Sequence record: OQ446694.1 | Source: Escherichia phage Killian | DNA length: 64,000 nucleotides | Direction: 5' to 3' (one strand) | Shown here: positions 1-64,000 of the stretch, one piece after another | How positions within the stretch are numbered: position 1 is the stretch's first letter | Layout of the letters: each line of letters opens with the position of its first letter | Position numbers and translations under genes: made by a program | Notes under the pieces: generated by a model | Seen by the model: the letters and a program-made list of their open reading frames with translations, nothing else | Database searches by the model: none | Told to the model about the DNA's origin: nothing

Positions 1-346
1 ACACAGATTGAACTAATACCATCCCAAAGAACCAAACAATATTATCAAACAGTGTCTGTTTTACGTCGAAAGGACGTAAACTTACAGTAATATTATCACC
101 TTTTTCTATTGAAGAATACATCTCTGGGGAAATATATTCACTAAATCTATAACCGTCTTTAAGTTCATATACGGCAATAAACGATAAACTAGACCCTTTT
201 CCTTGTGTTCCTGTAATGGTATTAACTACAGTAACATCATAATCTTTATAATGCATATAATCATTAATAGCATAATAACCGTATGCAACTACTACACATA
301 AACAACATATCAATAAATTCAATCTTTTAATTATCAACCGTTTCAT
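1..346 (-). CDS. Hypothetical protein, N-terminal part only (gene continues past the window start); hydrophobic signal-anchor-like N-terminus
   Basis: Minus-strand ATG at 346, open to position 1; translation begins MKRLIIKRLNLLICCLCVVVAYGYY; not in the supplied ORF track because it is truncated by the window edge. Confidence 0.4.
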   Translation of the reverse strand, partial: MKRLIIKRLNLLICCLCVVVAYGYYAINDYMHYKDYDVTVVNTITGTQGKGSSLSFIAVYELKDGYRFSEYISPEMYSSIEKGDNITVSLRPFDVKQTLFDNIVWFFGMVLVQSV

Positions 347-401
347 AATAATCTCAATTAAAAGGGCTTAGAACCATTATACCATCCTTGGTATAAAGCG
401 G

Positions 402-929
402 TTATGCGAGTACCGTCTTTAACCGTTCTTCAAACTTCCGAAGAGTATTTTGGCGTTCAGCTCTTTGCTTTTTGTAAGTTTCAATACGCTCTGAAATGAG
501 AGTGTATCGTTCATTTACTGATTCTTTCATAAAATCAGGAATTTCACGAGAAGCTTTAATCTCATCAAATTTATCAATAACAGCTTGCTCTTCAGCAATT
601 AAGTTATCATACATTAAAATATCTTTCTTGATGAACTCAATATCTTCTTGAGTTACACGAGATAATTTAGATGCTTTATCCTTTTTGTACTGTTCGTTAG
701 TATCACGAGACCAGTGTAATGTACGATTTTTATTCGTATTTTTGTAAATTTCTACAATACCAATCTCATCAATAATAACGATCCAATTCCAGCGGGATTT
801 GTAAATTTGTCCTCCATCAACTGTGATTTCACCTCCGATTGAGATGTCGTTAAAGAACTTGCTTTGTGCTTCAGATTTAAATTTACCATCATTGTAATTT
901 ACCAGGTTGAAAATATCTTTAGCGTTCAT
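402..929 (-). CDS. Hypothetical early protein (175 aa)
   Basis: ORF track; SD GGAGGAACAG upstream of ATG; early promoter cassette directly upstream. Confidence 0.6.
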   Translation of the reverse strand: MNAKDIFNLVNYNDGKFKSEAQSKFFNDISIGGEITVDGGQIYKSRWNWIVIIDEIGIVEIYKNTNKNRTLHWSRDTNEQYKKDKASKLSRVTQEDIEFIKKDILMYDNLIAEEQAVIDKFDEIKASREIPDFMKESVNERYTLISERIETYKKQRAERQNTLRKFEERLKTVLA

Positions 930-957
930 TTTCTGTTCCTCCGTAGTTGATAGTTGT

Positions 958-986
958 ATAGTACCACAGAGGAACAGTCTTGTAAA
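958..986 (-). promoter_or_regulatory. Sigma70-type phage early promoter (-35 TTTACA, 17-nt spacer, extended -10 TGGTACTAT)
   Basis: Minus strand reads GTTTACA-N17-TACTAT with TGn extension; same cassette recurs at least 9 more times upstream of minus-strand genes. Confidence 0.7.
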
Positions 987-989
987 CCA

Positions 990-1292
990 CTAAAAGAAAC
1001 TTCTTTCACAATTTTTTCCACTGAACCATGCGCTCACTGCTTTCTTAGTCTCAGGAGCAGTGTTATCCATAAACCATTCAAAGGCAGCCTTTTTATGATT
1101 CTGGAGGGCTTCTCGGGCTTTAATCTGCTCACGGTCTATTAACACTAACATATGAGCCTTTCTTGTCACCATGGGCTTCTTATGATTTTTTGAATACTCC
1201 CAGTCATTTGTCCATCGCATTGTCGTTGCGAATTGAAATACAGCTTCTTTAATCTTAGTTTCGTAAATTTCACGAGCCTTTGAGTATAACAT
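990..1292 (-). CDS. Hypothetical protein (~100 aa); start moved to second ATG which has a GGAGGT SD
   Basis: ORF track 990..1304; internal ATG at 1292 preceded by GGAGG. Confidence 0.5.
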   Translation of the reverse strand: MLYSKAREIYETKIKEAVFQFATTMRWTNDWEYSKNHKKPMVTRKAHMLVLIDREQIKAREALQNHKKAAFEWFMDNTAPETKKAVSAWFSGKNCERSFF

Positions 1293-1393
1293 CACTACCT
1301 CCATTCACCAGTTTAATTCTAGTCATCTTTTTAATGGCAGTCCATATAATCTATTTCTGAACTGCCTTTTTGTCATAGAAGTCCTCTTATGAA

Positions 1394-2362
1394 TTATTTC
1401 AGAAGAGTAACCTCAGCAATTTCTTCCCAACCGTTTTTGTCGGTCATAATAAAGTCAGCAAGATAAAGAGCAGTACGCAGTGAAACATTGCGTAAACGAT
1501 TAACATTAACTTTCATCCATGATAATGCTTTATAAGTTTCTTCATCAGAAAGACCGCGCTTTTGCATCATGTCAGTTGAAAGAATAACATCTTCAACCCT
1601 GACCATAATTTCTTCATTAGTATGAACACCCAAATCCAAATAAACTGAGCGGGACACTAATGCTTGTAAGTGTGGAGCAAGTTTAGTACCACGGTCTAAT
1701 TCGCGGTCAATGTCAACGTTTGTGATAAAAACAATCGTTCCTTTAAATTCAAACTCACGCTCAATGCCTTTTTCTTCTAAGTAAGAAGATGCAGTGCTCC
1801 AGCAGACTTTACGGGTTTCTCCGGTGTCCAGAGCGGCTTTTAGAAGATTAAGAATGTCCATATCAGAGAAAACATCCACATCATCAATCAAAAGGACAGA
1901 ATTCTCTTCACGATTATTCCAAAGCTGTTCATAAAGACCAATACCAGAGATTTTACCATTAATGCTTTTATATTCAATGTATCCAATATCATTTGCTTTA
2001 TTTAAAGCTTTATCTAAAGAATACGTTTTACCAATACCTGCTGCGCCAGAGATAATTAATGAACGAATATTTCCATTAATAATACCGTTCGTCATCATTC
2101 CCATAACATTAAATCTTTTATTAATGCGGGTTTTCATATCTTCATATGATTCTTTAACTTCTTCAACTTTTACACCATCATATGAAATATCTGATTTGTA
2201 AACCCAAACACCGCGACGTTTACCGTCAATTTCAACAAAAACTTTACCATCTCCTTGTGCATCTACCGGAGCATTATCTGGGAACCATTCGCCTAAGAGC
2301 TCAAAAGTTCCAGAGATTTCTTTACCGAAGTAGATACCCTTATTGATAGTTACAGTTTTCAT
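1394..2362 (-). CDS. P-loop NTPase / AAA-like ATPase (Walker A GAAGIGKT, Walker B VLLIDDVD)
   Basis: Motifs read directly in the translation; start placed at ATG 2362 (MKTVTINKG) with GGAGAA SD rather than the track start 2380, which has none. Confidence 0.7.
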   Translation of the reverse strand: MKTVTINKGIYFGKEISGTFELLGEWFPDNAPVDAQGDGKVFVEIDGKRRGVWVYKSDISYDGVKVEEVKESYEDMKTRINKRFNVMGMMTNGIINGNIRSLIISGAAGIGKTYSLDKALNKANDIGYIEYKSINGKISGIGLYEQLWNNREENSVLLIDDVDVFSDMDILNLLKAALDTGETRKVCWSTASSYLEEKGIEREFEFKGTIVFITNVDIDRELDRGTKLAPHLQALVSRSVYLDLGVHTNEEIMVRVEDVILSTDMMQKRGLSDEETYKALSWMKVNVNRLRNVSLRTALYLADFIMTDKNGWEEIAEVTLLK

Positions 2363-2398
2363 TTTATTCTCCAATTTCACATTTGTTTTGATAGGGTA

Positions 2399-2427
2399 AT
2401 AGTATCACACTACTACCCTACTGTAAA
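2399..2427 (-). promoter_or_regulatory. Sigma70-type phage early promoter cassette
   Basis: Minus strand GTTTACA-N17-TGATACTAT upstream of the ATPase gene. Confidence 0.65.
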
Positions 2428-2431
2428 CAAT

Positions 2432-2695
2432 TTATTTTAATGTTCGCCAAATTTTTACTGCTTCGCGACGAGATACTTCTACAGCTCCAAGTTCTACGGC
2501 TTTTTGGCGGCGGCGCGCGTGTAAGTCATAATGTTTAATGCGTTTATCTTGAAACCAAGAGCGTTTCATTCCTATTGCTTCTGCCATTTCATGAAGCTCT
2601 TCAATATCTCCATCAGTGAACATATGACAATTTTTAGTTGGATGACCGCGAAGTTTCCACCCATGATTCATTAAAACATCTACGTAAACTGTCAT
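2432..2695 (-). CDS. Small conserved hypothetical protein (87 aa), basic C-terminus
   Basis: ORF track; stop/start overlap with upstream gene. Confidence 0.55.
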   Translation of the reverse strand: MTVYVDVLMNHGWKLRGHPTKNCHMFTDGDIEELHEMAEAIGMKRSWFQDKRIKHYDLHARRRQKAVELGAVEVSRREAVKIWRTLK

Positions 2696-2841
2696 TGATT
2701 CTGCTCCAAATATGTTTCTATAATTTTCTGAGCGAGATAAACTGCGTTATCTTCAGTTGCATCTTCTAAGAAATTTTCAAAACAAGCTGAAATCTCTTCT
2801 GTGTCAATCAACTTTTTTACTTCAATTAACGTAGTTTTCAT
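2692..2841 (-). CDS. Small hypothetical acidic protein (49 aa)
   Basis: Track ORF 2692..2886 begins inside the promoter cassette (artefactual MVLYNYQL); true start taken as internal ATG at 2841. Confidence 0.4.
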   Translation of the reverse strand: MKTTLIEVKKLIDTEEISACFENFLEDATEDNAVYLAQKIIETYLEQNQ

Positions 2842-2876
2842 TTTATTCCCCCAAATCCACATCAGTTGATAGTTGT

Positions 2877-2905
2877 ATAGTACCATAAAGCTTTATGCTT
2901 GTAAA
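2877..2905 (-). promoter_or_regulatory. Sigma70-type phage early promoter cassette with A/T-rich upstream element
   Basis: Minus strand AAAGTTGTTTACA-N17-TGGTACTAT. Confidence 0.7.
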
Positions 2906-2928
2906 CAACTTTGTGACGTCATTTTAAA

Positions 2929-2955
2929 CAAAAAAAGGGAGCCCGAAGGCTCCCT
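2929..2955 (-). terminator. Rho-independent terminator (UUCG-loop hairpin GGGAGCC-UUCG-GGCUCCC followed by U7)
   Basis: Perfect 7-bp GC-rich stem with tetraloop and T-run on minus strand, immediately 3' of the nucleotidyltransferase gene. Confidence 0.8.
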
Positions 2956-2956
2956 A

Positions 2957-3970
2957 TCATTTATAATAACTTCGGTGGTTTTCAAGATATACCTCTTCAA
3001 CGAACTTGTCCCAGAACTTCATGTCTACCTTATCAGGCATACCGTTCTTAGCTGCCTGGATGGCTAGGACTTCAACCAAATCAACAGTATCTTCAAGAAG
3101 TTCTTGAACTTCTTTAAATGGTAATTCACCGGCTTTAATCAGCTTAATGATAGAGGCTTCGCGCAATGGGAACGCCAAATCACCTGTTTGGTAGATTTCC
3201 ATCAATTGATACCCTGCGCGATAAGCATGACTCAGAGCTTTCCAGTCAATACCTTCATTAGCTTCAGCCTTACGAGCACGTTCACCATATTCCGCATCGA
3301 GCTTATTCAGAGATTGCTTGAGCTCGATTAAAGACAAGGTGGTTTGGTACTTACGTCCAAGAACAGTATAGAACGTTTGAGGACCTGTTTTCTCGTGGTT
3401 ATGGAATACCCATTCACAGAACTCGTTTTCAGGAAGCCGATGTTTAATATCTACAATTTTAGTACGACGTTGTCCTTGTGTTCCATCTTCTCGGTAATCA
3501 ACCCACTGGTCAGGAATTTGATTAACTACTTTCAATACATCACGTAATGCGGCCAAACGAGAACCCTTAACACCATATTTAGAAGCTTGCTTGCGGACAT
3601 ATCCTAAATAGGATTTCATGTTAGTCGTATAAAACCGTGAACGATTGTCTTGAATAAACTTCCATACATCAGGCAAATCAGATTTAACTACTAGTTCAGG
3701 TGGAGTGTGGAGCATATCCAATGCTACAGTTTCACCATCTGCTGCTAATTTAAAGAAATATTTAAGACTGTATAGTTCATGGTCAATATCATCTTTAGTG
3801 TTTTTAGATGATGTGTTGTTAGTGTTTTTACTCATATGCTCTTTAACATTTCCGATAAGAATATCGCGAGCAGGAGGAACAAAGATTTCTTTAAAATCTA
3901 CATCAGATTCTGGAGTAGAAGTTCCATAAAGATGACTACCAAAATAGCTTTTCATTACTGTTTTCATCAT
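2957..3970 (-). CDS. Nucleotidyltransferase-fold protein (pol-beta-type GS...DxD signature)
   Basis: N-terminal YFGSHLYGTSTPESDVDFK matches the G-S-x(n)-D-x-D minimal nucleotidyltransferase signature; 337 aa. Confidence 0.65.
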   Translation of the reverse strand: MMKTVMKSYFGSHLYGTSTPESDVDFKEIFVPPARDILIGNVKEHMSKNTNNTSSKNTKDDIDHELYSLKYFFKLAADGETVALDMLHTPPELVVKSDLPDVWKFIQDNRSRFYTTNMKSYLGYVRKQASKYGVKGSRLAALRDVLKVVNQIPDQWVDYREDGTQGQRRTKIVDIKHRLPENEFCEWVFHNHEKTGPQTFYTVLGRKYQTTLSLIELKQSLNKLDAEYGERARKAEANEGIDWKALSHAYRAGYQLMEIYQTGDLAFPLREASIIKLIKAGELPFKEVQELLEDTVDLVEVLAIQAAKNGMPDKVDMKFWDKFVEEVYLENHRSYYK

Positions 3971-4440
3971 TCAGCCTTATATTCAATAACAGGACATACT
4001 TTAGCTTTACGAGCTTTTAAAAATTCGACGATAATAGATTTCTTGGGTTGAATAGGAGGTAAACCTTTATACGCCCTATCAATATTTTCTACATGTAAAG
4101 CATAATCCTTTTTCCATTTATAATCTTTATATTTTTCATGCAATTGTGCAGGAATAACAAATGAACCGATAATAAGTAAAACAAGCAAAATGGCAAGTAT
4201 AAATGCTGCTGGAATAAGAGTCCATAAACTACCAAAAATAAGCCATTTCTGTATGATTTCTGCACAGATGATAGTTAGACCTGCGAGTATAGTACATCCG
4301 AAAAAAGAAACGAAAAATGTAGGAATAACAATAGACCAAAAATACGCGCATAGTGTCTTAGGCCGTTTCCATTCATCATTAAACATTTTGAATAATTTAT
4401 AGTGCCAAGAGCTTTCATTAATAATCATAATTATAATCAT
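3967..4440 (-). CDS. Integral membrane protein (157 aa, 2-3 predicted TM helices)
   Basis: Long hydrophobic stretches (FWSIVIPTFFVSFFGCTILAGLTIICA; LIPAAFILAILLVLLIIGSFVIPA). Confidence 0.55.
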   Translation of the reverse strand: MIIIMIINESSWHYKLFKMFNDEWKRPKTLCAYFWSIVIPTFFVSFFGCTILAGLTIICAEIIQKWLIFGSLWTLIPAAFILAILLVLLIIGSFVIPAQLHEKYKDYKWKKDYALHVENIDRAYKGLPPIQPKKSIIVEFLKARKAKVCPVIEYKAE

Positions 4441-4958
4441 CCTTTCATTGAAGGTGTAACAGTTGTTAAATACTTAATCATAGCTTCAGCTTCTGATTTT
4501 GATAATGAAATTTCTCCATTGTTTTGACGAATAGAAATAAAATCTGGATGACGGTCACCACCAGCTTTCAAAACACACATATAAGTATCAGTTTCATCTT
4601 CAATATTTGAAATGATTGAAGCAGTTCCACATGAATGCGGTTTTTGATAAATCAATACGGCTTTTCTTCCACCGTTTGACTGTTCATAAACTTTTAACAC
4701 ATCAAACAAATCACTTCTTTTATCAATAGCTAAGATGTTGTTTTCATCTTCAATGTTAAATCCTTCGGATACTTCATAAAGTGTCACCCATAAATCACCT
4801 ATATCGATAGTAGCATTTTCCTTTCCATGACTTTCAAGAGTATGACAAATTTTCTTGATTTCGTCATAACTCATTTTAATAATATCATCTCCTTGAATAA
4901 GGAAGATGTCATTTTTAAATTCAACACGAATTAAACCACTTTCACTTGAAATAAACAT
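4437..4958 (-). CDS. Hypothetical protein (173 aa), paralog of the adjacent gene
   Basis: C-terminus SKSEAEAMIKYLTTVTPSMKG resembles C-terminus of 4965..5522. Confidence 0.55.
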   Translation of the reverse strand: MFISSESGLIRVEFKNDIFLIQGDDIIKMSYDEIKKICHTLESHGKENATIDIGDLWVTLYEVSEGFNIEDENNILAIDKRSDLFDVLKVYEQSNGGRKAVLIYQKPHSCGTASIISNIEDETDTYMCVLKAGGDRHPDFISIRQNNGEISLSKSEAEAMIKYLTTVTPSMKG

Positions 4959-4964
4959 ATTTCC

Positions 4965-5522
4965 TCACTTTGAAATCATAGTTGGAATGACAGAATCAAG
5001 ATAAGTCTTTAGCGCAATAGCTTCGTCTTTGGTAAATGTGACAATATGTGATCGAAAATCGTCAATTTGACGAATAGTTAAGACATCTCCCTCTTCATAA
5101 CATTTTGATACATTTAAAACAGTTTCATAATTTTGATTACAAGCGTTAGTAATAATAGCATTGCAATTTTTAAACCATTTTAAACTATGTTTTCTTTCAT
5201 TAGAATAATAAAAATATTTAATCTTATCTATAAAACTATCCCAATGGATAACTGATAAACACATTGACTCACTTTTAATATTAAATCCTGGGCATAAAGA
5301 ATAAAAATGAATTTTATGCTCATCATTAATGCTTACAATTTTATCAGTGTAAGGTTTTTCAATTTGGGTTAAATGAATAATTTCGCTAGGCGTAAAATAT
5401 AGCATATCGTCTTCTTGCGTCAAACGATACATATTATTTACTTTTTCTATAGCCAATTCACCAAAAAGTGAACTAACTTCTAGTACTAATCGTTTCATAT
5501 TGATTCTCTTCGACTCACTCAC
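4965..5522 (-). CDS. Hypothetical protein (185 aa), paralog of the adjacent gene; probable GTG start
   Basis: C-terminus TKDEAIALKTYLDSVIPTMISK; AAGGAG SD 9 nt upstream of GTG at 5522. Confidence 0.5.
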   Translation of the reverse strand: MSESKRINMKRLVLEVSSLFGELAIEKVNNMYRLTQEDDMLYFTPSEIIHLTQIEKPYTDKIVSINDEHKIHFYSLCPGFNIKSESMCLSVIHWDSFIDKIKYFYYSNERKHSLKWFKNCNAIITNACNQNYETVLNVSKCYEEGDVLTIRQIDDFRSHIVTFTKDEAIALKTYLDSVIPTMISK

Positions 5523-5657
5523 AATTACATACTCCTTTGAATAATATCAATAATGTTGTTTACCAGATTATAAGTAAACATTGGGTAATTATATTGAATC
5601 ATCACATACACAACAAACAAAACTTTCATTCTCTTCTCCTTGGCAGTTGACAAGATT

Positions 5658-5686
5658 ACTATACCATAACCTTGCCAACTTGTAAA
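5658..5686 (-). promoter_or_regulatory. Sigma70-type phage early promoter (GTTTACA-N17-TGGTATAGT)
   Basis: Cassette variant on minus strand. Confidence 0.6.
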
Positions 5687-5852
5687 CCATTAAATGACGT
5701 TTTCAATAAAATTCTGAAGCTTTGTGTGAGCATCAACCATGATTTTCATTTCTTCCTTTGCAAAAGCTGTACCTCTTTCACGAGAAGAATACTCATAGTC
5801 AGAAACTGCATTAGCGTATTCTTCAATTAGCTTCATTAAAAACATCTGCTTT

Positions 5853-6047
5853 TCAGTTTTCATTATTCCACCTAATCATTTCAAGATATTGAACTAACTT
5901 AGCTTTGGATTTATCCAAATCCTTTTTAGCTGCTTCTATACCATCGTATGAATATCCTTCACAATGCTCAACTGCCAATTGGTATGAATCTATTTCAATA
6001 TCACGTGCTAATTTAATGATTTTTTCAAACTGTTCACGTGTTAGCAT
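5853..6047 (-). CDS. Small hypothetical protein (64 aa)
   Basis: ORF track. Confidence 0.45.
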   Translation of the reverse strand: MLTREQFEKIIKLARDIEIDSYQLAVEHCEGYSYDGIEAAKKDLDKSKAKLVQYLEMIRWNNEN

Positions 6048-6049
6048 AC

Positions 6050-6253
6050 TTAAACTCTCGTATTATGATCGATAATTTCATCAAGAAACATATCTAAAGC
6101 TTCTACAGCATTATCAACTTTAGCTTCAAGTTCTTCAGCGCCTTTATTTGCAATGCCTGCCGAAAACCAAGCAAAGTCACTAAGTTCCTCATCTGCTTTG
6201 CGAATTAAAGCTACCAATTCTTTAATTTTATCTGCTTGTTCGATACTAATCAT
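6050..6253 (-). CDS. Small hypothetical acidic protein (67 aa)
   Basis: Start moved to internal ATG that overlaps the upstream stop (TAATG-type coupling). Confidence 0.45.
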   Translation of the reverse strand: MISIEQADKIKELVALIRKADEELSDFAWFSAGIANKGAEELEAKVDNAVEALDMFLDEIIDHNTRV

Positions 6254-6441
6254 TATTCCACCACATATGAAAGAGAGAATATTGCACACGCCATATGAGT
6301 TGCAGCTTCATCACACATATCATAACGTTTCTTAAGAAGTTCTACAAGTTCTTCACTTGTAACTTCATCCATGTCGACGAAAAAATCACCATTAATGATG
6401 ACGTAAATATTTCCTTCTTGATTAAGTGCTTCAATTTTCAT
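6253..6441 (-). CDS. Small hypothetical acidic protein (62 aa)
   Basis: Track start lies inside the promoter cassette; true start ATG at 6441 with GGAGAA SD. Confidence 0.45.
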
Positions 6442-6469
6442 GATGTTCTCCTCTTTATCCGATGGTTGT

Positions 6470-6498
6470 ATAGTATCACAACTCAAATGGAAAGTAAA
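6470..6498 (-). promoter_or_regulatory. Sigma70-type phage early promoter cassette
   Basis: Minus strand TTTACT-N17-TGATACTAT. Confidence 0.6.
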
Positions 6499-6507
6499 CC
6501 GGTAAAA

Positions 6508-6531
6508 TGAAAAAAGTCTCCCGAAGGAGAC
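6508..6531 (-). terminator. Rho-independent terminator (GUCUCC-UUCG-GGAGAC hairpin plus U-run)
   Basis: Hairpin and T-run on minus strand 3' of rI.-1. Confidence 0.75.
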
Positions 6532-6536
6532 TAATG

Positions 6537-6923
6537 TTATTCGAGGGAAAGAAGATATTTGCTCTGGTAAAACATTCCAGTAATATCATCTATCGTGCTT
6601 TGAATGGCTGGAGGCATTTCTTTATAAATGCTGTTAGATTGGTCTAGTATGCGATCAATCATTTTAATTGTGTCGGTAGGAAGTTTACTAGCATCTGGAA
6701 TTGAAGGTGTGTATTTTCTACCAGAATACCCCAAATATTGCTCGCCAAATTTATCAATCAAATCTGGCAACTCAGAGAAAATAAAATCGTATGCCTTGTG
6801 TCTAACATAACTTTTAGTTTCAAAATGCGCAGAATGAAAATAAGCTTGTGCAGCCATTAATAAACCTAAGTATTCATCTGCCTTTGAAGGTTTTCCACTT
6901 TGTGAAAAGTCGCTGAATTTCAT
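6537..6923 (-). CDS. rI.-1-position conserved hypothetical protein (128 aa)
   Basis: Position immediately downstream of rI; size as I recall for T4 rI.-1. Confidence 0.6.
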
Positions 6924-7213
6924 TCAGTCTCCAATTTAATGTTCATAATTCTAGCGTATGATTGTGCCATCTCCGCGCCTCGTTCTATACATTCAAAATC
7001 GGAAGAGCACGGGTCATTTTTATAGGTCGTTCGCATAAAACTATAGAACTGTTCAGATGATTCTACGCTTTTATTTTCAAAAAGCATATAAACATGTCTA
7101 ATACCAGATTCCATAAATTTATCAAAATGAGGATCGACATTCGCTTCAATCGGTGGAGATAAAGCAAATGCTAATCCTAGCATGGCAAATAATGCCGTTG
7201 CTTTTAAGGCCAT
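6920..7213 (-). CDS. rI: Lysis-inhibition antiholin RI
   Basis: 97-aa protein MALKATALFAMLGLAFALSPPIEANVDPHFDKFMESGIRHVYM... near-identical to T4 RI; N-terminal signal-anchor. Confidence 0.92.
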   Translation of the reverse strand: MALKATALFAMLGLAFALSPPIEANVDPHFDKFMESGIRHVYMLFENKSVESSEQFYSFMRTTYKNDPCSSDFECIERGAEMAQSYARIMNIKLETE

Positions 7214-7225
7214 AAAGGCCTCCTA

Positions 7226-7438
7226 TCATTTTTGTCCTGTATTTACTTTATGCCGATGCACGGCCTTAACTTTATCAAGGTATTTTTCAAAATTTCGCAA
7301 TCTAGTATAGTCTGCCGGAGATTGGTTGAGTGATACTTCTCGACGCAAAGCTGAAATGATATTTCCAACTTCCCTACGAATTTCATCTAATTGAAGAACA
7401 GTAAGATTGCGAAGTTGCTTTTCAGTTAATTGTAGCAT
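7226..7438 (-). CDS. rI.1-position small protein (70 aa)
   Basis: ORF track; location between tk and rI. Confidence 0.55.
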
Positions 7439-7480
7439 ATATACCCCTTTAGTTAGATAAACCTATTTATAACTTTTGCA

Positions 7481-8062
7481 CTAACCGAGCTTTTTAGTTA
7501 ATTCATTCCAATGTTTTCTGCACAAAGAAACATAAATTTCATCACCAATACAGATTTGATTACCTTCTTTAACTGGTGTTCCATCTTCCATTAATCGAGC
7601 CGTCATAATCGCTTTTTTACCGCAATGACAAACTGCCTTTAGTTCAATAAGTTTATCTGCAATCGCCAAAAGTTCTTTAGAACCTTCAAATAATTTTCCG
7701 GCGAAATCAGTCCTTAGACCATAAGCCATAACAGGAACATTATATGTATCAACAATTCGACTTAATTGATGCACCTGTCCAGTTTTTAAAAACTGGGCTT
7801 CATCTACAAATACACAATGAATATCTTTTTGTGCTTCAGCCCATTTATAGAACTCAAAAATATCCATATCATCCGTAATAATATTCGCTTCCTGCTTAAT
7901 TCCAATACGAGAAACGACTTCACAGACAGAATCGCGAGTATCAATAGCAGGCTTAAGAACTAATACACCCATTCCACGTTCTTTATAATTATGCGCAGCA
8001 GTCAAAAGAGAAGCAGATTTTCCAGCATTCATTGCTGCATAAGTAAAAATTAAACTCGCCAT
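7481..8062 (-). CDS. tk: Thymidine kinase
   Basis: 193 aa; P-loop AMNAGKS, CxxC...CxxC zinc ribbon near C-terminus; matches T4 Tk. Confidence 0.92.
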   Translation of the reverse strand: MASLIFTYAAMNAGKSASLLTAAHNYKERGMGVLVLKPAIDTRDSVCEVVSRIGIKQEANIITDDMDIFEFYKWAEAQKDIHCVFVDEAQFLKTGQVHQLSRIVDTYNVPVMAYGLRTDFAGKLFEGSKELLAIADKLIELKAVCHCGKKAIMTARLMEDGTPVKEGNQICIGDEIYVSLCRKHWNELTKKLG

Positions 8063-8071
8063 ATCACCTTC

Positions 8072-8257
8072 TTAAAGCGTATTCACATAAGCTATTAATT
8101 CGTTTTCTTTCTTATCAAACCGATCAGCAAATTCTTCTTGTTGATCGGGAGATAGCGGGCCGTATTCATCATAAAAGGTGTTTGCTTCTGTATGCTCATC
8201 TAGAAGTTCATGGATAAGCTCAAACAATTTATCTTTTTGTTCTTTACTCAGACTCAT
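8072..8257 (-). CDS. Small acidic hypothetical protein (61 aa), tk.1 position
   Basis: ORF track. Confidence 0.5.
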   Translation of the reverse strand: MSLSKEQKDKLFELIHELLDEHTEANTFYDEYGPLSPDQQEEFADRFDKKENELIAYVNTL

Positions 8258-8427
8258 ATATTAATTTCCAGGAGTTTTAAAATAATTCGCTTTTGCTTAA
8301 ATATTTCCATAGTTAAATGACCAGTATCTTTTTGACCGATTCCAATGGCAAAACCTTTATTGACAGCGAGTTCAATTAAATTATCAAGCTCACGTAACAC
8401 TTCATATTGTAACTCAAAACTATTCAT
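8254..8427 (-). CDS. Small hypothetical protein (~57 aa), not in ORF track
   Basis: ATG at 8427, stop overlapping the start of 8072..8257 (ATGA coupling); below the track length cutoff. Confidence 0.35.
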   Translation of the reverse strand: MNSFELQYEVLRELDNLIELAVNKGFAIGIGQKDTGHLTMEIFKQKRIILKLLEINI

Positions 8428-8651
8428 TTCGGTTTACCTTCTTTAACGAAATCGGGATAAGGATAAAATCCTGAATAAAATCCTTCACCTTTATGATTGA
8501 TGCATCCTTTATTAGAACAATAGCACCAATAATCGAAATCACAAGCCATTTCATCATTACATAAAGCAAAAACAACTGGCCATTCACACTTTTCGCAGTG
8601 GGCATTTTTAAGAATACTTGTTTGGCTCATAACCATGTAACCTTTAAACAA
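8424..8651 (-). CDS. Small cysteine-rich protein (75 aa), possible zinc binder
   Basis: 12 Cys/His in CEKCEWPVVFALCNDEMACDFDYWCYCSNKGCINH. Confidence 0.45.
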   Translation of the reverse strand: MFKGYMVMSQTSILKNAHCEKCEWPVVFALCNDEMACDFDYWCYCSNKGCINHKGEGFYSGFYPYPDFVKEGKPK

Positions 8652-8839
8652 TATTCTTCTACGTGTTGTTTACGACCTTTCTTATCAATAAAGTTATATT
8701 CAACGAATGTTCCAATATAGTCTTTATCTACACCATGTGGACTATTAATTGGGCATTTAGTACGGCAAATGCGTTCCCATTGACGAATAATTTCCACTTT
8801 GTTTTTAGGATCAAACGGATGCGGGTAATGTACTTTCAT
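8627..8839 (-). CDS. Small hypothetical protein (70 aa)
   Basis: ORF track. Confidence 0.45.
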   Translation of the reverse strand: MKVHYPHPFDPKNKVEIIRQWERICRTKCPINSPHGVDKDYIGTFVEYNFIDKKGRKQHVEEYCLKVTWL

Positions 8840-9290
8840 AATCCACCACTATTAAATCAATATCAGGAGTAAACATGTCGATTAATTTAGAAACCTTATC
8901 CCAATCGCCGCCAGCAATACCGCAACCTATACGTGGAATGTAAATTACTGGTTTAAACAAAAGGGTTTCTGCCTGTAGATTTAATTCTATCATGCAGTTT
9001 ACTAAAGCACCATAATCAAGATTAGGACCCGGTTCGTATTGTGTATACAGGTTATAGCATATACTAAATCCCGTAGGACTATGTTTAAAAACAATAGACA
9101 TATCGCCTAATTTATCACGAGAACCGTACTCGGTAGTGGTTTTATCTATTTCTAAAATTTTGGGATAGGCTCTTGCTAATTGACCCGCTACGCCAGAGCC
9201 CATTGTGTGGAAGCAATTGCACCCGTGCGCAATAATATTACCTTGAAGAAATAGGGCGACAATATCGCCCTTGATATATTTTACAATCAT
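8811..9290 (-). CDS. Macro-domain-like protein (putative ADP-ribose binding/processing)
   Basis: Glycine-rich motifs IAHGCNCFHTMGSGVAGQLARAY and IPRIGCGIAGGDWDKV resemble macro-domain phosphate-binding loops; inference from motif resemblance only. Confidence 0.45.
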   Translation of the reverse strand: MIVKYIKGDIVALFLQGNIIAHGCNCFHTMGSGVAGQLARAYPKILEIDKTTTEYGSRDKLGDMSIVFKHSPTGFSICYNLYTQYEPGPNLDYGALVNCMIELNLQAETLLFKPVIYIPRIGCGIAGGDWDKVSKLIDMFTPDIDLIVVDYESTLPASV

Positions 9291-9634
9291 CTAGTACTCA
9301 ATCCTCGATTATAAGAATCTACTAAACGGTCAACCATTGAATGACAAGCGGCTTTATCTTTCTCCTCCGCAACTGAACATTCTAAGGTATTCCACTTTTT
9401 AGCATATCGTTTTAACAATGTATCATTTTTGTATCTGCTTGATTTATCTCTTTCTCCGTCTTTATATGCATATATTAATTTCTGCGCAAATTCAGCTTGG
9501 CATGCTTTATTTTTCCCACAATAATCCGCGGCAGTACGGTTTACATACTCTCTAATTTCAGTATATGATGTATCTGCTAACGCAGAAGCAGAAAATGAAA
9601 TTAATCCTATACATAAAACCAAAATTTTAGTCAT
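9287..9634 (-). CDS. Secreted/periplasmic small protein (115 aa) at the position of T4 vs
   Basis: N-terminal signal peptide MTKILVLCIGLISFSASALA; 4 Cys in mature part. Confidence 0.5.
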   Translation of the reverse strand: MTKILVLCIGLISFSASALADTSYTEIREYVNRTAADYCGKNKACQAEFAQKLIYAYKDGERDKSSRYKNDTLLKRYAKKWNTLECSVAEEKDKAACHSMVDRLVDSYNRGLSTR

Positions 9635-10172
9635 TTACTATTTCCAAAAGTTTATTATTTTTAAGGTAATTAGCCTTTTCTAGGACTTCAGAAGCATATT
9701 TAGAACCTGCTTTAACATTCCATCCCGAATTATAAGAGGATATTGCTTTTCTTATATCGCCCTTATGTATATTTAACCAATAAGAAAGTTCAATGTACGC
9801 CCAGGAAGCTGAATTGGACCGTTTATTCAACATTCTTTTTATTTCAGCATCGGTCATATTATAACCAAGTTCCTTAACTCTCGCTCGCATAGTAGGCAAA
9901 TAATTTTGGAACATTCCATAGGCATGATGCTTTGGTTTAGATTTTAAATTAACTCCGGCAGAGCTTTCTTGCCACAAAATAGCAGCCATTATATGACCTA
10001 ATCCGCTCTTGTGGATATTTTTGTGTGTTTTATATTTTCCATCCTTAGAAAATTGTTCCCCGAATTGATATGCGTAACGCATGTTATCGAGTTGGACATT
10101 ACTGAAAGTATGCTCGGAGCTATGCGCCATCATTGAAATGGCCAATAGACCAGCGAGTAGTGCTTTTCTCAT
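9627..10172 (-). CDS. Secreted lytic-transglycosylase-like protein (vs.1 position)
   Basis: Signal peptide MRKALLAGLLAISMMAHS; LGHIMAAILWQESSAG resembles SLT-domain catalytic Glu region. Confidence 0.55.
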   Translation of the reverse strand: MRKALLAGLLAISMMAHSSEHTFSNVQLDNMRYAYQFGEQFSKDGKYKTHKNIHKSGLGHIMAAILWQESSAGVNLKSKPKHHAYGMFQNYLPTMRARVKELGYNMTDAEIKRMLNKRSNSASWAYIELSYWLNIHKGDIRKAISSYNSGWNVKAGSKYASEVLEKANYLKNNKLLEIVND

Positions 10173-10179
10173 GCTTACC

Positions 10180-10641
10180 TCATTGAGTTTTAATTACTGC
10201 TTTAGAAGCCTTTCCTGGTAAACGACGACTGTTAATAATTGCCATCCTACATTGAAGTGACGGGTCTTTGAACTTCGCATTAGGTTTACAAACTGTAAAT
10301 CCAAGCCAAAGATTTCCATCTGTGATTTCTAAACGTCCAGGACGGTATTCAACCCCATCAATAAAATCCTCATCAATGTCAGGCCGCGGAGGCATACTCA
10401 GGAATTCATTAACTTCTAAAACATGGTCTTTTATTTTGTGGAATAATTCAAAAACATATGTCTCATCAATCTCCCGCTGAATTGCACGATCAAGAAGATG
10501 CTGAGAATATTTTAGATGAAACGATGAGACTCCTGCTGCTTTTGATGCCTCACGAATCTCATTGTTAATTTGACGAAACTCCGACTCAAAATGACGACGG
10601 AGTTTATTTCGACGGATAAAAACTTCTGTGTTGATAGTCAT
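10180..10641 (-). CDS. regB: RegB site-specific endoribonuclease
   Basis: 153 aa, MTINTEVFIRRNKLRRHFESEFRQINNEIREASKAAG... matches T4 RegB. Confidence 0.88.
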   Translation of the reverse strand: MTINTEVFIRRNKLRRHFESEFRQINNEIREASKAAGVSSFHLKYSQHLLDRAIQREIDETYVFELFHKIKDHVLEVNEFLSMPPRPDIDEDFIDGVEYRPGRLEITDGNLWLGFTVCKPNAKFKDPSLQCRMAIINSRRLPGKASKAVIKTQ

Positions 10642-10668
10642 GTTATTCTCCTCTTAACTGATAGAAAA

Positions 10669-10697
10669 ATTATACCACAGTCAAGAGGAAAAGTAAA
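10669..10697 (-). promoter_or_regulatory. Sigma70-type early promoter for regB (TTTACT-N17-TGGTATAAT)
   Basis: Perfect extended -10 TGGTATAAT on minus strand. Confidence 0.7.
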
Positions 10698-10700
10698 CAG

Positions 10701-11021
10701 TTATTCTTTAAATCTAATCAATTTATTCATAGACTTTGAAACTTCTGCACGAACCTCATGTAAATTTTTGAGTTGCTCAAGACGCTGCGCATAGTAAGCA
10801 ATTTCATCTTCTTCGAGACAGTCCTGTGAATCTTCTTTAAGATAACGCGCATAGTCCTGGAAAGCGTTACGGACTACTTCCTGGAAGTCATCAAGACTTT
10901 GAATTTTCTTAGGAGCAACAGATACACGACGAGGGGCAGTATAATACTCATAACCAAACCCTGCGCTTAATTGAGCCATTAATATTTTTCCTCTGGTTGG
11001 AACACAGCACGACAAGCCCAC
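10701..11021 (-). CDS. Hypothetical protein (106 aa)
   Basis: ORF track. Confidence 0.5.
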
Positions 11022-11245
11022 ATACTGGCTTCTTTGAGTTTCGTTTTAGCAATAGTTAACTGATCAAGACTTTCAGCATAATTCTTCGCGAATTCACAGT
11101 CTTCACAATTATCTAGCGCTTCCCAGAATTCATCATATAAAGCATCAAAGATAAGTCCTAAACGAACTTCAGCATCTTTGATAGCATTCACTTTACTGAT
11201 TTTATCGTCAGTATGTGGCTTATAACCTTTAATGTCTTCAATCAT
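10979..11245 (-). CDS. Hypothetical acidic protein (88 aa)
   Basis: ORF track. Confidence 0.5.
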
Positions 11246-11459
11246 ATTTTACTTCCTCACCTGTTCCCAAATCGTATTCAACTAAACGAATAGGTTCATG
11301 AATGCCATATCCTTGAACAGAAATTTCTGTCGTAGGATAAATTCCATTAATATCACCCATGTTCCACGCTTCATTAAATTGCTGTTCGCCTGAATTACTA
11401 AACCACTCGGCGAAAGCATTTAGCACATCTTCAGAACCTTCAATAATTATCTTTGCCAT
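11238..11459 (-). CDS. Hypothetical acidic protein (73 aa)
   Basis: ORF track. Confidence 0.5.
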   Translation of the reverse strand: MAKIIIEGSEDVLNAFAEWFSNSGEQQFNEAWNMGDINGIYPTTEISVQGYGIHEPIRLVEYDLGTGEEVKYD

Positions 11460-11833
11460 TACAAACTCTCAGTAAAGGTACGAGCAATAACGTCGCGTTG
11501 CTGCTCCGGAGTCAGAGAGTTAAAGCGAACTGCGTATCCGGATACACGGATGGTCAGCTGCGGATATTTTTCCGGATGCTTAACTGCATCTTCCAGAGTT
11601 TCGCGACGCAGAACGTTTACGTTCAGGTGTTGACCACCCTCGATTTTAACTGTAGGTTGTGTTTCAATTTCAATTTCACGGGCATGCAAACCATAGAAAA
11701 TTTCTGGGTCTACAAAAGAGTCCTCTTTAAAGGTTTTAGAGACAATAATTCGTGCTTGAATACCATCTTCAAAATAAATAGTACCTTTATGTGTGCCTTC
11801 AAGAATTTGATATGCTTTCATATACCCTCTCAA
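11459..11833 (-). CDS. Autonomous glycyl-radical cofactor (GrcA/YfiD-like)
   Basis: C-terminal half [59 protein letters not shown] carries the RVSGYAV glycyl-radical motif and is near-identical to E. coli GrcA as I recall it. Confidence 0.85.
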
Positions 11834-12210
11834 TTAGAAAATAAATTTATCCAAGATTGCTCTTTAATTAAAAATGGCTCAGAATCATATGCCATCAAAC
11901 TTTGGGTGATTAGTCCTTTAAAAGGTCCATCAATAAATTCCATGGTAAAATATGGAATTTTATTCATTAATCTTGCATTAGGAGCAGTGCACAAAACTCT
12001 GCATCCTTTGAATACGCCTTTTTGTAATTTGTATTGCTTAGGATAAAATTCGCTCAAGACGTTGTTATTTGCCAAAATTTCAAAATGATTCACCAACTTA
12101 TTTTTAATAGTTTTTGGTGAAAAATAAAGATATTCGAAAAGCTGTGTGTCTGTCATCATTGCATTCCGATTACGAAAAACTGCGGACGAGTAATACCACC
12201 GATGCAGCAT
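11830..12210 (-). CDS. Hypothetical protein (126 aa)
   Basis: ORF track. Confidence 0.5.
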
Positions 12211-12746
12211 TTACTATTGCAACAGTATTGTACAGTTTCAATATGAATATCGTAAATTTTATCCATATCAGGAGATTTAACAGGCTCATCGATTATATAC
12301 AGAATTCGAGAAAGCGTTAAACCTCTGAACTTGCTACCTCTATTACCAACAAAACTACGGACAGAATCAGTAAATAAACGGAATCGAATATCATCGCTAG
12401 AATAACGAGAAAATTCTTTTTTAATGTGGTCCGCAGAAATTTTAGCGTAAGATGAAGTATTAGAAAGAACAATAACTGTTCCACCGTCATACAACCAATT
12501 AGCAGCAAAGTTAGTCACAGCAATTGATTTACCGGATTGACGTCCACCATCTAGTCGAAGTGTGCAGTATTCTTTAAATAAATGTGGCGAATCAGGTACA
12601 TAAAATCCACTATTACAAATTTCTTCTACTCTAGCATCAGAATGGTGTGTAAAAGCATTCATCAGGGATAGATAAGGACCAGTTAAAAATGTTCTCATTT
12701 TGTTATCTCTAAATTTGGGCCATTCCATGGCGCATGAATTTTCCAT
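12156..12746 (-). CDS. Hypothetical protein with P-loop-like motif (start uncertain)
   Basis: GGRQSGKS Walker-A-like and YIIDEP Walker-B-like motifs; 5' end overlaps the extended denV ORF. Confidence 0.45.
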
Positions 12747-13260
12747 TTCTGTATTTACCCATTACCGCACTTGGGCTCGACCTTATTACAGGTTGGCGGG
12801 AATCCCTCATAGAATCATGAGGTCCAGCTTGTTCCCATGTTATTTGAATGTAAATATTTTTGCCGTAGTATTTATACCAGTGTGGCTTCATTAAAATTTT
12901 TTCATCGAGTCGTTGTTGACTCAACTTAATAGCTGATTTGCATGGGTTATAATCATTTTTCCATTCTGCTGGAATATCGCTGATGTCAGGAACTTCAGTA
13001 TCTTTTATACTAAACCCACGTTTTAAGCATTCCATTATAATGTCTGATTGACGCTTTCGCAAAAATTCTAACTTATCGTAAAAGAACGTGACATGACCAG
13101 AACCTAAAATAAACTCGGAAGATATTTTAAAATCTTTAACCCGTTTACCATTTGCCACGTGTTTACGAACTATACCAAAAACACGTGGCAATTCACGGTA
13201 TTCTGCAATTAAATGTTGGTCAGCAAGTTCAGATACTAAAGTCAAATTAATACGAGTCAT
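12709..13260 (-). CDS. denV: Endonuclease V (pyrimidine-dimer DNA glycosylase/AP lyase) with C-terminal extension
   Basis: [29 protein letters not shown]... matches T4 DenV N-terminus (catalytic Thr2 amine, Glu23); ORF runs to 183 aa versus 138 in T4 as recalled. Confidence 0.85.
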
Positions 13261-13317
13261 TTTATCTCTCCAAGTAACTGTGAATATACTATCACAATTC
13301 TAGGAGAAAATAAACTG

Positions 13318-13620
13318 TTATTTACCTTTAATTACTTTAGCTGCTTCGATAGCCGCTTGCTGAAGGTCATCCATAGACATACCGAATTTAGAAGCAAAGT
13401 TATCAATTTTCTTTTCGACAGCATTCAAAGGCTTGGCCTGTTTACCTTCATTAGCGCCAGGAAGAGCGAGAATACGCTCTTTGTCAATATAAAGGCTTAC
13501 AAGTTTCTTACGGTCTTTATCGGACAAATCGTGAAATGAATGGGCCTTTTTATTTATAGCGGCTTCTAATTTACCTGCACTCACTCGCGCTTCAGTAATA
13601 AATTCTTGATATGTTTTCAT
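13318..13620 (-). CDS. ipII: Internal protein II (capsid-packaged, CTS-bearing)
   Basis: 100 aa; N-terminal capsid-targeting sequence MKTYQEFITE (gp21 cleavage after I-T-E); position between denV and e. Confidence 0.75.
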   Translation of the reverse strand: MKTYQEFITEARVSAGKLEAAINKKAHSFHDLSDKDRKKLVSLYIDKERILALPGANEGKQAKPLNAVEKKIDNFASKFGMSMDDLQQAAIEAAKVIKGK

Positions 13621-13691
13621 ATGTTTCCTTTAAATATTTTAATTAGTAATTGTGAATATATTATCGCAGTTTTAGGAGAAAATAAACAACT

Positions 13692-14222
<531 letters not shown>

Positions 14223-14678
14223 TTAAAAGAGGTTGTTCATTATTCTGTAAAGTGAAGGACCCATCACATATTGCCACTGAGTACGAGGAATAAGAGCAAA
14301 AGCATCCATCTCTGGAATCATAACGCCATCTTTATTTTCAAAATAAGACTCGCAATGGCAATTTCTAAACATCTCATGCTCTACTGGAATCGTATAATAA
14401 AATAACTGTAAGTCTTTATTACTAGAATATTTAAATACACCTAAGTCTTCTAGAAGGTCTGGATTATAATTGCTAAAGCCAGTCTCTTCTAAGCATTCTC
14501 TTCGTGCTGCATCTAGTGCGCTTAAATCAGAACTTTCTACACGCCCCTTTGGAATATCCCAGCGATGTGCCATCATTCCAGGCTTACGAGAACCAGTAAC
14601 CCGTCCCATGAATAAATCTTTATCTTCTGTCATAAAGATAATACCAGCTGATAGTGTTTTCATTTTAATTTCCTGCAT
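14223..14678 (-). CDS. nudE: Nudix hydrolase NudE
   Basis: 151 aa; Nudix box GRVESSDLSALDAARRECLEETGF. Confidence 0.85.
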   Translation of the reverse strand: MQEIKMKTLSAGIIFMTEDKDLFMGRVTGSRKPGMMAHRWDIPKGRVESSDLSALDAARRECLEETGFSNYNPDLLEDLGVFKYSSNKDLQLFYYTIPVEHEMFRNCHCESYFENKDGVMIPEMDAFALIPRTQWQYVMGPSLYRIMNNLF

Positions 14679-15148
14679 TCAGTGATAAAGTTATTTAAAT
14701 TTTGAGTATATTTCTTTTCATCAAAAATCTTTTGTTGTCTGCGCATCCGCCATGGCATTTCAATGAACATGTACCATATTCCTGATAATATTGATGCTGT
14801 AAAAATATTAACAAGTATGGTTAAAAGAATCCAATCTCCTATTCTGTCCATTGGATTTTTTATAAAAAAGTAAAATACGAATGATGACACAGGAAGACTA
14901 ATGATATACCACAGAATCATAATCTTATCTGTGAACCATTCAGCATTCGTTAACTTAGCACGACCATTATGAATACACACGAATTTATCATCTGTTACAG
15001 TAGATGGCTTAACTGCTTGATATCCCATTCTAAACTCCCTAATTAATCGTTTCTTTGTATCTTCAGAACAGCCGCTCCAGTCAACTCTATCAACTGAAAT
15101 GCCATCGTCCCCATCATCTAAATCATACCAGTGAGTTTTTAAAATCAT
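14660..15148 (-). CDS. Membrane protein (e.2 position), C-terminal FITECRKLK tail
   Basis: Two hydrophobic helices; C-terminal motif shared with the next three genes. Confidence 0.55.
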   Translation of the reverse strand: MILKTHWYDLDDGDDGISVDRVDWSGCSEDTKKRLIREFRMGYQAVKPSTVTDDKFVCIHNGRAKLTNAEWFTDKIMILWYIISLPVSSFVFYFFIKNPMDRIGDWILLTILVNIFTASILSGIWYMFIEMPWRMRRQQKIFDEKKYTQNLNNFITECRKLK

Positions 15149-15519
15149 TTAATTTTCCTACAATCACTCACAAACTCTTCCATTGATTCTTTTTCAATAT
15201 AAGACATATAGCTATTATATTCCTTTAATTGTATTTTGTAATCCTTTTTTCTTTGCCAATTTATTTTAAAATTATCATAATGAAAATATAACATGGTACC
15301 AAAGAATGAAAATAATGAAATTGCTATAGTATAATGAAGTTCACTCCAAACTTCTATTATATCTACTATACCGCTGACGTTACTGCGGATGTTTAAAATA
15401 AAACAGTCAATTAACAATCCAATAAAACTACCCGCAAGAGCTGCAGCCAATGCCACAGCAAAAATTGAAAATGACTCAGAAAAAGAATATTTGACTTTAT
15501 TTAGTTTTGGCTTTTGCAT
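15145..15519 (-). CDS. Membrane protein (e.3 position), C-terminal FVSDCRKIK tail
   Basis: Two TM helices; shared C-terminal motif. Confidence 0.55.
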   Translation of the reverse strand: MQKPKLNKVKYSFSESFSIFAVALAAALAGSFIGLLIDCFILNIRSNVSGIVDIIEVWSELHYTIAISLFSFFGTMLYFHYDNFKINWQRKKDYKIQLKEYNSYMSYIEKESMEEFVSDCRKIK

Positions 15520-15893
15520 CGTGATTCCTTAACAAATTTCATAATTTCATCAAATTCATACATATCTAGCTTAAGCTGGTGTTCCTTTTTAATCTTTTTA
15601 CACTGAGCTTTCCAATCACGTACACGTTTACGATAATGTCTTCCTTGATACCAGTATCCTACCCAATTTACAGGTACTAATAAAAGCGGAACTACCAATG
15701 GAAGAATTAGTGTTGCTCCAAATATTACACCAGATTCAATATCAGTCATAACGTCTATAACCATTCCAGCAATCACCAAAATCACAAATGATACAGCTAC
15801 CACAGGACCTATTAACACATCAGTAGAAATTAGCTGACGCTTTGGTTCATACTTCACGGGTTTACTTGGAAGGTATAGTGATGGCTTTGACAT
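15501..15893 (-). CDS. Membrane protein (e.4 position), C-terminal FVKESRCK tail
   Basis: Two TM helices; start uncertain (overlaps 3' end of upstream gene). Confidence 0.5.
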   Translation of the reverse strand: MSKPSLYLPSKPVKYEPKRQLISTDVLIGPVVAVSFVILVIAGMVIDVMTDIESGVIFGATLILPLVVPLLLVPVNWVGYWYQGRHYRKRVRDWKAQCKKIKKEHQLKLDMYEFDEIMKFVKESRCKSQN

Positions 15894-16476
15894 ATTCTCT
15901 ACATTCCTTAACAAATTTTTCTAATAATAAATCGCTTTCAAAATTGGGATTTTCTACGAATTTATCAAAAAGATCATCAACAATAGTTAAGATATTCTTT
16001 TTACTAAGAATACGCTTATTTTCATATTTTGTTTCAGAGTCAACTATAAGAGTAAAGAAATATTTCTTTCCCTGAAATTTTACCGTAGTATCAATATAAA
16101 ATAAATTTGATTTTTGTAAATTACGTTTAAACCATGCATCACTTAAACTATAAACGCCAAGATAATCATAATCGTCGTTTAAATAACAAACCGTCCATTC
16201 AGGAGAAATGAAATCAGTAAATTCAACATCAAAATCACACGTCAATGAATGAATTGATTCAATACTGTTAATGAGTATTCCAGGACGTATTAAAGACTTT
16301 TTACCTCTATAAAATCTTCCAGAAAGACTTTCATCAGTTTCATATGAAGACCCCCAATAGTAATTACGTCCTTCTGCCATGCGTTTAAGAGCATTTAGTA
16401 ATTGGTCTGGAACATCAACCTGTCTTTGGAACTCTTCAAACATTGAATTGAAATCACTTTGCATTTTCATTTTCAT
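15862..16476 (-). CDS. Hypothetical protein (204 aa, e.5 position), C-terminal FVKECREYVK motif
   Basis: ORF track; shares the F-V-K-E-C-R motif near the C-terminus. Confidence 0.55.
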   Translation of the reverse strand: MKMKMQSDFNSMFEEFQRQVDVPDQLLNALKRMAEGRNYYWGSSYETDESLSGRFYRGKKSLIRPGILINSIESIHSLTCDFDVEFTDFISPEWTVCYLNDDYDYLGVYSLSDAWFKRNLQKSNLFYIDTTVKFQGKKYFFTLIVDSETKYENKRILSKKNILTIVDDLFDKFVENPNFESDLLLEKFVKECREYVKAITIPSK

Positions 16477-16495
16477 TCCTATTTACTCCAAGTAT

Positions 16496-16513
16496 AAGGG
16501 GCCGAAGCCCCTT
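16496..16513 (-). terminator. UUCG-tetraloop hairpin (AGGGGC-UUCG-GCCCCU); RNA stabiliser or weak terminator
   Basis: Identical hairpin sequence recurs at 58245..58262; no strong U-run. Confidence 0.5.
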
Positions 16514-16517
16514 ATCA

Positions 16518-17111
16518 TTATTTCAGAGAATTAATGTATTCCTGAACATCGGCAGAGGTAGTTTCAACCCCAGAAATATTACCATTAAAGGTTTCAACTC
16601 GAGCAAGGGTATCTTCAATATCAACCTTAGTCAGTGCTGCAATTTCAACTACATCATCGGCAGTACTAATTCCAAGGGCATTTGCCGCACGAGTTTCACG
16701 GATATATTCCAATTTAACTGCAAGCTCTTGACGAGCATCATCTAACTCAACTACTTTCTTGGCGATTTCAATTCGCATTTCAGCATAACCGTCAGCCTTA
16801 GTAGTCAACTGCTCAGCTGTTCGACGATATAGTAAACCGAGTTTAGCATGCATTGTTACATCTTGACCTTCGGAAAGAAGTTTACGAATTTCACGCTCTT
16901 TTGATTCAGCCTGTCGATTCTTTTCGACAATAAGTTCACGAATACGTTTTTCTTCATTAATAGATTTAACAGAAGCAGTTTTTAGATCTTTAATTTTATC
17001 AAGCAGTTTTGCTGCTGCAGCAGTATACTGTTCTTCAACAGATAGATTTTTAGCCATAGCAGAACCAAGTTTAGTGCGAATAAACTCAACAATTTTCTTT
17101 AGTGTGTTCAT
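16518..17111 (-). CDS. Coiled-coil protein (197 aa, e.6 position), PspA/IM30-like features
   Basis: Heptad-rich charged sequence; weak resemblance to PspA family, inference only. Confidence 0.5.
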
Positions 17112-17153
17112 AGTATTTCCTTAAGTTGATTAAAAATAAAATCTGTGAAAGAA

Positions 17154-17684
17154 TTATATCATACTATTTAAGAGATGTAAACTATTTTTAATTTTACAAA
17201 TTCGTTCAGCTTCTTCAACAGCGGCGGCGATAATGCTTTTAGCTATAGGAGTATTAATACTAGTAGCTTTTACACTTAACACGATTTCTTTATCTTTACT
17301 AGGCCAACCCCACGATTTTTCACCATGAGTGCCTTTAATTACAGCAGACACCTCAAGTGAGCATCCATTATCACATGTTTTTACATTAACAACCCAAGGG
17401 TCACTTTTCTCAACCGGTTTATCAATCGGTTTATCCCAGTAAATATTAAGAATACGTGGGACATCAAATTTAGCAGGGCAAATCTTAACCGTAAGACCTT
17501 CGCTTTCTAGCCAATTAATAAGAGGGCGTTCATACATGCGGCGATGTGGGCTTCGGACTCGACAAGCCTTGTGCCCATTGCTTGCGGCTTCACTAAGCTG
17601 TTCTAATACCTGCTTTTGCATTATTGATAAGATACCATCAAAAGATTTTTCGGAAGTTTCATTCAGTTCTGTATAAAGAGACAT
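17154..17684 (-). CDS. Hypothetical protein (176 aa, e.7 position)
   Basis: ORF track; GAGGAAA SD. Confidence 0.55.
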   Translation of the reverse strand: MSLYTELNETSEKSFDGILSIMQKQVLEQLSEAASNGHKACRVRSPHRRMYERPLINWLESEGLTVKICPAKFDVPRILNIYWDKPIDKPVEKSDPWVVNVKTCDNGCSLEVSAVIKGTHGEKSWGWPSKDKEIVLSVKATSINTPIAKSIIAAAVEEAERICKIKNSLHLLNSMI

Positions 17685-17739
17685 AACGGTTTCCTCAAGT
17701 TACAGGCTCATAATATCTCAATCATGAGCCTGTGTAAAC

Positions 17740-18003
17740 TTATTTCATATTATTAAAATATTCTTCTGCGATTTCGTCGTTATCATGGTAAACTTTAGAA
17801 GACAGTTTAACATAACCTTCAGCAGTGAACATGTTAATCACAACATTTACAGTATACCACTGACCATCTTCATTACCCATTACTGCGTAAGTTTCAAACA
17901 TCGGATGATCAGGACCGATAACTTTAATATCATTCACTGTACGACCGAAATCTTCTGAAACGCATTTCATAAAGAAGTTGAACAGTTCGCCGTAATTATC
18001 CAT
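17740..18003 (-). CDS. Small hypothetical protein (87 aa, e.8 position)
   Basis: Track ORF starts inside the promoter cassette (MVLYNYQL artefact); true start ATG 18003 with GGAGAA SD. Confidence 0.5.
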   Translation of the reverse strand: MDNYGELFNFFMKCVSEDFGRTVNDIKVIGPDHPMFETYAVMGNEDGQWYTVNVVINMFTAEGYVKLSSKVYHDNDEIAEEYFNNMK

Positions 18004-18047
18004 TTCATTCTCCAAGTTGTTTTTCTGTATCAGTAGTTGATAGTTGT

Positions 18048-18076
18048 ATAGTACCATGGAAGAACAGGGATGTAAA
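18048..18076 (-). promoter_or_regulatory. Sigma70-type phage early promoter cassette
   Basis: Minus strand GTTTACA-N17-TGGTACTAT. Confidence 0.7.
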
Positions 18077-18208
18077 CAGTTTTGTGAAAAATTTTTTAAA
18101 AAGTTTTAGGGAATTCTAGGGAAGGGAGGGGCAATTAAAGGATAGGATAATATATTATAAAGGGTAGAAACTAAATGATGCTTAGAGAGGTCCAGAAAGG
18201 CCTAGATA

Positions 18209-18235
18209 CCAAAAAGCCCTATCATTTAGATAGGG
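18209..18235 (-). terminator. Rho-independent terminator (CCCUAUC-loop-GAUAGGG plus U5)
   Basis: 7-bp stem and T-run on minus strand just 3' of the 18244..18807 gene. Confidence 0.7.
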
Positions 18236-18243
18236 ATTTAAAA

Positions 18244-18807
18244 TTATTTATCTAGTTTAGTTATTATAGCTTCTGCGGCAGCTTTTAGCTTAGATGCAGT
18301 GTTAATACGATTTTTAATTTCAGTATACGCATCGCCAAGAACATCAAGGCTATCAGAATAAACACTTACACTATTGCGTTCGCTATTTGAAATAAAACCT
18401 TTAGTTTTACGATCAAAATCGGTGTACACGTCTTGAAGATCACGGGCAGCCTTCTTTGCATCATCCAATGCATCAAGAGCTTTATTCAAAGCATTAACAT
18501 ATTTTTTAGTGTCAAACATATTCTTAGAAATTTTAACAGGTGCACGTTCAGGAGTAGCTAAGGCAGATTTAGGAACCTGAGCGCCAGATGCCAATTTCTT
18601 AGAAATTTTGAAAAACGCTTTATTGAATTTATTTTCTTGACTCATCGTAAAAGAACTATTATCGATGTTATACATTTCAATAGCTTTAGCTTTCCACTTA
18701 AGAAAATCGCCACGGTCTTTTGGGTCTAATTGAAAGAATACTTTAGTAAGATCTGCTTCAGACGGTAATTTTGCTGCTTCGGTCAAAAATTCGGCATAGG
18801 TTTTCAT
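18244..18807 (-). CDS. Capsid-targeted internal protein (CTS-bearing, 187 aa; IPIII-like in size)
   Basis: N-terminus MKTYAEFLTE is a capsid-targeting sequence with a gp21 protease site (L-T-E); basic, low-complexity mature region. Confidence 0.65.
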   Translation of the reverse strand: MKTYAEFLTEAAKLPSEADLTKVFFQLDPKDRGDFLKWKAKAIEMYNIDNSSFTMSQENKFNKAFFKISKKLASGAQVPKSALATPERAPVKISKNMFDTKKYVNALNKALDALDDAKKAARDLQDVYTDFDRKTKGFISNSERNSVSVYSDSLDVLGDAYTEIKNRINTASKLKAAAEAIITKLDK

Positions 18808-18895
18808 TTAAAATCCTTGAAATAATTTATCGGTTGGTTATTAATTATTTATTACTTTGTTATTATCCGCAACAGCATTCTCTATGTGATTCAAA

Positions 18896-18924
18896 CTAAA
18901 AAGCCCCAACCTTTCGGTCGGGGC
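18896..18924 (-). terminator. Rho-independent terminator ending the tRNA/stable-RNA operon (GCCCCGACC-GAAA-GGUUGGGGC plus U5)
   Basis: 9-bp stem (one G-U pair on the minus-strand RNA), GAAA tetraloop, T-run. Confidence 0.8.
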
Positions 18925-19238
18925 TAAGCCTTGCGGCAACCTTGTCGGGGTTCCACCTGCTAAGGCAAGTGTTTGTACGAAACGCCGGGATTTGAACCCG
19001 GTTATTAAGCAGTTGACGCTACTCAATATTTTTAAAAGGCCATATCTCGACCATATCCGAACGTTCCGTCAAAAACGCTACTCGGCTTACGGCAAAGATA
19101 TTTCCTCGAATCGATAATTCGGTGCGCCGTTTCTGCTGTGATGTAAGAGGGCATCAACAAATCATAAAGATTTATTAACGCAATTCCTTACCCAGGGAAC
19201 ATCAGTCCGACGACTTACCGGTAGCGACCCGGCTTCTT
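18925..19238 (-). ncRNA. Stable small RNA region downstream of tRNA-Arg (T4 species 1/species 2-like RNAs); boundaries approximate
   Basis: Non-coding GC-rich structured sequence with a tRNA-like T-arm (CCGGGTTCAAATCCCGG) between tRNA-Arg and the operon terminator; the only track ORF here (18841..19026) is implausible. Confidence 0.45.
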
Positions 19239-19241
19239 GTC

Positions 19242-19318
<77 letters not shown>

Positions 19319-19321
19319 TAA

Positions 19322-19987
19322 TTAAAATTTCATTTTTCGACCTTTAAACCATCCTTCTGGAATTGGGTCAGTTTTCTTAATACGTTTAGAAACTTTTTCA
19401 TCTAATGAATGAATCCACATCATACCAAATTGGGAATTCTTTTCGCCCTGTTGATGTTTATTTCTGGCGTGAGATTCTTTCATTTTATTAATAGTTTCAG
19501 GAGTATGGGTCTTGCCCAAGAAAGATTTAGTATTTAAAAATTTCTCTCTATACTTAGGATTATCCCAAAGCTGTTTAAACCTTTCTGAACCCATTTTACG
19601 ATATTTTTCTTTAAGGTCTGGGTCGTTCTCAAATCTGGTTTTAAAAGCGGCAGCTCCTTTTAAGGAAGCTTCTTTCTTTTTATCCAAATATTCTTTAGTG
19701 TTTAAATGGTCCCAACCACCTTCACCACCTAATTTCAAATTATAAACATCAGGGCGCTTTAAAAACTCTTCAGTCACAATATTCTTTTCTGACTCAAACA
19801 TAGAGGTTTTATCGTCAAAGAACTCTAATATTTCTTTAGAAAAATTTTCTATACCATACTTATCTTGGGCTCTTTTTAATAATTTACCAGAACCCATATA
19901 TCCATCATCTAAATTTTCGGTAGAATGAGCGCCTATATAGATTTTATTATTAATTTTATTTGTTATTTTATAAATGTAATGGAACAT
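19322..19987 (-). CDS. segB: GIY-YIG homing endonuclease SegB
   Basis: 221 aa; N-terminal GIY-YIG motif (HYIYKITNKINNKIYIGAH); located between tRNA-Ile and tRNA-Arg as in T4. Confidence 0.85.
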   Translation of the reverse strand: MFHYIYKITNKINNKIYIGAHSTENLDDGYMGSGKLLKRAQDKYGIENFSKEILEFFDDKTSMFESEKNIVTEEFLKRPDVYNLKLGGEGGWDHLNTKEYLDKKKEASLKGAAAFKTRFENDPDLKEKYRKMGSERFKQLWDNPKYREKFLNTKSFLGKTHTPETINKMKESHARNKHQQGEKNSQFGMMWIHSLDEKVSKRIKKTDPIPEGWFKGRKMKF

Positions 19988-20018
19988 AAATATCTCCTAT
20001 TTCTAAGAGTATTTATGT

Positions 20019-20090
20019 TCCCAAAATATGGCCCTGGGTGGAATTGAACCACCATCTGGCGATTATGAGTCGCTTGCTTGAACCTTCCAG
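20019..20090 (-). tRNA. tRNA-Ile (anticodon CAU; T4 tRNA-Ile homolog, often auto-called tRNA-Met)
   Basis: Manual fold: acceptor GGCCCTG/CAGGGCC, anticodon loop CTCATAA, T-loop GGTTCAATTCC. Confidence 0.75.
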
Positions 20091-20096
20091 CTACAG

Positions 20097-20169
20097 GGCC
20101 TTGATATGCTGATTGACGGAATCGAACCGCCGACATCCTCATTACAAGTGAGGTGCTCTACCTACTGAG
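20097..20169 (-). tRNA. tRNA-Thr (anticodon UGU)
   Basis: Manual fold: acceptor GCTGATT/AATCAGC, anticodon loop CTTGTAA, T-loop GGTTCGATTCC. Confidence 0.8.
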
Positions 20170-20176
20170 CTAAATC

Positions 20177-20263
20177 AGCGAAATTACGGAGGCGATAGGA
20201 TTTGAACCTATGAGTCGCCGGAGCGACTGCCGGTTTTCAAGACCGGTGCATTAAACCACTCTG
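20177..20263 (-). tRNA. tRNA-Ser (anticodon UGA), type II with long variable arm
   Basis: Manual fold: acceptor GGAGGCG/CGCCTCC, anticodon loop CTTGAAA, variable arm GTCGCTCCGGCGACT. Confidence 0.8.
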
Positions 20264-20265
20264 CC

Positions 20266-20339
20266 ACGCCTCCAGTCTCCGCGGCAGGATTTGAACCTGC
20301 GACATTCTGCTCCCAAAGCAGACGCTCTACCAAACTGAG
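20266..20339 (-). tRNA. tRNA-Pro (anticodon UGG)
   Basis: Manual fold: anticodon stem CTGCT/AGCAG with loop TTTGGGA; 2 nt from tRNA-Ser (dimeric precursor arrangement). Confidence 0.8.
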
Positions 20340-20352
20340 CTACACGGAGTAA

Positions 20353-20516
<164 letters not shown>

Positions 20517-20532
20517 CCATTCTCGCTCTATA

Positions 20533-21165
20533 TTATTTATTACGTGAAAAAGATTGTTCTATCAATTCTGGACACTTTCGTTCTATCCATTTTCTAGCTT
20601 TTTGTGGGCTTATACCTATTATTTTAGCAGCTTTACTAACCCATCCAAATTTAGAATAATCGATTTTAACTAATTCTTCGTAAATTTCATCAGTTAAAAT
20701 CTTTTCATTAATATTTACCAGTAAATGATATAATTTATTATCATTAGCAATTTTAATGAATCTTTTATAGTTTCCGCCTTTACTTAAACCTAATGAAGTA
20801 ATTGCAGATGATATAGTAGCCGAATTTAATAGTGCGTTTAAAATTTCTTCATCACTAACATTATAACGCTTTTTATTATTTTTAATATTTTTACCAGCAA
20901 AAGTATCAGTTTGCGAATGGCAATTTGGACATAATAATCTTAAATTTGATTTAAGATGATTTTTGTTATTTCCATCAATATGGTCTAATTGCAGAACAAT
21001 ATGCTTATTTTGCCATTTTGAAATTTTACAAATTGCACACTCATATGGAAAAATATTTTCTTTTATTATTTTGTCTTTCAGCTTTCCTGTACTAAAATTT
21101 GGATGTTTTCCTTCAAAAATTTCAGCTAATTTAGTATCCATAATATAATTCCCAATTATTAACAA
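20533..21165 (-). CDS. HNH homing endonuclease (zinc-finger HNH core plus C-terminal helix-turn-helix-like DNA-binding region)
   Basis: CxxC...HIVLQLDHIDGNNKNHLKSNLRLLCPNCH HNH/zinc motif; gene abuts the 5' end of the tRNA operon. Confidence 0.8.
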   Translation of the reverse strand: MLIIGNYIMDTKLAEIFEGKHPNFSTGKLKDKIIKENIFPYECAICKISKWQNKHIVLQLDHIDGNNKNHLKSNLRLLCPNCHSQTDTFAGKNIKNNKKRYNVSDEEILNALLNSATISSAITSLGLSKGGNYKRFIKIANDNKLYHLLVNINEKILTDEIYEELVKIDYSKFGWVSKAAKIIGISPQKARKWIERKCPELIEQSFSRNK

Positions 21166-21240
21166 AGGCTCTCAAGCAAGAACCCTTGATGATAGAGGGT
21201 ATTAATCAGTGCGATATGAGTTAATAATAACAAATAATTC

Positions 21241-21756
21241 TTAAAGCAAATTAAACATTTTAACGGTCGGCAAAACAATTTCTTCTTCTATATAAGAGTA
21301 TTTAACACTCTCAACTACACGCAAAAAATCATAATCATAATACTCAGAAGCATTACCTAAAATATTAATAAGTCCTTCAAGCACCTTATTACTATTCACA
21401 AAGAATAAGTCAAATACACGTTCTTCATCTTCTTCAGATTTATTACCAAGATCAACTTCTATGCGAAAGACCTTTTTAATGAATTCTGGATAAAGCTGGT
21501 CTGAGAACAGTCCTTCAACCAAGTATTCATAAATAAAAAGAGATTGCTCGCTGAACAAACCATTACCGCAATAGCGCTCAATTTTAGTACTAGAATATCT
21601 GCTTTTAAATTTCTTTAAAAGATACTGAAATTGTAAGATTTCATGCTCTTCTACGCCAAACAGTGTTTTAGTTTTATAGTTGTCACCATCATTTTCCCAG
21701 GTAGTGACATCAATTACGTAGCCCTGCGGAATTGTAGTACCTAAACAAATATTCAT
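21241..21756 (-). CDS. Hypothetical protein (171 aa)
   Basis: ORF track; no recognisable motif. Confidence 0.5.
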   Translation of the reverse strand: MNICLGTTIPQGYVIDVTTWENDGDNYKTKTLFGVEEHEILQFQYLLKKFKSRYSSTKIERYCGNGLFSEQSLFIYEYLVEGLFSDQLYPEFIKKVFRIEVDLGNKSEEDEERVFDLFFVNSNKVLEGLINILGNASEYYDYDFLRVVESVKYSYIEEEIVLPTVKMFNLL

Positions 21757-21759
21757 TTT

Positions 21760-22050
21760 TCACCACGCTGCGTTAATGTAAGTATATTTAATACATTCAA
21801 GACCCAAAGGATTCTTGAAAATATCATATTCAAGAGGACCTTTTTCTGTTTCAATAAAGAAATCAAAATTTACTGTATTAAATTTACGTTCTTCCTTCAC
21901 TAATTTAACTTGAGAAGATGAACGGTCAATGTAAACCCTTTCAACTTCAAAACATGTTAAAATGCCATAATCATCAATCAAAGCTTTAGCCGCGTCTTGA
22001 TCATATTTATATCCATTTTCAATGGATGATACTTTCGCATAAAGAATCAT
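21760..22050 (-). CDS. Hypothetical protein (96 aa)
   Basis: ORF track. Confidence 0.5.
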   Translation of the reverse strand: MILYAKVSSIENGYKYDQDAAKALIDDYGILTCFEVERVYIDRSSSQVKLVKEERKFNTVNFDFFIETEKGPLEYDIFKNPLGLECIKYTYINAAW

Positions 22051-22052
22051 TA

Positions 22053-22451
22053 TCAGCCTTCATCAACAATAGTGTGAGTATTGGCATTTACGATTTGCCA
22101 CCAGTCAAATCGATTAGAACCCATCGGTTTGTTTTCATTTTCTTTGATAATGTCACGGAGTTCATCTTCAGAGAATGCTTTAGCGATTAAATCGGTATAC
22201 CCACCACGGGGATAATAATTATCACCTGCAAACAAAAGGAAATTTACCTTCCCGGAAGCAACATATGCTTCCTTAGGATACTTGTTTCCTGCGTGGTCAA
22301 CCACTTCAATATAACGGTAAGGAATATCGGTTCTTTCAACCCATTGCCATGCCGCCGCAGGGGAATCGAAAGCATCTACACCTAAACGATTATCTTCATC
22401 TTTAGACGGATTATTTTCGTAATCCGCATATACATAATATTCAACGTTCAT
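22053..22451 (-). CDS. Hypothetical protein (132 aa)
   Basis: ORF track. Confidence 0.5.
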   Translation of the reverse strand: MNVEYYVYADYENNPSKDEDNRLGVDAFDSPAAAWQWVERTDIPYRYIEVVDHAGNKYPKEAYVASGKVNFLLFAGDNYYPRGGYTDLIAKAFSEDELRDIIKENENKPMGSNRFDWWQIVNANTHTIVDEG

Positions 22452-22636
22452 TATTCACCTTTAGAAATTTTATCCATAACGATAGCAATTAAACCAATTA
22501 AAAATGCTACTACAAGTGAAAAAACATTTTCTGCCGTAGTCAATAATCCGCATATAAATCCAACAAACATTGAAAAACTGAAAGCGGAAGCAGAAATTGC
22601 AATAGCAACATTTCGAATTAATTCACAACGTTTCAT
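22451..22636 (-). CDS. Small two-helix membrane protein (61 aa)
   Basis: Track ORF begins in the promoter/upstream gene; true start ATG 22636 with GAGGAGAA SD; sequence MKRCELIRNVAIAISASAFSFSMFVGFICGLLTT... Confidence 0.45.
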   Translation of the reverse strand: MKRCELIRNVAIAISASAFSFSMFVGFICGLLTTAENVFSLVVAFLIGLIAIVMDKISKGE

Positions 22637-22664
22637 TTTATTCTCCTCAGTAGTTGATAGGGTA

Positions 22665-22693
22665 ATAGTATCACTACCCCATCTAAAAGTAAA
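22665..22693 (-). promoter_or_regulatory. Sigma70-type phage early promoter cassette
   Basis: Minus strand TTTACT-N17-TGATACTAT. Confidence 0.6.
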
Positions 22694-22694
22694 C

Positions 22695-22928
22695 TTATTT
22701 TTTACGAAAAATTGATTTATTTTCTGCTGCCCATTTTTCAATAACTGCAACAGGACCAGTAACAACAATTTTATCACCGTAATCTTCTGCGGCGAGTTGA
22801 CCGAAATTATCTAATGCATCACGAAGAACTCCATGAGGCATTTCACCCATTTTATCTTTCTTGCCGGTGTAAATAAACTCAGCTTTTACATCAGAAGATT
22901 CAGCGATAAACTCTTTGAAAGTTTTCAT
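22695..22928 (-). CDS. Capsid-targeted internal protein (CTS-bearing, ~77 aa) at the ipI locus
   Basis: N-terminus MKTFKEFIAE (CTS with gp21 site I-A-E); start taken at second ATG. Confidence 0.6.
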   Translation of the reverse strand: MKTFKEFIAESSDVKAEFIYTGKKDKMGEMPHGVLRDALDNFGQLAAEDYGDKIVVTGPVAVIEKWAAENKSIFRKK

Positions 22929-22962
22929 TTTGATTTCCATTTGGTTTTGTTTTGATAGGGTA

Positions 22963-22991
22963 ATAGTATCACAGCTAAAACCCTATGTAAA
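22963..22991 (-). promoter_or_regulatory. Sigma70-type phage early promoter cassette with conserved upstream AACTTTGTGAAATTATTTT element
   Basis: Minus strand GTTTACA-N17-TGATACTAT. Confidence 0.65.
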
Positions 22992-23004
22992 CAACTTTGT
23001 GAAA

Positions 23005-23262
23005 TTATTTTAAATCTTCTAATCGTTTCTTCATCTTAGAACCATTCTTAGCGATTTCTCCTGCATCAGAGCATAATGCTAAAAGCGCTTTAACTTTAGT
23101 TTGGTCTCCTTTAAAAGATGAAGGATCGACTGCAGCAGCAAGTTCTTTAATACGAGAGAAAAGACGCTCGGCTTCAGCTAAAGCCATTCCAAGCTTTACT
23201 TCCATACCGTGGGAAGATTCAGTGATAGTAGTTTTTGTAGCAAACTCTTTGAAAGTTTTCAT
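23005..23262 (-). CDS. Capsid-targeted internal protein (CTS-bearing, 85 aa) at the ipI locus
   Basis: N-terminus MKTFKEFATKTTITE (CTS-like, I-T-E cleavage site); AGGAAA SD. Confidence 0.6.
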   Translation of the reverse strand: MKTFKEFATKTTITESSHGMEVKLGMALAEAERLFSRIKELAAAVDPSSFKGDQTKVKALLALCSDAGEIAKNGSKMKKRLEDLK

Positions 23263-23292
23263 TTTATTTTCCTAATTAATTTTGATGAGGTA

Positions 23293-23321
23293 ATAGTATC
23301 ACTACTAAAACCCCGTGTAAA
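23293..23321 (-). promoter_or_regulatory. Sigma70-type phage early promoter cassette with conserved upstream element
   Basis: Minus strand TTTACA-N17-TGATACTAT; upstream AACTTTGTGAAATTATTTT identical to the copy at 22992..23010. Confidence 0.65.
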
Positions 23322-23334
23322 TAACTTTGTGAAA

Positions 23335-24019
<685 letters not shown>

Positions 24020-24020
<1 letters not shown>

Positions 24021-24745
24021 TATAGTACCTTTAGTGTATTTTTAATTTTAGAAAAAAGTTCTTCAAGAGAACCATCGTTTGTAATTACTAAATCGCCATC
24101 ACGAATTGGCAATCCAGCTTCTGTAATATGAGTATCATTGGATTTTTGACCAGGACGAACTACATGAATTACTGTAGCACCCATCGCCCTAGCCGCATCC
24201 ATTTCATGGTCTTGACGAGTATCAGGAACGATATAATAATCATAACCTGAGTTAAATTTATCAAGATAATCTAAAGCAAATAATTTTACCCAATACATGC
24301 GGTCGAAGTTATTAACAATCAAATCCGTACCTAGGGCTTGCATCAGACGACGGACTGACCATTGATCTTCAATATTATTTATAACGTCAGCAATCTTGTT
24401 AAATGCTACGAAAGTAACCGATTCTTTTCCTTCGTCATCAAAAACAAACACGCCTTTAATTGGGCTTTTACTATTAAGATAGCAAAATGCTTGTTCCATA
24501 ATCGTAATTACTTCTAATTTAGTCAGATTTAAATTAGTCTCGCGATCATAGTCAATTCCTTCAAACTCTTTACGAGTTAAACAAGGATAGTCAGTGTTTG
24601 CTGCAAATACGCCCCATGCATAAGCCAATGCATCTTTAATAGGACCAGCAAGTTGATATTTAACTGCAGAATAATTATTCATGATAAAATCTGCAGTAGT
24701 ATCTTTTCCACTACGCTTTACACCACTTAAAAAGATTAGTTTCAT
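24020..24745 (-). CDS. 1: Deoxynucleoside monophosphate kinase
   Basis: 241 aa; P-loop GVKRSGKDT; matches T4 gp1. Confidence 0.93.
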
Positions 24746-24770
24746 ATGTTTCTCCTCAAATTTAGTTAAG

Positions 24771-24794
24771 ATTATAACATATGAAACTGAAGCA
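24771..24794 (-). promoter_or_regulatory. Candidate MotA-dependent middle promoter for gene 1 (MotA box AATGCTTCA, 11-nt spacer, TATAAT)
   Basis: Minus strand TTTAATGCTTCA-N11-TATAAT about 25 nt upstream of the gene 1 SD. Confidence 0.5.
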
Positions 24795-25325
24795 TTAAAC
24801 TTCTGCTATAATTTTGCCATCTTTTTCTACTTGAAAATACGTATAAGGAATCGTTGCTGTACATACTAAAGCCGGGTCTGAATCTTCCGTGTAGCTAAAT
24901 TCTACTTCAGACAGGTCAGAAACCCAAGGCTTATAAAAATTTATTGACATCACGATTTCAGTTTTACTATTATCTAAAATGTAAAGCGTAATGTATTCAG
25001 GACCTGTTTTTTGGGCAGTATTTTCACCTGTAAGATAGTTACTAGTTCCTAGCATCCATTCATACATTCCTATCCACGACTTAAGTTCTTCATCAACTAT
25101 AAATCTCACAATGAGTGGGTCGTACTCAAATGTAACACCTGGACGTTGTGCTCGGCCTAGTCCAAACGGCCCAGTCACGGTATCAGTAACAGGTATCCTA
25201 ATTCCTGGAATAGGAACTGACTGAGCATTTAAAGTAAAAGCAGATGTAGTATTACTATGTGGTATTGATACTACAAAGTTAGTTGTATTTGCTTGGTTAA
25301 AAATTTGTTGCAGAGCTTGTGACAT
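24795..25325 (-). CDS. 3: gp3 tail-tube terminator / sheath stabiliser
   Basis: 176 aa from ATG 25325 (MSQALQQIF..., GAGGAA SD); track ORF is extended upstream to a non-SD ATG. Confidence 0.85.
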   Translation of the reverse strand: MSQALQQIFNQANTTNFVVSIPHSNTTSAFTLNAQSVPIPGIRIPVTDTVTGPFGLGRAQRPGVTFEYDPLIVRFIVDEELKSWIGMYEWMLGTSNYLTGENTAQKTGPEYITLYILDNSKTEIVMSINFYKPWVSDLSEVEFSYTEDSDPALVCTATIPYTYFQVEKDGKIIAEV

Positions 25326-25431
25326 ATATTCCTCATAATGCTTTATAAATGTTGGTGGTATAATGGGTTTAAGTCCCTTCCATTCAATTCCAATTAGAAC
25401 AAACAATAGAAAAGAATGGAAGATAATAGAA

Positions 25432-26256
25432 TTAGATATTTGACCAGACTTTGTTTGCAGAGAAACGTTTTCCTTTTGAAACGAACTGCTGAAGTGGCAT
25501 TAATACAACGTTCGCCCAGTCTTTCGGGGCGATTTCAACTAGGCTACCCATAATATTACCAGGTATATATGCCTTAATCATTTGGTCTGCACCCCTAAAT
25601 CCTTTCACTTGACTCCAATCAATTTTTAATTTCGTTTTATTAGTAATAGTAGGTGTATTTGAATATTGCTTTAAAAGCTCTTCTAGAAATTGCTGACGAG
25701 CTTTAGGTGGAATATAGTGCAAGTTCAATCCATACATTAAATTATGTTTACCTAAACCGAGGTAAATTATCAAAGGAAATTTATCCCAATAAGGAAGAGT
25801 TTCTTTGTGTTTAGCATCATAAGCAAAAGCATATATTCGTCCCGGCTGCGGGCGAACAACCTTATGTCCTTTTACTTGCTTAATAGTTTCAGCAAACCAC
25901 TTTCTGGTTTTATTATTAATTGCTGCACCTTCATTACGAATTTTATCACGCAATGTTTGCCTGAATGAATTTATCATAAGCAGTTGTCTTTCTTGCTTAT
26001 TGAGTTTATTCATTGGTTTTGATTCAAGCTTTTGAATCTTTTCAGCTGTTTTAATTCCTGAAGCATATTTTGACATTGCTGAAGTAAACGTAGAGTATTT
26101 GATTCCTCTTTCTTCAGCAAATTGCTTTCCTGTCATTCCTTTTGCTTTGGCCTTTTTGTATTCAAGACCTATCTGAATCCATTTCTTTTCGTTTAATGAT
26201 TGCTTAACCTTTGGAACTTGGGGAGTGCTTTCATTAATTATTTGAAAAATAGCCAT
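25432..26256 (-). CDS. 2: gp2 DNA-end protector protein
   Basis: 274 aa; size, order and sequence consistent with T4 gp2. Confidence 0.9.
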
Positions 26257-26708
26257 TATGCCCCCTTAAAGCCAAGAGCTCGTAATCCATCTTCTGTTAA
26301 AATTCTAAATTTTATTCCACGCTTTTCAGCTAAAGCTTGTGCTGCTTTCCATTTGTCAGTATTAACGGAATATGTATAAATTTCATTCATAAATCTTTTC
26401 TTCGCTGCAGTTGTTAGATGTGCTGGTTTAACTGGTGGTTGTGTTTCTTTTTTAGGTTTTATTTCAATAAAAAATTCTTGTCCAGAAGAATCTTTCATCC
26501 AAATATCCATGAAGTATCTACGTTTTTTCCCTTCTGCATTACAAAAATAAGGAATTACTGCCGTTTCACTACCCCATGCAATAATTTCTGGATTTTTATC
26601 TAACCATTCAAAAAAGAATTTTTCCCAATTTGATCTATACGTAATTTTTTTAGGGTCACCTCTATATTTTGATATATTTTTAGGAACCCATTTTCCAGAA
26701 TATGCCAT
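26256..26708 (-). CDS. 4: gp4 head-completion protein
   Basis: 150 aa; stop overlaps gp2 start. Confidence 0.9.
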
Positions 26709-26719
26709 TGGATTCTCCT

Positions 26720-26727
26720 TATAAATA
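26720..26727 (+). promoter_or_regulatory. Late promoter (TATAAATA) for gene 53
   Basis: Exact TATAAATA about 29 nt upstream of ATG 26756. Confidence 0.7.
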
Positions 26728-26734
26728 GATAATA

Positions 26735-26742
26735 TATTTATA
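26735..26742 (-). promoter_or_regulatory. Late promoter (TATAAATA) for gene 4, divergent from the gene 53 promoter
   Basis: Plus-strand tatttata, i.e. TATAAATA on minus strand, 27 nt upstream of gene 4 ATG. Confidence 0.65.
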
Positions 26743-26755
26743 AACAGGAGGGCCC

Positions 26756-27346
26756 ATGCTCTTTACATTTTTTGATCCGATTGAATATGCGGCCAAAACG
26801 GTGAATAAAAACGCGCCGACTATTCCTATGACAGATATTTTTAGAAACTATAAAGACTATTTCAAACGTGCTCTTGCGGGATACCGCTTACGTACTTATT
26901 ATATTAAAGGTTCACCGCGCCCGGAAGAATTAGCAAATGCTATATATGGAAATCCGCAGTTGTATTGGGTTTTATTGATGTGTAATGATAATTATGATCC
27001 GTATTATGGATGGATTACTTCGCAAGAAGCTGCTTATCAAGCATCTATACAAAAATACAAAAACGTAGGTGGAGACCAAATAGTATATCATGTGAATGAG
27101 AACGGTGAAAAATTTTATAATTTAATATCATACGATGATAATCCATATGTTTGGTATGACAAAGGCGATAAAGCTAGAAAATATCCTCAATATGAAGGAG
27201 CACTTGCTGCGGTCGATACGTATGAAGCTGCTGTTCTTGAAAATGAAAAACTTCGTCAAATAAAAATAATAGCAAAATCAGACATCAATTCATTTATGAA
27301 CGACCTTATACGTATAATGGAGAAATCTTATGGAAATGATAAGTAA
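26756..27346 (+). CDS. 53: gp53 baseplate wedge subunit
   Basis: 196 aa; order and sequence as T4. Confidence 0.92.
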   Translation: MLFTFFDPIEYAAKTVNKNAPTIPMTDIFRNYKDYFKRALAGYRLRTYYIKGSPRPEELANAIYGNPQLYWVLLMCNDNYDPYYGWITSQEAAYQASIQKYKNVGGDQIVYHVNENGEKFYNLISYDDNPYVWYDKGDKARKYPQYEGALAAVDTYEAAVLENEKLRQIKIIAKSDINSFMNDLIRIMEKSYGNDK

Positions 27347-29057
27347 TAACCTTAATTGGTTTGTTGGTGTTGTTGAAGATAGAATGGACCCATTAAAATT
27401 AGGTCGTGTTCGTGTTCGTGTGGTTGGTCTGCATCCACCTCAAAGAGCACAAGGCGATGTAATGGGTATTCCAACTGATAAATTACCGTGGATGTCAGTT
27501 ATTCAACCTATAACTTCTGCAGCAATGTCTGGAATTGGAGGCTCCGTTACTGGTCCGGTAGAAGGAACTAGAGTCTATGGTCATTTTTTAGACAAATGGA
27601 AAACTAACGGAATTGTCCTTGGCACGTATGGTGGAATAGTTCGCGAAAAACCTAATAGACTTGAAGGATTTTCTGATCCGACTGGACAGTATCCTAGACG
27701 TCTAGGAAATGATACTAACGTATTAAACCAAGGCGGAGAAGTAGGATATGATTCGTCTTCTAATATTATCCAAGATAGCAATCTAGACACTGCGATAAAT
27801 CCTGATGATAGACCACTATCAGAGATTCCAACTGATGATAATCCAAATATGTCAATGGCTGAAATGCTTCGCCGCGATGAAGGATTAAGACTAAAAGTTT
27901 ATTGGGATACTGAAGGATATCCGACAATTGGTATTGGTCATCTTATCATGAAGCAGCCAGTTCGTGATATGACCCAAATTAATAAAGTTTTATCAAAACA
28001 AGTTGGTCGTGAAATTACCGGAAATCCAGGTTCTATTACAATGGAAGAAGCGGTAACTTTATTTGAACGTGATTTGGCTGATATGCAACGTGACATTAAA
28101 TCACATTCTAAAGTTGGCCCAGTTTGGCAAGCAGTTAATCGTTCTCGTCAAATGGCATTAGAAAATATGGCATTTCAGATGGGCGTTGGCGGTGTAGCTA
28201 AATTTAACACAATGTTAACTGCTATGTTAGCCGGAGATTGGGAAAAGGCATATAAAGCTGGTCGTGATTCATTGTGGTATCAACAAACAAAAGGCCGTGC
28301 ATCTCGTGTTACCATGATTATTCTTACAGGTAATTTGGAATCATACGGTATTGAAGTGAAAACACCGTCTAGGTCTTTGTCAGCAATGGCTGCTACTGTA
28401 GCAAAGTCTTCTGATCCAGCTGATCCTCCTATTCCGAATGATTCGAGAATTTTATTTAAAGAACCTGTTTCTTCATATAAAGGTGAATATCCGTATGTTC
28501 ACACGATGGAAACTGAAAGCGGTCATATTCAGGAATTTGATGATACCCCTGGGCAAGAACGATACAGATTAATTCATCCGACTGGAACATATGAGGAAGT
28601 ATCACCCTCAGGAAGAAGAACAAGAAAAACTGTTGATAATTTGTATGATATAACAAATGCTGATGGTAATTTTTTGGTAGCCGGTGATAAAAAGACTAAC
28701 GTCGGTGGGTCAGAAATTTATTACAACATGGATAATCGTCTCCACCAAATAGATGGAAGCAATACAATATTTGTACGTGGCGATGAAACTAAGACGGTTG
28801 AAGGTAATGGAACTATCTTAGTCAAAGGTAATGTTACTATTGTAGTTGAAGGTAATGCTGACATTACAGTTAAAGGAGATGCTACCACTTTAGTTGAAGG
28901 AAACCAGACTAATACAGTAAATGGAAATCTTTCTTGGAAAGTTGCTGGGACAGTTGATTGGGACGTTGGTGGTGATTGGACGGAAAAAATGGCATCTATG
29001 AGCTCTATTTCATCTGGTCAATACACAATTGATGGATCGAGGATTGACATTGGCTAA
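27330..29057 (+). CDS. 5: gp5 baseplate hub / cell-puncturing spike with lysozyme domain
   Basis: 575 aa; MEMISNNLNWFVGVVEDRMDPLKLGRVRVRV...; internal T4-lysozyme-like domain (MAEMLRRDEGLRLKVYWDTEGYPTIGIGH); C-terminal VxGxxxxx beta-helix repeats. Confidence 0.97.
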   Translation: MEMISNNLNWFVGVVEDRMDPLKLGRVRVRVVGLHPPQRAQGDVMGIPTDKLPWMSVIQPITSAAMSGIGGSVTGPVEGTRVYGHFLDKWKTNGIVLGTYGGIVREKPNRLEGFSDPTGQYPRRLGNDTNVLNQGGEVGYDSSSNIIQDSNLDTAINPDDRPLSEIPTDDNPNMSMAEMLRRDEGLRLKVYWDTEGYPTIGIGHLIMKQPVRDMTQINKVLSKQVGREITGNPGSITMEEAVTLFERDLADMQRDIKSHSKVGPVWQAVNRSRQMALENMAFQMGVGGVAKFNTMLTAMLAGDWEKAYKAGRDSLWYQQTKGRASRVTMIILTGNLESYGIEVKTPSRSLSAMAATVAKSSDPADPPIPNDSRILFKEPVSSYKGEYPYVHTMETESGHIQEFDDTPGQERYRLIHPTGTYEEVSPSGRRTRKTVDNLYDITNADGNFLVAGDKKTNVGGSEIYYNMDNRLHQIDGSNTIFVRGDETKTVEGNGTILVKGNVTIVVEGNADITVKGDATTLVEGNQTNTVNGNLSWKVAGTVDWDVGGDWTEKMASMSSISSGQYTIDGSRIDIG

Positions 29058-29067
29058 TATACTTCCA

Positions 29068-29586
29068 ATGAGCGCTGATTTAGGAGAATCCATGGAAGGT
29101 TCTTCTATCGACGTCACCTTTACCGCTCAATTAGAAACAGGTGAAACGTTAGTATCTATAAATATAACTAGTTACGAAGAAACTCCTGGAGTTTTAGTAG
29201 AAGAAAATCGTTTATATGGAACGTATGAATCTGTATTTGGATTTGGAAATGATGCGTTGAAATATCGTTTAGATAATGAATTTAAAACTGCTGCTTCATG
29301 GGAAGACCTTCCAACTGATTCTAATACCCAATTGTATTTATGGAAAGCTCCTCAGAACCTCCAGAAGACATTCACTTACGAAGTAACATTAATATATGAC
29401 TACCAAGAACAAAGTGAATCTGGAGGTTCTGGTAGTAATTCTAGGTCATCTTCTGATACCACTGAACCAACTGATCCTCCAGCTCCAATAAGAAAAACTC
29501 TTGTTAAAAATTACACAAAAACTATAGTTGGAAATTGGAGTCGTTGGGCTAATAAATTGAGAAGCTACGTGTATGAGAGGCAATAA
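29068..29586 (+). CDS. 5.1: gp5.1-position protein (start uncertain)
   Basis: ORF between gene 5 and 5.4; Ser/Gly-rich linker then basic C-terminus; first ATG after gp5 stop used. Confidence 0.55.
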
Positions 29587-29880
29587 ATGTCAGGATTAAG
29601 CTATGATAAGTGTGTTACTGCTGGCCATGAAGCATGGCCTCCAACAGTTGTGAATGCTACACAAAGTAAAGTATTCACTGGAGGAATTGCTGTTCTCGTA
29701 GCAGGCGATCCAATTACAGAACATACAGAAATTAAAAAGCCATATGAAACACATGGCGGAGTGACACAACCTAGAACTTCTAAGGTATATGTCACTGGAA
29801 AGAAAGCTGTTCAAATGGCTGATCCAATATCATGCGGTGATACTGTGGCTCAGGCATCATCTAAAGTATTCATTAAATAG
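29587..29880 (+). CDS. 5.4: gp5.4 PAAR-repeat spike-tip protein
   Basis: 97 aa, position directly after 5.1 and before gene 6. Confidence 0.85.
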
Positions 29881-29888
29881 GATTTAAA

Positions 29889-31871
29889 ATGGCAAATACC
29901 CCTGTAAATTATCAATTAACAAGAACAGCAAATGCTATTCCCGAGATATTCGTCGGGGGTACATTTGCTGAAATAAAACAAAACCTCATTGAATGGCTTA
30001 ATGGCCAAAATGAATTTTTGGATTATGATTTTGAAGGCTCAAGATTAAACGTTCTGTGTGACCTTTTGGCTTATAATACATTGTACATTCAGCAGTTTGG
30101 TAATGCTGCCTTGTATGAAAGCTTTATGCGTACTGCTAATTTACGTAGTTCAGTAGTTCAAGCTGCACAAGATAATGGATATTTACCTACTTCAAAATCA
30201 GCTGCTCAAACTGAAATTATGCTAACTTGTACAGACGCATTGAATAGAAATTATATTACTATTCCTCGTGGTACTCGCTTTTTAGCATATGCAAAGGATA
30301 CTTCCGTTAATCCTTACAACTTTGTATCTACCGAAGATGTTATTGCTATTCGTGATAAAAATAACCAATATTTTCCACGTTTAAAATTGGCCCAGGGACG
30401 TATAGTAAGAACTGAAATCATTTATGATAAATTAACACCTATTATCATTTATGACAAAAATATAGATAGAAACCAAGTTAAACTATACGTTGATGGAGCA
30501 GAATGGATTAACTGGACAAGAAAGTCAATGGTTCATGCTGGTTCTACATCAACAATTTACTACATGCGTGAAACTATTGATGGAAATACTGAGTTTTATT
30601 TTGGTGAAGGCGAGATTTCTGTTAATGCGGCAGAAGGAGCATTGACTGCTAATTATATTGGAGGTCTTAAACCTACCCAGAACTCTACGATTGTTATTGA
30701 GTACATCAGTACTAACGGTGCAGATGCGAATGGCGCAGTCGGATTTTCATATGCAGATACATTAACAAATATAACTGTCATCAACATTAATGAAAATCCA
30801 AACGATGACCCAGATTTTGTTGGGGCAGATGGCGGCGGTGATCCAGAAGATATTGAACGTATTCGTGAATTGGGTACTATTAAACGCGAGACCCAGCAAC
30901 GCTGCGTAACTGCGACTGACTATGATACATTCGTTTCAGAGAGATTTGGTTCTATTATTCAAGCAGTTCAGACTTTCACTGATTCTACTAAACCTGGTTA
31001 TGCATTTATTGCCGCTAAACCTAAATCAGGACTATATTTAACTACTGTACAGCGCGAAGATATTAAAAATTATCTCAAAGACTATAATTTAGCTCCTATT
31101 ACGCCATCAATTATTTCTCCTAATTACCTTTTTATTAAGACTAATTTAAAAGTCACATATGCTTTAAATAAGCTGCAAGAATCCGAACAGTGGCTCGAAG
31201 GTCAAATAATTGATAAAATTGATCGTTATTATACCGAAGATGTAGAAATTTTTAACTCATCTTTCGCTAAATCTAAGATGTTGACATATGTAGATGATGC
31301 AGATCATTCTATCATTGGCTCATCAGCGACAATTCAAATTGTTCGTGAAGTACAAAACTTCTATAAAACGCCTGAAGCAGGTATTAAATACAATAATCAA
31401 ATAAAAGATCGTTCTATGGAATCTAATACGTTTTCATTTAATTCTGGACGAAAGGTTGTAAATCCTGATACTGGTTTAGAAGAAGATGTATTATATGACG
31501 TTCGCATAGTATCAACAGACCGAAATTCTAAAGGAATTGGTAAAGTTATTATTGGTCCATTTGCTTCTGGCGATGTTACAGAAAATAAAAACATTCGTCC
31601 ATATACAGGAAACGATTTTAACAAATTAGCAAATTCTGATGGACGCGACAAATACTATGTTATCGGTGAAATAAATTATCCAGCTGATGTGATTTATTGG
31701 AATATCGCTAAAATTAATTTAACATCTGAAAAATTTGAAGTTCAGACCATTGAATTATATTCTGACCCAACCGATGATGTTATCTTTACTCGCGATGGTT
31801 CACTGATTGTATTTGAAAATGACTTACGTCCACAATACTTAACTATCGATTTGGAGCCTATATCACAATGA
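29889..31871 (+). CDS. 6: gp6 baseplate wedge subunit
   Basis: 660 aa, matches T4 gp6. Confidence 0.95.
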   Translation: MANTPVNYQLTRTANAIPEIFVGGTFAEIKQNLIEWLNGQNEFLDYDFEGSRLNVLCDLLAYNTLYIQQFGNAALYESFMRTANLRSSVVQAAQDNGYLPTSKSAAQTEIMLTCTDALNRNYITIPRGTRFLAYAKDTSVNPYNFVSTEDVIAIRDKNNQYFPRLKLAQGRIVRTEIIYDKLTPIIIYDKNIDRNQVKLYVDGAEWINWTRKSMVHAGSTSTIYYMRETIDGNTEFYFGEGEISVNAAEGALTANYIGGLKPTQNSTIVIEYISTNGADANGAVGFSYADTLTNITVININENPNDDPDFVGADGGGDPEDIERIRELGTIKRETQQRCVTATDYDTFVSERFGSIIQAVQTFTDSTKPGYAFIAAKPKSGLYLTTVQREDIKNYLKDYNLAPITPSIISPNYLFIKTNLKVTYALNKLQESEQWLEGQIIDKIDRYYTEDVEIFNSSFAKSKMLTYVDDADHSIIGSSATIQIVREVQNFYKTPEAGIKYNNQIKDRSMESNTFSFNSGRKVVNPDTGLEEDVLYDVRIVSTDRNSKGIGKVIIGPFASGDVTENKNIRPYTGNDFNKLANSDGRDKYYVIGEINYPADVIYWNIAKINLTSEKFEVQTIELYSDPTDDVIFTRDGSLIVFENDLRPQYLTIDLEPISQ

Positions 31872-34800
31872 CAGTAAAAGCACCTTCAGTCACTAGTCTC
31901 AGAATTTCCAAGTTATCCGCAAATCAGGTGCAAGTACGCTGGGATGACGTTGGTGCTAATTTCTACTATTTTGTAGAAATCGCTGAGACAAAGACAGACT
32001 CGGGGGAAAATCTCCCGAGTAATCAATATAGATGGATTAACTTAGGATATACTGCAAATAACAGCTTCTTTTTTGACGATGCTGACCCATTGACATCATA
32101 CATTATTAGAGTAGCTACAGCTGCACAAGATTTTGAGCAGTCTGATTGGATTTATACCGAAGAGTTTGAAACTTTTGCTACAAATGCTTATACATTTCAA
32201 AACATGATTGAAATGCAATTAGCTAATAAATTCATTCAGGAAAAATTTACTCTTAATAATTCTGACTATGTTAATTTTAATAATGACACTATAATGGCTG
32301 CATTGATGAATGAATCATTCCAATTCAGCCCATCATATGCTGATGTTTCATCAATAAGTAATTTTATTATTGGTGAAAATGAGTATCATGAAATACAAGG
32401 TTCTATTCAGCAAGTATGTAAGGATATTAATCGAGTTTATTTGATGGAATCAGAAGGGATTCTATATCTTTTTGAGCGTTATCAACCTGTAGTTAAAGTA
32501 TCCAATGATAAAGGTCAAACCTGGAAAGCTGTAAAGCTCTTCAATGACCGTGTAGGATATCCTTTATCTAAGACTGTATATTACCAATCTGCGAGCACAA
32601 CATATGTTCTAGGATACGACAAGATTTTCTATGGCCGCAAATCTACTGATGTTAGATGGTCAGCTGATGATGTCAGATTTAGTTCGCAGGACATAACATT
32701 CGCTAAACTTGGTGATCAACTTCATTTGGGATTTGATGTTGAAATCTTTGGTACTTATGCTACATTACCTGCAAATGTGTATCGTATAGCTGAAGCTATT
32801 ACTTGCACCGATGATTACATTTACGTTGTCGCCAGAGACAAAGTTAGATACATAAAAACGAGCAATGCACCTATAGATTCTGATCCATTATCTCCAACAT
32901 ATTCAGAAAGGCTATTTGAACCTGATACAATGACTATAACTGGAAATCCTAAAGCAGTATGCTATAAAATGGATTCTATTGGTGATAAAGTTTTTGCTCT
33001 TATTATCGGTGAAGTTGAAACATTAAATGCTAATCCTAGAACGTCAAAAATAATTGATTCTGCTGATAAAGGAATATATGTTTTAAATCATGACACAAAA
33101 ACGTGGAAAAGAGTTTTTGGCAACACTGAAGAAGAAAGAAGACGTATTCAACCTGGGTATGCGAATATGTCAACTGATGGTAAATTAGTTTCTCTATCTT
33201 CGAGTAATTTTAAATTTTTAAGTGATAATATTGTTAATGACCCTGAAACTGTAGCAAAATATCAGTTAATCGGTGCCGTTAAATATGAATTTCCTCGTGA
33301 ATGGTTAGCTGATAAGCATTATCATATGATGGCATTTATAGCAGATGAAAAGTCTGATTGGGAAACTTTTACGCCTCAGCCGATGAAATACTATGCAGAA
33401 CCATTCTTTAACTGGTCTAAAAAGTCTAATACACGGTGCTGGATAAACAACTCTAATAGGGCTGTGGTAGTTTATGCAGATTTAAAATATACTAAAGTTA
33501 TTGAAAATTTTCCAGAAACATCGCCAGATAGATTAGTTCATGAATACTGGGATGACGGCGATTGCACTATAGTAATGCCAAACGTTAAATTCACGGGATT
33601 TAAAAAATATGCGTCTGGGATGCTTTTTTATAAATCCTCTGGTGAAATAATTTCTTATTATGATTTTAACTATCGAGTGAGAGACACGGTTGAAATAATT
33701 TGGAAGCCAACTGGAATATTTTTAAAAGCATTTTTACAAAACCAAGAGCATGAAACTCCTTGGTCACCAGAAGAAGAGCATGGATTAGCTGACCCTGATT
33801 TAAGACCATTGATTGGCACAATGATGCCTGATTCTTATTTACTACAAGATTCGAATTTTGAGGCATTTTGCGAAGCATATATTCAATATCTTTCTGATGG
33901 ATATGGAACTCAGTATAACAATTTACGAAATTTAATTCGTAACAAATATCCACGAGAAGAGCATGCATGGGAATATTTGTGGTCAGAGATATATAAAAGA
34001 AACATTTATTTAAATGCTGACAAACGTGATGCTGTTGCAAGATTTTTTGAATCACGTAGCTATGATTTTTATTCTACTAAAGGAATTGAAGCATCATATA
34101 AATTTCTTTTTAAAGTTCTTTATAATGAAGAAGTTGAAATTGAAATTGAATCTGGTGCTGGTACTGAATACGATATAATCGTTCAATCTGATTCTTTAAC
34201 TGAAGATTTGGTAGGACAAACGATTTATACAGCTACAGGAAGATGTAATGTTACTTATATAGAAAGAAGTTATTCTAATGGTAAATTGCAATGGACCGTA
34301 ACTATTCATAATCTTTTGGGAAGATTAATTGCTGGTCAAGAAGTTAAAGCAGAAAGACTTCCGAGTTTTGAAGGCGAAATTATTCGTGGTGTTAAAGGAA
34401 AGGATTTGCTTCAAAATAATATAGACTATATTAATAGAAGCCGATCATATTATGTAATGAAAATTAAATCCAATTTACCTTCTTCTCGCTGGAAATCTGA
34501 CGTTATTCGTTTTGTTCATCCAGTAGGATTTGGATTTATAGCAATTACCCTTTTAACGATGTTTATTAATGTTGGTTTAACTCTTAAACACACAGAGACT
34601 ATAATTAATAAATACAAAAACTACAAATGGGATTCTGGATTGCCTACTGAATATGCTGATAGAGTAGCTAAATTAACTCCAACTGGTGAAATTGAACATG
34701 ATTCAGTAACAGGAGAAGCAATTTATGAACCTGGCCCAATGGCTGGTGTAAAATATCCTCTTCCTGATGACTATAATGCTGAAAATAATAATTCAATATT

Positions 34801-34966
34801 TCAAGGTCAATTGCCTTCTGAACGACGCAAGTTAATGAGTCCTCTATTTGACGCATCTGGAACAACATTTGCACAGTTTAGGGATTTAGTTAATAAACGT
34901 CTAAAAGATAATATAGGAAATCCAAGAGACCCTGAAAATCCAACACAGGTTAAAATAGATGAATGA
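31868..34966 (+). CDS. 7: gp7 baseplate wedge initiator
   Basis: 1032 aa, matches T4 gp7. Confidence 0.95.
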   Translation: MTVKAPSVTSLRISKLSANQVQVRWDDVGANFYYFVEIAETKTDSGENLPSNQYRWINLGYTANNSFFFDDADPLTSYIIRVATAAQDFEQSDWIYTEEFETFATNAYTFQNMIEMQLANKFIQEKFTLNNSDYVNFNNDTIMAALMNESFQFSPSYADVSSISNFIIGENEYHEIQGSIQQVCKDINRVYLMESEGILYLFERYQPVVKVSNDKGQTWKAVKLFNDRVGYPLSKTVYYQSASTTYVLGYDKIFYGRKSTDVRWSADDVRFSSQDITFAKLGDQLHLGFDVEIFGTYATLPANVYRIAEAITCTDDYIYVVARDKVRYIKTSNAPIDSDPLSPTYSERLFEPDTMTITGNPKAVCYKMDSIGDKVFALIIGEVETLNANPRTSKIIDSADKGIYVLNHDTKTWKRVFGNTEEERRRIQPGYANMSTDGKLVSLSSSNFKFLSDNIVNDPETVAKYQLIGAVKYEFPREWLADKHYHMMAFIADEKSDWETFTPQPMKYYAEPFFNWSKKSNTRCWINNSNRAVVVYADLKYTKVIENFPETSPDRLVHEYWDDGDCTIVMPNVKFTGFKKYASGMLFYKSSGEIISYYDFNYRVRDTVEIIWKPTGIFLKAFLQNQEHETPWSPEEEHGLADPDLRPLIGTMMPDSYLLQDSNFEAFCEAYIQYLSDGYGTQYNNLRNLIRNKYPREEHAWEYLWSEIYKRNIYLNADKRDAVARFFESRSYDFYSTKGIEASYKFLFKVLYNEEVEIEIESGAGTEYDIIVQSDSLTEDLVGQTIYTATGRCNVTYIERSYSNGKLQWTVTIHNLLGRLIAGQEVKAERLPSFEGEIIRGVKGKDLLQNNIDYINRSRSYYVMKIKSNLPSSRWKSDVIRFVHPVGFGFIAITLLTMFINVGLTLKHTETIINKYKNYKWDSGLPTEYADRVAKLTPTGEIEHDSVTGEAIYEPGPMAGVKYPLPDDYNAENNNSIFQGQLPSERRKLMSPLFDASGTTFAQFRDLVNKRLKDNIGNPRDPENPTQVKIDE

Positions 34967-35963
34967 TTCAAGTGTTATCTATCGTGCGATAGTTACTTCA
35001 AAATTTAGAACAGAAAAAATGTTGAATTTTTATAATTCAATTGGGAGTGGTCCGGATAAAAACACTATCTTTATCACATTTGGAAGATCAGAACCGTGGT
35101 CATCAAATGAAAATGAGGTGGGCTTTGCTCCACCTTATCCAACTGATTCTGTATTGGGTGTAACTGACATGTGGACTCATATGATGGGAACCGTAAAGGT
35201 TCTTCCATCTATGCTTGATGCGGTTATTCCTCGTAGAGATTGGGGAGATACTAGATATCCGGATCCATACACATTTAGAATTAACGATATTGTAGTATGT
35301 AACTCAGCTCCTTACAATGCTACTGAATCAGGCGCAGGCTGGCTAGTATATCGTTGTTTAGATGTTCCTGACACAGGAACATGCTCAATAACATCTTTGA
35401 CTGACAAGGATGAATGTATTAAGTTAGGTGGAAAATGGACTCCTTCTGTTAGGTCAATGACTCCTCCTGAAGGTCGAGGAGACGCGGAAGGAACAATCGA
35501 ACCTGGAGACGGATATGTTTGGGAATATCTTTTTGAGATTCCGCCTGATGTATCTATAAATAGATGCACAAATGAATATATCGTAGTTCCTTGGCCTGAG
35601 GAATTAAAAGAAGACCCTGCTAGATGGGGGTATGAAGATAATCTCACTTGGCAACAAGATGATTTTGGATTAATTTATCGCGTTAAGGCAAATACTATCC
35701 GTTTTAAAGCATATTTAGATTCAGTTTACTTTCCTGATGCTGCATTACCGGGAAATAAAGGATTTAGACAAATATCAATAATCACCAATCCTCTTGAAGC
35801 TAAAGTTCATCCAAATGACCCAAACGTTAAAGCTGAAAAGGATTATTATGATCCGGAAGATTTAATGAGGCATTCGGGCGAAATGATTTATATGGAAAAT
35901 AGGCCACCTATTATCATGGCAATGGATCAAACAGAAGAAATCAATATTCTGTTTACATTTTAA
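34959..35963 (+). CDS. 8: gp8 baseplate wedge subunit
   Basis: 334 aa, matches T4 gp8. Confidence 0.95.
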   Translation: MNDSSVIYRAIVTSKFRTEKMLNFYNSIGSGPDKNTIFITFGRSEPWSSNENEVGFAPPYPTDSVLGVTDMWTHMMGTVKVLPSMLDAVIPRRDWGDTRYPDPYTFRINDIVVCNSAPYNATESGAGWLVYRCLDVPDTGTCSITSLTDKDECIKLGGKWTPSVRSMTPPEGRGDAEGTIEPGDGYVWEYLFEIPPDVSINRCTNEYIVVPWPEELKEDPARWGYEDNLTWQQDDFGLIYRVKANTIRFKAYLDSVYFPDAALPGNKGFRQISIITNPLEAKVHPNDPNVKAEKDYYDPEDLMRHSGEMIYMENRPPIIMAMDQTEEINILFTF

Positions 35964-35968
35964 ATTAA

Positions 35969-35994
35969 GGGAGCCCATGGGCTCCCTTTTTTTT
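35969..35994 (+). terminator. Rho-independent terminator after gene 8 (GGGAGCCC-AT-GGGCTCCC plus T8)
   Basis: 8-bp perfect palindrome followed by tttttttt. Confidence 0.85.
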
Positions 35995-35997
35995 CTT

Positions 35998-36005
35998 TAT
36001 AAATA
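35998..36005 (+). promoter_or_regulatory. Late promoter (TATAAATA) for gene 9
   Basis: Exact motif 25 nt upstream of ATG 36030. Confidence 0.75.
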
Positions 36006-36029
36006 CTATAAACTCATAAGGAAACCGCT

Positions 36030-36896
36030 ATGTTCATTCAAGAACCAAAGAAATTGATTGATACCGGCGAAATTGGTAACGCTTCTACTGGTGATATCTT
36101 ATTCGACGGTGGTAATAAAATTAATAGTGATTTTAACGCAATTTATAATGCGTTTGGCGATCAGCGCAAAATGGCAGTAGCAAATGGCACTGGAGCAAAT
36201 GGCCAAATTATCCATGCTACTGGATATTATCAAAAGCACTCTATAGCAGAGTACGCAACTCCAGTAAAAGTTGGCACTAGACATGATATTGATACCTCTA
36301 CTGTAGGTGTTAAAGTTATCATTGAAAAAGGCGAACTTGGCGACTGTGTTGAATTTATTAACTCAAATGGATCAATATCAGTTACTAATCCTTTAACAAT
36401 TCAGGCTATTGATTCAATCAAAGGTGTTTCGGGTAATTTGGTAGTAACTAGCCCATATAGTAAAGTTACTTTACGATGTATTTCATCTGATAATTCTACA
36501 TCTGTTTGGAATTATTCTATTGAAAGTATGTTTGGACAAAAGGAATCACCAGCTGAAGGTACATGGAATATTTCTACATCTGGATCAGTTGACATTCCAC
36601 TATTTCACCGTACTGAATATAACATGGCTAAATTGTTAGTTACGTGCCAATCGATAGATGGAAGAAAAATTAAAACAGCAGAAATAAATATTCTTGTGGA
36701 TAATGTTAATTCAGAGGTCATTTCTTCTGAATATGCTGTCATGCGAGTTGGGAATGAAACTGAAGAAGACGAAATCGCTAATATTGCATTTAGTATTAAA
36801 ACAAATTATGTAACAGCGACTATAAGTTCTTCAACTGTCGGTATGAGAGCAGCAGTTAAAGTTATCGCTACGCAGAAAATCGGGGTGGCTCAATAA
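36030..36896 (+). CDS. 9: gp9 baseplate protein, long-tail-fibre socket
   Basis: 288 aa, matches T4 gp9. Confidence 0.95.
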   Translation: MFIQEPKKLIDTGEIGNASTGDILFDGGNKINSDFNAIYNAFGDQRKMAVANGTGANGQIIHATGYYQKHSIAEYATPVKVGTRHDIDTSTVGVKVIIEKGELGDCVEFINSNGSISVTNPLTIQAIDSIKGVSGNLVVTSPYSKVTLRCISSDNSTSVWNYSIESMFGQKESPAEGTWNISTSGSVDIPLFHRTEYNMAKLLVTCQSIDGRKIKTAEINILVDNVNSEVISSEYAVMRVGNETEEDEIANIAFSIKTNYVTATISSSTVGMRAAVKVIATQKIGVAQ

Positions 36897-38701
36897 TGAA
36901 ACAAAATATTAATATCGGTAATGTTGTTGATGATGGTACCGGTGACTACCTGCGTAAAGGTGGTATAAAAATAAATGAAAACTTTGATGAACTTTATTAT
37001 GAACTTGGTGATGGAGATGTTCCATATTCAGCCGGTGCCTGGAAAACTTATAATGCTTCATCCGGTCAAACATTAAAAGCTAAGTGGGGAAAATCATACG
37101 CTATTAATACCTCTTCTGGAAGAGTAACTTTACAACTTCCTAAAGGAACTGTTAATGATTATAATAAAGTAATTAGAGCTAGGGATGTATTTGCAACATG
37201 GAACATTAATCCAGTTACTTTAGTAGCTGCTTCTGGGGATACAATTAAAGGGTCGTCATCGTCAGTTGAAATTAATATTCAATTTAGTGATTTAGAGCTC
37301 GTTTATTGCGCTCCAGGACGTTGGGAGTATGTCAAAAACAAACAAATTGATAAAATTATTAGTTCAGATATTAGTAATGTAGCTCGCAAAGAATTTTTAG
37401 TAGAAGTTCAAGGACAAACTGACTTTTTAGATGTTTTCCATGGAACTAGTTATAATGTCAATAACATCAGAGTAAAACACCGCGGTAACGAATTATATTA
37501 CGGCGATGTATTTAGTGAAAACAGTGACTTTGGCTCTCCGGGGGAAAATGAAGGAGAATTAATTCCTCTTGATGGATTTAATATTAGGTTAAGACAGCCT
37601 TGTAATATTGGCGACACTGTTCAAATTGAAACGTTTATGGATGGTGTATCACAATGGAGAAGTTCATATACAAGACGCCAAATAAAAGTACTAGATTCAA
37701 AACTAACATCAAAGACTTCTTTAGAAGGAAGCATTTATGTTACTGATTTATCGGCGATGAAATCAATTCCATTCTCTGCGTTTGGATTAATTCCTGGCGA
37801 ACCCATTAATCCTAATTCTCTCGAGGTTCGTTTTAATGGAATTTTACAGCAACAGGCTGGAACAGCTGGGTATCCTCTGTTTTTGTGCGAAGGCGCTAAT
37901 TCAGATACGCAAGAAGGATGTATATCTCTTGGTGGCGAATGGAAAGAATCAAACACAGATTATTCTATAGAATATGAAGATGGAAAACCTACCAGTCTTT
38001 TATTTGATAGAAAATTTGAATCAGGCGATATAATCGTTATAACGTGGTTCAATAATGATTTAGGAACTCTTTTAGAAAAAGATGACATCATTGAATTGAC
38101 TGATGACCGTTATGTTAGCAAAGGATCGTCTACCGAAGTTACTGGCGATGTAGCTTTAACAGATTTTGATAAAATTGGTTGGCCAAATGTTGAAAAAGTT
38201 GATTCTTATACTAGAACGTATAATTCAATATCATCTATTTTCGATAGCATTTATCCTGTAGGTTCAATTTATGAAAATGCTATAAACCCAAATAATCCGG
38301 TGACTTATATGGGGTTTGGTTCATGGAAATTATTTGGTAAAGGACAAGTTTTAGTAGGATGGAATGATGATGTTACGGATCCAAACTTTGCTTTAAACAA
38401 TAATGATTTAGATTCTAGTGGAAATCCTTCACACACTGCCGGTGGAACAGTTGGAACAACATCAGTAACGCTTGAAAACGCAAATCTTCCTGCGACTAAA
38501 ACTGATGAAAGAGTTTTAATTGAAGATGAAAATGGATCAGTTATTATTGGAGGTTGTCAATATGACCCAGATGAAACTGGTCCTATATATACAAAATATC
38601 GTGAAGACTATGCAACAACAAACTCTTCACATACTCCTCCTACTAATATTAGTAATATTCAACCGTCTATTACTGTATACCGTTGGATAAGGATTGCATA
38701 A
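36896..38701 (+). CDS. 10: gp10 baseplate wedge / tail-pin subunit
   Basis: 601 aa, matches T4 gp10. Confidence 0.95.
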
Positions 38702-39360
38702 TGAGTTTACTTAATAATAAAGCGGGAGTTATTTCCCGCTTAGCGGATTTTCTTGGTTTTAGAACTAAGAAAAATGATATTTCGATTATGAATAATCAGC
38801 CAGTAGGCGCTGTAACAATTTCACAAATATCAAAAGGTTTTTATGATTCAAATGTAGAATCTGCTATCAATGACGTTAGAAATATGGCAGAGCAGCCGGT
38901 TGGAGCTGTATTAGTTAATATAAGCGGCGTATCTCCTACTGGCGTGCAACAAACCGACTATTGGTCATTTGAAGGAACTGTTACTGATACTTCAGTCAAA
39001 TCAGGTGACCCAGTTATTGTTAACATGTTTGGTATTCCAGTTAAAGCTACTAATGGAATGACTTCAATTGAATTTACTAGTGCCGTTAGAATAGCTCTAC
39101 AGGAAATGGTTGTAAAATTTATTGCAATTGATTCATTTGAAGACCATCCTACCATAGGAAATAAAATACAAGTTAAGTATTTAGATAACCAAGAACATAT
39201 CTTAGAACAATACTCTGATAAAGGAATTACTTTCAAACAGGAAATAATTTCTCCTTCTAAACCTGGGTATGGAACTTGGCAATTATTAGGTGCGCAAACT
39301 GTTACGCTAGATAGTCACACACAACCTACAGTATTTTATTATTTTGAGAGAGTAGCATGA
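38701..39360 (+). CDS. 11: gp11 baseplate wedge / tail-pin subunit
   Basis: 219 aa from ATG overlapping gp10 stop (TAATG); [14 protein letters not shown]... Confidence 0.93.
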
Positions 39361-40907
39361 GTAACAATACATATCAGCACGTATCAAATGAATCAAAGTA
39401 TGTTAAATTCGATCCAGTAGGATCGAATTTTCCTGGCACTGTTACGACAGTACAGTCTGCATTATCAAAAATAAGTAATATCGGCGTAAATGGTATTCCT
39501 GATGCAACTATGGAAGTTAAAGGAATAGCAATGATTGCGTCAGAACAAGAGGTTTTAGATGGAACTAATAACTCTAAAATCGTTACACCAGCTACATTAG
39601 CAACAAGATTATTGTATCCAAATGCTACTGAAACTAAATATGGTTTAACGCGTTATTCAACAAATGAAGAAACATTAAAAGGCTCAGATAATAATTCATC
39701 AATAACACCACAAAAACTGAAATACCACACTGACGATGTGTTCAAAAATAGATATTCGTCTGAGTCATCAAACGGGGTTATTAAAATATCATCTACACCT
39801 GCAGCTTTGGCTGGAGTTGATGATACTACTGCGATGACTCCGCTAAAAACCCAAAAACTTGCAATAAAATTAATTTCGCAAATAGCTCCTTCAGAAGACA
39901 CTGCAACAGAATCGGTGAGAGGAGTAGTTCAATTATCTACTGTTGCACAAATTCGTCAAGGAACTCTCCGCGAAGGATATGCAATTTCCCCGTATACCTT
40001 TATGAATTCTGTTGCAACACATGAATATAGGGGTGTTATACGTCTAGGAACGCAGACTGAAATTAATAATAATTTGGGCGGTGTTGCAGTAACAGGTGAA
40101 ACACTAAATGGTCGAGGAGCTACCGGTTCTATGCGTGGAGTAGTTAAATTAACGACGCAAGCCGGTATTGCCCCTGAAGGTGATAGCTCTGGAGCATTAG
40201 CATGGAACGCAGATGTAATTAATACTCGTGGTGGACAAACTATTAATGGTTCTTTAAATTTAGACCATCTTACAGCAAATGGAATTTGGTCACGCGGTGG
40301 AATGTGGAAAAATGGCGATCAACCTGTTGCCACTGAAAGATATGCGTCCGAAAGGGTTCCAGTTGGAACTATTATGATGTTTGCGGGTGATTCAGCACCT
40401 CCAGGTTGGATTATGTGTCACGGTGGAACCGTGTCAGGTGACCAATTTCCTGATTATAGAAACGTAGTTGGATCAAGATTTGGTGGTGATTGGAATAATC
40501 CTGGTATTCCTGATATGCGAGGTCTTTTCGTCAGAGGAGCCGGTACTGGCGGTCATATTTTAAATCAACGAGGACAAGATGGTTATGGAAAGGATAGACT
40601 TGGTGTAGGATGTGACGGAATGCATGTTGGTGGTGTCCAGGCACAACAAATGTCATACCATAAACACGCCGGTGGTTGGGGAGAATATAACAGAAGTGAA
40701 GGCCCATTTGGCGCGTCAGTTTATCAAGGATATCTTGGAACTAGAAAATATTCCGACTGGGATAATGCTTCATACTTCACTAATGATGGATTTGAATTAG
40801 GTGGACCGAGAGATGCTCATGGTACACTTAATCGTGAAGGATTAATTGGTTATGAAACTAGACCATGGAATATATCATTAAACTATATTATTAAAATTCA
40901 TTACTAA
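39357..40907 (+). CDS. 12: gp12 short tail fibre
   Basis: 516 aa; [20 protein letters not shown]...; C-terminal receptor-binding region with HxH metal motif (SYHKHAGG). Confidence 0.95.
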
Positions 40908-40916
40908 GGATTACAA

Positions 40917-42374
40917 ATGATTGAATTAAAAGAGTTACCTTTTGTTGATAGCGCTCCTGACGAAGGTCAAGAGCGTATTTCATGGATTAAAAATGGTGAA
41001 GAAATATTAGGAGCTAGTACTAAGTATGGAAATGATGGATCAATGAATAGACCTATTGTTTCCGTGTTTAAAAATGTCGAAGTTCTTGATGAAAATGTGG
41101 GAATTCTTAAAACTGCCATTGAAACATCGCAGAAAGATATTAAAACAATTCAAGGAGTTTTAGATGTATCAGGAGATATAGAAGCACTAGCACAGATCAG
41201 TGTTAATAAAAATGACATATCAAATTTAAAGACACTTACTAATGAACACACTGATATATTAACTGGAACTAATAATACAGTTGACAAAATTATTGCTGAT
41301 ATAGGTCCATTTAATGATGAAGAAAACTCTGTTTACAGAACAATTAGAAATGATTTATTGTGGATTAAACAGGAATTAGGACAATATTCTGGTCAAGACA
41401 TTAACGGTCTTCCTGTTGTTGGTAATGCTAGCACAGGAATGAAACACAGAATAATAACAAATAGTACGTTATTATCTTCACAAGGCATTCGTTTAAGCGA
41501 ATTAGAAACTAAATTTACTGAATCTGACGTAGGATCATTAACTGTTGAAGTTGGTAAATTACGCGATGAACTTGGTAATAAACCGGTAGATTTTGGGCCA
41601 AATATTTATAATAGATTAAACACCATAGATGATAAACAAACTTTAATAAATTCTGATATAGCAGAAATTAAATCTTCTATTGGATACCCAGAAAATGTTT
41701 CTATAATAACAGAAATTAATAATAACAAAAGTAGCATTGAAGCTATTAATAATGAATTAAATCAGAGTGAAGGTGTTAAACAACGCTTAACGGCTATTGA
41801 AACTTCTATCGGTTCAGATGATATTCCTTCTAGTATTAAAGGAAAAATTAAAAATCACACAACTTCTATTGAGTCTTTAAACGGAATTGTTGGTGAAAAC
41901 ACTTCGTCTGGTTTAAGAGCGAATGTTTCGTGGTTAAATCAAATTGTTGGAACTGACTCCAGCGGAGGACAACCGTCTCCTTCTGGATCTCTATTAAATA
42001 AAGTTTCAGTGCTTGAAGGAGAAGTTTCAGTTTTAAACAATAATGTTCAAAATATACAAGTTGAAATAGGAAATAATAGAACAGGAATTAAAGGTCAAGT
42101 TATTGAACTTACTTCACTTATAAATGGAAATAATCCTGACGGATCAACTGTTGAAGAACGAGGATTAACTAATTCTGTAAAAACGAATGAAACCAACATT
42201 GCGGCAGTTACACATGAAGTAAATACAGCTAAAGACAATATATCCTCTTTACAGAGCAGCGTTCAAGCTCTACAAGAAGCAGGTTATATTCCTGAAGCTC
42301 CAAAAGATGGCCAAGCTTACGTTCGTAAAGACGGCGAATGGGTACTACTTTCTACCTTTTTATCACCAGCATAA
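40917..42374 (+). CDS. wac: Fibritin (whisker/neck collar protein)
   Basis: 485 aa coiled-coil with C-terminal foldon [27 protein letters not shown]. Confidence 0.95.
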
Positions 42375-42377
42375 CAT

Positions 42378-42393
42378 GGGGCCGCAAGGCCCC
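42378..42393 (+). terminator. Stem-loop after wac (GGGGCC-GCAA-GGCCCC), possible terminator
   Basis: Perfect 6-bp GC stem with GCAA loop; weak U-run. Confidence 0.5.
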
Positions 42394-42405
42394 AAAGGAT
42401 TTTAA

Positions 42406-44107
<1,702 letters not shown>

Positions 44108-44148
44108 TAAATATTATAAACTAATTAAAGCCCAGATTAGGAGAAATC

Positions 44149-47289
<3,141 letters not shown>

Positions 47290-47317
47290 TATTAAAGCAT
47301 ATTAAAGAGGATTAAAA

Positions 47318-49297
47318 ATGACTTTATTATCTCCGGGCATTGAGCTCAAAGAAACTACGGTTCAAAGCACCGTGGTTAATAACTCTACTGGTACAGCAGC
47401 TTTGGCCGGTAAATTCCAGTGGGGTCCTGCTTTTCAAATTAAACAGGTTACAAATGAAGTAGATTTAGTTAATACTTTTGGTCAACCTACAGCTGAAACT
47501 GCTGACTATTTTATGTCTGCAATGAATTTCTTACAATATGGAAATGATTTGCGAGTCGTGCGTGCTGTCGATAGAGATACCGCTAAAAACTCATCTCCGA
47601 TTGCCGGTAATATTGAATACACTATTTCTACCCCAGGTAGTAACTACGCGGTTGGAGATAAAATCACGGTTAAGTATGTTTCAGAAGATGTTGAAACAGA
47701 ATGTAAAGTTACCGAAGTAGATGCTGATGGAAAAATTAAGAAAATTAATATTCCTACCGCAAAAATTATCGCTAAAGCAAAAGAAGTAGGCGAATATCCA
47801 GCATTAGGTTCTAATTGGACCGCGGAAATTTCTTCGTCTTCCTCTGGTTTAGCTGCAGTAATAACTCTTGGAAAAATTATTACTGATTCTGGTATTTTAT
47901 TAGCTGAAATTGAAAATGCCGAAGCTGCTATGACAGCGGTTGAATTTCAGGCAAATCTCGAAAAATATGGAATTCCAGGAGTAGTAGCTCTTTATCCAGG
48001 TGAGTTGGGCGATAAAATTGAAATTGAAATCGTATCTAAAGCTGACTACGCAAAAGGGGCTTCTGCATTACTCCCAATTTATCCAGGTGGCGGAACACGC
48101 GCATCTACTGCCAAAGCAGTGTTTGGATATGGACCACAAACTGACTCGCAATACGCTATTATAGTTCGTCGCAATGATGCTATTGTTCAAAGCGTTGTTC
48201 TTTCAACAAAGCGTGGCGAAAAAGATATTTACGATAGTAACATCTATATTGATGACTTTTTCGCAAAAGGTGGTTCAGAATATATTTTCGCAACTGCACA
48301 AAACTGGCCAGAAGGCTTCTCTGGAATTTTAACTCTGTCTGGTGGATTATCATCAAATGCTGAAGTAACAGCAGGAGATTTGATGGAAGCTTGGGACTTC
48401 TTTGCTGACCGTGAATCTGTTGATGTTCAGTTGTTTATTGCGGGTTCTTGTGCCGGTGAATCTTTAGAAACAGCATCTACTGTCCAAAAACACGTCGTTT
48501 CAATTGGAGATGCTCGCCAAGATTGCTTAGTATTGTGCTCACCACCGCGTGAAACTGTTGTTGGAATTCCTGTAACTCGCGCTGTTGATAACTTAGTCAA
48601 TTGGAGAACCGCAGCAGGTTCATACACTGATAATAACTTTAATATCAGTTCAACCTATGCAGCAATCGATGGTAACTACAAGTATCAGTATGACAAATAT
48701 AATGATGTAAATCGTTGGGTTCCATTAGCAGCTGACATTGCTGGTTTATGCGCGAGAACTGATAACGTTTCTCAGACTTGGATGTCTCCAGCTGGTTATA
48801 ATCGTGGCCAGATTCTTAACGTTATTAAACTTGCTATTGAAACTCGCCAAGCTCAGCGCGACCGTTTATATCAAGAAGCTATCAACCCAGTAACTGGTAC
48901 AGGTGGTGATGGTTACGTATTATATGGTGATAAAACAGCTACTTCTGTTCCTTCTCCATTTGATCGTATTAACGTTCGTCGTCTGTTTAATATGTTGAAA
49001 ACGAATATCGGACGTAGTTCAAAATATCGTTTGTTCGAATTAAACAACGCGTTTACTCGTTCATCGTTCCGCACAGAAACTGCCCAATACTTACAGGGAA
49101 TTAAAGCTCTCGGTGGAATTTATGAATATCGTGTAGTTTGCGATACAACAAATAACACTCCGTCAGTAATTGATAGAAATGAGTTTGTTGCAACATTCTA
49201 CATTCAACCGGCTAGAAGCATTAACTACATTACCTTAAACTTCGTAGCAACTGCTACTGGTGCAGATTTCGATGAGTTAACTGGTCTTGCAGGTTAA
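47318..49297 (+). CDS. 18: gp18 contractile tail sheath protein
   Basis: 659 aa, matches T4 gp18. Confidence 0.97.
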   Translation: MTLLSPGIELKETTVQSTVVNNSTGTAALAGKFQWGPAFQIKQVTNEVDLVNTFGQPTAETADYFMSAMNFLQYGNDLRVVRAVDRDTAKNSSPIAGNIEYTISTPGSNYAVGDKITVKYVSEDVETECKVTEVDADGKIKKINIPTAKIIAKAKEVGEYPALGSNWTAEISSSSSGLAAVITLGKIITDSGILLAEIENAEAAMTAVEFQANLEKYGIPGVVALYPGELGDKIEIEIVSKADYAKGASALLPIYPGGGTRASTAKAVFGYGPQTDSQYAIIVRRNDAIVQSVVLSTKRGEKDIYDSNIYIDDFFAKGGSEYIFATAQNWPEGFSGILTLSGGLSSNAEVTAGDLMEAWDFFADRESVDVQLFIAGSCAGESLETASTVQKHVVSIGDARQDCLVLCSPPRETVVGIPVTRAVDNLVNWRTAAGSYTDNNFNISSTYAAIDGNYKYQYDKYNDVNRWVPLAADIAGLCARTDNVSQTWMSPAGYNRGQILNVIKLAIETRQAQRDRLYQEAINPVTGTGGDGYVLYGDKTATSVPSPFDRINVRRLFNMLKTNIGRSSKYRLFELNNAFTRSSFRTETAQYLQGIKALGGIYEYRVVCDTTNNTPSVIDRNEFVATFYIQPARSINYITLNFVATATGADFDELTGLAG

Positions 49298-49313
49298 TAC
49301 GGTGCATTCTAAA

Positions 49314-49331
49314 GGCCTGTTTCGGCAGGCC
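49314..49331 (+). terminator. Stem-loop after gene 18 (GGCCTG-TTTCGG-CAGGCC)
   Basis: 6-bp stem; no U-run, so partial terminator/processing site at best. Confidence 0.45.
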
Positions 49332-49332
49332 A

Positions 49333-49340
49333 TATAAATA
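49333..49340 (+). promoter_or_regulatory. Late promoter (TATAAATA), distal copy for gene 19
   Basis: Exact motif. Confidence 0.6.
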
Positions 49341-49391
49341 CACTATATCCTTAATTCTTTAATTCTATATGCCCTAGGTTAAACATAGGGA

Positions 49392-49399
49392 TATAAATA
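49392..49399 (+). promoter_or_regulatory. Late promoter (TATAAATA), proximal copy for gene 19
   Basis: Exact motif 14 nt upstream of ATG 49414. Confidence 0.7.
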
Positions 49400-49413
49400 C
49401 TACAGAGGCTAAT

Positions 49414-49905
49414 ATGTTTGTAGATGATGTAACACGAGCGTTTGAATCTGGTGATTTTGCTCGACCTAACTTATTCCAAGTAGAAATTTCTTATCTTGGA
49501 CAAAATTTTACGTTTCAATGTAAAGCCACTGCTTTACCAGCTGGTATTGTAGAAAAAATTCCAGTCGGTTTTATGAACCGTAAAATTAACGTAGCAGGCG
49601 ATCGTACATTCGATGACTGGACTGTTACAGTAATGAACGATGAGGCGCATGATGCTCGCCAGAAGTTTGTTGATTGGCAAAGCATTGCTGCTGGGCAAGG
49701 GAATGAAATTACTGGTGGAAAACCAGCAGAGTATAAAAAGAGTGCTGTTGTTCGCCAATATGCTCGTGACGCTAAAACTGTAACAAAAGAAGTTGAAATT
49801 AAAGGCCTGTGGCCTACTAACGTGGGTGAACTTCAATTAGATTGGGATTCAAACAATGAAATCCAAACCTTTGAAGTAACTCTTGCTCTCGATTATTGGG
49901 AATAA
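49414..49905 (+). CDS. 19: gp19 tail tube protein
   Basis: 163 aa, matches T4 gp19. Confidence 0.97.
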   Translation: MFVDDVTRAFESGDFARPNLFQVEISYLGQNFTFQCKATALPAGIVEKIPVGFMNRKINVAGDRTFDDWTVTVMNDEAHDARQKFVDWQSIAAGQGNEITGGKPAEYKKSAVVRQYARDAKTVTKEVEIKGLWPTNVGELQLDWDSNNEIQTFEVTLALDYWE

Positions 49906-49937
49906 AATGAATGGGGAGAAATCCCCATCCTGCTTAA

Positions 49938-51562
<1,625 letters not shown>

Positions 51563-51563
<1 letters not shown>

Positions 51564-51802
51564 TGGAAGGTTTAATTGAAGCTATTAAATCAAACGACCT
51601 CGTAGCCGCTCGTAAATTATTTGCTGAAGCCATGGCTGCAAGAACGATTGATTTAATTAAAGAAGAAAAAATCGCTATCGCTCGTAATTTCTTAATCGAA
51701 GGTGAAGAACCTGACGATGAAGATGACGAAGATAGCGATGATAAAGACGACAAAAAAGACAAAGACTCTGATGAAGATGACGAAGACGAGGATGATGAAT
51801 AA
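51563..51802 (+). CDS. 67: gp67 prohead core protein (acidic C-terminal tail)
   Basis: 79 aa with poly-acidic tail [32 protein letters not shown]. Confidence 0.9.
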
Positions 51803-52227
51803 TGCTTCTGATCCCTGAAACTCATGAATTAGTTCTCGAGAATGTCGAAGCACTTATTCCTGAAGCACAGGGTCGCTTTGACGAATTGTCTTCTGCTTTA
51901 AATAAAGACGATATAAATACAATTGTCGAGAATATGCTTGATGATGAAACTGATTTAGCGGTTGCATTAGCTTCTATTAATGAAGATATGCCGCTAAATG
52001 AATTCATCGTTAAACATGTTTCTGCTCGTGGTGAAATTACACGTACCAAAGACCGCAAAACGCGTGAACGTAATGCATTTCAAACCACCGGGCTGTCTAA
52101 AGCAAAACGTAGACAAATTGCTCGCAAAGCTACCAAAACGAAGATTGCCAATCCAGCAGGTCAATCTCGTGCTCAGCGTAAGCGTAAAAAAGCTCTTAAA
52201 CGCCGTAAAGCATTAGGATTAAGCTAA
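51802..52227 (+). CDS. 68: gp68 prohead core protein
   Basis: 141 aa, basic C-terminus; position as in T4. Confidence 0.9.
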
Positions 52228-52865
52228 TGAATGAACCCCAATTACTAATTGAAACTTGGGGTCAACCTGGCGAAATTATTGATGGCGTGCCAATGCTTGA
52301 ATCTCATGATGGAAAAGACCTAGGTTTAAAACCCGGTTTATACATCGAAGGAATATTCATGCAAGCGGAAGTCGTCAATAGAAATAAACGTCTTTATCCA
52401 AAACGCATATTAGAAAAAGCGGTAAAAGACTATATCAATGAGCAAGTTTTAACTAAACAAGCTCTCGGAGAATTAAATCATCCTCCACGCGCTAATGTTG
52501 ACCCGATGCAAGCCGCTATCATTATAGAAGATATGTGGTGGAAAGGAAATGACGTATACGGACGAGCTCGTGTTATTGAAGGTGACCATGGTCCTGGAGA
52601 TAAATTAGCAGCTAATATTCGTGCCGGATGGATTCCAGGAGTTTCTTCTCGTGGATTAGGTTCATTGACTGACACAAATAAAGGTTATCGTATCGTAAAC
52701 GAAGGATTCAAATTAACTGTAGGTGTTGATGCAGTATGGGGTCCAAGTGCTCCAGATGCATGGGTAACTCCTAAGGAAATTACCGAATCACAGACGGCGG
52801 AAGCCGATACAAGTGCCGATGACGCCTATATGGCTCTCGCAGAGGCCATGAAAAAAGCGTTATAA
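52227..52865 (+). CDS. 21: gp21 prohead core protease
   Basis: 212 aa, matches T4 gp21. Confidence 0.95.
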   Translation: MNEPQLLIETWGQPGEIIDGVPMLESHDGKDLGLKPGLYIEGIFMQAEVVNRNKRLYPKRILEKAVKDYINEQVLTKQALGELNHPPRANVDPMQAAIIIEDMWWKGNDVYGRARVIEGDHGPGDKLAANIRAGWIPGVSSRGLGSLTDTNKGYRIVNEGFKLTVGVDAVWGPSAPDAWVTPKEITESQTAEADTSADDAYMALAEAMKKAL

Positions 52866-52868
52866 ATA
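52861..52868 (+). promoter_or_regulatory. Late promoter (TATAAATA) for gene 22, overlapping gene 21 stop
   Basis: Exact motif 28 nt upstream of ATG 52896. Confidence 0.7.
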
Positions 52869-52895
52869 TTATTATCTAAACAACAGGACTACAAA

Positions 52896-53705
52896 ATGCT
52901 TAAAGAACAACTGATTGCTGAAGCGCAAAAAATTGATGCTTCCGTTGCTCTTGATAGTATTTTCGAATCAGTTAATATTTCTCCGGAAGCAAAAGAAACT
53001 TTCGGCACTGTATTCGAAGCTACCGTCAAGCAGCACGCCGTTAAATTAGCTGAATCTCATATCGCTAAAATTGCTGAAAAAGCAGAAGAAGAAGTAGAAA
53101 AAAATAAAGAAGAAGCCGAAGAAAAAGCTGAGAAGAAAATCGCTGAGCAAGCTTCTAAATTCATCGACCATCTTGCGAAAGAATGGCTCGCTGAAAATAA
53201 ATTAGCAGTTGATAAAGGCATCAAAGCCGAACTGTTTGAATCCATGCTTGGTGGATTAAAAGAGCTCTTTGTTGAACACAACGTTGTTGTTCCAGAAGAA
53301 TCAGTTGATGTTGTAGCTGAAATGGAAGAAGAGCTGCAAGAACATAAAGAAGAATCAGCTCGTCTGTTCGAAGAACTCAATAAGCGTGACGCATATATCA
53401 ATTATGTGCAGCGTGAAGTGGCATTGAGCGAAAGTACTAAAGATCTGACTGAGTCTCAAAAAGAAAAAGTCTCTGCTCTGGTCGAAGGTATGGATTATTC
53501 AGATGCATTCTCAAGTAAATTGAGTGCCATCGTAGAAATGGTGAAGAAGTCTAATAAAGATGAAAGCACTATTACTGAGGGTATAAATACTCCTGATACT
53601 GAAGCAGCCGGACTGAATTTCGTCACTGAAGCTGTAGAAGATAAAGCTGCACCTGGTGCAGAAGATATTGTAAGTGTATATGCGAAAGTCGCATCTCGTT
53701 TCTAA
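52896..53705 (+). CDS. 22: gp22 major prohead scaffold core protein
   Basis: 269 aa, highly acidic coiled-coil. Confidence 0.95.
   Translation: MLKEQLIAEAQKIDASVALDSIFESVNISPEAKETFGTVFEATVKQHAVKLAESHIAKIAEKAEEEVEKNKEEAEEKAEKKIAEQASKFIDHLAKEWLAENKLAVDKGIKAELFESMLGGLKELFVEHNVVVPEESVDVVAEMEEELQEHKEESARLFEELNKRDAYINYVQREVALSESTKDLTESQKEKVSALVEGMDYSDAFSSKLSAIVEMVKKSNKDESTITEGINTPDTEAAGLNFVTEAVEDKAAPGAEDIVSVYAKVASRF
53582..53589 (+). promoter_or_regulatory. Late promoter (TATAAATA) for gene 23, embedded in the 3' end of gene 22
   Basis: Exact motif 135 nt upstream of ATG 53724. Confidence 0.6.
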
Positions 53706-53723
53706 TTTTAAAGGTTAACACAA

Positions 53724-55289
53724 ATGACTATCAAAACTAAAGCTGAACTTTTGAACAAATGGAAGCCATTACTGGAAGGTGAAGGTTTACCGGAAATTGC
53801 TAATAGCAAACAAGCGATTATCGCTAAAATCTTTGAAAACCAGGAAAAAGATTTCCAGACAGCTCCAGAGTACAAAGACGAAAAAATCGCTCAGGCGTTC
53901 GGTTCTTTCTTAACAGAAGCTGAAATCGGTGGTGACCACGGTTACAACGCTACTAACATTGCTGCTGGTCAGACTTCTGGCGCAGTAACTCAGATTGGCC
54001 CAGCTGTTATGGGTATGGTACGTCGTGCTATTCCTAACCTGATTGCTTTCGATATTTGTGGTGTTCAGCCGATGAACAGCCCGACTGGTCAGGTATTCGC
54101 ACTGCGCGCAGTATATGGTAAAGACCCAATCGCTGCTGATGCTAAAGAAGCATTCCACCCAATGTATGGTCCAGATGCAATGTTCTCTGGTCAGGGTGCT
54201 GCTAAGAAATTCCCAGCTCTGGCTGCTAGCACACAAACCAAAGTAGGTGATATCTATACTCACTTCTTCCAGGAAACTGGTACTGTATATCTGCAAGCTT
54301 CTGCTCAAGTAACAATTAGTTCTACTGCAGATGATGCAGCTAAATTAGATGCTGAAATTAAGAAACAAATGGAAGCTGGCGCATTGGTAGAAATCGCTGA
54401 AGGTATGGCTACTTCTATCGCTGAACTTCAGGAAGGTTTCAACGGTTCTACCGATAACCCATGGAATGAAATGGGCTTCCGTATCGATAAACAAGTTATC
54501 GAAGCTAAATCTCGTCAGCTGAAAGCTGCTTACTCTATCGAATTAGCACAAGACCTCCGCGCTGTTCACGGTATGGATGCTGATGCTGAACTGTCTGGTA
54601 TTCTGGCTACCGAAATCATGTTGGAAATCAACCGTGAAGTTGTTGATTGGATTAACTACTCAGCTCAGGTTGGTAAATCTGGTATGACCCTGACTCCGGG
54701 TTCTAAAGCTGGTGTATTTGACTTCCAGGATCCGATTGATATTCGTGGTGCTCGCTGGGCGGGTGAATCCTTTAAAGCTCTGTTGTTCCAGATTGACAAA
54801 GAAGCAGTTGAAATTGCTCGTCAGACCGGTCGTGGTGAAGGTAACTTCATTATCGCTTCCCGTAACGTAGTTAACGTTCTGGCTTCAGTTGATACTGGCA
54901 TTTCTTATGCTGCACAGGGTCTGGCTACCGGCTTTAACACTGATACTACCAAGTCAGTATTTGCTGGTGTTCTGGGTGGTAAATACCGTGTATATATCGA
55001 CCAGTATGCTAAACAGGATTATTTCACTGTAGGTTATAAAGGTCCGAACGAAATGGATGCTGGTATTTACTACGCTCCATATGTAGCTCTGACTCCGCTG
55101 CGTGGTTCCGATCCGAAGAACTTCCAACCGGTAATGGGATTCAAAACTCGTTACGGTATCGGTATCAACCCATTTGCAGAATCCGCTGCTCAGGCTCCGG
55201 CTTCTCGCATCCAGAGCGGTATGCCTTCTATTCTGAATAGCCTTGGTAAAAACGCTTACTTCCGCCGTGTATATGTTAAAGGTATCTAA
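53724..55289 (+). CDS. 23: gp23 major capsid protein
   Basis: 521 aa, MTIKTKAELLNKWKPLLEGEGLPEIANSKQAIIAKIFENQEKDFQTAPEYKDEKIAQAFGSFLTEAEIGGDHGYNA... matches T4 gp23. Confidence 0.98.
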   Translation: MTIKTKAELLNKWKPLLEGEGLPEIANSKQAIIAKIFENQEKDFQTAPEYKDEKIAQAFGSFLTEAEIGGDHGYNATNIAAGQTSGAVTQIGPAVMGMVRRAIPNLIAFDICGVQPMNSPTGQVFALRAVYGKDPIAADAKEAFHPMYGPDAMFSGQGAAKKFPALAASTQTKVGDIYTHFFQETGTVYLQASAQVTISSTADDAAKLDAEIKKQMEAGALVEIAEGMATSIAELQEGFNGSTDNPWNEMGFRIDKQVIEAKSRQLKAAYSIELAQDLRAVHGMDADAELSGILATEIMLEINREVVDWINYSAQVGKSGMTLTPGSKAGVFDFQDPIDIRGARWAGESFKALLFQIDKEAVEIARQTGRGEGNFIIASRNVVNVLASVDTGISYAAQGLATGFNTDTTKSVFAGVLGGKYRVYIDQYAKQDYFTVGYKGPNEMDAGIYYAPYVALTPLRGSDPKNFQPVMGFKTRYGIGINPFAESAAQAPASRIQSGMPSILNSLGKNAYFRRVYVKGI

Positions 55290-55304
55290 TCTTTGACGAT
55301 TTAA

Positions 55305-55333
55305 GGGACCTTCGGGTCCCTTTAGTTGTTTTT
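55305..55333 (+). terminator. Rho-independent terminator after gene 23 (GGGACC-UUCG-GGUCCC plus U-run)
   Basis: UUCG-tetraloop hairpin followed by tttagttgttttt. Confidence 0.8.
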
Positions 55334-55337
55334 ATGG

Positions 55338-55345
55338 TATAAATA
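55338..55345 (+). promoter_or_regulatory. Late promoter (TATAAATA) for gene 24
   Basis: Exact motif 27 nt upstream of ATG 55373. Confidence 0.7.
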
Positions 55346-55372
55346 AATCATATAAACCAAAAGGAAAGCGCA

Positions 55373-56656
55373 ATGGCTAAAATCAACGAACTTCTGCGCG
55401 AATCAACCACAACGAATAGCAACTCAATCGGTCGCCCAAATCTCGTTGCTTTGACTCGCGCTACCACTAAATTAATATATTCTGACATTGTAGCAACGCA
55501 AAGAACTAATCAACCTGTTGCTGCTTTTTATGGTATCAAATACCTTAACCCAGATAACGAATTTACATTTAAAACTGGTGCTACTTACGCCGGCGAAGCT
55601 GGGTATGTAGACCGAGAACAAATCACAGAATTAACAGAAGAGTCTAAATTAACTCTCAATAAAGGCGATTTATTCAAATATAATAATATCGTTTATAAAG
55701 TATTAGAAGATACACCATTTGCTGATATTGAAGAAAGCGATTTAGAATTAGCTCTTCAGATTGCAATTGTTCTTTTAAAGGTTCGTCTATTTTCTGATGC
55801 TGCAGTAACAAGCAAATTTGAAAGCTCTGATAGTGAAATTGCGGATGCTAGATTCCAGATTAATAAATGGCAAACCGCAGTTAAATCTCGTAAACTTAAA
55901 ACTGGCATCACAGTCGAATTAGCACAAGATTTAGAAGCAAATGGATTCGATGCTCCTAATTTCTTGGAAGATTTGCTTGCAACTGAAATGGCGGATGAAA
56001 TCAATAAAGATATTCTACAGTCTTTGATTACAGTATCAAAACGCTATAAAGTTACAGGAATTACTGATACTGGATTCATTGATTTGAGTTATGCATCTGC
56101 ACCTGAAGCTGGTCGTTCATTATACCGAATGGTGTGTGAAATGGTTTCACATATTCAGAAAGAATCAACTTATACAGCAACGTTCTGTGTTGCTTCAGCT
56201 CGTGCCGCTGCGATTCTTGCTGCATCAGGTTGGTTAAAACATAAACCAGAAGATGACAAATATCTTTCACAAAATGCCTACGGGTTCTTAGCTAATGGTT
56301 TACCGCTTTATTGCGATACCAACAGTCCATTAGATTATGTAATCGTTGGCGTAGTAGAAAATATTGGTGAAAAAGAAATTGTTGGATCAATTTTCTATGC
56401 TCCGTATACAGAAGGTCTTGACTTAGATGACCCTGAACATGTAGGTGCATTTAAAGTTGTAGTTGATCCAGAAAGTTTGCAGCCATCTATCGGTTTATTA
56501 GTTAGATATGCTTTATCTGCAAATCCTTACACTGTAGCAAAAGATGAAAAAGAAGCAAGAGTAATTGATGGTGGAGACATGGATAAAATGGCGGGTCGTT
56601 CAGATTTGTCTGTTTTATTAGGTGTTAAGTTACCAAAAATTATCATTGATGAATAA
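55373..56656 (+). CDS. 24: gp24 capsid vertex protein
   Basis: 427 aa, paralog of gp23; matches T4 gp24. Confidence 0.96.
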   Translation: MAKINELLRESTTTNSNSIGRPNLVALTRATTKLIYSDIVATQRTNQPVAAFYGIKYLNPDNEFTFKTGATYAGEAGYVDREQITELTEESKLTLNKGDLFKYNNIVYKVLEDTPFADIEESDLELALQIAIVLLKVRLFSDAAVTSKFESSDSEIADARFQINKWQTAVKSRKLKTGITVELAQDLEANGFDAPNFLEDLLATEMADEINKDILQSLITVSKRYKVTGITDTGFIDLSYASAPEAGRSLYRMVCEMVSHIQKESTYTATFCVASARAAAILAASGWLKHKPEDDKYLSQNAYGFLANGLPLYCDTNSPLDYVIVGVVENIGEKEIVGSIFYAPYTEGLDLDDPEHVGAFKVVVDPESLQPSIGLLVRYALSANPYTVAKDEKEARVIDGGDMDKMAGRSDLSVLLGVKLPKIIIDE

Positions 56657-56686
56657 AACAAAGGGACCGAAAGGTCCCTTTTTATT
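56654..56686. terminator. Bidirectional rho-independent terminator between convergent genes 24 and rnlB
   Basis: AGGGACC-GAAA-GGTCCCT hairpin flanked by A-run upstream and T-run downstream. Confidence 0.8.
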
Positions 56687-57690
56687 TAACTTACCAATTC
56701 AATCCAAGCCGGACGAAGTACATCTTGTACCATTTTAACTAATTCCTTCTTAATCAAAGAAGGATTATCCGCTTGAGTTAGAGTAATACCTTCACGAGAA
56801 GTTTCTTCCAAAATATCTTGAACCGTTAGTCCCATCACCTTTCCAAAATCTTTTGGACCGATTTCGCCAATTTTAGAAATAACGTTATTTACTCGGTTCA
56901 GTGTAACGTAACAAGCTAAAATTCCAACCAATTTGTTATCAGCTTCTGACAGTTCAACTTTAGCTTTAATAGGCTTATCAGACTTTTTCTTTTCACTAAA
57001 TTTAGAGTTCTTGCATTTGATAGCTACGCGATTGCCATTAGGCATCCAAGAAGGATAACAAGGTTTCAATACATATCCTTCAGCGGTAAATACTTCGCCT
57101 TTTACTTCAGCATTCCAAACGCATTTATTCGCATCAACTAATCCAGCATGGTCTACTGTAAAATTATAATCTTGGACGACAGAATCTAAATCATTTGGCA
57201 ATTTAATAAGCTCTTCAAATTTACCGCGACCTAAAAGTGGAGCCATTTTAAATTTAAATGTATTACAGAATGATTCCATCATATAATCATCGACATAAGT
57301 CACATCACCACTTTCTGTAGTAACAATAATGTCAAATACATAAAAATCTTTATCGCCATAATCGACATTCTTCTGAATGCCAGGTCCGGCAAATTCACCG
57401 AAGACTTGATAAGATACAACCGCTGAAGTTTCCATAATATCTTGTACTGCTTTAATGGAATCAGCGTAATTCTTCAAAATAATTTCATACCCAAAGAAAT
57501 CTTCAGCAGGAAGAATAGGACCAGTTCGTTTAGCACAAGTTACTTTATCACGCTCAATAATCAATGAGAAATTTGTGCCATGAATCTTTTCACGAGCTAC
57601 CCATTCGCCACCAGTCAATCCTAAACTATAAAGTTTTTCAATGAATTTAGAATTGTAATGATTTTCAAGACTGCTATACTTTTTAAACAT
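56686..57690 (-). CDS. rnlB: RNA ligase 2
   Basis: 334 aa; nucleotidyltransferase motif I KIHGTN (lysine adenylylation site); matches T4 Rnl2. Confidence 0.95.
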
Positions 57691-57699
57691 AATTAATCC

Positions 57700-57978
57700 T
57701 CAAAATGTAATTTCTAACCAATCACCATCACGCTGATCACTATTGACTTTAAAGCTAAATCCTTCTTTTCTCAGCCAATCACCAATTTCTTCAGTAATCA
57801 ATTTATCGCGAGCAGTACAATAATAACTAAAATATGTTTTACCTTGTTCAGCTGCTTTATTAGCAAGTTCCGAAAAATCTTTAATAAAACACTCTAACTT
57901 AAACTGTTTACTTTTAAGTGCTTTTTCACGTAATTGATTAGCAAAAGATTCATTTTCATAAAGATCATACTGTTCCAT
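57700..57978 (-). CDS. Conserved hypothetical protein (24.2 position, 92 aa)
   Basis: ORF track; position. Confidence 0.6.
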   Translation of the reverse strand: MEQYDLYENESFANQLREKALKSKQFKLECFIKDFSELANKAAEQGKTYFSYYCTARDKLITEEIGDWLRKEGFSFKVNSDQRDGDWLEITF

Positions 57979-57981
57979 TTT

Positions 57982-58167
57982 TCACCTTTTATTAATATGT
58001 CTTTTTCTATAGACAACTTTTTCTCGAGTTTCAAATTTATTCTTAGCAGTCATAGCTCGAGCCCATAATACAGCCACTTCTTTCGCCTGTAAGTTTAATT
58101 CACGAGCAATTTCAATGAATGACTTTCCAGACTCATGAAGAGTAAACACCACAACCTCAGTTCTCAT
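57982..58167 (-). CDS. Small basic protein (24.3 position, 61 aa)
   Basis: ORF track; position. Confidence 0.55.
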   Translation of the reverse strand: MRTEVVVFTLHESGKSFIEIARELNLQAKEVAVLWARAMTAKNKFETREKVVYRKRHINKR

Positions 58168-58244
58168 ATCAATCTCACGTTATCGAGTTGATGCCATTAT
58201 ATACATCATTTTCTGAGTATGTTTTGTGTGCTTTCAAAATGAAG

Positions 58245-58262
58245 AAAGGGGCCGAAGCCCCT
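58245..58262 (-). terminator. UUCG-tetraloop hairpin 3' of hoc (AGGGGC-UUCG-GCCCCU)
   Basis: Identical to the hairpin at 16496..16513. Confidence 0.55.
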
Positions 58263-58273
58263 TATGATTATGA

Positions 58274-59692
58274 TTATGGATAGGTATAGATGATACCAGT
58301 TTCTAAAGCAGTTTTATGAATGATGTATCCATTACGTGATTCTTGAACATCAACTTCTGGATAGTCTTTCATCATCTTCTGAAGAGTGTAACGATGCAGG
58401 TAGTATTTACTGTCTGGATCTTCAGTTTTCCAATCTTTACCTTCTTCGGTCATTTTTTGGATTTCATCCATAACCCACCAACCGCACCAGATATAAGCTG
58501 AAGTACGATGTGGAAGAGGATGAACATAAGGCAATTCACCTTCTGGTTCCGGAGCAACTTTATCAGTTACCTGAACTTGGCCTGTTGCTTTAACTGTTTT
58601 ACTATCATAGTCGGTTGCTGTAACGACAGCAGTAACTTCAATAGTTTGACTTCCAATAGATGAGGTGTCAACGGTGTATACGTTAGTTGACCCTTCTACA
58701 GGAGAAGAATCTTTCTTCCATGAGTATTCGATTTGTGCTTCTTCTGGAGCATCAGTGACATTAGCCGTAAATGTAGCCGAAGCATCTTGCTGAACGTTAA
58801 TAGAAGGAGGAGTCAATGTAACCTGCGGATTCATTGTCTTCTTATTAACTGTCAATGATACTTCATTAGAAGTAACTTCCTTTTCATTGTAATTTTCAGC
58901 CGTTACTTGGGCTACACACTTAACTGTTTTAGCTCCAACTGTGGTAGGAGTATAGTTAAATGTAGTAGTAGTTTCTCCATCGACCAGAGAACCGTCAACA
59001 TACCACTGATACGTAGCAGACGCTCCTGGTGGCTGTGAATCCAAGGCAGCAGTAAATTGAACTGGGGTTCCAATTACTCCGGCAGCAGGATTAGCAGGAG
59101 TTACGGCTAACGTAGTTGTCTGTGTTTTCTTATTAACTGTTAATGATACTTCATTAGAAGTAACTGTTTTTGCGTCATAATCTGTTGCTGTTACTTGAGC
59201 TACACACTTGATTTTTTTAACTCCGCTTGTGTCAGGAGTGTAATTGAATGTAGCGTCAGTTGCTTCGTCTACAGGAGAACCGTCAACGTGCCATTGATAC
59301 GTAGCGTTTGCACCTGATGGCTGTGAAGCTAAGGCAGCGGTAAATTCAATTGGAGTTCCAATCACTCCAGCATCAGGGCTACCAGGAGTTACAGCTAAAG
59401 TAGTTGTTTGTGTTTTATTTTTGACTGTGATAGTTGTCGTAGTTTCTGCTGTTTCAGGATCAGCTTCTGGAACTGTATTTGTTGCAACCACCTTAATAGT
59501 CTTTTGACCTGCAGGTCCTTTTAGTACATAGCTAAAAGTTGCTTCAGCTCCATCCTGTGGAACATTATCTACACTCCAAGCATAGGTAATAGTTCCACCT
59601 TCAGTTTGACCACTGGGTGTAGCAGTAAACTGCTTGGTTTCATCAATAACTCCTGTTGGGGTTTTAGGAGTTATATCAACTGTAAAAGTCAT
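58274..59692 (-). CDS. hoc: Hoc, highly immunogenic outer capsid protein (Ig-like domains), 472 aa
   Basis: Thr/Val-rich Ig-like repeats followed by a conserved C-terminal capsid-binding region (PYVHPLPHRTSAYIWCGWWVMDEIQKM...); contains an internal tandem domain duplication. Confidence 0.9.
   Translation of the reverse strand: MTFTVDITPKTPTGVIDETKQFTATPSGQTEGGTITYAWSVDNVPQDGAEATFSYVLKGPAGQKTIKVVATNTVPEADPETAETTTTITVKNKTQTTTLAVTPGSPDAGVIGTPIEFTAALASQPSGANATYQWHVDGSPVDEATDATFNYTPDTSGVKKIKCVAQVTATDYDAKTVTSNEVSLTVNKKTQTTTLAVTPANPAAGVIGTPVQFTAALDSQPPGASATYQWYVDGSLVDGETTTTFNYTPTTVGAKTVKCVAQVTAENYNEKEVTSNEVSLTVNKKTMNPQVTLTPPSINVQQDASATFTANVTDAPEEAQIEYSWKKDSSPVEGSTNVYTVDTSSIGSQTIEVTAVVTATDYDSKTVKATGQVQVTDKVAPEPEGELPYVHPLPHRTSAYIWCGWWVMDEIQKMTEEGKDWKTEDPDSKYYLHRYTLQKMMKDYPEVDVQESRNGYIIHKTALETGIIYTYP
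58841..59416 (-). repeat. In-frame tandem duplication (2 x 288 bp) inside hoc encoding two ~96-aa Ig-like domains
   Basis: Protein units KTQTTTLAVTPGSPDAGVIGTPIEFTAAL...SLTVNK and KTQTTTLAVTPANPAAGVIGTPVQFTAAL...SLTVNK; DNA units visibly similar (e.g. ttcttattaactgt(c/t)aatgatacttcattagaagtaac). Confidence 0.85.
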
Positions 59693-59701
59693 AAGTTATC
59701 C

Positions 59702-60382
59702 TTATTTTAATGTTACGAAAGAAGAATTGCGTGTTTCACGAATTAGAACTGATCCGTCACGATTAATGTAGTAAATTAAGCTAAATAAAGTTTGATGCGC
59801 AGACGCATGTTCAAAACTGGTTGGGCGAGATTTCCAATCTGGAGTTTCAGCAATCCATTGGTAAATCCACCAAGGAACAGTGCAGAATCCTGGATTTTTT
59901 CCAATCAGCTGAAGATTTGGGCTAAAGTTTTCCGGAAGAGTAAATACAGACGGCTTTTCAGATTCAATAATCTCAGCTACAGCCTGTTCGAATTTTTCTT
60001 CAACAAAAGGAGTATCTTCAATCAAAACATCGGTATTTTCAGGAATTTTATCCGTTTCTACTACTTCAATTTTAATGTCAGATTTAACCGGAGAATCAAT
60101 CAGAAGTGCTGCCTCTGGATTGACTTCTTCATCGTCATATTTTAATCCGTCTGCGGCATCAGCAGCATCGATTAAGTCTTTAATAGATAACCCATCAGTC
60201 TCTGGCATAGGTTCACTAGCGAGCTTCTGGAGGGCTTCTTCAATATCATTAACGATATTATCAAAAGATTTATTCTTTTTGACCTTTATACCAAACTGTT
60301 CAGCATATTCAGCTAATTTAGCTTTAGCTTCTTTATTATCATCAAGAGCCTTCAGCTTTGCAATATAATCTTTATCTATCAT
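59702..60382 (-). CDS. inh: Inh, inhibitor of prohead protease gp21
   Basis: 226 aa; position between hoc and uvsW; matches T4 Inh. Confidence 0.85.
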   Translation of the reverse strand: MIDKDYIAKLKALDDNKEAKAKLAEYAEQFGIKVKKNKSFDNIVNDIEEALQKLASEPMPETDGLSIKDLIDAADAADGLKYDDEEVNPEAALLIDSPVKSDIKIEVVETDKIPENTDVLIEDTPFVEEKFEQAVAEIIESEKPSVFTLPENFSPNLQLIGKNPGFCTVPWWIYQWIAETPDWKSRPTSFEHASAHQTLFSLIYYINRDGSVLIRETRNSSFVTLK

Positions 60383-60395
60383 AATATTTCCTCAG

Positions 60396-60403
60396 TATAA
60401 ATA
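60396..60403 (+). promoter_or_regulatory. Late promoter (TATAAATA) for uvsW
   Basis: Exact motif 30 nt upstream of ATG 60433. Confidence 0.7.
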
Positions 60404-60432
60404 TAGATATATTTATTACATGGTATTTAAAC

Positions 60433-61944
60433 ATGACTGACATTAAAGTACATTTTTATGATTTTAGTCACGTGAGAATTGATTGCGAAGAAAGTACATT
60501 TCATGAACTCCGTGATTTCTTTAGCTTTGAAGCTGATGGGTATCGTTTTAATCCGAAATACAAATATGGCCACTGGGATGGACGAATTCGTCTTTTAGAT
60601 TATAATCGCCTTCTTCCATTCGGTTTAGTCGGGCAAATTAAAAAGTTCTGTGATAACTTTGGCTATAAAGCCTGGATTGACCCGCAAATTAACGAAAAAG
60701 AAGAATTATCAAGAAAAGATTTTGATGAATGGCTTTCTAAATTAGAAATCTATTCAGGAAATAAAAGAATTGAACCGCATTGGTATCAAAAAGATGCAGT
60801 GTTCGAAGGATTAGTTAATCGTCGTAGAATTCTTAATCTTCCAACATCCGCAGGTAAATCTTTAATTCAAGCTTTGCTCGCTCGGTATTATTTGGAAAAT
60901 TATGAAGGCAAAATTCTTATCATTGTTCCAACAACTGCTCTGACAACTCAGATGGCTGATGACTTTGTTGACTATCGTTTATTCAGTCATGCAATGATAA
61001 AGAAAATCGGCGGTGGAGCATCAAAAGATGATAAATATAAAAATGATGCACCGGTCGTTGTTGGTACATGGCAAACTGTAGTAAAACAACCAAAAGAATG
61101 GTTCTCACAGTTTGGAATGATGATGAATGATGAATGTCATCTTGCTACAGGAAAAAGTATTTCATCTATCATATCAGGTTTAAATAACTGTATGTTTAAA
61201 TTTGGTTTGTCTGGTTCATTGCGCGATGGCAAAGCTAATATCATGCAGTATGTTGGAATGTTCGGTGAAATATTTAAGCCAGTAACGACCTCTAAATTAA
61301 TGGAAGATGGACAAGTAACTGAGTTAAAAATTAATAGTATTTTTCTTCGCTATCCCGATGAGTTCACTACTAAATTAAAGGGAAAAACTTACCAAGAAGA
61401 AATAAAAATTATTACTGGGCTCAGTAAAAGAAATAAATGGATCGCTAAATTAGCTATTAAGCTTGCGCAAAAAGATGAAAATGCTTTTGTCATGTTTAAA
61501 CACGTATCGCACGGTAAAGCTATTTTCGATTTAATTAAAAATGAATACGATAAAGTTTATTACGTATCAGGGGAAGTTGATACCGAAACCCGCAATATAA
61601 TGAAAACCTTAGCTGAAAACGGTAAAGGAATAATTATAGTAGCTAGTTATGGTGTATTTTCTACCGGTATTTCAGTTAAAAATCTGCATCACGTTGTTTT
61701 AGCACACGGTGTTAAATCTAAAATTATTGTATTGCAAACAATAGGTCGCGTATTACGTAAGCATGGTTCTAAAACAATCGCAACAGTCTGGGACCTCATA
61801 GATGACGCGGGCGTAGTTTCTAAATCAAAAACATCTTCTAAAAAATACTCGCATTTAAACTATCTTTTAAAACATGGACTTGATCGTATTCAGCGTTATG
61901 CTGATGAGAAGTTTAATTATGTGATGAAAGAGGTTAAACTTTGA
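60433..61944 (+). CDS. uvsW: UvsW DNA/RNA helicase (SF2)
   Basis: 503 aa; Walker A PTSAGKS, DECH box; matches T4 UvsW. Confidence 0.95.
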   Translation: MTDIKVHFYDFSHVRIDCEESTFHELRDFFSFEADGYRFNPKYKYGHWDGRIRLLDYNRLLPFGLVGQIKKFCDNFGYKAWIDPQINEKEELSRKDFDEWLSKLEIYSGNKRIEPHWYQKDAVFEGLVNRRRILNLPTSAGKSLIQALLARYYLENYEGKILIIVPTTALTTQMADDFVDYRLFSHAMIKKIGGGASKDDKYKNDAPVVVGTWQTVVKQPKEWFSQFGMMMNDECHLATGKSISSIISGLNNCMFKFGLSGSLRDGKANIMQYVGMFGEIFKPVTTSKLMEDGQVTELKINSIFLRYPDEFTTKLKGKTYQEEIKIITGLSKRNKWIAKLAIKLAQKDENAFVMFKHVSHGKAIFDLIKNEYDKVYYVSGEVDTETRNIMKTLAENGKGIIIVASYGVFSTGISVKNLHHVVLAHGVKSKIIVLQTIGRVLRKHGSKTIATVWDLIDDAGVVSKSKTSSKKYSHLNYLLKHGLDRIQRYADEKFNYVMKEVKL

Positions 61945-62633
61945 ATTATAAATTAATATATGATAATTTAATTAATAGAGCCCAGAATCGGGCTCGCCTT
62001 AATGGATACACTGAAACTCATCATATAATTCCTAGATGTATGGGTGGTACAGATGATAAGTGTAATTTGGTAGAACTAACAGCTGAAGAGCATTTTATAG
62101 CTCATAAACTTTTAGCTAAAATTCATCCAAACCATTACGGTATAATTAAAGCCGTTATATGTATGGGAATGAATTCAAATACTCATGAAAGACACGTTAA
62201 TAAATCTTACGCCTGGGAACGTCGTAAAATGGCAAAACTTCAATCAGGTGAAGGTAATCCATTTTACGGAAAACACCATACGGAAGAACATAAACAATAT
62301 ATGTCAAAACTCATGAAAAATCGTCCAATTACGTGGGGAAGTAAAATTAGTAAAACTAAAAGAATGAACCCAACAAAATGGACTGAAGAAGCTAAAAGAT
62401 TGCATTCTATCAATCAATCAGGTAAAAATAATGGCATGTATGGAAGGAAACATTCCGCTAAATCTATTCAGAAAATTAAAGATAACATGCCAGATAATTC
62501 AGGAGCTAATAACCCAGCTGCTAAACCTATAGAAGTAAATGGTGTTAAGTATAAATGCATGAAAGATGCTTCTAAAGCTACTGGATTATCAATGTACAAA
62601 CTAAGAATACTTAGAAAAACAGTTAATTTATAA
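61941..62633 (+). CDS. HNH homing endonuclease with NUMOD3 repeats and C-terminal NUMOD1-like HTH; TTG start
   Basis: HNH core THHIIPRCMGGTDDKCNLVELTAEEHFIAH; NUMOD3-like GEGNPFYGKHHTEEHKQYMSK and GKNNGMYGRKHSAKSIQKIK; AAGAGG SD 7 nt before TTG overlapping the uvsW stop. Confidence 0.8.
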   Translation: MNYKLIYDNLINRAQNRARLNGYTETHHIIPRCMGGTDDKCNLVELTAEEHFIAHKLLAKIHPNHYGIIKAVICMGMNSNTHERHVNKSYAWERRKMAKLQSGEGNPFYGKHHTEEHKQYMSKLMKNRPITWGSKISKTKRMNPTKWTEEAKRLHSINQSGKNNGMYGRKHSAKSIQKIKDNMPDNSGANNPAAKPIEVNGVKYKCMKDASKATGLSMYKLRILRKTVNL

Positions 62634-62648
62634 GGGCTTCGGCCCTTT
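62634..62648 (+). terminator. UUCG-tetraloop hairpin (GGGC-UUCG-GCCC) directly after the HNH gene
   Basis: Hairpin followed by tttgg then the uvsW.1 SD. Confidence 0.5.
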
Positions 62649-62889
62649 GGAGAAAAAGATGTTACTAGAATTTAAACAATTTCTTTATGAAGCTTCTATT
62701 GATGAATTTATGGGTAAAATTGCCTCTTGTCAAACAATAGAAGGTCTAGAAGAACTTGAAGCTTATTATAAGAAAAGAGTTAAAGAAACTGAATTAAAAG
62801 ATACTGATGACATCTCAGTCAGAGATGCTTTGGCAGGAAAAAGAGCTGAATTAGAAGATTCAGACGATGAAGTAGAAGAAAACTTTTAA
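62647..62889 (+). CDS. uvsW.1: UvsW.1-position small acidic protein (80 aa)
   Basis: GGAGAAAAAGATG SD/start; small acidic protein downstream of uvsW. Confidence 0.65.
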   Translation: MEKKMLLEFKQFLYEASIDEFMGKIASCQTIEGLEELEAYYKKRVKETELKDTDDISVRDALAGKRAELEDSDDEVEENF

Positions 62890-62944
62890 ATTAAAAAAGG
62901 CCCAACCAAAAAGGAAGGGCCAAAACTATAGACTAAAGGTCACA

Positions 62945-63112
62945 CTATAGCAAAAGTTGAGTTTCATTTAATTGTTCTTCCGAACTTTCTGAAACTGGTA
63001 GTTCTTTAATGTAATTATAACAAGGCCCAGGATGTACAGGACCTTTGTCTGTTTCAACAACCAATGCAGAATCGATTGGAGTTTTACAGACAACGCAAAT
63101 CTTATCTGACAT
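62945..63112 (-). CDS. Small protein (55 aa) at the uvsY.-2 position, not in ORF track
   Basis: Minus-strand ATG 63112 to TAG 62945; MSDKICVVCKTPIDSALVVETDKGPVHPGPCYNYIKELPVSESSEEQLNETQLLL; CxxC...C motif. Confidence 0.5.
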   Translation of the reverse strand: MSDKICVVCKTPIDSALVVETDKGPVHPGPCYNYIKELPVSESSEEQLNETQLLL

Positions 63113-63140
63113 GATTGTCTCCTCTAAATTATATATCTAT

Positions 63141-63365
63141 TTATATAACTCTCATATGCATATCAATGCCCATATCTTTAGAATAAAAATATTCATCAAG
63201 ATATCCGGCAAATTTTCCTTTAACATAAAGTACATCTTCACCACATGGATGATCGGCCAGGATACGAATATCCTGACGCTTGAGATTATACTTTTTCATT
63301 AAGAATTGAATTTCCGTTTCGAATTCTTCTTCATAATTAAAAGCATCATCAATGCTATATTTCAT
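63141..63365 (-). CDS. Small protein (74 aa) at the uvsY.-1 position
   Basis: ORF track; immediately downstream of uvsY. Confidence 0.6.
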   Translation of the reverse strand: MKYSIDDAFNYEEEFETEIQFLMKKYNLKRQDIRILADHPCGEDVLYVKGKFAGYLDEYFYSKDMGIDMHMRVI

Positions 63366-63778
63366 TATTTTCCAGCCTCAAATGCTCGCATGTCTTGAAT
63401 ATGCTTAATAGCAAATCCGCGTGATTTAATAGCATCAAGAGCTCCGCTACAGAAATCCAATAAAATTCCCCAATACTGCAATGAAGTATCAACTTTTAAA
63501 ACATCCTTATCAGCTGATAGAACTGTCTTCATTTCTGATTTCTCATAACGGTCCATACTAAATTCATCACCATCTCCTCGTCCCGAGTAGTAGTCTAATT
63601 TAGCTTTAAGAGCAACTTTTTTCTGTGCTTCAATTCTAAGCATTTCCTTTTTAATACTTGAATGCTTATTGAGCCATTTACTATATAACATCACATTATT
63701 AGCTGCTTCATACTGTAATTTAGTCGAATCTATAAACACATCTTTCTTCAATTCTTCTTGAAGATCTTCTAATTTCAT
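63365..63778 (-). CDS. uvsY: UvsY recombination mediator protein
   Basis: 137 aa, MKLEDLQEELKKDVFIDSTKLQYEAANNVMLYSKWLNKHSSIKKEMLRIEAQKK... matches T4 UvsY. Confidence 0.95.
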   Translation of the reverse strand: MKLEDLQEELKKDVFIDSTKLQYEAANNVMLYSKWLNKHSSIKKEMLRIEAQKKVALKAKLDYYSGRGDGDEFSMDRYEKSEMKTVLSADKDVLKVDTSLQYWGILLDFCSGALDAIKSRGFAIKHIQDMRAFEAGK

Positions 63779-63818
63779 ATTGTTCTCTATTCAATTGTTA
63801 TTGGATGGACTTAGATTC

Positions 63819-63844
63819 ATTATACCACGTTTATACGTGAAGCA
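63819..63844 (-). promoter_or_regulatory. MotA-dependent middle promoter for uvsY (MotA box TAATGCTTCA, 13-nt spacer, extended -10 TGGTATAAT)
   Basis: Minus strand ATGCTTCA-N13-TATAAT about 40 nt upstream of uvsY ATG; MotA box overlaps gene 25 stop. Confidence 0.7.
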
Positions 63845-64000
63845 TTATACTCTGTTACTGGAAGCCAGTTGTAGTTTTATCTGCTCAATATCATCAGGGT
63901 TATCAATGACTGAAAAGCGTATTTCTACTATCAGAGTATAATCATCATAAACCGGTATTACATTAACTGCTAATTTATCAATACGTGGCTCGTAGTTTCT
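63845..64000 (-). CDS. 25: gp25 baseplate wedge protein, C-terminal part only (gene starts beyond window end)
   Basis: Minus-strand translation ...RNYEPRIDKLAVNVIPVYDDYTLIVEIRFSVIDNPDDIEQIKLQLASSNRV* matches the T4 gp25 C-terminus. Confidence 0.85.
   Translation of the reverse strand, partial: RNYEPRIDKLAVNVIPVYDDYTLIVEIRFSVIDNPDDIEQIKLQLASSNRV

Follow-up and report, generated by a model that had tools for sequence, protein, structure and literature searches.

What is the meaning of a C-terminal tail shared by the products of four adjacent genes in a T4-like phage: a remnant of one duplicated gene, a by-product of signals for initiation of the next gene, or a peptide maintained in its own right? 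The tails were noticed in a stretch of 64,000 nucleotides from Escherichia phage Killian (sequence record OQ446694.1; this whole stretch is the window below), and translation of the four ORFs gave the same tails as those quoted in the earlier note. The window is from a Tequatrovirus and the genes are e.2, e.3, e.4 and e.5. No functional study of e.2–e.6 was found in the full-text literature with T4 terms and the gene names, or among the top results of a broader search.

An overlapping chain of early genes

Though first described as downstream of nudE, all four lie on the minus strand, and so in the sense of transcription are upstream of it. The order is e.6, e.5, e.4, e.3, e.2, nudE, all on that strand (Table 1). 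The promoter-like site 5′ of e.6 is, from its sequence, probably the early promoter of the e.6-to-nudE unit, and the T4 e.2–e.6 RNAs are classed as early, with protein expression classes also given for these genes in an omics data set (PMC9697503 supplement). The conserved first gene, e.6, was the anchor for locating the island in other genera. [At the C-terminus of its product the hydrophobic residues are spaced as in the tails; its membership among them is uncertain.] Between e.6 and e.5 is the unit's only stem-loop, after which there is no space for a promoter; in the annotation of phage e11/2 it is a terminator.

From e.5 through nudE there is zero intergenic space. The last 32 nts of e.5 overlap e.4, the last 19 nts of e.4 overlap e.3, and the e.3/e.2 and e.2/nudE junctions are 4 nt ATGA overlaps. 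AAGGAA or AGGAAA is present 5–10 nts ahead of each ATG, within the upstream ORF. To judge from this layout, the e.5-to-nudE chain fits the form of a translationally coupled overlapping operon, and like other such chains it has, at all four window junctions, the Shine Dalgarno sequence inside the upstream ORF. The ORF list has e.4 begin at a TTG (15914), which is an upstream extension; the start annotated in related phages is the ATG, with its ribosome-binding site.

Table 1. Positions in the window of the genes, tails, membrane helices and signals of the e.6-to-nudE unit
Feature	Position	Strand	Description
nudE	14223..14663	-	Nudix hydrolase, 146 aa from ATG at 14663; last gene of the overlapping chain
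e.2	14660..15148	-	162 aa, ends NLNNFITECRKLK; soluble N-domain (1-77), two TM helices, predicted cytoplasmic C-terminal segment with tail
e.2 tail	14663..14698	-	LNNFITECRKLK; R-K codons AGGAAA (14669-14674) are the Shine Dalgarno site of nudE
e.2 hairpin	14762..14917	-	TM1 14858-14917, acidic 8-residue loop, TM2 14762-14833 (hydropathy, charge distribution)
e.3	15145..15519	-	124 aa, ends MEEFVSDCRKIK; two-TM hairpin, basic predicted cytoplasmic C-terminal segment, tail
e.3 tail	15148..15183	-	MEEFVSDCRKIK; AGGAAA (15154-15159) is the Shine Dalgarno site of e.2
e.3 hairpin	15280..15471	-	TM1 15397-15471, loop, TM2 15280-15339 (hydropathy, charge distribution)
e.4	15501..15893	-	130 aa from ATG, ends IMKFVKESRCKSQN; two-TM hairpin, long basic helix, tail
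e.4 tail	15504..15545	-	IMKFVKESRCKSQN; K-E codons AAGGAA (15525-15530) are the Shine Dalgarno site of e.3
e.4 hairpin	15669..15812	-	TM1 15744-15812, 6-residue acidic loop, TM2 15669-15725 (hydropathy, charge distribution)
e.5	15862..16476	-	204 aa, ends LLLEKFVKECREYVKAITIPSK; soluble alpha/beta protein (AlphaFold2 model)
e.5 C-terminal helix	15883..15930	-	LLLEKFVKECREYVKA; AAGGAA (15904-15909) is the Shine Dalgarno site of e.4
Stem-loop	16494..16515		ATAAGGGGCTTCGGCCCCTTAT; GC-rich, between e.6 and e.5
e.6	16518..17111	-	197 aa, predicted coiled-coil-like; first gene of the unit, conserved
Promoter-like site	17153..17181	-	TTTACA-17-TATAAT, 11/12 matches, with TG; upstream of e.6

One tail on unrelated proteins

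Two transmembrane helices had been predicted for each of three of the four products, and hydropathy and charge bear this out for e.2 (hydrophobic helices at residues 78–97 and 106–129), e.3 (17–41 and 61–80) and e.4 (28–50 and 57–75). For e.4 the AlphaFold2 model, with helices at 24–49, 54–106 and 111–128, also supports a two-TM hairpin. Such a hairpin followed by a cytoplasmic C-terminal segment is the architecture common to the three. Their lysine plus arginine counts are 4–12 in the N-terminal part, 0–1 in the loop and 9–15 in the C-terminal part, the positive-inside pattern, so both ends of each hairpin are predicted to be in the cytoplasm and all four tails would face it. Hydropathy shows zero hydrophobic helices in e.5. 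The N-domain of e.2 is its own and is conserved.

The tail module spans about 12 residues and has the pattern hydrophobic-x-x-F-[IV]-x-x-C-R-[KE]. The window's stop-to-stop ORFs of 40 aa or more number 524 and total 45,351 residues, and in these F-[VI]-x-[ED]-[CS]-R is present just 4 times, each within the last 20 residues of e.2–e.5; another 100 kb of T4 genome sequence had no instance at a C-terminus. Though the motif was defined after the four genes had been seen, it was met again independently in orthologues from other genera, and the claim of a tail shared by four adjacent genes stands, as one that within the window is specific to these four ORFs. In IMG/VR, FIxECRK followed by a stop is in real ORFs of T4-like coliphages only; the other matches are short chance ORFs. 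The last 12 residues of e.2 include 8 that are invariant even between orthologues with about 31% identity. In e.5, 11 more residues follow the motif and overlap the start of e.4. In the models of e.4 and e.5, which are of low confidence (pLDDT 62–66), the tail is within the last helix. Its hydrophobic moment is just modestly over that of shuffled sequence (p about 0.1–0.26, not significant), and the description ‘amphipathic helix’ is accordingly taken from a–d spacing and the models alone.

The four genes had been proposed to be one duplicated, diverging family. That holds for e.3 and e.4, which on sequence comparison are probably true paralogues beyond the tail, and does not hold for e.2 and e.5, for which the similarity is confined to the tail, the outcome that the note itself had named as refuting a common family. 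Full-length Smith-Waterman comparison of e.3 with e.4 gave z=6.7; hhalign of shallow profiles was weak (P=18%), and with broad profiles and the tails trimmed it gave P=77% and E=2.1e-5 over about 96 columns, with reversed controls at E=0.024–0.11. A bridging paralogue in one related locus (L065) matches both profiles, and the two N-termini have MxKPxL...VKY in common. With e.2, hhalign against e.3 or e.4 aligned just the 15-column tail or nothing; the tail-trimmed e.2 hairpin region scored at the level of controls (E=0.011–0.017), and iterated HMM searches gave no link of the e.2 body to e.3 or e.4. The body of e.5 showed no homology to e.2, e.3 or e.4 (Smith-Waterman z<=0.74).

It is therefore improbable that all four genes derive from a single duplicated one of which the tail is the best-preserved remnant, though the idea has attractions beyond the homology of e.3 and e.4. 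The succession of two TM helices, basic segment, helix and tail is the same in e.2, e.3 and e.4. DNA similarity is continuous over the e.5/e.4 and e.4/e.3 junctions, AAATTTGTTAAGGAAT...ATG(T/C)CAAAGCCA, and in-register hybrids are viable in nature, as with the e.4::e.2 hybrid of phage UFV05. Against common descent, e.5 is a soluble protein with an alpha/beta fold and a family of its own that reaches as far as Aeromonas phages, e.2 has its conserved soluble N-domain and a hairpin no closer to e.3/e.4 than reversed controls, and both PHROGs and Pfam hold the four genes in separate families. [The 16-nt identity of the e.5 and e.4 tails, AAATTTGTTAAGGAAT, was considered as proof of recent duplication and is not relied on, because identical residues and T4 codon bias could yield it and the Mosigvirus e.5/e.4 pair is less alike.]

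The database families, Phage_T4_Y06M and PHROG 2203 for e.2, PHROG 2330 for e.3, Phage_T4_Y06O and PHROG 2604 for e.4, and Phage_T4_Y06P and PHROG 2607 for e.5, are these same genes, listed there as families without known function or relation to one another; the tail, its distribution over the island and the paralogy of e.3 and e.4 are not captured by them. The Pfam assignments are precomputed ones, made on proteins 94–98% identical to window e.4 and e.5 and on an e.4::e.2 chimera (P0098), to whose C-terminal part the e.2 family match applies. No other family in Pfam, NCBIfam or PHROGs was matched, and no PADLOC profile for defence or anti-defence. By word-indexed search, the relatives of e.4 are at the Tequatrovirus level only, plus the e.4::e.2 chimera.

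In other genera the tail is on further soluble and membrane proteins of the e.6-to-nudE island, which marks it as a shared peptide module and not a sign of whole-gene paralogy. About 45 loci were read among some 1,100 phage records with an e.6 match. In 22 e.6-anchored loci from Enterobacteriaceae-infecting relatives, 46 of the 530 coding-strand ORFs have [FW][IVL]xxCR near the C-terminus, and none of the 217 ORFs on the opposite strand does. With the tails set aside, BLASTP leaves the proteins that carry it in at least 12 clusters with no links between them, small soluble proteins included, in several Straboviridae genera. The number and identity of the carriers differ freely among genera, with e.6, e.5 and an e.4-type hairpin as the conserved core and a variable periphery. 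An e.5 relative comes next after e.6 in the loci examined, with the exception of RB43, where none was seen. Among 14 aligned e.5 relatives (14–46% identity) N100 and C192 are the sole invariant columns, and F188 is nearly so. The pattern hydrophobic-x-x-F-I-x-x-C-R is short, and gene duplication or movement could account for some of its recurrence, if a tail travels together with the start region of the gene next to it.

Conservation of the peptide and exchange at its codons

Comparison of the coding sequences indicates that the tail is conserved as a peptide, under purifying selection. The tail Arg codons in the window are AGG, AGG, CGA and AGA, and in Dhaka- and Gapriverviruses CGT is used. 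The Cys codons are TGT or TGC, and those for F, I/V and E/D also vary synonymously. Among 10–12 Tequatroviruses pN/pS is 0–0.18 for the tails versus 0.34–1.2 for TM and loop regions, with TM1-loop-TM2 being the most variable part of e.4. Tail pS is an ordinary 0.12–0.22, the exceptions being the e.4 tail (0.048) and that part of the e.5 tail which overlaps e.4 (0).

The depressed pS of the e.4 tail where reading frames overlap is one of several features that would be expected if the codons were alike because they form the initiation region of the next gene (Shine Dalgarno site, A/U-rich spacer and overlapping start) or a recombination joint, with the peptide incidental. Every window tail does embed the Shine Dalgarno sequence of the next gene, AAGGAA in K-E codons or AGGAAA in R-K codons, at junctions that are ATGA or 19–32 nt overlaps. 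This explanation is nevertheless quite improbable. The four Arg codons come from both codon families, synonymous variation extends to the other motif residues, and the e.2, e.3 and non-overlapping e.5 tails combine normal pS with pN near 0. The residues whose codons supply the Shine Dalgarno sequence also differ from gene to gene, being K-E, R-K or R-G-K. Relatives of e.5 of the Klebsiella type have another 13–14 codons between the end of the motif and the stop, which puts the motif well ahead of the next start, and so it is not just a ribosome-binding site. Translationally coupled chains need no conserved peptide, and the tail peptide is conserved beyond the needs of the RNA signals. Purely RNA-level conservation was rejected as the main cause on the codon diversity and the normal pS.

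The tail codons have once served as a joint. One natural genome (L006) lacks e.2, which was lost exactly and in frame by a crossover inside the TG(T/C)AGGAAA of the tails. It is one clear case of removal of a gene with the reading frame and the downstream ribosome-binding site intact, and it also fits the recombination-joint alternative just discussed. Modular shuffling in T4-type genomes is known to be mediated by PeSL (promoter-early stem-loop) cassettes (PMC2839356, PMC4122927). The tails resemble these in that they are short, conserved and placed where one gene meets the next, within variable regions with gene gain, loss and swap, and in having acted, in L006, as a joint. A PeSL, though, is an intergenic promoter plus stem-loop, whereas the tail joint is coding sequence with a ribosome-binding site in overlapping genes and is conserved at the amino-acid level. 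Identity with a PeSL cassette was rejected, as e.5-to-nudE overlap with no intergenic space and the lone stem-loop, between e.6 and e.5, leaves no room for a promoter.

What the tail may do

The occurrence of one peptide on unrelated proteins of the island suggests a shared partner or joint assembly at the cell membrane. The reading preferred here, to which a probability of about one half is given, is that the tail is a protein-level module at the cytoplasmic C-termini of several co-transcribed early e.6-to-nudE proteins, acting as a docking or assembly helix. By means of it soluble e.5 and interchangeable membrane hairpins would bind a common partner or each other, to yield an early complex at the inner membrane, whose fast-evolving face may be made up of the hairpins' variable TM and periplasmic parts. 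In e.4-type tails the Cys is replaced by S, I, V or M, so that different tails may have different roles. There is a parallel in T4 itself: gp43, gp33 and gp55 carry C-terminal tails that bind the sliding clamp. As there, a short conserved C-terminal peptide is on otherwise unrelated proteins of one phage, but the sequence is different, and several of the e.2–e.5 tail carriers are membrane proteins. For e.2–e.6, T4 early genes without assigned function, the shared peptide is a concrete lead that predicts a common partner or mutual assembly and singles out F188, C192 and R193 of e.5 and their equivalents.

A more specific form of the docking reading is put forward tentatively, and is itself rather doubtful. 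e.5, perhaps with e.6, would plug by the invariant F...C-R helix into changeable two-TM anchors (e.2, e.3 and e.4, or in other genera their counterparts) with fast-evolving TM and periplasmic faces. Recombination at the tail, which holds the next ribosome-binding site, would allow anchors to be swapped, duplicated or deleted in frame. If so, several Straboviridae genera would have a modular early membrane complex with exchangeable host-facing subunits, a modular tail-based arrangement not described before for T4.

It is unlikely that the proteins instead function independently, for example in exclusion or anti-defence, with the tail a sorting, stability or degradation signal for a host factor. 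The free variation in tail-bearers among genera, the loss of genes singly, the frameshift in T4's own e.2 and the rapid evolution of TM and loop regions would suit such independence. The constancy of an e.5 relative after e.6 (RB43 excepted) argues against it, as does the e.5 relative of Aeromonas phage Riv-10, which keeps its tail although no tail-bearing hairpin is nearby, and the tails are not known to resemble C-terminal degrons or sorting signals.

With respect to exclusion, which the note named together with membrane targeting as a typical role for such a pattern, T4 Imm and Sp are likewise small, early-expressed, non-essential phage membrane proteins. They are the superinfection exclusion proteins, with no such phenotype known for e.2–e.5, and unlike e.2–e.5 they are without such a tail. 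Tail-trimmed profiles of e.2, e.3 and e.4 gave no match to either, or to anything else, in an ORF database that included the T4 imm/sp region, and no PHROG or Pfam links them to e.2–e.5. Nothing supports a superinfection exclusion role for e.2–e.5. [A PspA/IM30-like hub was considered for e.6 and rejected: it has no Pfam match, its PDB profile search was without PspA or Vipp1, and hhalign with E. coli PspA gave P=0.3%.]

A chemically active tail Cys, serving in redox chemistry, metal bridging or sulfur transfer, would agree with the name ‘sulfurtransferase’ used in some GenBank records, and is very improbable. C192 is invariant in 14 of 14 aligned e.5 relatives, the tails of e.2, e.3 and m101 keep the Cys, and ‘CRK’ presumably resembles the rhodanese active-site loop. 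Yet Pfam, NCBIfam and PHROGs show no rhodanese or other enzyme domain, e.4-type tails do with other residues, and the predicted topology puts the tails in the reducing cytoplasm. The ‘sulfurtransferase’/rhodanese label itself, which some records give to e.3 and e.4, was rejected: neither has a Pfam or NCBIfam match at E<=1, and they are two-TM hairpins of 120–130 aa in which the Cys, for e.4-type tails, is replaceable. Even without a common partner, the present result corrects the labels ‘sulfurtransferase’ and ‘host specificity protein’.

The tail and the proteins that carry it

At least three unrelated families of co-transcribed early proteins carry the tail, a C-terminal module conserved at the level of the peptide. 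The four genes are T4 e.2, e.3, e.4 and e.5, since the region matches Tequatrovirus and its flanking genes are those of T4 (denV, ipII, e (lysozyme) and nudE). The surrounding 2.3 kb shows 99.7% identity to Escherichia phage UGKSEcP2 and 90–99.7% to 506 Tequatrovirus (T4-like) records. Transcription is on the minus strand in the order e.6, e.5, e.4, e.3, e.2, nudE, and from e.5 through nudE there are successive overlaps of 32, 19, 4 and 4 nt. In T4 the e.2–e.6 RNAs are of the early class and all five products have assigned protein expression classes (omics data set, supplement of PMC9697503).

Coordinates of genes and features in the window and in comparison loci (L handles)
Feature	Coordinates	Strand	Remark
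e.2	14660-15148	-	intact, 162 aa
e.3	15145-15519	-	
e.4	15501-15893	-	
e.5	15862-16476	-	
e.6	16518-17111	-	first gene of unit
Promoter-like site TTTACA-17-TATAAT	17181-17153	-	strong; upstream of e.6
GC-rich stem-loop	16494-16515		between e.6 and e.5
TM1-loop-TM2 of e.4	15669-15812		
T6/A6 run in e.2	14853-14870		T6/A5 in T4 strain 147
nudE start	14661-14678		
Split e.2, T4 strain 147	L002:3860-4347		
Genome with e.2 deleted and e.5 frameshifted, first stretch	L006:4959-5400		
Genome with e.2 deleted and e.5 frameshifted, second stretch	L006:4001-4620		
e.4::e.2 hybrid (protein P0098)	L074:1501-1821		
G-W-[VI]-S-S-S-x-x-C array	L001:3857-4651; L045:3278-4327; L052:6362-7612; L073:4799-5325		
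228-aa protein	L038:778-1464; L009:2222-2908; L010:2234-2920; L046:1743-2429		

On re-reading of the ORFs the tails quoted in the earlier note are correct. Among the 524 window ORFs of at least 40 aa (45,351 residues), F-[VI]-x-[ED]-[CS]-R is found four times, always within the last 20 residues of the adjacent e.2, e.3, e.4 and e.5; a further 100 kb of T4 has no ORF with it at the C-terminus. The two TM helices per protein, also claimed there, are seen as two hydrophobic helices in each of e.2, e.3 and e.4; e.5 has no hydrophobic helix. Lys and Arg in these three hairpins number 4–12 in the N-terminal part, 0–1 in the short acidic loop and 9–15 in the C-terminal part, and both termini are therefore predicted to be cytoplasmic; the module of e.2–e.5 is predicted to face the cytoplasm. 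In an AlphaFold2 model of e.4 (pLDDT 66) the second helix of the hairpin runs on to residue 106 and the motif is held in a short last helix, 111–128. The e.5 model (pLDDT 62, pTM 0.62) is alpha/beta, with the motif in a terminal helix, 183–198; structural comparison with the PDB gave no convincing relative. Among Tequatroviruses e.4 pN/pS is 0.7–0.8 in the TM/loop part vs 0.10–0.15 in residues 76–130. [The TM1-loop-TM2 part of e.4 (proteins P0086–P0090) is mosaic and highly variable in this genus; the variants have an overall identity of only 66–73%, with residues 76–130 almost invariant.]

A duplicated family had been proposed for all four genes; this stands for e.3 and e.4, but the four are not one detectable family. 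PHROGs places them in four families, and by precomputed Pfam assignment e.2, e.4 and e.5 fall into three. Pairwise Smith-Waterman comparison with shuffling relates e.3 to e.4 over the full length (z=6.7) and e.2 to e.3 from TM2 to the end (z=4.6), and detects nothing between e.5 and the other three. With shallow profiles, hhalign matches e.2 to e.3 in the tail only (E=3e-5, 15 columns), e.3 to e.4 weakly over 36 columns, and e.2 to e.4 not at all. To compare the bodies, the ORFs of about 45 loci in other genera were each shortened by their last 16 residues, and iterated HMM searches were run on 1,581 ORFs of both strands, the opposite-strand ORFs serving as decoys. The e.4 body family reaches Mosig-, Dhaka-, Gapriver- and Klebsiella-type phages with 0 decoy matches; a single paralogue in locus L065 matches both the e.4 (6.8e-5) and the e.3 (5.6e-4) profile, and the e.3 profile matches a Dhakavirus e.4-type protein at 5.3e-3. 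With broad profiles trimmed of the tail, e.3 aligns with e.4 over about 96 columns (P=77%, E=2.1e-5; reversed controls, E=0.024–0.11), and the e.2 hairpin region scores 0.011–0.017 against e.3 or e.4, which is control level. Because of these scores against controls e.3 and e.4 are judged paralogues, with similarity confined to the C-terminal residues for e.2 and e.5. With tails removed, tail-bearing proteins form at least 12 clusters without BLASTP links.

Distribution beyond the window

Mosigvirus orthologues keep the tail at 34–52% overall identity (e.5, ...QFIMECREYVK...; e.4, ...EFVKEIRCKSLNS; e.3, ...NFIKECRK), and two additional carriers there are a 101-aa hairpin ending ...NFIKECRGK and e.2, ending ...RFITECRNLR. 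The e.2 of Dhaka- and Gaprivervirus (~30% identity) ends ...FI[KE]ECRK. As e.6 is well conserved, with matches in 1,106 phage records and identity down to 51–53% in those of Aeromonas phages, it was chosen as anchor. A tail-bearing e.5-type protein follows it in Klebsiella, Enterobacter, Bragavirus and Aeromonas phages, though none was seen after the truncated e.6 of RB43, and next in most such loci come one to four tail-bearing two-TM proteins; some soluble proteins of 92–131 aa bear the tail too. Among 22 e.6-anchored IMG/VR loci (tblastn identity 60–100% to the window's e.6), 46/530 coding-strand ORFs have [FW][IVL]xxCR in the last 22 residues vs 0/217 opposite-strand ORFs. The tail is older and wider in distribution than the four window genes, and the conserved core is e.6, e.5 and an e.4-type hairpin.

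A tail-trimmed e.5 profile links T4, Mosig-, Klebsiella-type and Aeromonas AS-zj proteins, and Dhaka more weakly. Across 14 aligned e.5-type proteins (14–46% identity) no column other than N100 and C192 is invariant, F188 being nearly so; e.4-type tails have S, I, V or M at the Cys position and retain F, I/V and R/K. [N100, in a '[SA]-x-x-[ALFM]-N-[DE]' stretch of this alignment (A9), is a candidate functional site of e.5. The e.6 C-terminus has the hydrophobic-x-x-aromatic-I-x-x-hydrophobic-K spacing of the tails and could be related to them or a generic helix pattern; a PspA-like identity for e.6 was rejected, there being no PspA similarity.]

Ribosome-binding sites and recombination joints within the tail

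Within every window tail lies the next gene's Shine-Dalgarno site, as AAGGAA (K-E codons) in e.5 and e.4 and AGGAAA (R-K codons) in e.3 and e.2. The nucleotides do serve this second purpose, but an RNA signal was rejected as the explanation of the peptide. Arg is encoded by AGG, AGG, CGA and AGA in the window and by CGT elsewhere; the Cys, Phe, Ile/Val and Glu/Asp codons likewise vary, and the site covers different motif residues from gene to gene. In Klebsiella-type e.5 the end of the motif and the stop are 13–14 codons apart, and the next gene starts well downstream of the motif. Tail pN/pS is 0–0.18 with pS 0.12–0.22, a pS resembling the remainder of the genes, and TM1, loop and TM2 have pN/pS 0.34–1.2 (crude Nei-Gojobori counts on a small sample, 10–12 Tequatroviruses); pS drops only in the e.4 tail (0.048) and the e.4-overlapping part of the e.5 tail (0). 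[Annotations of T4 type often begin nudE at an upstream ATG (MQEIKMKT..., 151 aa) that arises where the e.2 tail encodes Glu-Cys (GAATGC); a start at 14663 (146 aa), where AGGAAA comes before the ATG, looks preferable.]

Besides overlapping a ribosome-binding site, the tail served once as an in-frame recombination joint. In the T4-like genome IMGVR_UViG_2974787500_000001 (complete, 168 kb; locus L006) e.2 is precisely deleted. Its e.3 ends ...EFVIDCRKLK and passes into the e.2/nudE junction sequence, which places the crossover within TG(T/C)AGGAAA of the e.3 and e.2 tails; the e.3 frame and the nudE ribosome-binding site are both kept. [Its e.5 is frameshifted.] A different event, with its joint in TM1 rather than in the tails, gave the in-register 106-aa e.4::e.2 hybrid of phage vB_EcoM-UFV05 (OP555981.1), a type found in five contigs. 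Fusion was at a 6-nt microhomology, TCCTGT, encoding the Pro-Val that starts TM1 in both genes; e.3 and the e.2 N-domain are removed, leaving e.6, e.5, hybrid, nudE. In T4 a 1-nt deletion in an A-run disrupts e.2, so that a 102-aa N-terminal product is annotated, with TM2 and tail in another frame. [In the T4 reference the annotated e.2 is only 309 bp long.] Gene turnover in the variable regions of T4-type genomes has its closest described counterpart in the PeSL cassette (PMC2839356, PMC4122927), which is intergenic and regulatory, unlike the tail joint.

Possible function and neighbouring genes

The tail spacing hydrophobic-x-x-F-x-x-x-C-x-x-hydrophobic fits a and d positions over two heptads, although its hydrophobic moment is not significant. 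We put at about one in two the probability that the tail is a docking or assembly helix, through which e.5 and the hairpins would bind one common partner or each other. Exclusion, counter-defence or membrane remodelling are possible roles; PADLOC, Pfam, NCBIfam and PDB sequences gave no match for these proteins. The genes e.2–e.5 were already catalogued as T4 ORFs, and their Pfam and PHROG families have no assigned function; the literature searched has no description of the shared tail, the e.3/e.4 relationship or the e.6, e.5 and e.4-type hairpin core. With conservation spanning several genera of the phage family, the motif offers a concrete lead, open to test, on several T4 genes lacking known function. 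[Pfam, NCBIfam and PHROG profile searches lend no support to product names found in GenBank records: 'sulfurtransferase' for e.3/e.4, 'host specificity protein' for e.6, '(putative) phosphoserine phosphatase' for e.5, and 'site-specific RNA endonuclease'.]

Another array of small soluble paralogues, absent from the window, has a different common tail, G-W-[VI]-S-S-S-x-x-C then stop, and lies just past e.4/e.3-type genes in Mosig-, Dhaka-, Karam- and Klebsiella-type phages. A 228-aa protein (MNGPKTFNS...HHDDVPRP...EFPMEGW), without Pfam match and absent from the Tequatrovirus arrangement, is very conserved directly before e.2 in Mosig-, Dhaka-, Gapriver- and Kanagawaviruses.

Follow-up and report, generated by a model that had tools for sequence, protein, structure and literature searches.

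Gene content of the 57B-to-trna.4 interval

The window is a 64,000-nucleotide stretch of Escherichia phage Killian DNA (OQ446694.1). Two small adjacent genes on its minus strand, encoding the internal proteins Ip5 and Ip6, lie between gene 57B and a run of four further open reading frames, and a third Ip gene lies at a separate site.

23335..23790, minus strand: gene 57B, Acb1 (anti-CBASS nuclease), upstream flank; Pfam PF23474, E 2.6e-60; 100% identical to T4 57B
23005..23262, minus strand: Ip5, internal head protein, 85 aa, MKTFKEFATKTTITE/SSHG...; leader residues 1 to 15, predicted gp21 cut after E15; phrog_3499, E 1e-49
22695..22928, minus strand: Ip6, internal protein, 77 aa, MKTFKEFIAE/SSDV...; leader residues 1 to 10, predicted cut after E10; phrog_8111, E 1e-49
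22451..22636, minus strand: trna.4 homolog, 61 aa, two hydrophobic segments; 100% identical to T4 Trna.4; phrog_1692
22053..22451, minus strand: trna.3 homolog, 132 aa; 64% identical to T4 Trna.3 and 99% to Bas37_0258; phrog_1411
21760..22050, minus strand: trna.2 homolog, 96 aa; 93% identical to T4 Trna.2; phrog_2023
21241..21756, minus strand: 171-aa open reading frame (orf171); phrog_2290, E 1e-67
20533..21165, minus strand: HNH homing endonuclease, downstream flank; phrog_14736, E 5e-124; 98.5% identical to Bas37_0256
13318..13620, minus strand: ipII homolog, 100 aa, MKTYQEFITE/ARVSAGK...; from the leader regular-expression scan and the list of open reading frames

The gene order is that of T4 (57B, ipI slot, trna.4, trna.3, trna.2), with 57B and trna.4 identical to their T4 counterparts, and a synteny comparison placed the Ip5 and Ip6 genes at the T4 Ip locus between 57B and trna.4. 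The combination of Ip genes in this slot differs among T4, T2, Bas37 (Escherichia phage KarlGJung, MZ501089), and Bas42-44. This variable ipI locus was reportedly described by Repoila et al. in 1994 (EMBO J 13:4181). The second Ip locus, between the lysozyme gene e and denV, holds the ipII homolog and no ipIII. An earlier note on this DNA had given all the coordinates of the two minus-strand genes correctly and had assigned them to the variable ipI position, as the synteny and the differing Ip sets bear out. It had also put the locus between the tRNA operon and 57B; the 57B flank stands, but on the tRNA side an HNH endonuclease gene also intervenes. By T4 flank mapping, that gene occupies the place of tRNA-Gln, and ARAGORN found no tRNA-Gln.

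Both genes are genuine coding sequences. Pairwise comparison of Ip6 alleles gave dN/dS values of 0.24 to 0.51, which indicates true coding, and chance open reading frames are ruled out because hundreds of genomes conserve the genes, because dN/dS stays below 1, and because a knockout has a phenotype. An alternative upstream ATG for Ip6, at 22940, lacks a ribosome-binding site.

Capsid-targeting leaders

Ip5 and Ip6 both begin MKTFKEF, in which residues 4 and 7 are aromatic, and the gp21 motif L/I-x-E closes both leaders (I13-T14-E15 in Ip5 and I8-A9-E10 in Ip6). We took as the mark of a T4-type leader an L/I-x-E at the end of a propeptide of 10 to 19 residues. In such leaders residues 4 and 7 serve targeting and residues 8 and 10 serve processing at the gp21 motif L/I-x-E, a residue rule that derives from mutagenesis of IPIII (PMC9026906). 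The two sites match these rules, so the earlier identification of T4 capsid-targeting sequences in both genes holds. Both leaders likewise agree with that of T4 IPI, MKTFKEFTSTTTPVSTITE, in which the site is I17-T18-E19. A regular expression for the leader, applied to the six reading frames of the whole window, matched only Ip5, Ip6, and the ipII homolog.

By the biology of T4 IPI to IPIII, the N-terminal leader would carry Ip5 and Ip6 into the prohead scaffolding core, where the prohead protease gp21 would cut it off after Glu15 (Ip5) or Glu10 (Ip6). The mature proteins of about 7.5 kDa, at several hundred copies each, would be retained in the head, accompany the DNA into the cell, and thereby act ahead of all phage gene expression. 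T4 IPI to IPIII are present at about 360 copies in the virion (PMC9026906). Here, we infer head packaging and gp21 processing from the leader alone. No late promoter (TATAAATA) stands immediately 5' of the Ip genes, the nearest on the same strand lying inside gene 1 at 24376..24383, and expression during head assembly is thus an assumption.

Promoter/stem-loop cassettes and gene exchange

Three early promoter elements separate the genes of the interval.

23263..23341, minus strand: cassette 1, early promoter/stem-loop (PeSL type); 19-mer 23323..23341; -35 TTTACA 23321..23316; -10 TACTAT 23298..23293
22929..23011, minus strand: cassette 2, early promoter/stem-loop; 19-mer 22993..23011; -35 TTTACA 22991..22986; -10 TACTAT 22968..22963
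22637..22694, minus strand: third early promoter, shorter cassette; TTTACT 22693..22688; TACTAT 22670..22665; 17-nt spacer (from inspection of the sequence)

Exactly two copies of the 19-mer AACTTTGTGAAATTATTTT are present (22993..23011 and 23323..23341), where 0.03 would be expected by chance, and each is followed by TTTACA, 17 nt, and TACTAT with an extended -10 TG. Each Ip gene therefore has its own early promoter cassette with an identical upstream element, as had been claimed. In cassette 1 a hairpin spans the -10 region (RNA fold of -12.8 kcal/mol versus -7.6 ± 2.5 for shuffled sequences), and the element is nearly identical to the region 5' of T4 ipI; it starts in the last codons of gene 57B (..DDLK and stop). 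Cassette 2 contains the hairpin ATAGGGT/ACCCTAT (-17.3 kcal/mol versus -7.3 ± 2.6), and its core is identical to the T4 cassette that precedes trna.4. The third cassette, with a 12-bp hairpin (-16.1 kcal/mol versus -7.7 ± 2.3), lies 5' of the 61-aa gene and is predicted to drive the trna.4-to-orf171 operon.

Arbiol is reported to have described, in 2010, PeSL promoter/terminator cassettes of T4-like phages. All three sites here join a sigma-70-like early promoter to a stem-loop and are repeated between variable genes, as in that class, for which the consensus in PST/T4 is TTTACW-N17-TAYWAT (Comeau 2014, PMC4122927). Near-identical early promoter/stem-loop elements, together with leader-coding DNA, frame each Ip gene as a cassette. 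By a mechanism taken from the literature, Ip genes would be swapped, added, or deleted among phages through homologous recombination at such elements. Over their first 21 nt the Ip6 leader and the adjoining Ip5 leader are identical, an identity suggestive of local gene conversion.

Family and fold searches

Cleavage at the predicted sites would leave a mature Ip5 of 70 aa (7.5 kDa, pI 9.2) and a mature Ip6 of 67 aa (7.4 kDa, pI 6.5). In BLASTP comparisons with T4 IPI only the leaders aligned (residues 1 to 22 and 1 to 14) and the mature parts did not. The mature parts of Ip5 and Ip6 are likewise unlike each other, as had been noticed from the sequence; that they are diverged copies of one another or of IPI is ruled out, since the similarity is confined to the leader. 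Scans of all six proteins of the locus against Pfam, NCBIfam, and PADLOC returned no significant family. PHROGs gave the only family match, which restates the name internal head/virion protein.

AlphaFold2 models, whose input alignments were shallow at 10 and 6 sequences, reached mean pLDDT values of 61 and 69; at this low confidence Ip5 (69) is predicted to form a helical hairpin and Ip6 (61) a beta-alpha-beta-beta-alpha arrangement. An NMR structure of IPI* was reportedly determined by Rifat et al. in 2008; the fold has two small beta-sheets, with helices N- and C-terminal to them. Foldseek, run with the two low-confidence models against the PDB, retrieved only generic matches of the KH/ferredoxin-like and helical-hairpin kinds, none of which reached E ≤ 1e-3, and IPI* was missing from the top 50; these matches point to no function or mechanism. 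A PDB sequence search with profiles of the two families found nothing below E 0.06.

Homolog searches with Ip5 and Ip6 retrieved T4-like phage proteins only, and a profile search with Ip5 through 1.8 billion representative proteins recovered only its own family and a 94-aa branch of it. Ip5 occurs in at least 268 sequenced phages, T2 among them; its mature part is at least 99% identical in 231 phage records, and the whole protein is 100% identical to Bas37_0261 and to ASO78A_139, which is annotated as similar to RB14 Ip5. Ip6 is present in 230 records. The names Ip5 and Ip6 are found in GenBank and UniRef records, and the families are PHROGs 3499 and 8111. Ip5 and Ip6 are already known, as named internal head proteins of T4-like phages. 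We are confident in assigning the locus as a whole to a T4-like phage (Tequatrovirus) as its variable ipI site, which here holds the known internal-protein cassettes Ip5 and Ip6.

Possible targets of Ip5

Ip5 was named 30 years ago, and we tentatively suggest that it may be an injected inhibitor of an entry-stage defense of the uropathogenic E. coli strain CFT073. Transposon mutants of Bas37_0261 were depleted only in that strain (log2FC of -2.09, about 4-fold; adjusted P < 1e-5), as given in the supplementary table of a preprint (bioRxiv 10.1101/2025.11.20.689424), and stayed near 0 in CFE299, CFE303, CFE331, and CFE336. The signal comes from one screen condition, in which the neighboring 57B was also depleted (-1.56), so that a regional or polar effect could account for it. 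Ip5 would share the delivery route of Ip6 and would counter another entry-stage defense in CFT073, one distinct from every GmrSD enzyme so far tested. On this reading McrBC, which CFT073 lacks, would not be its target. The GmrSD enzymes from CT596, ECOR21, ECOR17, and UTI89 restrict T2 although it carries a 99%-identical Ip5 (PMC12373910, PMC4437046), so these would not be its targets either. Candidates in CFT073 may include GmrSD/DUF262 genes in its immigration control region, or else a cluster of type III restriction and helicase genes (C_RS25365-25385) in the leuX island; C_RS30460/C_RS30465 and C_RS25630 are GmrSD/DUF262 genes of this strain.

It is rather unlikely that Ip5 is a further GmrSD-family inhibitor, aimed at one of the GmrSD-type genes of the CFT073 immigration control region. 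T4 Ip1, Ip2, and Ip3 do each inhibit one GmrSD type (PMC12373910), and mutants of the Ip5 ortholog are depleted in CFT073 only, a strain that has a GmrSD endonuclease-domain gene and DUF262 genes in the position of K-12 mcrBC/mrr, with c5421 listed as a GmrSD homolog (PMC4437046). However, ip4 to ip10 showed no reproducible inhibition of active GmrSD variants (PMC12373910, Supplementary Fig. 9), T2 is restricted by four GmrSD enzymes despite its Ip5, and the annotation marks one CFT073 DUF262 gene as partial.

We also doubt that Ip5 lacks an anti-defense role altogether, being instead a basic head-core or DNA-associated protein whose CFT073 signal is noise or a polar effect. A head-core or DNA role was once proposed for the internal proteins, and an assembly role was suggested for IPIII, mutants of which assemble heads more slowly (PMC9026906). 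The basic pI of mature Ip5, its predicted simple helical hairpin, the depletion of the adjoining 57B, and the fact that the preprint's authors left Bas37_0261 aside would all fit. Yet the depletion is strain specific, appearing in one of five isolates at adjusted P < 1e-5, and insertions in Bas37_0261 were neutral on K-12 and in the reference library (saturation of 1.0). In K-12, moreover, 0260 was not subject to polar effects from insertions in 0261 or 0262, for which the means were 263 and 292, respectively, versus 8.4. The remaining interest of the locus lies in the putative target of Ip5.

The downstream trna.4-to-orf171 operon

The earlier note had counted four unknown open reading frames downstream of the Ip genes as part of the plastic locus. 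Its 61-aa two-helix membrane protein does have two hydrophobic segments and is the homolog of T4 Trna.4. Three of the four, however, are homologs of the conserved T4 genes trna.4, trna.3, and trna.2, and the run lies mostly outside the plastic locus. The fourth, orf171, is found in many relatives (ASO78A, JK1, Bas42-44, and a T2-type record) and is absent from T4 and Bas37. We conclude that trna.4 to orf171 is a conserved early operon outside the internal-protein system. That these genes are anti-defense genes acting jointly with the Ip genes seems quite improbable: they are small, early, non-essential, and close to the anti-defense genes Acb1, Ip5, and Ip6, and T4 Trna.2 was enriched in a pull-down of the defense protein DRT1 (PMC13275509), but their products lack a leader and gave no family match in Pfam, NCBIfam, or PADLOC, and trna.4 and trna.2 are strongly conserved rather than variable. 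Moreover, Bas37_0259, the trna.4 ortholog, is non-essential, and neither five clinical isolates nor K-12 revealed a conditional phenotype for orthologs 0257 to 0259 (bioRxiv 10.1101/2025.11.20.689424).

Ip6 as a predicted McrBC inhibitor

E. coli K-12 has a type IV restriction enzyme, McrBC, which cleaves DNA containing hydroxymethylcytosine. The closest characterized relative of Ip6 is Bas37_0260, which is 92.2% identical over 77/77 residues and 94% identical in the mature part. Like Ip6, it comes second after 57B, and its leader is of the same type and ends in the same IAE site; the Bas37 genes around it are 98 to 100% identical to the neighbors here, whereas orf171 is present here only. Genetic work in the 2025 preprint established Bas37_0260 as a leader-bearing inhibitor of K-12 McrBC, showing that its knockout yields a McrBC-sensitive phage and that insertion mutants are about 30-fold depleted on K-12 but not on the isolates or on K-12 ΔRM (bioRxiv 10.1101/2025.11.20.689424). 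The CFT073 immigration control region contains no mcrBC, which fits a dispensable Ip6 in that strain. From its ortholog, we infer that Ip6 is likewise a McrBC inhibitor, and it would shield unglucosylated hydroxymethylcytosine sites. The T2/T6-type beta-alpha-glucosyltransferase, in contrast to the T4-type beta-gt, leaves part of the hydroxymethylcytosine without glucose. It is very unlikely that the allele here differs in specificity and fails to inhibit K-12 McrBC: Ip-to-target specificity is narrow (PMC12373910), four of the six differing residues (F4Y, K5Q, S11T, S12A, A16V, and V59A) lie in the mature part, and the Ip6 of JK1 and VR7 forms a second allele group at just 75% identity, but the mature changes are conservative (T/S, A/S, V/A, and A/V), and the two groups share 37 invariant columns in their alignment.

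The proposal of injected anti-restriction proteins was thus sound as to mechanism, with leader-bearing proteins at a variable ipI locus, but not in calling the genes uncharacterized. Both were already named, and near-identity to a characterized protein, which the earlier note had itself given as grounds against its reading, is what Ip6 has in Bas37_0260.

Comparison with known systems

That T-even phages bear swappable cassettes of pre-packaged inhibitors, each directed against one modified-DNA restriction enzyme, is an established principle, and the Ip5/Ip6 locus leaves current understanding unchanged. Knowing which Ip proteins a phage carries, in this case IpII, Ip5, and Ip6, helps to forecast the E. 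coli strains open to infection by it and bears on the choice of therapeutic phages.

The Ip5 genes of RB14, RB32, RB70, and T2 lie next to 57B, as here, with no substantive difference; the mature part of the RB32 protein is 100% identical to that of the present Ip5. The PeSL cassettes of T4-like phages (PMC4122927) share with those here a stem-loop, a repeated AT-rich upstream block, and flanking genes that vary between relatives. They differ in that their hairpin lies 5' of the promoter, whereas here it overlaps the spacer and -10 region, and in that the repeat here reaches into the final codons of the preceding gene (..DLK and stop). T4 Ip2 and Ip3 have the leader MKTYQEFIAE, cut after E10 as predicted for Ip6, and are injected proteins with one target each, Ip2 inhibiting the GmrSD of ECOR21 and Ip3 that of ECOR17 (PMC12373910); they are encoded at the other Ip locus, from e to denV, and their mature sequences are unrelated to Ip6. 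T4 IPI resembles Ip5 and Ip6 in genomic slot, promoter cassette, and leader type, and it resembles Ip5 further in its I-T-E site and its small mature part with a pI of about 9. IPI inhibits the GmrSD of CT596, whereas the target of Ip6, predicted through its ortholog, is McrBC.

Gene order and the two leader-bearing genes

The window is a segment of a T4-like (Tequatrovirus) genome, and the genes considered here are read off the minus strand.

Gene order of the locus, from 57B toward the tRNA genes
gp3, gp1 and 57A, (-), start of the gene order, before 57B
23335..23790 (-), 57B (Acb1), Pfam PF23474 at E 2.6e-60, T4 protein 100% identical
23005..23262 (-), 85-aa ORF, Ip5
22695..22928 (-), 77-aa ORF, Ip6
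22451..22636 (-), 61-aa ORF, T4 Trna.4 at 100% identity
22053..22451 (-), 132-aa ORF, T4 Trna.3 at 64% identity
21760..22050 (-), 96-aa ORF, T4 Trna.2 at 93% identity
21241..21756 (-), 171-aa ORF, T4 counterpart absent
20533..21165 (-), HNH endonuclease, followed by tRNA genes

T4 has, at the equivalent place, 57B, ipI, trna.4, trna.3, trna.2, and tRNA-Gln. Of the ORFs that the earlier note counted as four unknowns, three are conserved T4 genes (trna.4, trna.3, and trna.2) lying outside the variable part, the fourth being the 171-aa ORF. When DRT1, a defence reverse transcriptase, was pulled down, just two T4 proteins were enriched, and one was Trna.2, the homologue of the 21760..22050 product (PMC13275509). 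The tRNA-Gln gene is absent from the window, its T4 site being exactly replaced by the HNH homing endonuclease gene, the flanks of which (20440..20526 and 21155..21248) match T4 tRNA-Leu and the spacer beyond tRNA-Gln, one per side. The same replacement is found in Bas37 (phage KarlGJung, MZ501089). The tRNA region holds a second homing endonuclease gene, a GIY-YIG ORF of 221 aa (19322..19987, -) between a tRNA with anticodon CAT and tRNA-Arg, which has the length and position of T4 segB.

The two adjacent small genes do encode a capsid-targeting leader with an I-x-E site, as had been proposed. Both products begin with MKTFKEF, where T4 IPI has MKTFKEFTSTTTPVSTITE; the 77-aa protein carries the site as IAE10, the 85-aa protein as ITE15. 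When the IPIII leader was mutagenised, capsid targeting depended on residues 4 and 7, and processing on residues 8 and 10, with gp21 cleaving after L/I-x-E (PMC9026906); both leaders obey these rules. A regular-expression search of all six frames of the window matched only Ip5, Ip6, and an ipII homologue at 13318..13620, with no match to ipIII, and the Ip set of this phage appears to be IpII, Ip5, and Ip6, without IpI or IpIII. The ipII homologue (minus strand, 100 aa, MKTYQEFITE/ARVSAGKLEAA...) has lysozyme e (13692..14186) on one side and denV on the other. The denV-like ORF (12709..13260, -) is 183 aa long, compared with 138 aa for T4 DenV, and beyond ...KYYGK its frame runs on into unrelated sequence, overlapping the next ORF; loss of the stop codon, gene fusion, or an error in the sequence may account for the extension.

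Identity of Ip5 and Ip6

The earlier note correctly read the locus and its kind of biology, but the proteins are not uncharacterised: both genes are already known and named, and for an orthologue nearly identical to Ip6 the target has been demonstrated. Megablast of the locus matched 864 phage records, 43 of them spanning at least 80% of its length with identities reaching 98.6%. The 85-aa gene is labelled Ip5 in ASO78A ("similar to RB14 Ip5") and RB32, ipV in GiZh, and Ip5 in the UniRef entries of RB70 and T2; the 77-aa gene is Ip6 in JK1, ip6 in VR7 and VR26, and likewise in UniRef. In PHROG, each protein falls in a family that bears the name internal head/virion protein (E 1e-49). By tblastn with the mature parts, 268 records carry Ip5 at ≥90% identity, of which 231 reach ≥99%; Ip6 was found in 230, comprising 180 at ≥90% and a second allele group of 50 at 60 to 80%.

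In AlphaFold2 models built from shallow family alignments, Ip5 is predicted to form a helical hairpin (helices 17-44 and 54-84, pLDDT 69) and Ip6 a small beta-alpha-beta-beta-alpha domain (pLDDT 61). Neither model matched the PDB in Foldseek at E≤1e-3, PDB sequence searches with both proteins gave no matches, and an exhaustive profile search with Ip5 returned its own family only.

Ip6 and probable McrBC inhibition

The T4 proteins Ip1, Ip2, and Ip3 have separate targets, each blocking a different type IV restriction enzyme of the GmrSD kind (PMC12373910). Bas37 has two genes where T4 has ipI, and one of them, bas37_0260, was described in a November 2025 preprint (10.1101/2025.11.20.689424) as a leader-bearing McrBC inhibitor. 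Its disruption caused a strong defect on K-12 BW25113 and none on ΔRM, a K-12 without restriction systems, or on clinical isolates, and a clean knockout was specifically sensitive to McrBC. Extended Data Table 7 of that preprint gives resampling results for five uropathogenic isolates versus K-12 BW25113; there, the log2FC of bas37_0260 was +4.6 to +5.2 in all five, which means that its mutants were depleted only on K-12.

The window Ip6 is 92.2% identical to Bas37_0260 (71/77 residues) and, judged from this identity, is an orthologue of the genetically characterised McrBC inhibitor. In the mature part 63 of 67 residues agree. The Bas37 57B, trna.4, trna.3, trna.2, and HNH gene are 98 to 100% identical to those in the window. 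The Bas37 genome encodes both an alpha-glucosyltransferase and a beta-alpha-glucosyltransferase. Modification of the T2/T6 type leaves part of the hydroxymethylcytosine unglucosylated, which would explain exposure to McrBC. The immigration control region of isolate CFT073 (NC_004431, 5162679..5173048) is without mcrBC and mrr, and the absence of mcrBC fits with Ip6 being dispensable there.

A CFT073-specific signal for Ip5

The window Ip5 is 100% identical to Bas37_0261, a gene that is tabulated in the same preprint and not discussed in its text.

bas37_0261 in five uropathogenic isolates versus K-12 BW25113
CFT073: log2FC -2.09, mean 263 to 61, adjusted P printed as 0.00000
CFE299: log2FC -0.01, not significant
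CFE303: log2FC -0.01, not significant
CFE331: log2FC -0.13, not significant
CFE336: log2FC +0.26, not significant

The published screen values point toward a role for Ip5 that is specific to CFT073. A regional effect may underlie the signal, since 57B was likewise depleted in CFT073 (-1.56, adjusted P 0.003); insertions in 0261 and 0262, however, were nonpolar on 0260 in K-12. In the same table the trna.2, trna.3, and trna.4 orthologues had no effect in any isolate. Where mcrBC would be, CFT073 has a partial DUF262 gene and a GmrSD endonuclease-domain gene, and the region further holds symE, an EcoAI-family type I system, and then a 550-aa DUF262 protein. The CFT073 gene c5421 is a GmrSD homologue according to He et al. 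(PMC4437046). The simple reading would be that Ip5 inhibits GmrSD. However, the GmrSD variants tested were not reproducibly inhibited by any of ip4 to ip10 (PMC12373910, Supplementary Fig. 9), and T2, with an Ip5 99% identical, is still restricted by GmrSD of CT596, ECOR21, ECOR17, and UTI89, which argues against it. The genes of the CFT073 immigration control region are candidate Ip5 targets, and Ip5 is the one loose end deserving experiment.

Exchange of Ip units between phages

The variable locus and the conserved leader were already described by Repoila et al. in 1994, according to later papers that cite that work (PMC3012670, PMC4122927, and PMC12373910), in agreement with the variation among T-even phages stated in the earlier note.

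Occupancy of the slot adjoining 57B
T4: ipI alone
Window, Bas37, Bas42, ASO78A: Ip5 and Ip6
Bas44: ipI and Ip6
Bas43, JK1: Ip6 alone
T2-type record OM339528, 2222..3136: Ip5, then an unrelated 102-aa leader-bearing protein, MKTFKEFINE/AAAPKTF...

In OM339528 the 57B gene is called at only 68 aa and may be disrupted; Bas43 has a similar 57B fragment of 68 aa. A further 226 records hold an Ip5 branch at 54% identity. Its genes occupy the second Ip locus, flanked by lysozyme e and denV, as in slur14 (NC_028448, 2138..2419; 93 aa, leader MKTYSEFLSE). One and the same mature domain is therefore present at both Ip loci, having moved between them.

Over their first 21 nt, the coding sequences of Ip6 (22908..22928) and Ip5 (23242..23262) are identical, ATGAAAACTTTCAAAGAGTTT, whereas Ip6 of Bas37, ASO78A, and JK1 begins with ATGAAAAC(T/G)TA(C/T)CAAGAATTT. 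Because these 21 nt of the window Ip6 leader equal those of Ip5 and are unlike other Ip6 genes, gene conversion between the adjoining leaders is suggested. Between Ip6 alleles dS is 0.37 to 0.56, versus a 2 to 3% difference in the flanks, and dN/dS between allele groups is 0.24 to 0.28; on these sequence comparisons, the alleles are old, moved by recombination, and under purifying selection.

Each gene has its own early-promoter cassette with an identical upstream element, as the earlier note saw. This 19-mer occurs exactly twice, versus 0.03 expected, and after each copy come TTTACA, 17 nt, and TACTAT with an extended -10 TG. A third, shorter promoter lies upstream of trna.4, and hairpins cover the -10 region in all three cassettes (-12.8, -17.3, and -16.1 kcal/mol, versus about -7.5±2.5 for shuffles). 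The late-promoter consensus TATAAATA does not stand directly before Ip5 or Ip6; the closest upstream on their strand is at 24376..24383 (-), within gene 1. When the upstream regions of Ip5, Ip6, and T4 ipI are aligned, they have a block in common, TTTAAAATAATTTCACAAAGTT-(A/G)-TTTACA...GTGATACTATTACC, whose start lies in the final codons of the gene before; 57B and Ip5 each end in ..DLK and a stop. The core of the Ip6 cassette is identical to the T4 cassette upstream of trna.4, and the arrangements in the window and in T4 therefore differ by exchange of whole units, that is, promoter, leader, and mature part together. Different Ip combinations in one slot match the PeSL model, in which TTTACW-N17-TAYWAT is joined to a stem-loop (PMC4122927).

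Follow-up and report, generated by a model that had tools for sequence, protein, structure and literature searches.

The hoc gene of the T4-like (Tequatrovirus-type) Escherichia phage Killian is a two-unit T-even form in which an old tandem duplication has given two copies of an Ig-like domain, and its particular allele probably arose when a three-unit allele contracted by one unit (we put the probability of this reading at about 0.8). The window analysed here is a stretch of 64,000 nucleotides of record OQ446694.1, in which hoc lies at 58274–59692 on the minus strand. What is mildly new is the clean evidence that hoc changes in one-unit steps by unequal recombination, together with the likely three-to-two contraction in the Killian lineage. 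The two-unit gene itself is common and already present in many records, and it represents no new kind of biology.

The product of hoc is the head outer capsid (decoration) protein, here an ORF of 472 residues with four Ig-like domains and a C-terminal capsid-binding domain. A phmmer search matched it to T4 Hoc (PDB 5vf3_Z, 376 residues) at E = 2e-215, and among phage protein families it matched PHROG 1149, 'Hoc-like head decoration', at 5e-148, with three further families of the same name (PHROG 21694, 14282 and 11091) matching residues 390–472. The Pfam PKD model scored above its cut-off, and Ig_2, Ig_3 and I-set scored below theirs. An HMM built from the two repeated units, which we call D2-type units, found four Ig-type domains, scoring the D2-type units at ~190 bits and the first and last Ig-like domains (D1 and D3) at ~32 bits, a weak match that would make D1 and D3 distant paralogues of the D2-type unit. 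The AlphaFold model contains four all-beta domains (residues 1–90, 93–186, 189–282 and 285–375) with pLDDT above 90, and the best Foldseek matches to this model in the PDB are strings of Ig domains such as those of Dscam1, ICAM-5 and CD22. The C-terminal domain is modelled at low confidence because the alignment is shallow, and it was assigned instead by its sequence identity to the solved T4 domain.

The locus is also that of T4, where hoc is flanked by inh on one side and by the small 24.x ORFs, rnlB and gene 24 on the other. In the Killian window, hoc is neighboured by Inh (PHROG 1051, 3e-102), with a UvsW-type helicase ORF at 60433–61944 and RNA ligase 2 at 56686–57690 nearby, such that the T4-type late-region order (uvsW, inh, hoc, small ORFs, rnlB, gene 24) is kept. 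Gene order around hoc is alike in Killian, UGKSEcP2 and moskry. Two plus-strand ORFs of 117 and 97 residues, at 59792–60145 and 60075–60368, run antisense inside inh; their translations are of low complexity and they are almost certainly not genes.

Ig-like domain 1, which forms the distal fibre tip, and its linker comprise residues 1–92 (59417–59692, minus strand), a segment that aligns to T4 Hoc and differs from it by few substitutions; the domain is all-beta in the AlphaFold model, with pLDDT 84–93. It is followed on the same strand by unit A, residues 93–188 (59129–59416), and by unit B, residues 189–284 (58841–59128), the orthologue of the final unit in alleles with two or three units. 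The next Ig-like domain, residues 285–376 (58565–58840, minus strand), corresponds to T4 domain 3 and aligns with T4 residues 189–280; it is all-beta with a pLDDT of about 90, and the Pfam Ig_3 and I-set matches fall within it at residues 289–374. The capsid-binding domain, residues 377–472, with the stop codon occupies 58274–58564 on the minus strand and differs by only 3 substitutions from T4 Hoc residues 281–376, a segment seen on the capsid in the 5vf3/8t1x structures. Because this anchor is nearly identical to that of T4 Hoc, Killian Hoc is predicted to bind mature capsids at the centres of their gp23 hexamers and to be dispensable for growth. D1, D3 and the capsid-binding domain are all nearly identical in the two phages, which share the design of an Ig string on an anchor (PMC10385173), and the difference lies in D2, of which T4 has one (376 residues) and Killian has two (472 residues).

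The duplication is evident at both the nucleotide and protein levels. Tandem Repeats Finder reports a repeat at 58835–59428 with a period of 288, 2.1 copies, 79% matches, 0% indels and a score of 745, and a repeat search pairs 58835–59122 with 59123–59410 at 79% identity. In coding register, 58841–59416 corresponds exactly to residues 93–284, and residues 93–188 align with residues 189–284 in frame and ungapped, with 72 of 96 residues (75%) and 228 of 288 nucleotides (79%) identical. Judged by these alignments, the unit-to-unit match lies far beyond chance. T4 residues 1–190 align to Killian residues 1–190 and T4 residues 177–376 to Killian residues 273–472, an overlap from which it follows that Killian Hoc is T4 Hoc plus exactly one D2-type unit. 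The ends of the units are invariant, each closing on …VTSNEVSLTVNKK before the following sequence opens with TQTTTLAVTP…, and about 20 variable internal positions per unit are spread over strands and loops. A preliminary description of this DNA had proposed an in-frame tandem duplication of an Ig-like domain in hoc, with 96-residue units about 75% identical and encoded by adjacent 288-bp units, in a 472-residue protein roughly one Ig domain longer than that of T4. These comparisons bear out each of these points and identify the duplicated domain as T4 domain 2.

Variation in unit number is widespread among T-even hoc genes. A megablast search matched hoc in 680 phage records, and among the listed top matches the same 1419-bp span was seen in sb1, U115, ime09, HP3, pSs-1 and others. 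We drew 60 GenBank records at even steps down the megablast ranking, of which 50 held a full-length hoc; about 23 had two units (1419–1425 bp) and about 27 had one (~1131 bp). Unit number was taken from the span in the record and not from BLAST coverage of the query, which is unusable for this purpose because overlapping pieces are joined, so that coverage reaches 100% for one-unit genes too. The 120 best-matching protein clusters gave a similar range, with 80 at 376–379 residues, 30 at 468–472 (29 of the 120 at exactly 472), nine at 567–570 and one at 439, and the first three length classes carry one, two and three D2-type units, respectively. At least four phages, the Escherichia phages UGKSEcP1, UGKSEcP2, KMB26 and ECML-123-2, have three units (568–570 residues), one more than Killian. 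The two-unit genes of ime09, HP3, pSs-1, sb1, U115, phiD1 and moskry share the architecture and 1419-bp length of Killian hoc at 89–95% nucleotide identity. Such genes come from several continents, are filed under Escherichia, Shigella and Yersinia hosts, and have been in GenBank for years (e.g. ime09, JN202312).

Unit number also varies among the closest relatives of Killian. Across the adjacent 18 kb, its ten nearest backbones (at least 97.7% identity) carry 3, 3, 2, 1, 1, 1, 2, 2, 2 and 2 units, one of the single-unit genes being a split ORF. By this comparison, unit number is decoupled from the genome backbone. The preliminary description had called for a comparison of Hoc length and domain count across T4-like phages, and had reasoned that a four-Ig layout carried uniformly by close relatives would make the arrangement ancestral. 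The two-unit state is indeed old, but the uniformity is absent, close relatives carrying anywhere from one to three D2-type units.

Several records around this series deserve mention. The repeat is annotated as a repeat_region in the two-unit hoc of Escherichia phage moskry (MN850651.1), which is filed under Mosigvirus mar005p1, and vB_Eco_mar005P1 itself (LR027383.1) has one unit; this contrast indicates that hoc changes copy number, or is exchanged, on a short timescale. The gene is split into two CDSs or truncated in several close relatives, namely vB_EcoM_OE5505 (locus 276–1412), Ec_YwIITB1 and BYEP02 (439 residues); either a genuine loss, hoc being dispensable, or errors in sequencing could account for this. 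A 32-kb record named 'Staphylococcus phage SAJK-IND' (MG010123.1) carries T4-type hoc sequence at 19322–19608 with 93% identity, probably through contamination or a mislabelled assembly. In addition, one source names the 472-residue Hoc cluster (58 members) 'endonuclease [Shigella sonnei]', which is an annotation error, the phage sequence sitting within bacterial assemblies.

The age of the duplication was assessed from the divergence between the units. Killian units A and B differ with a dS of 0.61, a dN of 0.154 and a dN/dS of 0.25 (Nei-Gojobori), and this dS exceeds most orthologue distances among two-unit genes. D2-type units cluster by position and not by genome: the first units of two- and three-unit genes have a mean identity of 88% across phages and are 78–79% identical to last units, and the majority of single units belong with the last units. 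The dS of 0.61 and the grouping by position therefore indicate that the duplication long predates Killian. Most of the more distant Hoc proteins retrieved from IMG/VR contain three Ig domains that share only 20–39% identity with one another, which suggests that a single D2 would be the older state in the wider Hoc family; the 21 hoc loci from this source include too few close relatives for population counts.

These results leave very little room for a recent duplication of a T4-like single D2 specific to the Killian lineage, as the preliminary description had implied. Although the protein exceeds that of T4 by exactly 96 residues and its two copies adjoin without a break in the frame, as such an event would produce, 60 of 288 nucleotides differ between the units at a dS of 0.61, nearly identical orthologues of each unit occupy the equivalent position in other phages, and the layout recurs across the continents and hosts noted above. 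A recent lineage-specific duplication is refuted by the grouping by position, the same-position orthologues and the dS, and the arrangement, shared by many T-even-type phages, is not unusual. Even less credible is an assembly artefact that expanded or collapsed the repeat. Tandem repeats are prone to mis-assembly, but at 79% identity the longest stretch common to related units is about 23 nt, so assemblers resolve the hoc units; moreover, genes of equal length were found in many independently sequenced genomes and the hoc reading frame is intact.

To understand how the alleles are related, the composition of the units must be considered. Segment haplotypes of D2-type units are shared across positions and copy-number classes, and the nearest relatives of Killian hoc at D1 are not those at its 3′ end; by these sequence patterns, hoc alleles are mosaics produced by recombination. 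Owing to this mosaicism, a consensus threshold of 75% left just 3 diagnostic positions, and units were compared instead by segment haplotypes and nucleotide painting. This approach resolved the three-unit array as phiD1 unit A followed by phiD1 unit B and a last unit of the Killian/U115 type, with 0–1, 0–1 and 2–7 mismatches, respectively. Copy-number variants differ by whole in-register units, and Killian unit A is an exact chimera, built from the first two units of the three-unit allele. Compared with other two-unit alleles, the Killian gene stands apart in its first unit, where 5′ sequence of the phiD1/U115-type first unit is joined to 3′ sequence of the phiD1-type second unit. Invariant unit ends would allow in-register unequal homologous recombination to add, remove and shuffle 288-bp units, and because of this invariance the reading frame would stay intact.

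The immediate origin of the Killian allele is best approached through its nearest backbones, UGKSEcP2 and UGKSEcP1, which are 99.2% and 98.9% identical to Killian across the adjacent 18 kb of structural genes and whose Hoc proteins (570 and 568 residues, respectively) have three units each. Killian unit B differs from unit 3 of UGKSEcP1/2 by 2 mismatches in 288 nt and from unit 2 of U115 by 5. Within unit A, positions 1–227 differ from UGKSEcP1 unit 1 by 2 mismatches, and positions 220–288 have 0 mismatches to unit 2 of that phage versus 11 to unit 1. The switch from unit-1-like to unit-2-like sequence places the putative crossover in the tract CAAGTAAC, at unit A positions 220–227 (59190–59197, minus strand), where the run of identity between units 1 and 2 is 8 nt. 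When one 288-bp register is removed from UGKSEcP1 hoc, the remainder matches Killian hoc at 1396 of 1419 positions (98.4%), a maximum reached by all nine in-register deletions starting at gene nt 496–504. The best two-unit gene, that of Shigella phage sb1, is 95.3% identical, and no database allele is higher.

These observations are consistent with a pathway of two steps. An unequal crossover between two different two-unit alleles would have produced the three-unit allele, and a 288-bp in-register deletion within that allele, joined in the 8-nt tract, would then have produced the allele of Killian. T4 forms deletions between short direct repeats. For the immediate history, the loss of one unit is likelier than a gain, with a direction taken from parsimony only. 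Certain features sit less easily with a contraction. In sb1, the first unit carries a comparable chimeric 3′ portion, with 2 mismatches, and therefore the chimeric unit may predate Killian and have been moved by recombination. Identity tracts of up to 23 nt exist between units 1 and 2, compared with 8 nt at the crossover, and simple homologous recombination would not be expected to prefer so short a tract. Finally, the inh/uvsW flank and the stretch from hoc to rnlB are 95.8% and 96.9% identical to UGKSEcP1, below the 99% of the structural region, from which it follows that the hoc locus has some independent history.

The alternative is the reversed direction, in which a Killian-like two-unit allele is the older one and the three-unit allele of UGKSEcP1/2 and KMB26 gained 288 bp from a phiD1-like allele. 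We regard this course as possible but rather unlikely. The 288 bp absent from Killian do exist as a contiguous segment, at 99.7% identity, in the two-unit genes of phiD1, YUEEL01, OMNI12, EC101, ESh33 and KMB23, Killian unit A would offer homology arms on both sides for their insertion, one of 227 nt matching unit A of phiD1 and one of 69 nt identical to its unit B, and the chimeric unit A of sb1 would fit an older origin of this form. However, a gain leaves unexplained why unit A of Killian should already fuse, exactly, 5′ sequence of phiD1 unit A with 3′ sequence of phiD1 unit B. For such a join to form, 288 bp must previously have been deleted from an array in which these two units lay side by side, and the reversed direction therefore needs more steps than the single deletion of the contraction we favour.

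The preliminary description had further suggested that domain number in Hoc is a plausible target of diversifying selection, which is not borne out at the level of domains. Across seven two-unit genes, pairwise dN/dS was 0.32 for D1, 0.15 for unit A, 0.19 for unit B, 0.12 for D3 and 0.03 for the capsid-binding domain. The Ig domains are less constrained than the capsid-binding anchor, and at values of 0.12–0.32, pairwise Nei-Gojobori estimates among these seven genes gave no sign of domain-wide positive selection in the Ig domains.

The main display platform of T4 is Hoc, which is also proposed to mediate the adherence of phages to mucus. T4 Hoc is a fibre of ~180 Å, and one molecule is bound through its C-terminal domain at the centre of each gp23 hexamer, with 155 copies per capsid (PMC10385173). 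The extra Ig domain probably lengthens the Killian capsid fibre by roughly one domain beyond that of T4. In ΦPNJ-9, the D2 residues S183, L184 and T185 are required for MUC2 binding (PMC11853027). Killian Hoc has S-L-T at residues 183–185 and again at 279–281, and the duplication may double the D2 surface including this putative MUC2-binding motif. In ΦPNJ-6, MUC2 is bound by D1 and not by D2 (PMC11150434). It is tempting to speculate, though we consider it unlikely, that the D2 array is a maintained polymorphism of one to three copies that recombination between co-infecting phages often reshuffles, with unit number tuning fibre reach and the number of D2 sites that bind mucin or cell surfaces. 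If so, selection would act on copy number across niches and not on point substitutions, and Killian would represent a fresh three-to-two contraction. The natural variants with one, two and three D2-type units on nearly identical backbones offer a ready-made series for tests of fibre length and D2 number, and could address mucin binding, aggregation and immunogenicity.

Variable domain number in Hoc is already known, and the two-unit form is ordinary. Hoc homologues keep the anchor and vary in the number of their Ig domains, of which Serratia phage Muldoon has as many as 10 (PMC10385173), T4-like phages differ in how many domains their Hoc contains and how these are arranged (PMC11150434), and the Hoc of ΦPNJ-9 is without D3 (PMC11853027). 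Muldoon, ΦPNJ-9 and Marfa resemble Killian in that the C-terminal anchor is conserved and the Ig-like domains attached to it vary in number. In Hoc-like proteins with other domain counts, unlike in Killian, other domains have been lost or duplicated, and identity is much lower (35–58%). In the full-text literature we found general statements on domain number and no description of the D2 duplication specifically.

The T4-like phages of Klebsiella carry a divergent Hoc lineage with an independent tandem duplication of a different Ig domain. Duplications in divergent Hoc proteins were found by an ungapped offset scan, as self-BLASTP gave no off-diagonal rows. In Marfa (MN044033.1, 1001–2416, 471 residues), the copies are offset by 94 residues from residue ~186 and are 81% identical. 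In a second member of this lineage the copies are 52% identical, and three relatives have a Hoc of 377 residues. Klebsiella phages in GenBank are likewise split, with hoc matches of roughly 1358 bp in some and 1076–1134 bp in others.

Follow-up and report, generated by a model that had tools for sequence, protein, structure and literature searches.

In I-HmuI (PDB 1U3E), an HNH domain is followed by an extended DNA-binding region that ends in a helix-turn-helix, and among endonuclease genes that occupy shared positions in phage genomes, SegH and Hef replace mobC and mobE. A mobA-gene 60 cassette has reportedly been described as well (by Bonocora et al., in 2011). The free-standing endonucleases of phage T4 target the gene beside their own insertion site, and a 2010 review table lists SegE alone at the helicase gene uvsW (PMC2988022). 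MobE of T4, whose gene lies between nrdA and nrdB, is promoterless, depends on its HNH motif, nicks a neighbouring gene and is inherited together with flanking polymorphisms, and a hairpin in mobE acts as a weak terminator (PMC2790892).

The window analysed here is a stretch of 64,000 nucleotides from Escherichia phage Killian (OQ446694.1); positions are counted from its first letter, and all features located below are on the + strand. It holds, at the end of uvsW, a homing endonuclease gene that is free-standing, combines HNH and NUMOD3 domains and belongs to the T4 Mob type. Our explanation, which we hold with good though not full confidence, is that this gene is part of a Mob-type cassette lodged in the end of uvsW that would home by cutting the 3′ end of insert-free uvsW. 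The locus would thereby illustrate compactly how a selfish gene enters the end of a conserved gene harmlessly, via a substitute end that doubles as its own translation start.

The endonuclease and its relatives

The endonuclease ORF (61941..62633, 230 aa) was delimited from the ORF list and assigned by family searches. Its TTG start (61941-61943) overlaps the uvsW TGA (61942-61944), with a Shine-Dalgarno GAGG (61930-33) 7 nt upstream, so that the length, the overlap and the ribosome-binding site given in the initial annotation are borne out by the ORF list and the sequence. Because an in-frame TAA occupies 61934-36, this TTG is the sole possible start, and it is found in all ten Tequatrovirus copies examined. 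The annotations of W143 and SP18 begin at an internal ATG; annotators should be aware that gene callers without TTG shorten the ORF.

The product is matched by PHROG 655, “homing endonuclease”, at 4e-61. Its HNH core (residues ~23-55, 62007-62105, placed by profile matches and alignment) has the first His, the structural Asn and the metal-binding His of the HNH (beta-beta-alpha-metal) motif, in a block common to T4 MobB; the Pfam HNH match (E=0.008, 16.7 bits) lies below the gathering score of 21.4 bits, and H28, N42, H51 and H55 are unchanged throughout a 65-sequence family alignment. A modular DNA-binding tail follows, made up of NUMOD3 repeats and a C-terminal helix-turn-helix. Where two or three NUMOD3 repeats had initially been read, the family assignment stands (Pfam E=1.3e-13), but profile matches find two stretches (residues ~94-122 and ~157-185) and not three. 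The helix-turn-helix (residues ~193-218) is I-TevI-like by sequence and fold: the Pfam I-TevI DNA-binding domain matches the protein at E=0.03, residues 157-216 align with that domain (1I3J) at E=0.006 and resemble it in fold, and among the Foldseek matches of an AlphaFold model (mean pLDDT 87), all with weak E-values, the I-TevI DNA-binding domain (probability 0.99) and HNH domains (0.90-0.93) rank best. Pfam NUMOD1 gave no match in the endonuclease. The ORF is intact in 10/10 copies, with a pN/pS of 0.06 and 29 of its 36 variable sites at third codon positions, and this strong purifying selection, together with the kept HNH residues, indicates an enzyme that is apparently active.

Resemblance to MobE (PMC2790892) extends beyond the protein. 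Each is a free-standing HNH gene for which no promoter of its own can be recognised, follows the upstream gene immediately and on the same strand, has a stable stem-loop ~30 nt into the ORF, and is co-inherited with flanking polymorphisms on the side of the neighbouring gene; at the DNA level, similarity to RB3 mobE (72% identity) extends over query nucleotides 1-161. Unlike MobE, the enzyme described here has uvsW and not nrdB as its presumed target, another insertion site and a different C-terminal half; its start overlaps the upstream stop, and its cassette sits inside the upstream ORF, the end of which it rebuilds. T4 MobB, encoded between alpha-gt and alpha-gt.2, is the T4 paralogue that a DNA search lists for the HNH region, with 120 nt matching at 79% identity, and shares the N-terminus/HNH block MNYxxIY...YTETHHIIPRCMGGTDDKxNLVxLTxEEHFxAH, but overall identity is only 30%, and MobB has no NUMOD3 pair, another C-terminal region and no 5′ hairpin at the equivalent position.

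Insertion in the end of uvsW

The uvsW gene (60433..61944, 503 aa; Pfam UvsW_N 3.9e-43) and uvsW.1 (62659..62889, 76 aa from ATG 62659 with GGAG upstream; Pfam UvsW-1 7e-30; a 231-nt CDS in relatives) are directly adjacent in T2, RB68, PYps5T, wV7, JK38, teqdroes and slur03, and the empty junction is identical across seven insert-free phages. The program-made ORF list puts the uvsW.1 start at TTG 62647. Relative to insert-free genomes (T2, RB68 and others), the window carries a net 689-bp insertion (61930..62618), whose ends are ambiguous by an AAA common to both; the span between anchors is 2161 nt in all loci with the endonuclease gene and 1472 nt in those without, the left anchor having been set at 60700 because the 5′ end of uvsW differs in segE-containing phages. 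Whole-region alignment with MAFFT misplaced the 689-nt gap, and the junctions were taken from a separate alignment of each flank. The comparison with insert-free phages, which the initial annotation had called for, puts the insertion after codon 498 of uvsW (ATG AAA), within its last five codons. The gene was therefore rightly said to have been inserted at a conserved junction, but the true point is inside uvsW and not in the spacer before uvsW.1.

As a consequence, the two reading frames share codons. The last four codons and the stop of uvsW (EVKL, stop) are insert-derived, and the replacement tail AAA GAG GTT AAA CTT TGA (61927..61944), which holds the Shine-Dalgarno GAGG and the TTG start of the endonuclease gene, resembles the native uvsW tail of the metagenomic contig SRR28032203, ATGAAAGAGGTTATTATTTGA. 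The displaced original end, AAA ACA GTT AAT TTA TAA (62616..62633; K T V N L stop), is the same as that of uvsW in T2, RB68 and other phages, and its codons (TVNL, stop) now supply the C-terminus and stop codon of the endonuclease. Both hosts are whole, with 503 codons and its own stop in uvsW and an intact uvsW.1; in the proposed scheme uvsW would stay so because the cassette brings its own copy of the uvsW end, which would also serve as ribosome-binding site and start of the endonuclease. That the endonuclease gene split one ancestral uvsW into uvsW and uvsW.1 was rejected, the two ORFs being already separate in insert-free phages. Since an Rfam search over 60300-63200 returned no family at E<=1, there is no group I intron around the endonuclease gene.

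Between uvsW and uvsW.1 lies a hairpin, GGGC-UUCG-GCCC (GGGCTTCGGCCC, 62634..62645), that occupies the same place in T2 and RB68. The hairpin noted initially as following the ORF is thus real, but it is a feature of the locus, not of the insert, because insert-free phages have it too.

Expression signals

An exact match to the T4-type late-promoter consensus, TATAAATA, lies at 60396..60403, 30 nt upstream of the uvsW ATG, and from its position it is probably the source of a transcript that also carries the endonuclease gene. There is no further TATAAATA between that site and the endonuclease gene, and a scan for sigma-70-type promoters gave sites not above shuffled expectation. Translation of the endonuclease would then use the late transcript of uvsW and be coupled to the uvsW stop, and the 4-nt overlap with that stop is common to all lineages at the site. 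The start codon itself varies, with ATG in four of seven lineages (Roth67, Rgz1, SRR23468750, P479) and TTG in three, so that the weak TTG start, read initially as a means of low expression, is not a family trait.

The most stable local structure of the endonuclease ORF is a GC-rich hairpin, GAGCCC-AGAAUC-GGGCUC (61978..61995; z=-2.93), located 37 nt into the frame. A per-sequence sliding-window test finds a strong hairpin ~35 nt into the ORF in all seven ORFs at the site, its position being kept and its sequence not; RNAalifold, applied to a MAFFT alignment of this 5′ region, detected no common structure, the stems being out of register. The hairpin differs from that of MobE in having no poly-U tract, and a terminator role for it is for that reason unproven. 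A second structure, which could have sequestered the Shine-Dalgarno and TTG (61908-61942), was dropped as a regulator, its stability being no greater than that of shuffled sequence (z=-0.72).

Distribution, linked differences and proposed homing

Carriers of the endonuclease gene make up 48 of the 812 phage records that match the flanks (~6%). The ORF is thus far from being present in essentially all T4-like phages, and its absence from most relatives agrees with the initial idea of an insertion at a conserved uvsW/uvsW.1 junction. Both states occur within one species (PYPS2T with the gene, PYps5T without), and the gene is present in T6 and absent from T2 and T4. Full-length orthologues (55-70% identity) stand at this junction in Jiaodavirus, Gaprivervirus, a Morganella phage and two metagenomic T4-like contigs; all of them have the same 4-nt overlap, and the insertion site has been kept across at least six lineages. 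The Gaprivervirus P479 has a different HNH gene there, and when an empty site is reconstructed synthetically from SP18, insert-free Gapriverviruses match it in a single unbroken piece. IMG/VR holds two carriers only, which are near-identical, and a further match, Pu-Krd-SF4, was discarded as a different locus.

Comparison of 10 Tequatrovirus loci with the gene and 7-8 without it places all 29 of the fixed carrier versus non-carrier differences in a 115-nt segment of uvsW adjoining the insertion (61815..61929), against none in 60700-61814 (1115 nt) and none in 62619-62860 (242 nt). The carrier-type uvsW tail is found at >=95% identity in 48 records, as many as there are carriers, and LH2 and three further records match it at 90-95%; over the rest of uvsW carriers and non-carriers interleave. 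Two other genera, each represented in the comparison by one of its carriers (12 in Jiaodavirus, ~7 in Gaprivervirus), have the same asymmetry: in Jiaodavirus, Roth67 and JD18 are 24% different in the final 100 nt of uvsW and 0% different in the first 100 nt rightward, and in Gaprivervirus the difference is 14-20% on the uvsW side and 0-2% rightward. The codons E-K-F-N-Y-V differ between carriers and insert-free congeners in three genera; in one insert-free contig of Tequatrovirus type, L131, GAG and TAT are already present in this candidate site. The most diverged sub-block, 61815-61851, is doubtful as a target and was down-weighted, because phage LH2 has it without the insert and carriers of other genera keep its “insert-free” form (VKPKSAN..KKKYVH). 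Suppressed recombination could yield the same pattern of flanking markers co-inherited with the gene, and the position of the linked block is not proof of a cut site, because crossovers are suppressed in a poorly matching stretch beside a large heterology.

For the endonuclease, the 3′ end of uvsW in insert-free phages is the likely target, with the counterpart of 61815..61929 as the candidate region for cleavage and recognition. When a carrier and an insert-free phage infect one cell, the enzyme would introduce a nick or a break into this end of the insert-free genome, most likely in about the last 40-115 nt of uvsW; the codons A-D-E-K-F-N-Y-V, which lie 10-45 nt ahead of the insertion point, are the best candidate site. 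Repair by recombination with the carrier genome would transfer to the broken genome the cassette and with it ~115 nt of neighbouring uvsW sequence. Substitutions in this ~115-nt stretch, which are numerous and mostly silent, and the disrupted junction would shield carriers.

The gene might instead be a passenger, kept for another reason or with its target elsewhere, that spreads by recombination or in trans via SegE breaks in uvsW. T4 SegE is likewise the product of a selfish endonuclease gene attached to uvsW, which is its listed target (PMC2988022), but SegE is of the unrelated GIY-YIG family and its gene is found at the opposite end of uvsW; this gene lies between inh and uvsW in T4, T6, PYPS2T, ACG-C40 and HY03, an unnamed ORF of segE size occupies that place in LH2, and both endonuclease genes occur together in T6, PYPS2T, ACG-C40 and HY03. 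Homing in trans has a precedent in MobE, which mobilises the defunct I-TevIII (PMC2790892), and the linkage pattern is by itself no proof of local cleavage. Nevertheless, we regard such a passenger as unlikely: segE is absent from the window and from four others of the 10 carriers, the two genes assort independently, and the linked tract adjoins the endonuclease gene at the uvsW 3′ end, 1.4 kb from the segE end, the rest of uvsW having no fixed differences. Purifying selection, the kept HNH residues and a single site held across at least six lineages also argue against it.

Somewhat less likely still is a domesticated nuclease that does not home (and serves, for example, to exclude or degrade competing phage genomes), inserted long ago, inherited vertically and lost repeatedly. 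Per-site diversity is 2.1% in the cassette and a similar 2.9% in the flank, which means that the insert is not very recent in Tequatrovirus, and this and the purifying selection on the ORF could be read in favour of domestication. The interleaving of carriers and non-carriers in the flank genealogy and the two states within one species speak against it, exact loss would need to recreate the precise empty junction hundreds of times, and the different HNH gene at the same site in P479 has the look of hot-spot invasion; marker exclusion and homing are, moreover, one biochemical act. The last alternative, a decaying relic or functionless chance ORF, to which the weak TTG start and the sub-threshold Pfam HNH score might point, is hardly credible and already contradicted by the pN/pS of 0.06, ten intact copies of ten, invariant catalytic residues and full-length orthologues.

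Returning to a homing cassette, a broader joint reading, which we offer tentatively and as something short of an even bet, makes the uvsW/uvsW.1 junction a multi-genus hot spot for a dedicated Mob-type lineage with shared codons, a throttling hairpin and a recoded ~45-nt target. Within it, the recoded 3′ end of uvsW may form part of the mobile unit, with codons shared between host and parasite frames at either end; expression may be throttled by the conserved hairpin, situated 35 nt into the ORF, by analogy with the mobE terminator; and the enzyme may recognise the last ~45 nt of uvsW, a stretch that carriers in three genera may have recoded independently or jointly. LH2-like phages may be repair products that have part of the recoded allele without the gene. 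As with SegH/Hef versus mobC/mobE and mobA-gene 60, the uvsW junction is used by different endonuclease genes (P479 versus SP18). The endonuclease travels with host-gene sequence, as in the SegH/Hef and mobA-gene 60 cases, but unlike at those other loci the co-travelling piece is a recoded uvsW 3′ end; in Gaprivervirus it is a 17-nt direct duplication. The gene may also play a part in the unequal inheritance seen for the uvsW-uvsY region when T-even phages are crossed, and its presence in T6 and absence from T2 and T4 make homing testable at once by standard crosses.

Our literature search found no paper on this endonuclease or its cleavage or homing, and no description of a homing-endonuclease site at the uvsW end. 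As judged from sequence, the endonuclease is of an ordinary kind, and it is the homing site that appears new to the T-even catalogue. The gene is not wholly new, a homing-endonuclease label being already present in some GenBank records, where the labels for this one gene disagree: “mobD”, “MobE”, “GIY-YIG” and “group I intron endonuclease”.

The endonuclease gene and its place in uvsW

The homing endonuclease gene at the uvsW/uvsW.1 junction (61941..62633, plus strand) encodes 230 aa and, as the initial annotation had read and both the ORF listing and the sequence bear out, starts with a TTG (61941-61943) that overlaps the uvsW TGA (61942-61944) and lies 7 nt downstream of a Shine-Dalgarno (SD) GAGG (61930-33). 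This TTG is the sole workable start, since a TAA stands in frame two codons ahead of it and the next ATG would cost the nuclease motif its first histidines, and it is present in all ten Tequatrovirus copies collected. Several GenBank records begin the endonuclease at an internal ATG, as in the loci of phages W143 (L094 2041-2634) and SP18 (L006 2593-3192), a choice that removes the initial 32-33 codons and with them the HH of the HNH motif; the annotators likely did not consider a TTG start. The labels given to the gene in GenBank include ‘homing endonuclease’, ‘mobD’, ‘MobE’, ‘NUMOD3 motif protein’ and ‘group I intron endonuclease’.

The domain composition first proposed, an HNH core with two or three NUMOD3 repeats, holds in part. 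Pfam NUMOD3 matches the protein over two stretches (E=1.3e-13) but not over a third, and the Pfam HNH match is sub-threshold (E=0.008, 16.7 bits vs a cut-off of 21.4), although H28, P31, G36, N42, L46, E50, H51 and H55 are invariant in a 65-sequence alignment of the family and, at the level of sequence, constitute the HNH pattern. PHROG 655 ‘homing endonuclease’ matches at 4e-61, the I-TevI DNA-binding-domain match is weak (Pfam, E=0.03), and a search of a large protein collection returned 338 relatives at E<=1e-5, with full-length orthologues at 55-70% identity. The ORF is intact in all ten copies, 29 of its 36 variable sites being third codon positions (pN/pS 0.06), and is flanked by uvsW (Pfam UvsW_N, 3.9e-43) and uvsW.1 (UvsW-1 domain, 7e-30). 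The mechanical ORF list starts uvsW.1 at TTG 62647 (80 aa), while annotations of relatives use ATG 62659 (76 aa), 5 nt downstream of a GGAG.

Alignment with insert-free phages, the check originally proposed, yielded the insertion point. Their uvsW ends ...AAT TAC GTA ATG AAA ACA GTT AAT TTA TAA (NYVMKTVNL-stop), with the hairpin GGGCTTCGGCCC directly after; in the window it ends ...AAT TAT GTG ATG AAA GAG GTT AAA CTT TGA (NYVMKEVKL-stop), and the endonuclease ORF ends ...AGA AAA ACA GTT AAT TTA TAA (RKTVNL-stop), followed by the same hairpin. The anchor-to-anchor span is 2161 nt in all carriers vs 1472 nt in insert-free phages, so the net insertion is 689 bp (61930-62618, with boundaries ambiguous by AAA at the ends), and the junction comparison therefore places the element within the five final codons of uvsW. 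On the left it brings four replacement uvsW codons and a stop, which double as the ribosome-binding site and start of the endonuclease gene, and on the right it runs in frame into the original uvsW tail and stop that it displaced. Thus the initial annotation was right in its main point, insertion of a homing endonuclease gene at a conserved junction, and needs correcting in three respects: the insertion is in uvsW rather than between the two genes, the hairpin behind the ORF is native to the locus, being present in insert-free phages, and no part of the insert, and the TTG start was given too much weight.

No Rfam family, hence no group I intron, was detected in 60300-63200, which makes the gene free-standing. 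The late-promoter consensus (TATAAATA) occurs 30 nt before the uvsW ATG, with no further such consensus between it and the endonuclease gene; from this placement and the start-stop overlap we infer that the gene is co-transcribed with uvsW and translationally coupled to it.

Distribution and linked differences in uvsW

Presence at this position in essentially all T4-like phages would have spoken against insertion; of the 812 phage records matching a 2.4-kb query across the locus, 48 have the insert, and the gene-specific C-terminal half of the endonuclease gene recovers the same 48 at >=96.7% identity. Carriers include T6, PST, ACG-C40, HY03, UFV-AREG1, the PYPS2T group and ZN18; the insert is absent from T2, T4 and RB68, and both states occur in one species (PYPS2T with, PYps5T without). 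Across the remainder of uvsW (60700-61784), a carrier often has a non-carrier as its nearest neighbour, and a non-carrier often has a carrier. The adjacency of uvsW and uvsW.1, which the initial annotation gave for T4, is seen in T2, RB68, PYps5T, wV7, JK38, teqdroes and slur03. The T4 RefSeq NC_000866 (L004 1678-3441) annotates uvsW as a single 1764-nt ORF that includes uvsW.1, a fusion for which the literature blames a sequencing error; in the alignment this record is one base shorter than other phages in the uvsW/uvsW.1 stretch, in line with that explanation.

When ten carriers were compared with seven or eight non-carriers, all 29 fixed differences fell in 61815-61923, within the 115 nt of uvsW abutting the insert; the preceding 1115 nt of uvsW had none, nor had the 242 nt on the right side. 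The sub-block 61815-61851 is about 50% diverged and changes a protein loop from VKPKSANTKKKYVH to VVSKSKTSSKKYSH; the sub-block 61857-61923 has nine substitutions, all synonymous except one Ile/Leu codon. At >=95% identity, 48 records have the carrier-type uvsW tail, a count equal to that of carriers, and four more have it at 90-95%, one of which, Escherichia phage LH2, has no insert and combines (L100 2001-2145) the carrier-type hyper-diverged block (VVSKSKTSSKKYSH) with insert-free sequence thereafter, the switch lying between 61851 and 61857 in an identical stretch of 5-7 nt (CATTT). In comparisons that each rest on single carriers, the asymmetry recurs outside Tequatrovirus: between the Jiaodavirus carrier Roth67 and JD18 the final 100 nt of uvsW are 24% diverged and the first 100 nt rightward 0%, and the divergence of the Gapriverviruses SP18 and P479 from EAWsc9 is 14-20% towards uvsW against 0-2% rightward.

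Such one-sided differences are the pattern expected from homing with obligatory co-conversion between cut site and gene, and they point to the 3' end of uvsW as the probable target. The same linkage would also arise if crossing-over were suppressed in a poorly matching stretch next to the 689-nt heterology, and would then not locate the cut. As to where in the 3' end of uvsW the endonuclease might cut, the hyper-diverged sub-block 61815-61851 is unlikely, because carriers in other genera retain its common form. The A-D-E-K-F-N-Y-V codons, 10-45 nt before the insertion point, differ between carriers and insert-free congeners in all three genera, for example GAA AAA to GAG AAG and TAC GTA to TAT GTG/GTT in carriers of both Tequatrovirus and Jiaodavirus.

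The same site in other lineages

Orthologues occupy exactly the uvsW/uvsW.1 junction, with a 4-nt overlap between their starts and the uvsW stop, in 12 Klebsiella phages (the one examined, Roth67, was matched to Jiaodavirus JD18), about 7 Gaprivervirus records, Morganella phage Rgz1 and two metagenomic T4-like contigs; Citrobacter phage NM4.3 is also among the orthologue matches. The start codon is ATG in Roth67, Rgz1, SRR23468750 and P479, and TTG in the window, SP18 and SRR28032203. The insert of Shigella phage SP18 has 17 nt of the uvsW end (ATTAAACAGGTGGAAAT) on either side as a perfect direct repeat (L006 2480-2496 and 3172-3188), which includes an AGGTGG ribosome-binding site, one copy serving the endonuclease and the other uvsW.1; UvsW and the endonuclease there share the C-terminus IKQVEI, and a synthetic empty site with one copy of the repeat matches insert-free Gapriverviruses as a single piece. 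Escherichia phage P479 (L103 1568-2353) has a different, 261-aa HNH protein at the same site, with only its first 11 residues common to the SP18 protein; its ORF starts with an ATG overlapping the uvsW stop and terminates in the uvsW tail FIKQVEI-stop. By insert size, vB_YenM_P8 was placed with the P479 type.

The replacement uvsW tail of the window (ATGAAAGAGGTTAAACTTTGA) is similar to the one native to the SRR28032203 lineage (ATGAAAGAGGTTATTATTTGA), whose UvsW also has the KKYSH motif. A plausible history is that the Tequatrovirus cassette derived from a diverged relative, its left joint formed by homology within uvsW and its right joint through a short GAAAA match immediately before the final uvsW codons of the recipient, codons that would thereby have been kept behind the endonuclease gene.

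Internal hairpin, known elements and neighbouring genes

The ORF contains, 37 nt in, a GC-rich hairpin (GAGCCC-AGAAUC-GGGCUC, 61978-61995, z=-2.93). Each of the six orthologues, and the P479 gene as well, has the most stable 36-nt window of its ORF at this place, about +33 to +55 of the gene in L005, L006, L103, L104, L106 and L107 (loci of relatives; stem registers picked from individual folds); stem sequences are unrelated between lineages and lie within the least conserved protein segment. Chance would produce this positional coincidence with a probability of the order of 1e-8, a rough estimate from about 18 independent windows per ORF. Masking of the SD and TTG by a hairpin was unsupported (z=-0.72). 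The hairpin recalls the stem-loop 27 nt after the AUG of T4 mobE, a weak intrinsic terminator (PMC2790892), but has no U-tract; attenuation, ribosome pausing or RNA stability are candidate roles. T4 mobB, the match that a DNA search lists among T4's own genes, with a protein 30% identical, mostly through the N-terminal HNH block, has no hairpin at this place.

Free-standing Mob/Seg genes typically lack a promoter, run in the direction of the host gene, have their target in a neighbouring gene and are inherited along with flanking markers (PMC2988022, PMC2790892). On sequence and population data the element resembles T4 MobE and other such genes, and by both kinds of criteria would be counted in that class. 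Mildly unusual are its position within the final codons of the host gene, where it brings a replacement tail, the hairpin common to the lineages, and its apparent hot-spot behaviour across genera. A review table of T4 endonucleases has SegE as the only entry at uvsW (PMC2988022), and full-text literature searches on uvsW homing endonucleases, uvsW.1 and Tequatrovirus free-standing HNH genes turned up no description of this gene. Classical phage T6 carries the element, which makes it directly testable.

At the other (5') end of uvsW, where T4 has the GIY-YIG endonuclease gene segE (L004 1058-1675), the window has only a spacer between inh and uvsW (60383-60432). An ORF of the same size, 618 nt, lies there in T6, PYPS2T, ACG-C40, HY03 and LH2 (L001 1817-2434 in a relative), under labels as varied as ‘homing endonuclease’, ‘SegA’ and ‘tail tape measure protein’. 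In phages with this ORF, uvsW is 1509 nt long and differs at its 5' end; among the phages examined, the ORF assorts independently of the 3' HNH gene. Further off, the Hoc head-decoration gene (58274-59692, minus strand) encodes 472 aa with obvious internal repeats, and its annotated length, 1131 nt in T4, RB68, JK38 and teqdroes, about 1419-1425 nt in PYps5T, wV7 and F26, and 1995 nt in slur03, suggests gain and loss of repeat domains.
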